Positions 1 to 32,000 are shown, numbered from the stretch's first letter. The stretch: DNA of 32,000 bases from Nitrosospira multiformis ATCC 25196 (GCF_000196355.1 NC_007614.1:480001-512000); one strand, 5' to 3'. Notes: generated by a model from the letters alone, not told the origin. Translations and numbers: made by a program.

Positions 1-397
1 ATTTTGCGGAGGAGGATACGTTTACTGGCTTTCGCCCGAAGCGGCAGGCATGCTTCTCTGTTTGCAGATGAGGAGCCTCTTGTCAGGCGTGGACGCTGCC
101 GTGCGGTTATTCTTGTGCAGTTGGCGTGAGGACAAGCGCATTTCGGAAATCTGGATATTGCCCGATGTTCCACGCGTGCGGTATGAGGCACTGACCTTAT
201 GGGCGCGTATTTGCGGCTTGCGGATACTGACCTGGGAAAGGGTGCCGACCGAAGAAAATTGTACTCCTAGGCTACTATGAATGCTCTGCGGAGAACGGCC
301 TTCCAGTAAAGGCGATGCATCTCCTTGCAAGAACTGCAAGGCTTCTGAAGTTTAAAAAAATTCTCCGGCTATCCTTTGGGTTTTTGTATTCACGCCG

Positions 398-1468
398 CTA
401 CAACCATTTTTTCCAGCGGAACAGTAGCAGCATCGCAATACTGATGACTGCCATTGCGGTCAGTACAATAAAAAATCCCATGTGCCATTCAAGCCCCGGC
501 ATGTACGTGAAGTTCATTCCGTAAATGCCCGTTATCAGCGTCAAAGGCATGAATATGGTGGTGATGACGGTAAGAACTTTCATGACAGTACTGATGCGGA
601 AACTTACGCTCGATAAATAAATATCGAGCATGCCCGCCGTGACGTCACGCAGCGATTCGATCGATTCGATAATGTGGACAGTATGGTCGTACACATCCCG
701 CAGGTAGAGCAGAGTATTGCGGCTAAACAGGGGTGAATCTCCACGTTGCAAAGAACTGATTACCTCGCGGAGCGGCCACAGCGCCCTGCGTAAAAAAACG
801 CCTTCACGTTTGAGTCTTTGAATGGATTGCAAGGTGCTCGGCTGCGGACGATCGACCAGTTCCGTTTCCAGCGCTTCGGTTTTTTCGTCGAGGCGTTCAA
901 GAATGCTGAAGTAGGTGTCGACCACTGAATCAATCAGGTTGTACATCAGGAAATCGGCACCAAGTCTTGCGCTTTGGCCTTTGCCGGCCCGCAGGCGGTC
1001 GCGGACCGACTCGAATTGAACACCATTCGCTTCCAGAAACGACAGCACGAAATCCTTGCCGAGTACAAGACTGATCTGTTCGGAATATATTCTCTCTTCC
1101 TTACCCCTGGTTTCATACCCGAAGGTTTTGAGCACCACGTACAGGTAATCTCCGTAATCCTCCACCTTGGAGCGTTGCTCTGTGTTGAATATGTCTTCCA
1201 GTACCAGAGGGTGAAGGTTAAAACATGCGCCGAACTGCTCGATCATGTGGATGTCGCCCAGGCCCTGCAGGTTAACCCACTTGACCCCGGAAGCGTGTTT
1301 GATCTTTTCGGCAAGGTCTGCGGGAGCCACCTCGGCTTCACGCACGCCTTCCGGATCGTAATCCAGCAAGGTTATGCGTGGGGACGCGTTTTTCTTTGCC
1401 CCGATATGCACCGGCATGCCCGGCGGCAGGCCTGCTTTCTTGGATCTCTTTTTGGAAGGGGATATCAC
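398..1468 (-). CDS. corA: Magnesium/cobalt transporter CorA
   Basis: 356-aa ORF. The C-terminal region has two hydrophobic helices carrying the CorA signature GIYGMNFTYMPGLEW (the GMN motif). Length and the acidic N-terminal cytoplasmic domain are typical. Confidence 0.93.
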   Translation of the reverse strand: MISPSKKRSKKAGLPPGMPVHIGAKKNASPRITLLDYDPEGVREAEVAPADLAEKIKHASGVKWVNLQGLGDIHMIEQFGACFNLHPLVLEDIFNTEQRSKVEDYGDYLYVVLKTFGYETRGKEERIYSEQISLVLGKDFVLSFLEANGVQFESVRDRLRAGKGQSARLGADFLMYNLIDSVVDTYFSILERLDEKTEALETELVDRPQPSTLQSIQRLKREGVFLRRALWPLREVISSLQRGDSPLFSRNTLLYLRDVYDHTVHIIESIESLRDVTAGMLDIYLSSVSFRISTVMKVLTVITTIFMPLTLITGIYGMNFTYMPGLEWHMGFFIVLTAMAVISIAMLLLFRWKKWL

Positions 1469-1486
1469 GGCATCCGGATGAGGGTT

Positions 1487-3010
1487 TTATACAGATGCGG
1501 ACAACTTGCTTCCGTCGGCTCCGGCCATGCCAAAACGAAAACCAAGGGCATCCCACTGTTCAATTTCGCCAAGCAACGCGTTATATGTCAAGGGATTGCC
1601 TTCCAGCCACTTTCTTTCAAGATATAAACTGAATTCCTTGCCTCGAAGGCTGACCTCGAGCCTCGGAAGTGCCGTCTCACAGCGGCTGCGATGAAACAAT
1701 GCCGCGAGGCGAAGCGCAAACAGCAGGGCGAAATCAGCCCGCTCTATCATGTTTCCACGCGCTTTGCCGATATCGCCCCGGTGGGCGAGCACAAGCATGC
1801 TTAAGCGCTCCTGCTCCCTTTGGGAAAAACCCGGCATATCGGCATTACCCAGGATATATGCAGAATGCTTGTGGTAACCGGAGTGGGCGACCGAAATACC
1901 TACTTCATGCAGCCGGGCAGCCCATGAGAGAACTTGCAGATGTTCTTCTCCCTCACAGGGAAAGGCCGCCAGCAACTGTTCTCCGAGCAAAAGTGCAGTC
2001 GATTCCACCCGCCCCGCCTGCGCGCCATCCACATGGTACCGGCGCATGAACTGCCTGACCGTTACTTCGCGCATATCATGCTTATGGAAGCGCCCCAGCA
2101 GATCGTACAGCACGCCCTGACGTAAGGCACCCATGCCTTGCGCCATCCGGGAAATTCCCAGCTCCGCGAACGCGGCGGACATGATGGCGAAACCGCCGGC
2201 TATGACAGGCGCCCGATCGGTCTTGATACCCGCGAGGTCGAGTTTTTTGATATCGTCCACCTTGAGCAGATGATTACGAAAATTTTCCAGCCCTTCCCGC
2301 GTAATCTCTCCGTTGCCGCTTCCACTGCCGAGCTGGTTCAACTGGATGATATCGCCTAACGCGCGTGCCGTACCGGAGGATCCATATGCGAGCTGCCAGT
2401 GTTCACTGGAAAATTCCTTTGCGATCGCCTGAATCTCGCTGCGGGCCGATAGTTCGGCACGGTTCATTGCCTCCCTGCTGATCCTGCCGCCTGGAAAAAA
2501 GCGCAGGCTATAGCTGACGCAACCCATATAGAGGCTTTCCAGCTTGACCGGCTTCAGCCTGCGGCCAATGATAAATTCAGTAGAGCCGCCCCCGATGTCC
2601 ATTACCAGGCGAGCGTCAGGAGAAGCAGGAAGGCCGTGCGCAACGCCCAGATAGATGAGGCGCGCCTCTTCGTGGCCCGAGATGACTTCAATGGGAAAAC
2701 CCATCGCTGCCTCGGCTTTTTTGAGAAATACAGCCGCATTTTTCGCCACCCTGAGAGTGTTGGTCGCAACCGCACGTACAGCATGAGGAGGGAAACCGCG
2801 CAGGCGTTCACTGAAACGCGTGAGACAGGCCAGGGCGCGTGCCTGGGAATCTTCATCCAGGCGCTTGTCGCGAGTAAGACCAGCGGCAAGACGAACCATT
2901 TCACGCAGATTGTCCAGCGGATAAAGCTGTCTGCCTTCCACTCGCGCGACTTGCAAACGAAAGCTGTTGGAACCGAGATCTACCGCCGCAAGTGTGGAGT
3001 ATTCGGGCAT
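1487..3010 (-). CDS. ppx: Exopolyphosphatase / guanosine pentaphosphate phosphohydrolase (Ppx/GppA family)
   Basis: 507-aa ORF. ASKHA-fold phosphate motifs AAVDLGSNSFRLQV and DIGGGSTEFIIG are present, followed by a C-terminal HD-like domain. It sits next to phoU. Confidence 0.9.
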   Translation of the reverse strand: MPEYSTLAAVDLGSNSFRLQVARVEGRQLYPLDNLREMVRLAAGLTRDKRLDEDSQARALACLTRFSERLRGFPPHAVRAVATNTLRVAKNAAVFLKKAEAAMGFPIEVISGHEEARLIYLGVAHGLPASPDARLVMDIGGGSTEFIIGRRLKPVKLESLYMGCVSYSLRFFPGGRISREAMNRAELSARSEIQAIAKEFSSEHWQLAYGSSGTARALGDIIQLNQLGSGSGNGEITREGLENFRNHLLKVDDIKKLDLAGIKTDRAPVIAGGFAIMSAAFAELGISRMAQGMGALRQGVLYDLLGRFHKHDMREVTVRQFMRRYHVDGAQAGRVESTALLLGEQLLAAFPCEGEEHLQVLSWAARLHEVGISVAHSGYHKHSAYILGNADMPGFSQREQERLSMLVLAHRGDIGKARGNMIERADFALLFALRLAALFHRSRCETALPRLEVSLRGKEFSLYLERKWLEGNPLTYNALLGEIEQWDALGFRFGMAGADGSKLSASV

Positions 3011-3046
3011 GAGGTCTGTTGGGAGGCTTCCAGGCGACGGGAGGAC

Positions 3047-3754
3047 CTACTCCCGTATTTCGCGCTCGATTTCTTCAACGGTGACGTGACGCACATCCCT
3101 ACCCTTTACCATGTATACCACATATTCGGACATGTTTTTGGCATGATCGCCGATGCGCTCTATCGCTTTTGCAATAAACAGGATTTCCAGGGCAGTCGAT
3201 ATCTTGCGAGGATCTTCCATCATGAAAGTGATGAGCTGGCGCATGATGGAGCGGAATTCCTCATCCACCAGCTCATCTTGGCGCACTACCTGAGCGGCGG
3301 CCGTGAGGTCCAGACGCGCAAAAGCGTCCAGCGATTTGCGCAGCATCTCCAGCGCAACGTTGGCCACATGCCGTATTTCGACGAAACGGGGCATGTGCAT
3401 GCGGTCCGCAGCATAGATGAGTTTGGCCATGCGCGCGATCTTTTCCGCTTCATCTCCGATGCGCTCGAGGTCGGTAATGGTTTTGATGACCGTCATGATC
3501 ATGCGTAAGTCACCCGCGGCTGGCTGCCGGCGCGCGATGATCTGATTGCAGATCTCGTCTATCGATACCTCCATCGCATTGACCCGATGGTCATCGGCTA
3601 TGATATTCTCGATCAGACTCTCATTGCCGGTGATCAGCGCTTCAATCGCTTTTTCGATCTGTTCTTCCACGAATCCGCCCATATGCAACACGCGTGTGCG
3701 CACCGCTTCGAGATCCGCGTCAAATTGCTTGGATATATGTTCGTGGCTTCCCAT
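3047..3754 (-). CDS. phoU: Phosphate signalling complex protein PhoU
   Basis: 235-aa ORF with the duplicated PhoU repeat motifs DLERIGDEAEKIA and AIERIGDHAKNM. An AGGTGAG-like RBS lies upstream of the ATG. Confidence 0.93.
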   Translation of the reverse strand: MGSHEHISKQFDADLEAVRTRVLHMGGFVEEQIEKAIEALITGNESLIENIIADDHRVNAMEVSIDEICNQIIARRQPAAGDLRMIMTVIKTITDLERIGDEAEKIARMAKLIYAADRMHMPRFVEIRHVANVALEMLRKSLDAFARLDLTAAAQVVRQDELVDEEFRSIMRQLITFMMEDPRKISTALEILFIAKAIERIGDHAKNMSEYVVYMVKGRDVRHVTVEEIEREIRE

Positions 3755-3841
3755 TTCTCACCTGTGGATCGATTGAAAGCAAAAAATAACAAAGGATAAT
3801 ATCAGTCCGTTGTGACAATTCTACTGATCTTTGGCCTTCCT

Positions 3842-4501
3842 TCAGATAGCAATGGTACGAATGCCTCCTTCGTCTCCCAGCAACAGCAAATCCGCAGGGC
3901 GTCTTGCAAACAGGCCATTGGTTACGATGCCGGTGATCTGATTGAGTTCCGTCTCCAGTTCAATGGGGTTCAGGATCTGCAAGGCGTGCACATCAAGAAT
4001 GACGTTACCGTTATCAGTGGTAAATCCCTGCCTGAGCATGGGTTGTCCCCCCAGCCGTACTATCTCGCGCGCCACGTGACCGCGCGCCATCGGGATAACC
4101 TCCACGGGCAGCGGAAACTTGCCAAGCACGTCCACGAGCTTGCTCTGGTCCGCAATGCAGATAAATTTTTTCGCCACGGCGGCCACGATTTTTTCCCGGG
4201 TCAGAGCTCCGCCACCCCCTTTTATCATATGCAGATGCGGCGTTATCTCATCAGCGCCATCCACATATAACGGAAGCTCGTCGACATTATTAAGGTCCAT
4301 GACCTCGATTCCATGTGCGCTGAGCCGCCGGGCGGTTGCTTCTGAACTCGCTACCGCTCCATCGATCCTGCTTCTGATGCCGGCCAGTGCGTCTATGAAG
4401 TAGTTGGCGGTAGAGCCGGTGCCGACTCCGACAATACAGCCTGCGGGAATATGTTGAATAGCGGCGTGCGCGGCCGCCCGTTTCTGCTCGTCCTGATTCA
4501 T
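3842..4501 (-). CDS. rpiA: Ribose-5-phosphate isomerase A
   Basis: 219-aa ORF with RpiA motifs [22 protein letters not shown] and [13 protein letters not shown]. Confidence 0.93.
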
Positions 4502-4638
4502 GATGTTATTTTTTATGTCTGAAAATATTGATTGTTTATGAGCATAATACTATCAGCCCATTTTAACAATGAAGCTGGGCATTTAGCGTTTCGCGACATG
4601 TTAAAATGCTCAACCTTTAAAATCGCAACCCCATTTCG

Positions 4639-6150
4639 ATGAAGAACAGTTACCTCGAAAGAATTCTTACAGCGCGGGTTTATGACGTTGCGATAGAGAG
4701 TCCTCTGGAGCTTGCGCCGAATCTGTCCACACGTATAAATAATCAGCTGTTCCTGAAACGGGAAGATGTGCAGGATGTTTTCTCGTTCAAAGTGCGGGGA
4801 GCTTACAACAAAATGGTCAAGCTTTCTCCCGCGGCGCTCGAACGCGGAGTGGTGACGGCCTCTGCCGGCAACCATGCGCAAGGTGTGGCCCTCGCTGCAC
4901 AGCGATTGGGGTGTCGGGCAACCATAGTGATGCCTGTCACCACGCCCCAGATCAAGTTGCAGGCGGTCGAGGCACGCGGAGCGACAGTGGTTTCCTATGG
5001 GGACTCCTATGACGAAGCCTATGCTCACGCCCACGAATTCGCCGAAAAGAACCAGGTAACCTTCGTACACCCCTATGACGATCCCGATGTCATTGCCGGG
5101 CAGGGAACGATCGGAATGGAGATACTGCGCCAGCATCCGGGTGAAATTCATGCGATATTCGCGCCCATCGGTGGAGGCGGGTTGATTTCGGGGGTTGCGG
5201 CTTATGTAAAAAGGCTCTATCCGGAAATCAGGATTATCGGTGTGGAACCCGTCGACGCCGACTCGATGTATCAGTCGCTAAAAAAGAACCGGCGTGTCCG
5301 GTTGGCGCGAGTCGGATTGTTTGCAGACGGGGTCGCTGTCAAGCAGGTAGGAGTGGAAACTTTTCATTTATGCCGCGAACTGGTCGACGAGATCCTGCTG
5401 GTAGACACGGATGCCATCTGTGCGGCAATCAAGGATGTGTTCGAGGATACGCGCGCCATACTGGAACCTTCGGGAGCGCTCTCGATTGCAGGGGCCAAGG
5501 CGTATGCAAAGCGGGAAGGTATCCGCGGCAAGAACCTGATTGCCATCGCCTCCGGTGCGAATATGAATTTCGACCGATTGCGCCATGTGTCCGAACGGGC
5601 GGAACTGGGAGAGCAGCGGGAAGCGGTCATGGCGGTGACGATTCCCGAGGAACCCGGCAGTTTCAAGAAGTTCTGCGCAATGCTGGGACCGAGAAGTATC
5701 ACAGAGTTCAACTATCGTTTTGCCGGTCCAAAAGAAGCGCATGTGTTTGTAGGGGTGTCGGTAAGAAACCGGGAGGAAGCGGCGAAACTGATCAAGGATC
5801 TGGAGAACAACGGCTTGCGCACCGAGGATCTGAGCGACAATGAAATGGCAAAATTGCATATCCGCCATCTCGTGGGTGGGCATGCACGTGATGTTAAAAA
5901 TGAAATCGTCTATCGTTTTGAGTTCCCCGATCGTCCGGGGGCGCTCATGCAATTTCTGAACAGCATGAGCCATCATTGGAATATCAGTCTGTTTCATTAC
6001 CGTAATCACGGGGCAGACTATGGGCGGGTGCTGGTGGGCATGGAGGTGCCCCCGGAGGAGAAGGCGGATTTCAAGGCATTTCTCGCTCAGCTCGACAATC
6101 GTTATTGGGACGAAACCCACAATCCGGCCTACAAATTATTCCTGGGATAG
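4639..6150 (+). CDS. ilvA: Biosynthetic L-threonine dehydratase (threonine deaminase)
   Basis: 503-aa ORF. It has the PLP-lysine motif SFKVRGAYNKM, then SAGNHAQGVA. The roughly 160-aa C-terminal regulatory region is typical of the long biosynthetic form. Confidence 0.95.
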   Translation: MKNSYLERILTARVYDVAIESPLELAPNLSTRINNQLFLKREDVQDVFSFKVRGAYNKMVKLSPAALERGVVTASAGNHAQGVALAAQRLGCRATIVMPVTTPQIKLQAVEARGATVVSYGDSYDEAYAHAHEFAEKNQVTFVHPYDDPDVIAGQGTIGMEILRQHPGEIHAIFAPIGGGGLISGVAAYVKRLYPEIRIIGVEPVDADSMYQSLKKNRRVRLARVGLFADGVAVKQVGVETFHLCRELVDEILLVDTDAICAAIKDVFEDTRAILEPSGALSIAGAKAYAKREGIRGKNLIAIASGANMNFDRLRHVSERAELGEQREAVMAVTIPEEPGSFKKFCAMLGPRSITEFNYRFAGPKEAHVFVGVSVRNREEAAKLIKDLENNGLRTEDLSDNEMAKLHIRHLVGGHARDVKNEIVYRFEFPDRPGALMQFLNSMSHHWNISLFHYRNHGADYGRVLVGMEVPPEEKADFKAFLAQLDNRYWDETHNPAYKLFLG

Positions 6151-6325
6151 GGACGGACAGCGCTGCCTGTTTATCCCCGACAAGTTTGGTGCATCCTCGA
6201 AATCGAGCGTTGCGCGGGTTGCAGTGTTAAACCTTCAGTAGTCCAAATCAGATGAATACACTCATGTAAAAAAAACGGTTTTGAAGGTTTCACAGCCGTG
6301 TCCGGGAGCTAAGGAAAAAATCAGA

Positions 6326-7654
6326 ATGAAGTGCAGGCGAAAGCGCAGCAGCCGGATTCCGTACGGAGTAGGTTGTTTTTTATTGATCTTCATGAGCAAC
6401 AGCATTGTTCAGGCGGTTGACATAGCAGGGTGGTTGCGGGAGAACGGTGTAAGGGCGGGCGGGTGGATCAATGCGGGGGCAACCTATAACCCCGGTAATC
6501 CCGTCAACGGATACAATGGCCCCGTTACCTTTGCCGACCGCGCAAACCGGTTTCAGTTGAATCAGTTCAATCTATATCTCCAGCGCACGGTAGTCACGGA
6601 AGGCGAGGCTTTTGATCTCGGGGGGCGGGTCGATTTCATGTTCGGCACCGATGCGATCTATACCCAGGCCTTCGGCGTTCCGCCATTCGATGTGAATACC
6701 GGTCAAGTCTTGAATAGGGGCCACTGGGATCTGAATATATGCTGCTCATCGACCCGGACGTATGGTATCGCGCTACCCCAAGCGTATCTCGAGGCCTATA
6801 TACCGTTGGGTAATGGCTTGAACATCAAGGCAGGTCATTTTTATTCGCCGACAGGGTATGAAACCGTTCCTGCGCCCGACAATTTTTTTTACACTCACGC
6901 CTATACCTTTAACAATGGGGAGCCATTCACCCACACGGGTGCCGTAGGGAACTATACCGTCAACGGGAACTGGTCGGTGATGGGCGGCCTCATCACCGGG
7001 AGCGCAACCGGCGATTGGGATGGCGGATTCGACAGAGAGCTGGGAAACTGGGGAGGGCTGGGCGGTATTACCTGGGTCAGCGACGACAAAAGGACTTCGG
7101 CCAACATCACGGGGAGCTACAGTGCGACGTCCACCCGCAGCAACAGGCCATGGGGAATGTACAACATTGTGCTGCAACACAGGATCACACCGAAAACCCA
7201 TCTGGTTCTACACCACGTTCACGGCTATGCCGGCGGCGTTTTGCTGGGAGGGGTGCCAAAGAATGTCGAATGGTATGGCATCAATACCCACCTCTATTAT
7301 GACTTGTTGGAGGATCTCTCGGTGGGTATTCGCGGCGAATGGTTCCGGGACCGGGATGGTTTTCGCGTCTCTTCGCCCTTTCGCGTGGTAGCGGCGCTCA
7401 ACCATACCGGAATCAGTTTTGCAGGCGATTCTTCCACAGTGAGGGCGGCCCCTGCGGACTACTATGAAATCACCTTCGGAATGAACTGGAAGCCAGCGAA
7501 AAGGTTGCGGCTGGACTGGAAGCCGATGCAAAAGCTGAACGTTCGTCCAAATATCCGCTATGACCGTGCGGACGGCATTGACCATTCGCATCGGCCTTTC
7601 AACAACAAGAAGGATCAGATTATATTTTCTCTCGATGCGATGATTCCATTCTGA
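6326..7654 (+). CDS. Outer-membrane beta-barrel porin-like protein, paralog 1 (possibly the OmpL-like/BBP2 family; family name recalled from memory and unverified)
   Basis: I place the start at the ATG at 6326 (AAGGA RBS at 6311-6315) rather than the TTG at 6281 used by the ORF track. It has an N-terminal signal peptide (MKCRRKRSSRIPYGVGCFLLIFMSNSIVQA), Gly/aromatic-rich alternating strands, and a C-terminal ...SLDAMIPF ending in Phe, which is an OMP beta-signal. By eye it is about 60-65% identical to the ORF at 8291-9646. Confidence 0.8.
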   Translation: MKCRRKRSSRIPYGVGCFLLIFMSNSIVQAVDIAGWLRENGVRAGGWINAGATYNPGNPVNGYNGPVTFADRANRFQLNQFNLYLQRTVVTEGEAFDLGGRVDFMFGTDAIYTQAFGVPPFDVNTGQVLNRGHWDLNICCSSTRTYGIALPQAYLEAYIPLGNGLNIKAGHFYSPTGYETVPAPDNFFYTHAYTFNNGEPFTHTGAVGNYTVNGNWSVMGGLITGSATGDWDGGFDRELGNWGGLGGITWVSDDKRTSANITGSYSATSTRSNRPWGMYNIVLQHRITPKTHLVLHHVHGYAGGVLLGGVPKNVEWYGINTHLYYDLLEDLSVGIRGEWFRDRDGFRVSSPFRVVAALNHTGISFAGDSSTVRAAPADYYEITFGMNWKPAKRLRLDWKPMQKLNVRPNIRYDRADGIDHSHRPFNNKKDQIIFSLDAMIPF

Positions 7655-8290
7655 TAGGAAGGGGCGGGCACTCTGGAAGAAACTGGCTTATCGTGGCGAG
7701 AAATAAGAGTGGGGCAATAGGAAATAGTCTCACAGCCCGTTATTCCACCAACCCGGACTCCTGGCCATTCCCATGTCTTTGGACTACGTCCAGGGGGCGC
7801 GAGTGGAGATCGGACTCGGCCTTTGCCTGCATTTTTCGCGCTGCATCCTCAAAATACTCGCTCAAGGCATCGTGATTGCCGCGCATTCGCGTGTTCTGGA
7901 TGACGCAGCGCCCGTTCGTGTTCTGAACCGCTTCATGAGGGCTTAACTGCGCGCCACCGGCTAATAAACTCAGGGAGAAGCCCTAAAAAAAGTTCTTTTA
8001 TTCATGGACACCTCTTTTCACGTGCTCATTACGTACTCATCGGAGTGAGAACAAACACCCAATCTTTAAATTAACTGAATTGTCGATACTTTATCAAGCG
8101 TCCAATGTTATAAGTACCTGCTCCTGCCTGCCGCTTCCATCACTTTCGTTCATTCTCCATTTCTTTGTGAGAGAGCAGAATAACTTCACAAATACTTAAC
8201 AATAATCTAACACTTTCTTTATTTATCTCGTGTTACGTTTCAAACAGAATAACAATTTTCGTGGTAGTGTTTTGCCAAGGGGAGCCCATC

Positions 8291-9646
8291 ATGAAACGCC
8301 TACCGAAACGCAGAAGAGGGATGATCTTTGCCTCTGCGGTCAGCCTGTTTACAACTCTCGAGAATCCCGACAGCGCTTACGCCAATACCGCCTTGGAATG
8401 GTTCAACGACAATGGCATTAGACTCGGGGGCTGGATCAACGGTGGGGCGACATTCAATCCCAGCCAGCTCACCGGTTTCAATGGGCCAGTCACATTTGCC
8501 GATCGCTCCAACAGATTCCAGTTAAACCAGTTCAATATTTATGTGCAACGCCCGGTAGTAGCCGAGGGCAGCACCTGGGATTTCGGGGGGCGTATCGATT
8601 TCATGTTTGGAACGGATGCAATTTTTACCCAGGCTTATGGCGTTCCCGCGTTCGACGTGAACACAGGCCAGCCTTTAAACAGGAGCAATTGGGATCTTGA
8701 TGTGTGTTGCGCTTCAACCCGATATTATGGCATTGCGTTTCCGCAGGTTTTTGCCGAAGCCTATGTTCCCGTTGGGAACGGATTGAACGTCAAGGTAGGC
8801 CATTTTTACACTCCAATCGGTTACGAGTCGGTACCGGCGCCCGACAATTTCTTTTACACTCATGCCTATACGATGCAGTATGGAGAGCCGTTCACGCATA
8901 CTGGTGTGCTGGGCAACTATAAAATCACGCAAAACTGGACGTTCATGGGGGGCGTTACCACAGGTAGTGCCACTGGCGGTTGGGACGGGGGATTCGACAA
9001 GCAGTTGGGTAATTGGGGGGGGATTGCAGGCATTACCTGGACCAGCGAGGATATGGGAACGTCGGCCAATATCAGCGGAACCTACAGCGCAACCTCGACA
9101 CGCAGCGATGAACCGTGGATGTTGTACAGCATCGTGCTGAAGCATAAATTCACCGAAAAGACCCATTTTGTGCTGCAACACGACCACGGGTTCGCGGGAA
9201 ATGTTTTACTGAATAATGTCTTTTATAGTAACGTGATCAAGGATGCCGAATGGTACGGCATCAACACTCATCTGTATTACGATCTCATGCCGGAATTGAC
9301 GATCGGAGTGCGGGCCGAGTGGTTCCGCGACCGGGACGGGTTCCGTGTATTTTCACCGGGACGGGTGGCTGCCGCCACCGACAACCGGGGATTCAGTTAC
9401 GCGCTAGGCCGCAATCAGCTTGGCAACAGCACCAGCAGTCCGGCTGATTATTATGCAGTCACGGTAGGCATGAACTGGAGGGCGGCGAAGAGGTTGAAGC
9501 TCGACTGGAAGCCGTTGCAGCAGCTCAATATTCGTCCAAACGTTCGCTACGATGCCGCCGACGGATTACATGGCATCGATTATCGGCCCTTCGGGGGGCA
9601 TAAAGATCAGGTGGTTTTATCCCTTGATTTTATGGTTCCGTTTTGA
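8291..9646 (+). CDS. Outer-membrane beta-barrel porin-like protein, paralog 2
   Basis: I place the start at the ATG at 8291 (AAGGGGA RBS just upstream) rather than position 8261. Signal peptide is MKRLPKRRRGMIFASAVSLFTTLENPDSAYA and the C-terminus is ...SLDFMVPF. It is colinear with paralog 1 along its whole length, with shared blocks NGPVTFADR.NRFQLNQFN, DFMFGTDAI, VPAPDNFFYTHAYT and EWYGINTHLYYDL. Confidence 0.8.
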   Translation: MKRLPKRRRGMIFASAVSLFTTLENPDSAYANTALEWFNDNGIRLGGWINGGATFNPSQLTGFNGPVTFADRSNRFQLNQFNIYVQRPVVAEGSTWDFGGRIDFMFGTDAIFTQAYGVPAFDVNTGQPLNRSNWDLDVCCASTRYYGIAFPQVFAEAYVPVGNGLNVKVGHFYTPIGYESVPAPDNFFYTHAYTMQYGEPFTHTGVLGNYKITQNWTFMGGVTTGSATGGWDGGFDKQLGNWGGIAGITWTSEDMGTSANISGTYSATSTRSDEPWMLYSIVLKHKFTEKTHFVLQHDHGFAGNVLLNNVFYSNVIKDAEWYGINTHLYYDLMPELTIGVRAEWFRDRDGFRVFSPGRVAAATDNRGFSYALGRNQLGNSTSSPADYYAVTVGMNWRAAKRLKLDWKPLQQLNIRPNVRYDAADGLHGIDYRPFGGHKDQVVLSLDFMVPF

Positions 9647-9728
9647 TTTCCTGATTTCTATTTTCTCCGTCCGCTACAGGGTCTGAGCTGTAACGCCGAA
9701 AAGGAGGAGAGGGGAACAGGTTAGCGTT

Positions 9729-10178
9729 TCAGGGCGTGTCTACCGTTAGCGGCCGAAATTGCAACATCATTTTCACGTGAGGAATTCCAGCATCCAGGAA
9801 TTCCGGTCCTGCTTGCTGAAAACCAAACTTCCTATAAAACCCGGTTGCGTGTGTCTGCGCGTTCAAGGTAACTGAAGGAAACTGCCGGTTTTCCGCTTCC
9901 TTCAGCAACCGATCCAGGAGTGCGCTACCCACTCCTTTGCAACGCCAATTCCTCAACACGGCCATGCGCCCGATCGAAGCATCCGGTAGCAACCTCGCCG
10001 TACCTATCGGATTTCCTGAAGGATTCATCGCCAGCAGATGCACGCAAACGTCGTCGAACTCGTCCCATTCGAGTTCCGCAGGTACGCCTTGTTCCCTGAT
10101 AAAAACCGCCTCTCGTACTGCTCGTAGTGCCACAGCGTCTTCCCGCCAGCTTGCTGCGCGTACTATGTAGAGACTCAT
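9729..10178 (-). CDS. GNAT-family N-acetyltransferase
   Basis: The acetyl-CoA binding core is RMAVLRNWRCKGVGSALLDRLLKEA (the Q/RxxGxG/A motif), with FYRKFGF near the C-terminus. I place the start at the ATG at 10178 (149 aa). The track's 168-aa version begins at a GTG at 10235 and is an alternative. Confidence 0.8.
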   Translation of the reverse strand: MSLYIVRAASWREDAVALRAVREAVFIREQGVPAELEWDEFDDVCVHLLAMNPSGNPIGTARLLPDASIGRMAVLRNWRCKGVGSALLDRLLKEAENRQFPSVTLNAQTHATGFYRKFGFQQAGPEFLDAGIPHVKMMLQFRPLTVDTP

Positions 10179-10274
10179 ACTGGTTCGACCGGTTCTGGTA
10201 ATCTGCCCGTGTGACGGAGGCTTCTGTTCCTGCACCGTCTGTCCCTCTGTCTAATCGGGCGGCAGGCTTTCCAG

Positions 10275-11591
<1,317 letters not shown>

Positions 11592-11671
11592 TTAACGTTT
11601 AAACCTCTGTAATGTTTGAAAGGTAAAGGGAGGAAGAACTTTCCTTCCTAAAGCTGGCTAAGGACTGGCAT

Positions 11672-12853
11672 TCAGATCAGTGCATCCGCTATCGACCACA
11701 CACCGTTTTCCGATACGAGTTTTTTATCGCAATTGAAGGAGCCGGCGTCATTCTCATGGCCGGGCAGGGCAACTATCACGATCTGGCCTTCGTTACGAAG
11801 CTGTTCGATTTTCTTTTCCAGCGCTTTGTCCTCCTTTATGAAAGGGGCCAGAATTCCTCTTGGATGAGAGTCCGAGGACATCAAACCGGATAACTCGCGC
11901 AGATCCATGCTGAAACCGGTTGCGGGTCGCGCTCTCCCGAATGCCTTTCCAACTTCGTCGTAGCGTCCACCCACTGCGATTGCATTGGGACAGTTGTCGG
12001 TATATGCGGCGAAGACCATGCCGCTGTGGTAATGATATCCGCGCAAGTCGGCGAGATCGAATGCCAATGTATCCACCAGCGGGCTCAATTCGCTCGCTAC
12101 CATTTCGAGTTCGTCCAGCGCCTTCATGATTCCTGGGTAGGACGGGAGGGCGCTGCGCGCCAATGTCAACACATTCTCGTCCCCGTAGAGCTCGGGTAGC
12201 AGCTGGAGCGCCTCCCGCACCGAAGCATCCACCTGTTTTTTCAGCCCGGCGCAGAGCTCCTTCAATGCTGCCTTATCCTTCCCCTGCAAGGCCCCGGACA
12301 ATTCCATTTCCAGGTCCGGGGAGATACCTGTACTTCTGATCAAGCCGCGAAATACCGCGACATGCCCGAGATCCAGGTGTATGTTTCCCACACCGGCGAT
12401 TGCGAGAGATTGCAGCATCAAACGCTGGATTTCCAGATCGCTTTCAAGTCCTTGATGACCGTAAAGTTCCGCACCGATCTGCAACGGTTCCCGGGTCCGA
12501 GTCAGGCCCGACGGCCGTGCGTGCAGCACGCTGCCCGCATAACAAAGTCGGGTAATGCCCTTCCGGTTCAGAAGGTGTGCATCGATGCGAGCCACCTGTG
12601 GCGTCATGTCCGCGCGCAAGCCCATCATGCGGCCGCTCAGTTGATCCACCACCTTAAGTACGCGCAAATTCATTTGCCCTCCGCTGCCAGTGAGAAGCGA
12701 TTCCACATATTCCAGCAACGGCGGCCCCACGAGTTCGTAGCCATTCACAAACAGCCAGTCCAATACCCGCCGGCGCATCATTTCTATCTTCAGCGCTTCA
12801 GCGGGCAGAATGTCCTCAATGTATTCGGGAAGAGCCCATGCACTCATATTCAT
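11672..12853 (-). CDS. hisZ: ATP phosphoribosyltransferase regulatory subunit (HisRS paralog)
   Basis: 393-aa ORF with a class-II aaRS-like catalytic core but no anticodon-binding domain. It sits immediately upstream of purA and downstream of hflC-yjeT, which is the usual beta-proteobacterial position of hisZ. Confidence 0.88.
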   Translation of the reverse strand: MNMSAWALPEYIEDILPAEALKIEMMRRRVLDWLFVNGYELVGPPLLEYVESLLTGSGGQMNLRVLKVVDQLSGRMMGLRADMTPQVARIDAHLLNRKGITRLCYAGSVLHARPSGLTRTREPLQIGAELYGHQGLESDLEIQRLMLQSLAIAGVGNIHLDLGHVAVFRGLIRSTGISPDLEMELSGALQGKDKAALKELCAGLKKQVDASVREALQLLPELYGDENVLTLARSALPSYPGIMKALDELEMVASELSPLVDTLAFDLADLRGYHYHSGMVFAAYTDNCPNAIAVGGRYDEVGKAFGRARPATGFSMDLRELSGLMSSDSHPRGILAPFIKEDKALEKKIEQLRNEGQIVIVALPGHENDAGSFNCDKKLVSENGVWSIADALI

Positions 12854-12907
12854 GTCGGGGTCGTGATCAAGACAGGATAAAGGCGGGTATGGAGGGTATG
12901 GAAAGAA

Positions 12908-13093
12908 TTATTTCACAAGATAGAGCAGGAGCAGCCCGACCAGCATGGAGGTCAAGCCGATAAAACGTATCTGGTTGTCGCCGGCTTCCGTCAGTTTCCT
13001 GAAAGCCTCACGCCATGCACCCGGCATCAGAAAGGGGAGCAGTCCTTCAAGCACCAGCATCAATGCAAAGGCCATTAACAGAGTGTCCCACAT
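12908..13093 (-). CDS. yjeT: Small membrane protein of the DUF2065 / YjeT family
   Basis: 61-aa ORF with two hydrophobic helices (MWDTLLMAFALMLVLEGLLPFLMPGAWREAF...LTSMLVGLLLLYLV). It has the conserved position downstream of hflC. Confidence 0.7.
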   Translation of the reverse strand: MWDTLLMAFALMLVLEGLLPFLMPGAWREAFRKLTEAGDNQIRFIGLTSMLVGLLLLYLVK

Positions 13094-13277
13094 ATTGGAA
13101 TAACCCGAACAGACTGGGCGCTTACCGCATCAGCCGGCATCGAAGCCGGTGTATGCCCAGAAATTCGCTGGAGAAATTGCCAGGAGTTGCCGCTCTATGT
13201 GGCATCATTTACCGCGAGGAAAAAAGCTGGAAAAGCGAGGAGCGATATCGGCCCCTGGAATTGCTGTCGGTACCCCC

Positions 13278-13311
13278 GAAGCAGCCCGCCGTATTCCCGG
13301 AAGGCTGCTTC
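13278..13311 (-). other. Stem-loop just downstream of hflC
   Basis: GAAGCAGCC-N16-GGCTGCTTC forms a 9-bp perfect stem, 28 nt after the hflC stop, inside an unusually long (245 bp) hflC-yjeT spacer. No U-tract follows. Confidence 0.45.
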
Positions 13312-13338
13312 ATCCGAATGAGCTATCTACCGGCACAT

Positions 13339-14217
13339 CTATTTCCCTCCGCGCCCCGAATTCCTCATATACTTGAAAAACTCGGAGGTCGGTTCCAGTA
13401 CCATGATATCGTTCTTGTTTTTGAAGATTTCCGTGTAGGCGTCGAGGCTGCGATAAAAGGAATAGAATTCCGGATTCGACTCGTAGGCGCTGGCATAAAT
13501 ACTCGCCGCTTTCGCATCGCCTTCACCCTTTATTTCCTGGGCTTTCCGGTAGGCTTCGGCAAGAACGACCTCGCGCTGGCGATCCGCATCCGCCCGAATC
13601 TTCTCGGATTCGGCGGCGCCGGTCGAGCGCAGTTCATTCGCCACACGTTTCCGCTCAGCCTCCATTCTGCGGTAGACGGATTCACTTACTTCCTGCGGCA
13701 GGTCCACTCTCTTCAAACGAACGTCTACGACTTCCACTCCGATTTTACGCGCATCCGCATCGGCCTTTTGCCGCATGATTTCCATGATTTTGTCGCGTTC
13801 GCCGGATACGACGTCATGTACCGTCCGGTTACCGAATTCATCACGCAAGCTGGAATTGACCGTTTGCGACAGACGCGTCTGGGCGAGCATCTCGTCCCCG
13901 CGCACGCTGACATAGTATTGCTTGACGTCCACGATACGCCACTTCACGAACAGATCCACCAGAACGTTCTTTTTTTCGGACGTTATGAAGCGTTCCGGCT
14001 CGGCCGTATCCAGCGTCAGAATGCGCGAGTCAAAGTAGCGCACGTTCTGCGCCAGCGGGATTTTGAAATAAAGACCCGGAGATGTCTTTACATCCACCAC
14101 TTCACCCAACTGGAACAGAATCGCCTGCTGCCGCTGGTCGACTATATACAGTGACGAGCTTGCCACAAGAAACAGGATGATAAGGACAGTCAATAACATT
14201 GGAGTATAGTTTTTCAC
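13339..14217 (-). CDS. hflC: FtsH protease modulator HflC (SPFH/band-7 domain)
   Basis: 292-aa ORF with an N-terminal anchor helix followed by an SPFH domain. Its GTG start directly abuts the hflK stop. An alternative ATG lies 18 nt downstream. Confidence 0.94.
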   Translation of the reverse strand: MKNYTPMLLTVLIILFLVASSSLYIVDQRQQAILFQLGEVVDVKTSPGLYFKIPLAQNVRYFDSRILTLDTAEPERFITSEKKNVLVDLFVKWRIVDVKQYYVSVRGDEMLAQTRLSQTVNSSLRDEFGNRTVHDVVSGERDKIMEIMRQKADADARKIGVEVVDVRLKRVDLPQEVSESVYRRMEAERKRVANELRSTGAAESEKIRADADRQREVVLAEAYRKAQEIKGEGDAKAASIYASAYESNPEFYSFYRSLDAYTEIFKNKNDIMVLEPTSEFFKYMRNSGRGGK

Positions 14218-15417
14218 TTATCTTGTCTCCCGTTCGCGGCCACGAAATGCTTCCCGGGTGCGGGTAGCGGCATCGGCCGTAGGTTCCGGCGGCGACGCAA
14301 GCTGTGTCTCCGGCACTGTGCCAGAGGAGGAAGAAGGCCCGCTCATCTGTATGAGCTTGTCCAACGGCAGATAAAGAAGGTTATTGCCATTTTTCTGGTC
14401 CACGATAACTTTGCTTGTGTTGGAAAGCACCTGCTCCATCATATCCAGATAAAGCCGGTCACGCGTCACACCCGGTGCCTTGCTGTATTCAACGAGAACC
14501 TGCTTGAAGCGGCTCGCCTCACCTTCCGAACTCGCAATCACCCGTTGCTTGTACCCCTCAGCCTCTTCGAGGAGGCGGGCCGCATTACCTTTGGCCTTGG
14601 GAATCACGTCATTCGCATAGGCCTGGCCTTCGTTTTTCTGCCGTTCCCTATCCTGTCCGGCTTTGACGGCATCATCGAACGCCGCCTGGACCTGTTCGGG
14701 CGGTTGGGCGTTCTGCATCGTCACTTTGCTGATGGCGATGCCAATCTTGTAGCGATCAAGGATGTCCTGCATCAGCTCCGTGGCTTTTGCCGCCACTTGT
14801 TCACGCCCTTCATAGAGCACGAAGTCCATCTTGCTCTTTCCGATGATTTCCCGTATCGCGGTTTCCGCTGCTTGCAGCACGGCGTTTTCGGGGTCACGAT
14901 TGGTGAACAGGAAGTCCTCCGGATTTTTCAGGATGTATTGCACGGCGAACTGAATATCAATGATGTTCTCGTCGTCGGTCAACATGAGCGACTCCTTCAG
15001 CACCTTGCTCCGGACATTGTTACGATAGCCGATTTCAACAGTCCGCACCTGGCTTACGTTAACGGGTTCAACGACCTCGATAGGATAGGGCAGATGCCAG
15101 CGCAAGCCTGCCTGCGTACTCTCCACATATTTTCCGAACCGCAACACGATACCGCGCTGGCCCTCGTTGACGATATAAAATCCGCTTCCTATCCACAACA
15201 GCAGAAGCAATCCGGCAAGCAGGCCGGCGCCCCCACTGTATTTTTTGGGACCGGCCGGGGGGGCGCCTTCACCCCCTCCTGAACTGTCGCGCCTTCCTCC
15301 ACCCTTGCGCTTCAAAAGGTTGTTGAGCTTCTTGTTAAAATTTCGCCACAATTGATCCAGATCGGGTGGACCGGAATTGCCTTTTTTTCTTCCCCACTGA
15401 GGATCATTTAATCCCAT
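14218..15417 (-). CDS. hflK: FtsH protease modulator HflK (SPFH/band-7 domain)
   Basis: 399-aa ORF with a Gly-rich N-terminus, a single TM helix (GLLAGLLLLLWIGSGFYIV), an SPFH domain and a coiled-coil tail. It forms the hflK-hflC pair. Confidence 0.95.
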   Translation of the reverse strand: MGLNDPQWGRKKGNSGPPDLDQLWRNFNKKLNNLLKRKGGGRRDSSGGGEGAPPAGPKKYSGGAGLLAGLLLLLWIGSGFYIVNEGQRGIVLRFGKYVESTQAGLRWHLPYPIEVVEPVNVSQVRTVEIGYRNNVRSKVLKESLMLTDDENIIDIQFAVQYILKNPEDFLFTNRDPENAVLQAAETAIREIIGKSKMDFVLYEGREQVAAKATELMQDILDRYKIGIAISKVTMQNAQPPEQVQAAFDDAVKAGQDRERQKNEGQAYANDVIPKAKGNAARLLEEAEGYKQRVIASSEGEASRFKQVLVEYSKAPGVTRDRLYLDMMEQVLSNTSKVIVDQKNGNNLLYLPLDKLIQMSGPSSSSGTVPETQLASPPEPTADAATRTREAFRGRERETR

Positions 15418-15521
15418 GATGATTCCTATTTTTTTGTTTAATGGAGCAGACCATCAAACTCTACCGTGAAAAAACCCGAACCAGATTTGTGGAAAGCAAA
15501 AATTCCTGCGTTATTCGACAT

Positions 15522-16706
15522 TCAGTGATACCCGCTCGTTATATCCTGGGCTTCCGACTGATTATCGGGCTCTCGTAAAGCCGCGCGCTCCCCGAGTGCT
15601 TCGGACAATGCCAGATTGATAAATTCCAGCCCTTCGCCGGTTTTGGCGCTCAATCGAACTTGTACGATTCTACCATACTCGTCCCGCTGGTAACCCGGAG
15701 AGCTTGCCGGCAAATCGACCAGATCTGTCTTGTTCAGAACCAGTATTTGTGGAATGCGGTCAGCGCCGATTTCCTTCAGCACCTTGTTGACTTCATCAAT
15801 CTGTTCACTGCGATTGGAACTGCTGGTATCCACGACGTGGAGCAACAAATCCGCCTGCACCGTTTCTTCCAGTGTCGCCCGGAATGCTGCCACCAGCGTG
15901 TGCGGCAAGTCCCGGATAAAGCCTACCGTGTCGGAAAGTACGAGCGGCCCGCGATCCGCAATAAACAACTTGCGGGTGGTGGCATCAAGGGTTGCGAACA
16001 ACTGGTCAGCAACATAGGTGTGGCCGCGAGTGAGTCTATTGAAAAGAGTGGATTTGCCGGCATTGGTATAACCGACCAACGAAACGGACATCACTTGCGC
16101 ACGCCGCCTGGCGCGCCGTTGCAGGGCTCTTTGGCGCTCGAACTTGGCGAGCTTTTCTTTCAGCACCTTGACACGTTTTCCGAGCAGGCGGCGATCGGTT
16201 TCCAGCTGTGTTTCACCAGGGCCACGCAGGCCGATACCGCCCTTCTGCCGCTCCAGGTGTGTCCAGCCCCGCACCAGCCGCGTGGCCAGATGTTCGAGCT
16301 GGGCAAGTTCCACCTGCAACTTGCCTTCGTGGCTCTTTGCGCGCTGCGCGAAAATGTCCAGGATAAGGCTCGTGCGATCGATGACCCGCCGCCTGAGCCG
16401 CTGCTCCAGGTTACGCTGCTGGGCAGGCGAAAGATCATGATTGAAAATAACCAGCGAAGCGCCGGTCTGCTCCACCGCGCCCATTATTTCGTCAACTTTC
16501 CCGCTACCCGCGAAAGTCGCAGGGTCCGGGCGAAGCCGTTTCCCCAGCACTACAGCGGAAATTGCAAGGCGATCACTGGCGGCCAGTTGCCGTAATTCTT
16601 CGAGATTTTCTGCAGAGTCGCTGTCATTTAGATCGAGACTTACCAGAACAGCAGAATCAACAGCGGCGTGAGTGTCGGGCGCGTTCCCACTAGAGGAATC
16701 AAGCAT
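15522..16706 (-). CDS. hflX: Ribosome-associated GTPase HflX
   Basis: G motifs are [12 protein letters not shown] (G1), DTVGF (G3) and NKTD (G4), preceded by the HflX N-terminal domain. I prefer the ATG at 16706, which overlaps the hfq stop by 8 nt (ATGCTTGA). The track start at 16727 is a TTG. Confidence 0.93.
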
Positions 16707-16944
16707 CAGATATAGGGGGCGCCTCAAATGGAATGTTGACGGCTCTTGCGGGGACTACCGTAGAAATTGCGTGCTTGTAGACCATCTGGGTGACGGTATT
16801 CTTCAACAGCACTACATACTGATCGAATGAATCGATGTGCCCCTGCAGTTTGATTCCGTTTACCAGATAAATCGAAACCGGAATATGTTCCTTCCGCAAG
16901 GTATTCAGAAACGGGTCTTGTAACAATTGCCCTTTAGCGCTCAT
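16699..16944 (-). CDS. hfq: RNA chaperone Hfq
   Basis: 81-aa ORF. Sm1/Sm2 motifs are [39 protein letters not shown] and [20 protein letters not shown] lies upstream. Confidence 0.97.
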
Positions 16945-17198
16945 ACGTGACTCCGTGTTTTAATTATTCAAAAAATAAACTCTACTTGATTTTGAAGCGT
17001 AAATCCATATTCCTGCTGAGGTCCGTTGAAGGCCGAATCGGGCAGGTATAAAGAGTTATAGGTCAGTTTGCGCCTATTTCCAATATAAATATTCCGCCAA
17101 CTGTCAGGTATCCCATTGCTGCACTCCATCCGGCGCTGCATACAGCCCGGATAGAGTGCAAGCTTGTTTCTCTGCCGCTGAACAGAATCTCCCGTTGA

Positions 17199-18200
17199 TC
17201 AATCGAACGGATGAGGTTTGGGTGTATCCTTGCTCGAGGGGGGGAGAATAGGCAAGGTGAGATGGGGTTGTTTGCCGGTCAATGTCTTCAGAAATGCCAC
17301 GATTTTGGCATTTTCGTCCTTGGTGAAATTACGCCCCAATTGTATCCGGCCCATGGTATTTACCGCGTCTTCCAGGGTTGCCGCGGCCCCGTCATGGAAA
17401 TAGGGGTAGGTCAATTCCACATTTCGCAATGTAGGCACTTTGAAGAACAGGCGGTCCTCCTCTTTGCCGGTTACGGCAAAACGGCCTTCAGCCTTGCTCT
17501 GGGTTTTATAGGGTTCAAGTACGCCCATTTTCTGAAACGATGCCCCGCCTACGGCCGGTCCGTTGTGACAACCTGTGCAGCCCGCGTCCTTGAACAGTTT
17601 GTACCCTTCGAGTTCCGTCTTGTTGATGGCGTTCTTGTCGCCTTTGAGCCATTTGTCGAAACGGGAATCCGGCGTTACCAGTGTTTCTTCGAAGGCAGCG
17701 ATCGCGTCCGTTGCCATGCCTATATCGACCTTGTCCGAACTGTATATCTGCTTGAAGCGCGCCCTGTACTGGGGAATGGATTGCAGCACGCCCACTGCCA
17801 ATTCATGGCTGAATGCCATTTCCCCCGGATTGGCAATGGGACCGCCCGCCTGATCTTTCAGGTCCTTGGCGCGACCGTCCCAGAATTGGGCCAGACTCAG
17901 GCTGGAATTCAATACCGTGGGCGAATTGATCGGACCCTGGTGCCATTTGTGGCCAATGGATGAGGGGAGATTGTCGGATCCCCCCATACTCAGGTTGTGA
18001 CAGGAGTTGCACGAGATGAAGCCGGATTTGGAAAGACGGGGATCAAAAAAAAGCATTTTGCCCAGTTCCACCTTGTTTTCATTCTTGGGCTTGGCTGCCT
18101 CGATCGGTTTTATGGGTTCGTCGGCGGCAGCCGCCTGGGCAGGCGGAGCGACAATCGTTCCAACAGCTAGCAGCGACGTTATTAATGCCCGCAATATCAT
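17199..18200 (-). CDS. ccp: Periplasmic di-haem cytochrome c peroxidase (bacterial CCP/MauG family)
   Basis: 333-aa ORF with a signal peptide (…APPAQA), two CXXCH haem sites (CNSCH and CTGCH), and the conserved WDGRA and PTLRNV blocks. An AGGAGA RBS lies upstream. Confidence 0.9.
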   Translation of the reverse strand: MILRALITSLLAVGTIVAPPAQAAAADEPIKPIEAAKPKNENKVELGKMLFFDPRLSKSGFISCNSCHNLSMGGSDNLPSSIGHKWHQGPINSPTVLNSSLSLAQFWDGRAKDLKDQAGGPIANPGEMAFSHELAVGVLQSIPQYRARFKQIYSSDKVDIGMATDAIAAFEETLVTPDSRFDKWLKGDKNAINKTELEGYKLFKDAGCTGCHNGPAVGGASFQKMGVLEPYKTQSKAEGRFAVTGKEEDRLFFKVPTLRNVELTYPYFHDGAAATLEDAVNTMGRIQLGRNFTKDENAKIVAFLKTLTGKQPHLTLPILPPSSKDTPKPHPFD

Positions 18201-18350
18201 CGTAATCTCCTAAAAAGCTCGGCTGTAGTGGCGCAGCCGGTTACGCCTACATCGGAAAACTGAGGGCAGGGCTATCCGCCAGCTGGGGATGAACACAACT
18301 GTTCGCGAGTATATCCGATAGCCGCAATATCAATATTAAAGGTAGTGTGC

Positions 18351-18379
18351 GGCAGCTGGCAGCTTTGCTGTCAGCTGCC
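18351..18379. other. Strong inverted repeat (hairpin) in the rppH-ccp intergenic region
   Basis: The sequence is GGCAGCTGGCAGC-TTT-GCTGTCAGCTGCC. It forms a 13-bp stem with one G.T wobble and a 3-nt loop. No T/U tract follows on either strand. Confidence 0.6.
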
Positions 18380-18461
18380 TGATACGCATCAGTTCCCCTG
18401 CGGCGGCAGCGGCACCTGTGGCGGTGGTACTGTAACGAGCGCGTTTTTGCAATGCGATTGC

Positions 18462-19025
18462 TTATTCAGACTGCTTGGCGGTGCTGCCTGTAAGGGGCCC
18501 GCTGGCGGAATAGTCGTATTTTTCATATCCGCTATACCCGAAGGGAACAGGTGGACGATTCAGCAGACGTGCCAGTTCCGTCAGTGCCTGGCGGTAAACC
18601 TGGCGTTTAAACTCGACTACCGACTCCAACTCTACCCAGTACTGATTCCACCGCCATGCGTCAAATTCAGGACGTCCGCTGGTGTGGAGCGAAACGTCGC
18701 AATCGCTTCCCAGCAAGCGCAGCAGATACCAGATCTGTTTCTGCCCCCGGTAATTTCCTCGCCAGTCGCGTTTAATCCATTGGGCAGGTACATCGTATCG
18801 GAGCCAGTCGCGTGTGCGGCCGAGGATTTGCACGTGCCAAGGCCGTAAGCCTACTTCTTCGGTCAATTCACGATACATTGCTTGTTCCGGACTTTCGCCG
18901 GGCTTGATACCTCCCTGAGGAAATTGCCAGGAGTCCTGTCTGATGCGCTTGCCCCAAAAAACCTCGTTCTTCGAATTGAGTAGAATGATTCCTACATTTG
19001 AGCGATATCCATTACGGTCGATCAT
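18462..19025 (-). CDS. rppH: RNA pyrophosphohydrolase RppH (NudH)
   Basis: Nudix box is [23 protein letters not shown]. The N-terminus [15 protein letters not shown] matches the usual RppH start. I use the ATG at 19025, whereas the track begins 9 nt upstream at a GTG. Confidence 0.92.
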
Positions 19026-19227
19026 ATGATTCACCCGTTTGATCCTTCACGATAGGATTAGATTTTTCCACATTTCGTGCCGGATTGAAAGCTGTCGCTG
19101 GTCGGGGGGCATCGGGAGGAGTGGCGACTGCATTATTGTTTGAACACTTTGCTTTTCAGATTCCTCATAGCCAACCTGCGCTGCTTTTCAGAGTAAAATC
19201 GGAGATTGGACTTGTTATGGACAGAAT

Positions 19228-20937
19228 ATGCGAGCATCAGGTTTTTTCATTTCGACACTCAAGGAAGCCCCCGCCGAAGCGGAATTGATCAGCCACAAGC
19301 TGATGCTGAGGGCCGGTATCATCCGGCGGCTGGGGAGCGGTCTCTACACGTGGATGCCCCTCGGCTTGAAGGTTCTGCGCAAAGTTGAAAACATCGTGCG
19401 GGAGGAAATGGATGCCGCGGGCGCACTGGAACTGCTGATGCCGGCTGTGCAGCCTGCGGAGCTATGGCGGGAAACAGGGCGATGGGACGTCTTTGGTCCC
19501 CAGATGTTGAAAATTAGAGACAGACACGAGCGCGATTTCTGTTTTGGTCCAACCCATGAAGAGGTCATAACGGATATTGCACGGCGTGAAATCAAGAGTT
19601 ACCGGCAGTTACCTCTCAATTTTTATCAGATACAAACCAAATTTCGCGACGAGGTTCGCCCCCGCTTCGGCGTCATGCGCGCGCGCGAGTTCGTGATGAA
19701 AGATGCCTATTCGTTCCACACCGATATACCCAGCCTGGAAGAGACCTATCAGGCCATGCATGTGGCCTATTGCCGGATATTCGATCGCCTGGGGCTGAAG
19801 TTTCGTCCCGTCAAGGCCGATACGGGTGCGATTGGTGGCAGCAGTTCGCATGAATTTCATGTCCTGGCCGATTCCGGCGAAGACGCCATCGCTTTTTGTT
19901 CCGATTCCGATTACGCAGCGAACGTTGAAATGGCCGAGTCGTTGCCGCCAGCAGGACTGCGGGAGGCTGCGGCGGGCGAGATGCAGAAAGTGCGAACAAT
20001 CGCCCAAAAGACATGCGAAGAGGTTGCTGCCTATCTCAATGTATCCATCGAGCAGACGGTAAAAACGCTGGCGGTCATGGCCAATGGCGGAATGCATCTT
20101 TTGCTGCTGCGTGGCGATCATCATCTCAACGAGACAAAAGTTCGAAAGATTCCTTTTCTTTCCGATTTCCGGCTTGCCAGCGAAGAAGAAATTCGCACCG
20201 AAACAGGATGTCTTCCCGGGTTTATCGGCCCAGCCGGATTGTCTCTTCCGGTTATCGCAGACCTTACCGTAGCCACCATGAGTAACTTTGTGTGCGGCGC
20301 CAACGAAGAGGATTACCATCTCGTCAACGTCAATTTCGGGCGTGATCTGAAAGAGCCGGATCATGTTTTCGATATCCGCAACGTGGTTTCCGGTGACTTG
20401 TCGCCGGACGGAAAGGGTAAGCTGGAAATCTGTCGCGGCATAGAAGTCGGCCATATTTTCCAATTGCTCACAAAGTATTCGGAAGCGATGAAAGCCAATT
20501 ATCTCGATGAATCCGGGCAAGCGCGTCCCATGGAAATGGGCTGCTACGGGATCGGGGTTTCACGTATTGTGGCAGCTGCCATCGAGCAGAACCATGACGA
20601 GCGCGGCATTATATTTCCCGCGGCAATGGCGCCATTTCAGGTAGTCATCATTCCGATCGGGTTGAAGAAGAATGCAGAAGTGAGGGCTGAGGCGGAGAAA
20701 CTATACGCGACGCTTTCCAGTGTCGGCATCGAGGTTCTGCTCGACGACCGGGATGACCGCCCCGGTGTCATGTTCGCCGACATGGAACTGATCGGTATTC
20801 CTCACCGGGTTGTCGTCGGCGAGCGGGGCTTGAAGGAAGGAAATGCCGAGTATCGCGGGCGGCGTGACGAAAAATCGGAGGTCGTCCCCCTTCCCGAGAT
20901 CGCAGATTTTATAAAATCAAAATTAGCCGGGGGTTGA
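19228..20937 (+). CDS. proS: Prolyl-tRNA synthetase (bacterial type with INS editing domain)
   Basis: 569-aa ORF. The N-terminus [46 protein letters not shown] is colinear with bacterial ProS. Class-II motifs and the C-terminal anticodon-binding domain are present. Confidence 0.97.
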
Positions 20938-21060
20938 CGAGAGAACCTCCTCAGGTTTGCCGGCCTGATGGATGTTCAGCCCGACCGTAGGCCGATCCGA
21001 GGAGGGCAAGGCTGAGGGCTGGAGAATTTTGCTCCGCAGAGACTCAACCGATAACATCCC

Positions 21061-21603
21061 CTAACGTCCTTTTTGCTGCGCTTTTCCAGCAGGCTGGGAA
21101 TTCGGAATCTTGTTCGAATTCTCATCCATGAATTCTTCCAACGCTTCGCGGGACACAATCCCGATCTTATAAACGGCTGGTTTGCCTTCGGGATCGAAAA
21201 CATAGGTAGTCGGCAGCATGGAGACCGGGCCGACTTGGCGTGCCAGTTCCTGGTCACCCAACACGATCGGGTAGGTCACTGAAAGCCGTTTCGCATGTTT
21301 GAGCACAACGTCCGGGTTGCGATAATCCATCGCCACGCCGATCACCATTATGTCTTTTTTCCGACTTTCATAGAGGGAGACAAGATCAGGAATTTCCTTC
21401 AGGCATGGGGGACACCACGTGGCCCAGAAATTTACCAGCACCCATTTTCCCTTGAAATCGGAAAGGGACAGTTTCTTTCCGGTATGATCGGTAAAGGTAA
21501 AACCATAGGTTTGTGCAACCGGCACTGCTGAAAGCATGATCCATAAACAGAACCGATAAAGCAGAATACTCAAATGGCATCGTTTCATCTGACGTCGTTT
21601 CAT
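21061..21603 (-). CDS. Membrane-anchored/periplasmic thioredoxin-fold thiol:disulfide oxidoreductase (TlpA/ResA-like)
   Basis: 180-aa ORF with an N-terminal hydrophobic anchor, the active site FWATWCPPC, and a thioredoxin fold of typical length. A GGAGA RBS lies upstream. Confidence 0.85.
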   Translation of the reverse strand: MKRRQMKRCHLSILLYRFCLWIMLSAVPVAQTYGFTFTDHTGKKLSLSDFKGKWVLVNFWATWCPPCLKEIPDLVSLYESRKKDIMVIGVAMDYRNPDVVLKHAKRLSVTYPIVLGDQELARQVGPVSMLPTTYVFDPEGKPAVYKIGIVSREALEEFMDENSNKIPNSQPAGKAQQKGR

Positions 21604-21629
21604 TTCTCCAACAACTCCCCCAATCTTTG

Positions 21630-22868
21630 CTAAGCTGACATTTCTGCGGGTGGTTCCGGTTCCGCGGAAGTAAAAAGTTGCGACAGCGGAAGGCTCATTT
21701 TCTCATCGATCCCCACAGCAATATCATCGAGCAGCTGCTCCAGCCGGGTATCCCCCCCTGCCGTACCCCTTAGTGCTTCGGGACGAAACGCAAACAGGCG
21801 GTAGACATCCGCAATGCGGATCTCGGCGGGATCCAGTATTTGAACCCATCCTCCTTCCTGAACCTGTCGCACGAAATTGGCTTTCACCATGAGCTCCAGT
21901 ATCCGCTCCACTTCTTCGGGACTTAGCATCAACTGCTGCTGCAAGCTGAGAGCGGTTTCAACTTTGCCTGCCTTCAACGCCTCTCCAAGTATCCCCAATA
22001 AACGCAATGCATCAAAAAACTGCTTACCCCTGGCGTTCGGGTCGTCACGCCACTCCCGGAAACGCCAGCTTGAAAGCGATGCGGCAATAACCGCTCCGAG
22101 CAGCACCATCAACCATGAAAGATAAAGCCATAGCAGGAAAATGGGAATGGTCGCAAAGGTGCCGTATACTGCCTGATAAGTCGGAAACCGGGTGATGTAG
22201 AACGCAAAGCCTTCCTTCATTATCTCGAACCCTATCGCCGCCGCCACGCCACCCGCTATCGCATGCCGCCATGCCACCTGACGATTCGGCACGATGAGAT
22301 AGGAAGCCGAAAAGGCAATACTCGTCAGCACGAGCGGACTCAACCGCAAAAGCATGATGTCCCCCCCCGGGATATCACGAGTAAATCCCCTGGAAGCGGT
22401 CATGAGCCAGGACGTAAGCGACAGGCTCGCGCCGATCAATAAAGGGCCAATCGTCAGAACGGACCAATATATCAGGAGGCGATGCAGGAGCGGCCGCAGG
22501 CGGGATACTCGCCAGATGCTGTTGAGTGCTTCGTCTATTGTAAGCATGAGCGCAAGTGCGGTTACGCCCAGGAAGGCGATGCCTATGGCAGTCAGCTTGG
22601 CCGCATTGTCGGCGAATTGCTGCATGTATACGGAGATGACCTTGTTTGCTGCTTCCGGCACCATGGTGGTGAGAATGAATTCCTTTATCCGGTCCGAGAA
22701 TTCAGCGAATGCGGGAAATGCCGCTATTACCGATAACCCGATCGCGAGCATTGGTACCAACGAAAGCAAGGTGGTGAATGTAAGACTCCCTGCAATCTGG
22801 GTGCAGTTGTGCTGGAAAAAGCGCACAAGGACATAGTGCATGAAATCGACGGGACGTATGGATTTCAT
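21630..22868 (-). CDS. yihY: YihY/BrkB-family inner-membrane protein (formerly annotated as RNase BN) with a C-terminal soluble extension
   Basis: Polytopic membrane protein with the family-typical N-terminus FFQHNCTQIAGSLTFTTLLSLVP. I prefer the ATG at 22868 (412 aa). The 446-aa track version, starting at 22970, is an alternative. Confidence 0.85.
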   Translation of the reverse strand: MKSIRPVDFMHYVLVRFFQHNCTQIAGSLTFTTLLSLVPMLAIGLSVIAAFPAFAEFSDRIKEFILTTMVPEAANKVISVYMQQFADNAAKLTAIGIAFLGVTALALMLTIDEALNSIWRVSRLRPLLHRLLIYWSVLTIGPLLIGASLSLTSWLMTASRGFTRDIPGGDIMLLRLSPLVLTSIAFSASYLIVPNRQVAWRHAIAGGVAAAIGFEIMKEGFAFYITRFPTYQAVYGTFATIPIFLLWLYLSWLMVLLGAVIAASLSSWRFREWRDDPNARGKQFFDALRLLGILGEALKAGKVETALSLQQQLMLSPEEVERILELMVKANFVRQVQEGGWVQILDPAEIRIADVYRLFAFRPEALRGTAGGDTRLEQLLDDIAVGIDEKMSLPLSQLFTSAEPEPPAEMSA

Positions 22869-22975
22869 TACTTTCGCGACAGGTCGTGAGGATTGAGAGA
22901 AAAGCTCCACGCGTAGCCCCGCTTTGGAGGCAGGACAGACAGCCCCGGTTTGTCCTGCCGCGTTCTTCAAGATTT

Positions 22976-24508
22976 CTACACTTGCGGGTGTGCCCGCTCC
23001 AGCTTGCTGTGCAGCTTGTTCAGAGCGCTGAGATACGCCTTGGCGGAGGCGACGACAATGTCCGTATCAGCGCCATTACCATTGACGATACGGCCCGACT
23101 TCTGCAGCCGGACCGTGACCTCGCCCTGGGAATCAGTGCCACTGGTGATCGCATTGACGGAGTAGAGCTGCAGTTCCACGCCGCTGTTCAGTATCTTTTC
23201 GATGGCGCGGAAAGTGGCGTCGACCGGTCCGCTTCCATCCGACTCCGCGCGCGATTCCCTGCCTTCTTCACCGATTACTATACTGGCATGAGGCGTTTCC
23301 CCCGTTTCGCTGTGCGCTGTCAGTGACAGGAGCTTGTAGTGCTCCTGCAAGGCGGCGGCGTCATCGGAAACCAGGGCATGCAGGTCTTCATCGAAAATAT
23401 CATGCTTCTTGTCTGCCAGCTCCTTGAAGCGCATGAAGGTGGCATTAAGAGTTTCTTCCGATTCCAGCTCGATCCCGAGCTCTGCCAAGCGGCTGCGGAA
23501 GGCGTTGCGTCCGGAATGCTTGCCCAGCAGCAATTTGTTTGCCCCCCAGCCCACATCCTCCGCTCGCATGATTTCGTATGTTTCGCGGTGTTTCAATACC
23601 CCGTCCTGATGTATTCCGGATTCGTGTGCGAATGCGTTTGCGCCCACAATTGCCTTGTTCGGCTGTACCGGAAACCCGGTGATGCCTGAAACCAGCTTGC
23701 TTGCGGGCACAATATGGACACTATCGATGCGGGTATCACAAGGAAAGAAATCCTGGCGGGTGCGCACAGCCATGACGACCTCCTCCAGGGAGGCATTGCC
23801 CGCGCGCTCGCCCAGTCCGTTTACCGTGCATTCGACCTGGCGTGCTCCGTTCATCACTGCCGATAACGAATTGGCCACTGCCAGTCCAAGATCATTATGG
23901 CAGTGCACCGAGAATATGACTTTATCCGAATTGGGAATCCTCTCGCGGAGGGTACGAATGAGTTCCCCGAATTGCTGGGGCATGGTATAGCCCACCGTAT
24001 CGGGAATATTCACAGTTCCCGCTCCGGCATCGATGACCGCTTCGAGCACGCGGCAAAGAAAGGTGATGTCAGAGCGTCCCGCATCCTCAGGGGAGAATTC
24101 GACGTCATCGGTGTATTGACGCGCAAATTTCACCGCTTTCACCGCCTGTTCCACCACCTGATCCGGGGACATGCGCAGTTTCTTTTCCATGTGAATGGGC
24201 GAGGTGGCGATAAAGGTGTGGATGCGCGCCGAGTTGGCTCCCCGCAATGCTTCGCCTGCACGCCTGATATCGCCTTCGATTGCGCGTGCAAGACCGCATA
24301 TGGTACTGCCCTTGATCGCAGCGGCTACGGCTTTTACCGCTTCGAAATCGCCATTCGAGGCAGCTGGAAAACCCGCTTCAATGACATCAACCCGCATTCG
24401 TTCGAGTTGCCGGGCGATCCGCACTTTCTCCTCCCTCGTCATGGAGGCACCCGGGCTTTGCTCGCCGTCACGCAAGGTGGTATCAAAAATGATGAGATGG
24501 TCTTTCAA
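22976..24508 (-). CDS. leuA: 2-isopropylmalate synthase
   Basis: 510-aa ORF with motifs [13 protein letters not shown] and [13 protein letters not shown] and a C-terminal LeuA allosteric domain. It uses a TTG start codon at 24508 with a GGAGA RBS 7 nt upstream. Confidence 0.96.
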
Positions 24509-24550
24509 TTGTTTCTCCGTTTTTCAGAAAGAATACTCGAACTCTGATAG

Positions 24551-24570
24551 GGAATCCAGAAACGGATTCC
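24551..24570 (-). other. Hairpin in the leuA 5' leader
   Basis: GGAATCC-AGAAAC-GGATTCC forms a 7-bp perfect stem with a 6-nt loop, about 45 nt upstream of the leuA start. No U-tract follows. Confidence 0.5.
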
Positions 24571-24708
24571 ATCGATAAAAACTGGTAAAGACTTGAGGGA
24601 GATCGGTAATTAGCGCGCGAGGCGCAGCAGTGGTCTTGCGAGAAGCTGCAGGCGGGGATGAAGGCAGAATGGAATGAACTGAACGAAGTTTGCGAAGTGC
24701 ATGTCCCA

Positions 24709-24737
24709 AATATAAAGGGTTTCCGGAACGCGTGCAA
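24709..24737 (-). promoter_or_regulatory. Candidate sigma-70 promoter for leuA (TTGCAC-N17-TATATT)
   Basis: On the minus strand the -35 hexamer TTGCAC lies at 24737-24732, followed by a 17-nt spacer and the -10 hexamer TATATT at 24714-24709. The predicted TSS is near 24702, which implies a leader of about 195 nt before leuA. Confidence 0.4.
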
Positions 24738-24754
24738 TAGCGAAATTGAATGCT

Positions 24755-24786
24755 ATATTGAAACTGACCGATATTGAAACTGACCG
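24755..24786. repeat. Perfect 16-bp tandem direct repeat (ATATTGAAACTGACCG x2)
   Basis: Read directly from the sequence: 24755-24770 is identical to 24771-24786. Degenerate ATTGAA/GTTGAC half-copies lie at about 24744 and 24787. The repeat sits between the divergent leuA and senC genes. Confidence 0.9.
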
Positions 24787-24832
24787 GTTGACTCTCCAGG
24801 AAGGGCTCCTCAAGAATTTTCGATGCTTCTCA

Positions 24833-25444
24833 ATGGGTAAGAACTTTGCCGGAAGCGGGAATTTTGGTTACGACCGGCTCGCGGCGGGTCTTGTGATTGC
24901 GCTTGCCATGGGCGCATGCAATCCGACAGAACAAGGACATATAAAGGAGGTCACGGGCCACTTGCCGGATTTGAGTTTTTCACTCAGCTCCGATGAGGGG
25001 CAGCCGGTTACAGCCAAAACATATGAGGGAAAAGTATTGCTCATGTATTTTGGATTTACACATTGCCGGGAAGAGTGTCCGATTTCCATGGCGCGTCTTA
25101 CGCGGGTAATGCATCTCCTCGGGGAAGACGCAAAGCGGACGCATATCCTCTTTGTAACCGTGGACCCGACGCGGGACGGTCCCAGGGAATTGCGTCGCTA
25201 TCTGGCGCAATTCAATCTCGCGCAGGCGACGGGATTGACCGGTACTGCGGATGAAATCGGGGAGCTTGCAAAACGATGCCGCAACGCATTCCGGCCGCAT
25301 TTTCCCCCTGGCGGAGATGGCGGCCTCATGCATGGCGATGCGGTCTATATATTTGACGCCCAGGGCCATGCCCGCCTACTGGCAACATCCGCCGATCCTG
25401 AAGAGACTCTGGCGGAAGATCTGCGGGATTTGCTTCCTTCCTGA
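24833..25444 (+). CDS. senC: SCO1/SenC copper chaperone (thioredoxin-like, CuA assembly)
   Basis: It has the CxxxC copper motif in FGFTHCREECP, a downstream conserved His (LMHGDAVYIFD), and an N-terminal anchor with a lipobox-like LAMGAC. I use the ATG at 24833. The track's TTG at 24746 would translate through the 16-bp DNA repeat. Confidence 0.87.
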   Translation: MGKNFAGSGNFGYDRLAAGLVIALAMGACNPTEQGHIKEVTGHLPDLSFSLSSDEGQPVTAKTYEGKVLLMYFGFTHCREECPISMARLTRVMHLLGEDAKRTHILFVTVDPTRDGPRELRRYLAQFNLAQATGLTGTADEIGELAKRCRNAFRPHFPPGGDGGLMHGDAVYIFDAQGHARLLATSADPEETLAEDLRDLLPS

Positions 25445-25478
25445 AAACTTCTCCGGGTAGTGACGGACATCAATTGTA

Positions 25479-26303
25479 ATGGAATGGTTTTACTGGCTGG
25501 TGCCTTGGGAAGAGTCTATTCTGGTGGTTGCCGCCGCTGGGAGCGCCGCTCTTTTCTTTCCGAGAGGCTGCGCCTCGGTTCGCCCGTCGCTTCATCGCAA
25601 ATTGTGCTTCTGGGGTGGATTAAGCCTGGCATATCTCGTTTCTCACACTCAGCTCGATTATTACTCCGAGCATCAGTTTTTCATTCACCGGCTTCAGCAT
25701 CTTGCATTGCATCATCTCGGACCTTTTCTGATTGTATTGAGCAGGCCATGCCCGGTTCTTCTTGCGGGCATGCCGTCAAGGATGAGGCGGGCATTTCGTC
25801 TGATGGCGGGATGGAATTCCATTCGATATCCCGCTCAGGCTTTGTGCAATCCGGTCGTTGCAGTCGTACTGTTCAGCATGCTCATCGGATTCTGGTTGCT
25901 GCCTTCGATTCATTTTATGGCGATGATCGATTGGCGTCTCTATCGTCTGATGAACTGGAGCGTGTTTCTCAGCGGATTGGTTTTCTGGGGACTGGTCTTG
26001 ACTCCGGGCCCGGTGTTTGCCGTCAAGCTGTCCCCTGGCTCTCGCATTGGTATGATGCTTGCCATAATTCCGCCTCAAATCGTCATCGGCGCCATCATTT
26101 TCTTTACTGCTCATGAGTTGTATCCGATCTACACCATTTGCGGACGTGCTATTGGCGGAATCAACGCCCTTGCCGATCAACAGATCGGGGGCATCATTCT
26201 GTGGATACACGGTGCGATGATGAGCGCAGTCGGGATTCTGGTGGTCATCCTGAGGGAATTGATGCTTGCAGAATATCCGGAAGCCGGACAGAAAGTGGCA
26301 TGA
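25479..26303 (+). CDS. ctaG: Cytochrome c oxidase assembly factor CtaG (caa3-type, polytopic membrane protein)
   Basis: 274-aa multi-TM ORF with the family-typical His-rich motif HRLQHLALHHLGPFL and DQQIGGIILW. It lies directly downstream of senC. Confidence 0.82.
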   Translation: MEWFYWLVPWEESILVVAAAGSAALFFPRGCASVRPSLHRKLCFWGGLSLAYLVSHTQLDYYSEHQFFIHRLQHLALHHLGPFLIVLSRPCPVLLAGMPSRMRRAFRLMAGWNSIRYPAQALCNPVVAVVLFSMLIGFWLLPSIHFMAMIDWRLYRLMNWSVFLSGLVFWGLVLTPGPVFAVKLSPGSRIGMMLAIIPPQIVIGAIIFFTAHELYPIYTICGRAIGGINALADQQIGGIILWIHGAMMSAVGILVVILRELMLAEYPEAGQKVA

Positions 26304-26360
26304 ACCTTTGCTTTCCTTTTCTTTCCCGTTCCGGACGGGTAGAAACAAAATTTTTTGCAA

Positions 26361-27728
26361 TTATTCGTTCAGCGCTTCACGCATCAAATACACATCGCGA
26401 GTGGTCACAGGCGGAGCCTTGTTGCCCCAGCTGTTACGGATGAACGTAAGCACTTCAGCGATTTCCCGGTCAGTAAATCTTTCGGCATAGCCTGGCATTT
26501 TCTCCGGTTTCGGTCCCGTCTTTGTCCGCGGGCCTTTTCCTCCTTCCAGCATGAGCCGGATCAGGGAAGAGGCATTCTCCGAAAGCACGATCGAACTTCC
26601 GGATAGGGGAGGAAACTTTGGCGGCTTGCCACTTCCCTCGTTCCGATGACATTTGGCGCAGAAGCCACTATATATTCCCGCGCCGGGTTTCTCGGATCGG
26701 CTCATTCCGGCGGGAATGACAGCTGGCGTTCTGCGAGGGTTATACGATGACTTTTCTCCGGTGGCAGGAAGCGACTTGAGGTAATGGGCGACCGCGTCGA
26801 GATCCTCCTGGCGCAAGTACTGGGTGCTGTTTTCAATGACAGCGACCATGCTGCCAAATGCAGCGGTATGGCCACTATGGCCAGTCTTGAGAAACGCCGC
26901 AATCTCCTCTTCCGTCCATCTGCCCAGACCCGCTGCGGTGTTTCCGGTCAACTCCGGAGCAAACCAGTTATCTATCAGGGCACCGGTCAAATAGTCGGAT
27001 GAGGTTTCCGAATAGGCCTTTTCCTGATAGGCCAAACCGCGGGGGGTATGACAGGCACCGCAGTGACCGAGCGCCTGCACCAGGTACGCACCGCGATTCC
27101 ATTTTTCACCCCGATCAGCCCGGGGTTCGAACCGCTTGTGTTCAACAAAGGCAAGATCCCAGAACTTGAGGGTCCAGCGCTGATTGAAGGGGAATGGCAG
27201 GCGAGTCTGCGAGGGCGTGTGCCGCACCGGTTTCACCCCGTGCATGAAGTAGGCATATAACGCGCGCGCATCTTCATCCGACATTGCCGTGAATGACGGG
27301 TAAGGCATGGCTGGGTACAACCATTTACCGTCCTTCCTGATGCCGCCGCGCACAGCCCGGCTGAAATCCTCATAGCTGTAGCGGCCGATGCCGGTTTCCG
27401 GGTCAGGCGTAATATTGGTCGAATAAATGGTACCGAAGGGTGAATTGATCGCCAGCCCGCCCCCAAAAGCCGGATGCGCGGCTCCTGCCGTGTGACATCC
27501 GGTGCAGTCTGCGATAGTGGCGAGATAGGCGCCGCGTGTAACCAGTGCATCGAATGCGCTCTCATCCTTCCCGGCAGCCTCTGCGGCATGACCCGCAGCG
27601 GCAGTCGCAATGGACACCTGAGTGTCCGTCACGATTGCACCCATGGCAAGCAGGACAGCACTCAGAAGAATTCGAGTTTCTTTGCCCATCCGGATGATCC
27701 AGTCGGAAACCGTTCTGCGCGACTTCAT
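26361..27728 (-). CDS. Tri-haem cytochrome c, similar to the cytochrome subunit of membrane-bound alcohol/gluconate dehydrogenases
   Basis: It has three CXXCH sites (CTGCH, CGACH, CAKCH) and the family blocks GTIYSTNITPD, LYPAMPY and ALYAYFMHGVKPV, plus an N-terminal hydrophobic signal/anchor. I place the start at the ATG at 27728. 27752 and 27689 are alternatives. Confidence 0.88.
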   Translation of the reverse strand: MKSRRTVSDWIIRMGKETRILLSAVLLAMGAIVTDTQVSIATAAAGHAAEAAGKDESAFDALVTRGAYLATIADCTGCHTAGAAHPAFGGGLAINSPFGTIYSTNITPDPETGIGRYSYEDFSRAVRGGIRKDGKWLYPAMPYPSFTAMSDEDARALYAYFMHGVKPVRHTPSQTRLPFPFNQRWTLKFWDLAFVEHKRFEPRADRGEKWNRGAYLVQALGHCGACHTPRGLAYQEKAYSETSSDYLTGALIDNWFAPELTGNTAAGLGRWTEEEIAAFLKTGHSGHTAAFGSMVAVIENSTQYLRQEDLDAVAHYLKSLPATGEKSSYNPRRTPAVIPAGMSRSEKPGAGIYSGFCAKCHRNEGSGKPPKFPPLSGSSIVLSENASSLIRLMLEGGKGPRTKTGPKPEKMPGYAERFTDREIAEVLTFIRNSWGNKAPPVTTRDVYLMREALNE

Positions 27729-27733
27729 GTGCT

Positions 27734-28180
27734 TCAGATCCAGGCGCTGCATGATCGGATCGAAAGCACGGCGAAAGTGTTGAACAGGATCGCAACGATG
27801 AACACAAAGCTTGACATCATCCCCAGCATCGCCAGAAATCGCGCCTGCCCTTCATCTTTCTGAATGGGAAGCTGTTTATTCGACGCGTCTTCGGAGTAGC
27901 GGGCGAGGCTTCGCCAGGAGGCAAGAGCGATATAGCCGGAGATTAGAGCGGCGGCCAGGCAGGCAAAGCCTATTGTTGCCAGTATTGCCGTCAATCCGGG
28001 CCAAAGGGGGGCAGGAAGCGGAAACTGATGCGGATAGCAGGCATAGGCGGCGATCGGCGGGGTCAACGCCATTTGCGTTACCCAAGCGCCAGGTGCGCCG
28101 AAGAGCGCAAGCAATGTCCTGACCCGTGGCGGAGAATGAAGGAAGTGATGTTCTGTGGAAACAGTTTGTCTTGCATCCAT
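27734..28180 (-). CDS. Hypothetical 148-aa integral membrane protein in the subunit-IV slot of the oxidase operon
   Basis: The ATG at 28180 lies 7 nt after the coxC stop, and the ORF's stop at 27734 lies 5 nt before the cytochrome c ATG. It has three predicted hydrophobic helices and an N-terminal EHHFLH motif. I recognised no family. Confidence 0.6.
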   Translation of the reverse strand: MDARQTVSTEHHFLHSPPRVRTLLALFGAPGAWVTQMALTPPIAAYACYPHQFPLPAPLWPGLTAILATIGFACLAAALISGYIALASWRSLARYSEDASNKQLPIQKDEGQARFLAMLGMMSSFVFIVAILFNTFAVLSIRSCSAWI

Positions 28181-28187
28181 TTGAAGA

Positions 28188-28793
28188 TCATCCGCGCTGG
28201 AGATAAGGGGACAAATACAAGGCGGAGAAAACGAACAGCCAGACGACATCGACAAAATGCCAGTAAACCCCGCCGATGGTGATTGCAACATGGCGCTTGT
28301 GGTCAAAATAACCCATCATGGTCCAGGCGAGCAGGAGCAAAAGCACTCCCAGCCCGATAATCACATGGCACAAGTGAAAGCCGGTGATCGTAAAGTAGAG
28401 TGATCCGTACAGGTCGGAGTTGATGCTGAATGTCTTGTTTTTCCACTCCAGAAGCTGTATCGCGACAAAGGCGCTACCCAAAGCAATCGCGGCGATAAAT
28501 CCGAAAATGCTGGATCGTACTCCACCTTGCCGGATGCGCCGTTCTCCCGCCCAGAAAGCAGCGCTGCTGGCAAGCAGGATGATGGTATTGATGCCTGGAA
28601 TGAGCAGGCCCGGCAATCCGGTCGGGGGCCAGTCCTGTCCTGTTTGTGCCGCGAGGTAGAAGTAGGTGAACAGCAGGTATCCGAACAGGGAAGCCTCGGT
28701 CACGATGAGCGCGATCACTCCCCACCATCCGCCGGAGAGCTTACCAGCGCTTCCCACCGGCAAAGGGGTGACAACGGGGGCAGTCCCGCTCAC
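28188..28793 (-). CDS. coxC: Haem-copper oxidase subunit III (short, five-helix type)
   Basis: 201 aa when started at the GTG at 28793, which overlaps the coxA TGA (GTGA coupling). It has the conserved tail GFHLCHVIIGLGVLL...YWHFVDVVWLFVF. The 44-aa N-terminal extension in the ORF track overlaps coxA and is not hydrophobic. Confidence 0.88.
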   Translation of the reverse strand: MSGTAPVVTPLPVGSAGKLSGGWWGVIALIVTEASLFGYLLFTYFYLAAQTGQDWPPTGLPGLLIPGINTIILLASSAAFWAGERRIRQGGVRSSIFGFIAAIALGSAFVAIQLLEWKNKTFSINSDLYGSLYFTITGFHLCHVIIGLGVLLLLLAWTMMGYFDHKRHVAITIGGVYWHFVDVVWLFVFSALYLSPYLQRG

Positions 28794-30805
28794 GGGCCTT
28801 TTCCTCCTCTTCGGGCAGAGGCTGGGTCGTGCCTGGCAGTACGCTGACCCAGGTTCCTGCGCGGCCACATCCAGACACTCAACGCGGCACAGCTTAAGGC
28901 CGCCATCAATGCAGTGAATGTCCATGAATGCAGCAACAGGCCGACGAATAGCAACGAGACGAACAAACCGACAAGGAAAGGGGTATAGGAATCCTCCGGC
29001 ATTTTGAGGATGACAACCGGCTTTGCATCGATGGGCGAGGTGCCGAGTGTTTCCCGGCCCCGCATCAGCAGGTAACCTTCTTCCAATCTAGTCCGGGTAT
29101 GTTCTTTTTCTCCTTCGATCCGCCCCTCCCATAACGGGTGCCGGCTGGCGATCGTAGGAATAGTCGCAAAGTTATAAGCGGGCGGCGGGGAAGATACTGC
29201 CCATTCCAGGGTCGGCGCATCCCACGGATTGGCGCCCGCCCGGGTTCCACGTTTCAGGCTGAGGACGACATTGACGAGGAAGATCAGCACGCCAACGGCG
29301 AATATGAAGGATCCGACAGTCGTAATCAGGTTGACTTCGTCCCATCCCATGCGGGAAGGATAGGTATAAATGCGGCGCGGCATCCCGAGCAGTCCAGCGA
29401 TATGCATTGGAAAGAATCCGGCGTTGAATCCGATAAACATGGTCCAGAAACTCCACTTGCCCAGTTTTTCACTCATCATGCGCCCGGTGAATTTGGGAAA
29501 CCAGTAATAGATCGCTCCTACCACCGGAAACACGTTGATCCCAAGCAGGACATAATGCAGGTGCGCCACGATGAAGTAGGTTTCGTTAAGCTGCCAGTCG
29601 AGCGGCACCGCGGCTGTCATTACTCCCGACATGCCGCCGATGATGAACAGCGCGACGAAACCGGCAAAAAACAGAAAAGGGGTCTTGAATACGGGTTTTC
29701 CCAGCCAGATGGTCGCAATCCAGGCGAAGACGGCGACCGCGCTGGGAATGGAGATGACCATGCTGGCGGCGCCGAAAATCGACAGAGCCACTGTCGGCAG
29801 ACCGGTGGCGAACATATGATGGACCCACACCCCGAAACCGAGCAGCATGGTTGCCATGGTAGCTAGCGCCACTGCCGTGTAACCCACGAGCGGCCGGCGA
29901 CAGAATGTAGGCAGGGCATCGGAAACGATGCCCATTGCCGGAAGCACGACGACATAGACCCAGGGATGGCCGAAAATCCAGAACAAGTGCTGCCAAAGCA
30001 ATGGCTGACCGTTATTTGCGACATCAAAAAAATGCGCGCCTATCTGGCGATCAAGCCACAACAGAAAGAACGCGAGGCTGACGGCGGGGATTGCGAACAG
30101 GTTGGCCACGGACGCGGTGAGCGTTCCCCACACCAGGATGGGAACGCGGTTTATGGTCATGCCCGGCGCCCGCATCCTGAACAGCGTAACCACGAAATTA
30201 ACCGACCCTACCGTTGTGGAAATTCCGAGCAACACCATGCCGAGCGCAAAGACGTCGATATTGGGTCCGGTGTTGTATACCGGGCCCGAGAAAGGCACAT
30301 AATTGAACCAGCCCGCATTCGGCGCCTGCCCCAGAGGGAAGCTGATGTACATGAAGAGGCCGGCGAACAGAAAAATCCAGTAGGAGAGTGCATTGAGGCG
30401 CGGAAAGGCCATATCCCTGGAACCGAGCAAAAGCGGCCAGAGGTAGTTGGAGAAACCGGACAGAACCGGCAATGCATAGAGGAAAATCATGGTCACGCCA
30501 TGCATCGTGAAAAGCTGGTTGTATTGCTCCGGTGTCAGAAACGCCATATCCGGCCCGGCAAGCTGGATGCGCAGGAACAGCGCTTCGATTCCGCCGATCA
30601 CGAGGAAAAGAAAGGCCGTGACGAGATATCGTACTCCGATCGTTTTATGGTCTACTGTGGAGAGCCATCCGCGCCAACCTGGCGCCGTCTCCCAGATCTT
30701 CTCCAGACGCGCTTCGATTGGGGACCCCGCGGGAATACGTCCCACTTCCGGGATCCGTTCGAGAGGGGGGTCGATGCGATGCCGGGTGGCGTCGATAGCA
30801 GCCAT
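28790..30805 (-). CDS. coxA: Haem-copper oxidase subunit I (A-family-like, 14-helix long form) with atypical proton-pathway residues
   Basis: 671-aa ORF. Metal ligands present are H102 (MHGV), H280 and Y284 (GHPWVY), H329/H330 (WVHHMF), and H415/H417 (AHLHYV), plus the GMPRR motif. The atypical residues are W282 in place of Glu and A358 in place of Lys. Confidence 0.95.
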   Translation of the reverse strand: MAAIDATRHRIDPPLERIPEVGRIPAGSPIEARLEKIWETAPGWRGWLSTVDHKTIGVRYLVTAFLFLVIGGIEALFLRIQLAGPDMAFLTPEQYNQLFTMHGVTMIFLYALPVLSGFSNYLWPLLLGSRDMAFPRLNALSYWIFLFAGLFMYISFPLGQAPNAGWFNYVPFSGPVYNTGPNIDVFALGMVLLGISTTVGSVNFVVTLFRMRAPGMTINRVPILVWGTLTASVANLFAIPAVSLAFFLLWLDRQIGAHFFDVANNGQPLLWQHLFWIFGHPWVYVVVLPAMGIVSDALPTFCRRPLVGYTAVALATMATMLLGFGVWVHHMFATGLPTVALSIFGAASMVISIPSAVAVFAWIATIWLGKPVFKTPFLFFAGFVALFIIGGMSGVMTAAVPLDWQLNETYFIVAHLHYVLLGINVFPVVGAIYYWFPKFTGRMMSEKLGKWSFWTMFIGFNAGFFPMHIAGLLGMPRRIYTYPSRMGWDEVNLITTVGSFIFAVGVLIFLVNVVLSLKRGTRAGANPWDAPTLEWAVSSPPPAYNFATIPTIASRHPLWEGRIEGEKEHTRTRLEEGYLLMRGRETLGTSPIDAKPVVILKMPEDSYTPFLVGLFVSLLFVGLLLHSWTFTALMAALSCAALSVWMWPRRNLGQRTARHDPASARRGGKGP

Positions 30806-30814
30806 ACTCTAGTT

Positions 30815-31876
30815 CTAGTCCAGTGTCGAAAGATAGGAGGCCAGTGCTGAAGCTTCACTGTCCGATAATGCAATACTTGGCATGCGTGCTCCCGGCTTGA
30901 AGTATTGTGCGCGGGTAATCCACTCCATCAGGTGATCCGGTGTATTGGTCAACAGTCCGGCAGCAATGCGACCGCGCGAGTTCAGATGCGTGAGATCAGG
31001 ACCGTGCAGGCCTTCCGCTTCCGTTCCACGCACCGCGTGGCATCCCCCGCAGCGATCCATGAACAGCTTGTATCCATGCTCATTGTGTTCTGACACTGGG
31101 AAAGCCGTGCGGCGCTGGGCCTCTTGCCATTTCTCGAAATCCCGATCGCTTTCTGCAATCACTTCCAGATTCATATGGGCGTGGGCCGCTCCACAAAATT
31201 GTGCGCATTGACCGGCATAAATGCCGGGGACGTCTGCCTGAATCCACTTCTGATTGACCAGGCCCGGAATCATTTGAGTTTTTCCGGCGAGTACAGGTAC
31301 CCAGAACGCATGAATGACGTCCGCGCTTTTCAACTTGAGCAGCACCGGTCTGCCTACAGGTATATGAATTTCATTGGCGGTCACAAAACGTTTCGCCGGA
31401 TCGCCATGCTCGTATTCAATGTTCCACCACCAGTCGTAACCCGTTACGGTCAGGGTGAGGACTGGAGTTTCGGTGGGCTTGGCAACCGCATTGAGCACGG
31501 TCAGGAAATGAACGGTGAGCCCCGCCAATATGAAGGTGGAAATCCCTGTACCGATATAAACCCATTTGAGTCCTCCGCTCTCGGCCCCGATCATGCCGGA
31601 GTCGGCAGAGCTGCGCTTGCGAACTATGGCGATTACCAGTAGCAGTATGACGATAAGGGTAATGGCGGAGAGCAAAGCCGTCATCAGCCACCCCAGATGC
31701 ATTACGGGCGTGGCGGCAGGGCCGTAGCTGTGCAGGAAATAGTTTAAAGGGGTGCTGAGCGTGTCTGCTGCTTCGGATGGTCTTGCAGCGACCATGGATG
31801 GCGCCAGAAGCGTTATCCGGAAACGTAGGTTTTTTATTGCCGGCCTGGAATCGAAACCTGACTTGGAAGCTTTCAT
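30815..31876 (-). CDS. coxB: Haem-copper oxidase subunit II with a C-terminal mono-haem cytochrome c domain (caa3-type)
   Basis: 353-aa ORF with two N-terminal TM helices. The cupredoxin CuA site is H(AFWVP)-35 residues-CAQFCGAAHAHM. The C-terminal cytochrome c domain has CGGCH with a distal Met in GARMP. Confidence 0.92.
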   Translation of the reverse strand: MKASKSGFDSRPAIKNLRFRITLLAPSMVAARPSEAADTLSTPLNYFLHSYGPAATPVMHLGWLMTALLSAITLIVILLLVIAIVRKRSSADSGMIGAESGGLKWVYIGTGISTFILAGLTVHFLTVLNAVAKPTETPVLTLTVTGYDWWWNIEYEHGDPAKRFVTANEIHIPVGRPVLLKLKSADVIHAFWVPVLAGKTQMIPGLVNQKWIQADVPGIYAGQCAQFCGAAHAHMNLEVIAESDRDFEKWQEAQRRTAFPVSEHNEHGYKLFMDRCGGCHAVRGTEAEGLHGPDLTHLNSRGRIAAGLLTNTPDHLMEWITRAQYFKPGARMPSIALSDSEASALASYLSTLD

Positions 31877-32000
31877 GGCTTAACCAACTCCAGTGTACGC
31901 AGAGATGCAGCGATAAGCGCGATTCCGACTGCGACGGAGTGACCAAAGGCCGAACGGACTGCAAGAGAATATCGAGGTCCGTTAACCTGTGCTGGCGTGC
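31873..32000 (-). CDS. 3' end of an upstream ORF translationally coupled to coxB (partial, runs off the window)
   Basis: An open frame enters from the window edge and encodes ...SLAVRSAFGHSVAVGIALIAASLRTLELVKP. It ends in a TGA that overlaps the coxB ATG (ATGA). The tail is hydrophobic and helix-like. At 41 codons it is too short to appear in the ORF track. Confidence 0.3.
   Translation of the reverse strand, partial: TPAQVNGPRYSLAVRSAFGHSVAVGIALIAASLRTLELVKP

Follow-up and report, generated by a model that had tools for sequence, protein, structure and literature searches.

An A-family haem-copper oxidase of Nitrosospira multiformis without three canonical proton-pathway residues belongs to a conserved clade linked to PQQ-dehydrogenase modules

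In Nitrosospira multiformis ATCC 25196 an A-family haem-copper oxidase fully retains its O2-reductase active site and CuA centre, and carries Trp in place of the D-pathway Glu, Ala in place of the K-pathway Lys and, at the mouth of the K-channel, Tyr in place of the Glu of subunit II. These states belong to a clade that is conserved across several phyla and lies mostly beside periplasmic dehydrogenase or dehydrogenase-type cytochrome genes. We put at around one half (~0.5) the probability that the enzyme is an O2-reducing caa3-type oxidase with a rebuilt, probably B-family-like proton supply, which serves periplasmic PQQ-dehydrogenase chains. Proton gating and pumping in haem-copper oxidases are debated, and the helix VI Glu is central in most mechanistic models; the clade offers a natural experiment, in which Trp occupies the Glu position and both ionisable groups of the K-path are gone, while the O2-reducing centre is still of the A type and the D-channel entrance persists.

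The genes lie in a 32,000-nucleotide stretch of DNA, referred to here as the window. The coxA gene (28790..30805, minus strand) encodes 671 amino acids from ATG to TGA, and its product scores 511 bits against the Pfam COX1 profile and 706.5 bits against NCBIfam TIGR02891 (CtaD_CoxA; cut-off 670.75). The best PDB matches were all A-family (340–504 bits), with Mycobacterium CtaD (6adq_F, 504 bits) as the top HMMER alignment partner, compared with ~58 bits for ba3 oxidases. By both profile cut-off and structure scores CoxA is thus an A-family haem-copper oxidase subunit I, with 12 transmembrane (TM) helices and two C-terminal helices. The AF2 model, calculated with 34 close homologues as input, likewise has 14 helices; it is of low confidence (mean pLDDT 63.5), and helix boundaries alone were taken from it.

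A first-pass annotation, aligned by eye, had placed Trp and Ala of CoxA at the positions of R. sphaeroides E286 (D-pathway Glu) and K362 (K-pathway Lys), and had called for a profile or structure alignment. The HMMER alignment to 6adq_F upheld both equivalences. Trp282 (codon TGG, 29960..29962, minus strand) lies in 'fwifghpWvyvvvlp', which pairs with 'fwffghpEvyiialp' of Mycobacterium CtaD, and Ala358 (codon GCC, 29732..29734, minus strand) lies in 'ipsavAvfawi', which pairs with 'vptgiKffnwi', both blocks being free of gaps. The residues described as retained were likewise all found, namely the haem and CuB ligands H102, H280, H329, H330, H415 and H417, the cross-link Tyr Y284, the Arg pair R477 and R478, and the D-channel residues N120, D131, N138, S141, S196, T197, T198 and N203, and positions 278/279 are Phe/Gly, in agreement with the reported absence of an A2-type Tyr-Ser. 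However, the description of the alignment as gap-free over ~250 residues was too generous, with small indels relative to CtaD near residues 157, 266 and 336–337, all outside both motifs.

Subunit II is encoded by coxB (30815..31876, minus strand), which combines Pfam COX2 and Cytochrom_C domains, scores 151.9 against TIGR02866 (cut-off 147.7) and has Thermus caa3 subunit II as its best PDB match (2yev_B, 1.7e-45). It contains the CuA ligands H189, C224, C228, H232 and M235, and a CGGCH motif in the fused C-terminal cytochrome c domain, which together make the Nitrosospira enzyme a caa3-type oxidase. At the K-channel entrance, the position of the canonical Glu is occupied by Tyr107 (codon 31556..31558, minus strand). 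The loss of proton-path residues therefore goes further than the first-pass annotation had recognised, and the key residues of the two canonical proton channels form an incomplete set, in which the D131 entrance is kept while W282, A358 and Y107 occupy the positions of the D-path Glu, the Lys and the Glu of subunit II, respectively.

Two subfamilies of the A family were recognised in a 2021 review, with the motifs XGHPEVY (A1) and YSHPXVY (A2) (PMC8361435). The Nitrosospira motif, FGHPWVY, fits neither, with Trp at the A1 Glu and F278 and G279 in place of the A2 Tyr-Ser; the earlier suggestion that this is not a standard aa3/caa3 oxidase holds to the extent that the enzyme is neither a textbook A1 nor a textbook A2 type, and the clade to which it belongs indicates that the A1/A2 division of the family is incomplete. 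With A1 aa3/caa3 enzymes (Mycobacterium CtaD, and the aa3 oxidases of R. sphaeroides and P. denitrificans) it has in common the fold, ~45–50% identity, the haem/CuB ligands, the helix VI His-Tyr, subunit III, the Asp and Asn of the D-channel entrance, and the Arg pair. Unlike these, it has Glu to Trp and helix VIII Lys to Ala replacements, no subunit II Glu, an extra gene (orf4), and clade-specific Thr, Asn and Tyr residues in helices II, V, VII, IX and X. The A2 enzymes (Rhodothermus, Thermus caa3) similarly work without the helix VI Glu and have a caa3-type subunit II, that of Thermus sharing CuA and the fused cytochrome c domain with CoxB, whereas they keep the K-path Lys, sequences with FWFYSHPAVY among the matches carrying IPTGIK. 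In ba3 oxidases the Glu position is Ile and the Lys position Thr, and a single K-analogue path is lined by Ser, Thr and Tyr. Their likeness to CoxA would be one of function, both lacking the Lys and having a hydrophobic side chain where the Glu stands elsewhere, rather than homology at the subfamily level (~58 versus 504 bits), and the D-channel entrance residues kept in CoxA are all missing from ba3. A CoxMNOP alternative oxidase was also considered and set apart on the one description found, the P. pseudoalcaligenes KF707 version having a dihaem subunit II.

We next compared 81 aligned subunit I sequences, comprising the window sequence and 30 genome loci that carry Trp (the W clade, 31 sequences), a Q-bearing sister group of 18, and 32 canonical K-bearing relatives. 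All six His ligands and Y284 are invariant (81/81), and the CuA ligands and CGGCH of CoxB are conserved across the aligned W-clade sequences. Position 282 is Trp in 31/31 W-clade sequences and Glu in 32/32 canonical relatives, while position 358 is Ala, Ser or Gln in the W clade (0/31 Lys), Gln in 18/18 of the sister group and Lys in 32/32 canonical sequences. In subunit II, the entrance column is Glu in 31/32 canonical sequences, Tyr, Val or Leu in the W clade, and Val or Leu in the Q clade. Among the 120 closest database homologues (at least 71% identity), HPWVY was read in all 119 that matched the motif pattern, one sequence not matching it, and none of the 112 matching the helix VIII pattern has its Lys. 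Furthermore, the dN/dS of coxA against strain Nl7, a comparison of two strains, is 0.088. Since Trp and the absence of Lys are fixed in all pattern-matching closest homologues and in the 30 related loci of several phyla, and since coxA is under purifying selection, the W282 and A358 states are not due to chance or sequencing error.

A neighbour-joining tree recovered a no-Lys clade in 200/200 bootstraps, and the W clade, which nests inside it, in 149/200. Variation at position 282 (E, D, L, A, W) is confined to the no-Lys clade, which fits a relaxed need for the Glu after a change in the K-path. Within the W clade the D-channel is largely preserved, with D131 in 30/31 sequences, N138, S196 and N203 each in 31/31, and T197 and T198 each in 29/31; N120 is missing in five of the 31 only, and positions 278/279 are Phe or Trp and Gly or Ala. 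Two helix VII residues, Thr316 and Thr319 (codons within 29849..29860, minus strand), are each Thr in 31/31 W-clade sequences and are clade-specific hydroxyls. The column of Thr316 is Gly in 29/32 K-bearing and Glu in 8/18 Q-bearing relatives and covaries with column 358 (G/K, E/Q, T/A or S). Likewise, Y110 is found in 29/31 W-clade sequences compared with Phe in 18/18 of the sister group, the change from Phe falling on the same branch as that from Glu to Trp at 282. Along this branch the TM helices show seven fixed changes from non-polar to polar residues against three in the opposite direction, and S116, S119, T197 and T198 provide extra hydroxyls along the D-path.

The operon has the order coxB(cyt c)-coxA-coxC-orf4. 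The coxC gene (28188..28793, minus strand) encodes a short, five-helix subunit III (Pfam COX3, 3.7e-31), its GTG start (28791–28793) overlapping the coxA stop and being preceded by a GAGGAGG ribosome-binding site; the same overlap is annotated in Methylocella. The following orf4 (27734..28180, minus strand) encodes 148 amino acids with three predicted TM helices and two conserved Cys. It has no Pfam or NCBIfam match, with no Pfam family found even at E = 5, and its homologues in Methylocella and B. multivorans are labelled 'hypothetical protein'. Using jackhmmer, we detected an orf4 homologue immediately after coxC in 28/30 W-clade and 16/18 Q-clade loci, giving 44/48 no-Lys loci overall versus 0/32 canonical loci, a distribution that makes orf4 a candidate for an additional subunit peculiar to this clade. 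The same strand carries a gene for an AdhB-like trihaem cytochrome c (26361..27752) with the motifs CTGCH, CGACH and CAKCH in three Cytochrom_C stretches. On the opposite strand are a Caa3_CtaG-type oxidase assembly factor, convergent with the oxidase operon (25479..26303, plus strand; PF09678, 9.9e-49), and a SCO1/SenC copper chaperone (24746..25444, plus strand; PF02630, 1.1e-32). A promoter and terminator scan returned no more sites than shuffled sequence.

In the PDB the AdhB-like protein matches the cytochrome c subunit of alcohol dehydrogenase (quinone) (8gy2_B, 2.2e-114), and it also matches the cytochrome subunits of glucose and fructose dehydrogenases. It has the three haem c motifs of AdhB/FdhC-type subunits; however, it differs from them in being encoded beside an oxidase, without a dehydrogenase subunit, and in lacking the AdhB C-terminal tail, which is a membrane anchor. 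The alignment ends at AdhB residue 434 of 478, leaving the C-terminal 44 residues without counterpart. Genes of this type occupy the equivalent position in Methylobacter, Paraburkholderia, Caballeronia and Burkholderia operons. We then counted neighbouring genes by tblastn at 30 W-clade and 50 non-W loci. A XoxF-like PQQ methanol/ethanol dehydrogenase lies near 17/30 W-clade loci, two of them from Gemmatimonadota, versus 0/50 non-W loci, and an AdhB-like cytochrome near 11/30 versus 1/50. One or the other is present at 27/30 W-clade loci and at 1/50 non-W loci (Fisher p = 1e-9, a value that ignores shared ancestry), and in a Methylocella plasmid annotated independently by PGAP the layout matches, with a XoxF-type module. 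The PQQ alcohol dehydrogenases concerned are often of the lanthanide type.

Published xoxF3 clusters of Acidobacteria and Gemmatimonadetes contain CoxII, CoxI, CoxIII, a small hypothetical protein, CtaG and a c-type cytochrome, in the order seen here, and their proton-channel residues are not discussed (PMC10875860). The cox part of this architecture is present in the window. However, those clusters have XoxF, XoxG and XoxJ, a link that recurs in 17/30 relatives, while the 32-kb window has the AdhB-like cytochrome, with no xoxF and no dehydrogenase partner adjoining the AdhB-like gene. N. multiformis is not known to oxidise alcohols. The W-clade relatives are found mainly in heterotrophs and methylotrophs that do not nitrify, the majority in Paraburkholderia, Caballeronia, Burkholderia, Sphingomonas, Bradyrhizobium and Gemmatimonadota, and also in Methylobacter, Methylomicrobium and Methylocystis. 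Relatives with 60–80% identity are found on 23 plasmid records, identifying an accessory gene set that is often borne on megaplasmids. The near-obligate linkage to XoxF/AdhB-type modules suggests an unrecognised respiratory branch dedicated to periplasmic alcohol oxidation, which would span methanotrophs, Burkholderiaceae, Alphaproteobacteria and Gemmatimonadota. In the open-access literature we found no description of an HPWVY/no-Lys variant, which is weak evidence of absence, and no mention of the locus tags Nmul_A0456 to Nmul_A0461.

A stepwise history could account for these observations. First, the no-Lys clade as a whole would have given up two ionisable residues, the K-path Lys and the Glu at the entrance in subunit II, replaced Gly by Glu or Thr at the helix VII position, and gained the small subunit orf4. 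The D-path Glu would thereafter have become Trp in the nested W clade, with hydroxyl and amide residues (T316, T319, T397, N424, Y110, S119 and T230) becoming fixed. Helix periodicity and the AF2 helix boundaries (pLDDT 63.5) suggest that T316 and T319 share a helix face with the CuB ligands His329/His330 and sit level with A358, and they are candidates for the lining of a remodelled K-type path. Protons would then most likely reach the binuclear centre through a K-type route lined by Ser, Thr and Tyr, resembling that of B-family ba3 oxidases, with pumping reduced or differently organised. The enzyme would terminate periplasmic PQQ-dehydrogenase or c-cytochrome chains as their dedicated oxidase, receiving electrons from XoxF-XoxG in most relatives and probably from the AdhB-like trihaem cytochrome in Nitrosospira. 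Because the D-channel entrance is kept and new Thr residues appear in the K region, proton supply looks remodelled rather than abolished. However, conservation of the D-channel entrance is not predicted by a purely B-like, single-channel model and counts against it, and in the sequences compared we identified no entrance carboxylate for a new K-type route. We hold more tentatively, at somewhat less than even odds, that the clade, though it lacks all three canonical ionisable residues (D-path Glu, K-path Lys and subunit II Glu), reduces O2 through an architecture unseen in characterised haem-copper oxidases, taking protons either by a new Thr/Ser/Asn route (helix VII, possibly orf4) or from the periplasm, and that it evolved as a dedicated terminal oxidase for chains of lanthanide-type XoxF and PQQ dehydrogenases.

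The conserved D-channel entrance and lining could instead point to a fully conventional pumping A-type oxidase, in which another residue replaces the Glu in space and the D-channel carries both pumped and chemical protons; the A2 Tyr-Ser provides a precedent for such a relocated shuttle (PMC8361435). Candidate stand-ins are helix II Tyr110, which arose on the branch that lost the Glu, the S196/T197/T198 cluster with bound water, or a residue of orf4, and the additional D-path hydroxyls fit this view. However, Tyr110 alone is no substitute, because Mycobacterium CtaD pairs a Tyr at this position with a normal Glu, and by helix periodicity residue 110 would face nearer to the haem a side than to residue 282. 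Furthermore, subunit I contains no W-clade-specific Asp, Glu or His, the A2 Tyr-Ser positions are Phe and Gly/Ala, and the joint loss of K358 and the subunit II Glu is left unexplained, so that we regard conventional pumping as unlikely. Still less probable, in our judgement, is a non-electrogenic or weakly coupled electron sink that draws its chemical protons from the periplasm, as in cNOR, and that could let periplasmic PQQ dehydrogenases run at high rates, unchecked by the membrane potential. The absence of all the canonical N-side ionisable residues (E286, K362 and subunit II E101 in R. sphaeroides numbering), the tight linkage to periplasmic dehydrogenase modules and the accessory, often megaplasmid-borne gene set are consistent with such a sink, whereas the conservation of D131, N138 and N203, the new Thr in the N-side half of helix VII, and strong purifying selection on a large multi-subunit enzyme argue against it, and no W-clade-specific P-side acidic residues that could form a periplasmic path were found. 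Decay into a non-functional paralogue, which might be expected of an extra oxidase without residues essential in model enzymes, is effectively refuted by the conservation data: dN/dS is 0.088, the metal ligands do not vary between phyla, the assembly factors accompany an intact operon, and the derived residues are themselves fixed.

The first-pass annotation had also raised the possibility of an sNOR-type nitric oxide reductase (NOR). Nitrosospira, Methylobacter, Methylomicrobium and Methylocystis, which all have the gene, handle NO, and an sNOR-like or new A-family-derived NOR could detoxify it in ammonia oxidisers and methanotrophs. In cNOR and qNOR, proton-channel residues have typically been lost; what defines the newer NOR families is that the Tyr of the active site is gone, and sNOR is placed beside the B family (Murali et al. 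2024; PMC11214002). The sNOR (norSY) of ammonia oxidisers is also a haem-copper enzyme with a CuA-type subunit II, a SenC/SCO neighbour and altered proton channels; however, it is B-family-related and has no active-site Tyr (PMC11214002), while CoxA keeps the Tyr, the three CuB His and a CuA subunit II, and scores above the A-family CtaD cut-off and far higher against A-family than B-family structures (504 versus ~58 bits). Since NOR families lack the Tyr (PMC11214002) and CoxA both retains it and is A-family, the enzyme is not an sNOR, and the invariance of Y284 likewise sets it apart from eNOR, bNOR, gNOR and nNOR. Most relatives, moreover, adjoin XoxF and not nitrogen-oxide genes, and we consider NO reduction by this clade very improbable. 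In Nitrosospira, this enzyme is an accessory oxidase, and genome surveys concerned with N2O should leave it out of their sNOR tallies.

The coxA gene (28790-30805, minus strand) runs from ATG to TGA and encodes a 671-amino-acid subunit I, CoxA, which is 100% identical to ABB73767.1/WP_011379821.1. The Pfam COX1 match spans the entire protein (511 bits), and its score on TIGR02891, the NCBI equivalog for cytochrome c oxidase subunit I, lies above the cut-off (706.5 vs 670.75 bits). Using HMMER, the top PDB matches were all A-family enzymes, with Mycobacterium CtaD the highest (504 bits), followed by B. subtilis aa3-600 (482), Thermus caa3 (460), E. coli bo3 (406-410), R. sphaeroides and Paracoccus aa3 (~369) and the bovine enzyme (337), and the B-family ba3 oxidase scored only ~58 bits. 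The first-pass annotation had proposed that CoxA lacks the D-path Glu (R. sphaeroides E286) and the K-path Lys (K362), and both substitutions are borne out by ungapped HMMER alignment to 6adq_F, in which 'fwifghpWvyvvvlp' lies opposite 'fwffghpEvyiialp' and 'ipsavAvfawi' opposite 'vptgiKffnwi', and by the codons themselves (Trp282, TGG, 29960-29962; Ala358, GCC, 29732-29734; both minus strand). The residues it had listed as retained are likewise all present, both the ligand and associated positions (H102, H280, Y284, H329, H330, H415, H417, R477 and R478) and those of the D-channel (N120, D131, N138, S141, S196, T197, T198 and N203), and the Tyr-Ser pair of A2-type enzymes is indeed absent, with F278 and G279 at those sites. 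Its description of the alignment as gap-free did not hold, as small indels separate CoxA from Mycobacterium CtaD near residues 157, 266 and 336-337. Measured against the recognised motifs XGHPEVY and YSHPXVY (PMC8361435), its view of the enzyme as neither a standard A1 nor a standard A2 oxidase stands.

Trp282 and the missing Lys are fixed features of a clade. Among the 120 closest proteins from a 5.8-billion-sequence database (71-100% identity), HPWVY was present in every match to the motif pattern and the helix VIII Lys in none. A wider scan with one genome per species gave 80 loci, which we sorted into three groups. The W clade (30 loci, ~56-97% identity) combines HPWVY with a residue 358 that is A, S or Q, and its hosts include Nitrosospira, Methylobacter, Paraburkholderia, Caballeronia, Chitinasiproducens, Sphingomonas, Hyphomicrobium, Bradyrhizobium, Methylocystis, Roseovarius, Steroidobacteraceae and two Gemmatimonadota. 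In the Q clade (18 loci, 47-56% identity) residue 282 is E, D or L and residue 358 is Gln; this clade is found mainly in Actinomycetota but also in Halomonas, Mesorhizobium and others; the remaining 32 loci are canonical, with Glu282 and Lys358. In a tree of the sampled sequences over 507 columns, built by neighbour joining only and with both diagnostic columns left out, the W and Q clades together (the no-Lys clade) were recovered in 200/200 bootstraps and the W clade in 149/200.

The strongest functional clue is the gene neighbourhood, which we recounted over the 80 loci using tblastn. A PQQ dehydrogenase of the methanol/ethanol family adjoins 17/30 W-clade oxidase operons, scoring 609-647 bits on TIGR03075 with the D-x-D signature present and having the Methylacidiphilum lanthanide enzyme XoxF (4mae, 574 bits) as its top PDB match; it is usually accompanied by a MoxJ_2/XoxJ-like binding protein and a small c-type cytochrome (for example L012, 10978-14361; L021, 3636-7014; L081, 12400-16230). 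An AdhB-like cytochrome adjoins 11/30 operons, and one or other neighbour is present in 27/30 W-clade loci, the exceptions being two truncated contigs and Roseovarius. Across the 50 non-W loci there were no PQQ dehydrogenases and one AdhB-like cytochrome (Fisher p = 1.2e-9, loci counted irrespective of kinship), and no XoxF-like module was found beside the sampled relatives that carry Glu. On a Methylocella tundrae plasmid annotated independently by PGAP, coxB, ctaD and cox3 occur with genes for a hypothetical protein and a c-type cytochrome, and these adjoin genes for an assembly protein, another c-type cytochrome, a substrate-binding protein and a PQQ dehydrogenase; a Burkholderia multivorans replicon carries coxB, ctaD (a fusion of subunits I and III, as seen in Burkholderiaceae), a hypothetical protein and cytochrome c. 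The xoxF-associated cox clusters have been described without comment on their channel residues (PMC10875860). Relatives at 60-80% identity occur in 23 plasmid/megaplasmid records (e.g. NZ_CP139088.1 and NZ_CP020399.1). W-clade operons are often found on megaplasmids or secondary replicons, in Paraburkholderia, Caballeronia, Burkholderia multivorans and cenocepacia, Mesorhizobium, Methylocella and Methylocystis, and this, together with the patchy distribution among phyla, suggests that they spread horizontally. Several W-clade loci also have a small gene directly upstream of coxB (L007, 5729-6280; L013; L014; L081, 7495-7890), annotated by PGAP as 'heme-binding protein' in Methylocella and matching NCBIfam PRK09732 in L007.

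In the window the minus-strand order is coxB, coxA, coxC, orf4 and a trihaem cytochrome c gene, with SCO1/SenC (24746-25444) and Caa3_CtaG (25479-26303) on the plus strand, convergent with the operon. The subunit III gene coxC (28188-28793, minus strand) has a GTG start codon, preceded by a GAGGAGG site, which overlaps the stop codon of coxA. The product of orf4 (27734-28180, minus strand) is small, with three hydrophobic helices predicted to span the membrane and a pair of conserved Cys, and matched no family in Pfam or NCBIfam. Using jackhmmer, a homologue was found right after coxC in 28/30 W-clade and 16/18 Q-clade loci (e.g. L001, 10587-11000; L017, 10585-11037; L081, 11580-12056), giving 44/48 no-Lys operons vs 0/32 canonical; orf4 encodes a putative subunit that is a hallmark of the no-Lys clade. 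It overlaps by 19 nt the start of the AdhB-like trihaem cytochrome gene (26361-27752, minus strand), whose product matches 8gy2_B, the cytochrome subunit of a membrane-bound alcohol dehydrogenase (2e-114), and also those of glucose and fructose dehydrogenases. The last ~44 residues of AdhB have no counterpart in this product. No dehydrogenase gene adjoins it in the window.

Examination of subunit II (coxB, 30815-31876, minus strand) showed that the loss of proton-path residues is wider than the first-pass annotation had noted. The Glu at the K-channel entrance (R. sphaeroides E101), which sits in the TM2 motif L-E-x-W-T..P, is present in 31/32 canonical relatives. W-clade sequences have Tyr (Tyr107 in the window), Val or Leu there, and Q-clade sequences have Val or Leu. 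Conservation extends to both the CuA ligands and the C-terminal CxxCH, which identifies a caa3-type cytochrome c oxidase and led us to reject a quinol oxidase. The Mg/Mn site is also non-canonical: the Glu between the CuA cysteines is Gln226 in the window (CAQFCG; E in 18 and Q in 12 of the W clade), and the helix IX-X His-Asp pair is replaced by Asn-Glu (CoxA N407/E408).

Several sequence features are signs of remodelling of the proton paths, and not simple loss. At column 316 on helix VII, Gly is found in 29/32 Lys-bearing sequences and in no other, with Glu in 8/18 Q-clade and Thr in 31/31 W-clade sequences, all of which also have T319. From helix periodicity, T316 and T319 would share a face with the CuB ligands H329 and H330, and in a low-confidence AF2 model (helix VII, 309-333; helix VIII, 337-368) they are predicted to sit level with residue 358. 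Further near-invariant polar residues specific to the W clade are R59, Y110, S116, S119, T230, C302, T397 and N424, and no new Asp, Glu or His was found among its specific CoxA residues. Changes fixed on the W branch within TM helices were non-polar to polar in seven cases and polar to non-polar in three. One of the latter is a second Glu to Trp replacement, at residue 250 (codon 30056-30058) towards the P-side end of helix V, where Glu occurs in 8/12 actinobacterial sisters and Trp in 29/31 W-clade sequences. Variation at position 282 (E, D, L, A, W) is confined to the no-Lys clade, suggesting that its Glu became dispensable once the K-path had changed.

Our preferred reading, to which we give a probability of about 0.5, is that the enzyme, a caa3-type oxidase from a distinct subclade of the A family, reduces O2, has had its proton supply rebuilt and would act as the terminal oxidase of periplasmic PQQ-dehydrogenase or c-cytochrome chains. 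By analogy with B-family enzymes, protons would probably travel along a K-type path lined by Ser, Thr and Tyr, and the immediate electron donor in Nitrosospira is probably the trihaem cytochrome. However, the D-channel entrance is kept in the W clade (D131 in 30/31; N138, S196 and N203 in 31/31; N120 lost in just 5/31), which is at odds with a simple B-like model of one channel. A tentative and rather unlikely alternative is a D-path of conventional type whose shuttle is hidden, formed for example by Y110 or by water together with the T197/T198 cluster, and a weakly coupled sink drawing on periplasmic protons seems more doubtful again.

That the enzyme is a NO reductase is improbable, and the earlier pointer to sNOR-type proteins is not borne out. 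The new NOR families are defined by a missing active-site Tyr, with sNOR placed beside the B family (Murali et al. 2024), whereas CoxA is an A-family protein in which this Tyr is invariant, and most relatives occur in organisms and contexts unrelated to nitrogen oxides. Least credible of all is a decaying paralogue, since a comparison of two N. multiformis strains gives a coxA dN/dS of 0.088 and the gene is clearly kept by selection.

Within the Q clade, the actinobacterial operons adjoin genes resembling qcrCAB by sequence (L031, L033, L035, L037, L043 and L045; e.g. L033, 11043-14948), and with such neighbours their oxidase may belong to a bcc-aa3-type supercomplex. These oxidases have E, D or L at 282, Gln at the Lys site and no subunit II Glu, and several have Glu316. 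Another unusual variant is a second Q-clade branch (L041, L044, L046, L047, L052 and L078, in Halomonas, Mesorhizobium, Noviherbaspirillum, Litorilinea and Caldilineaceae), in which Glu282 is retained and the D-channel is rewired: N120 is I or V, S116 is E in most and Q in one, N203 is E in most and S in one, and residues 197 and 198 are non-hydroxyl.

Elsewhere in the window, at a distance of 6 kb from the oxidase cluster, is a dihaem cytochrome c peroxidase gene of the CCP/MauG family (17199-18200, minus strand). The remaining genes are housekeeping (corA, ppx, phoU, rpiA, ilvA, purA, hisZ-like, hflK, hflX, proS and leuA), apart from two paralogous BBP2 (OmpL-like) β-barrel porin genes in tandem (6281-7654 and 8261-9646, both plus strand).
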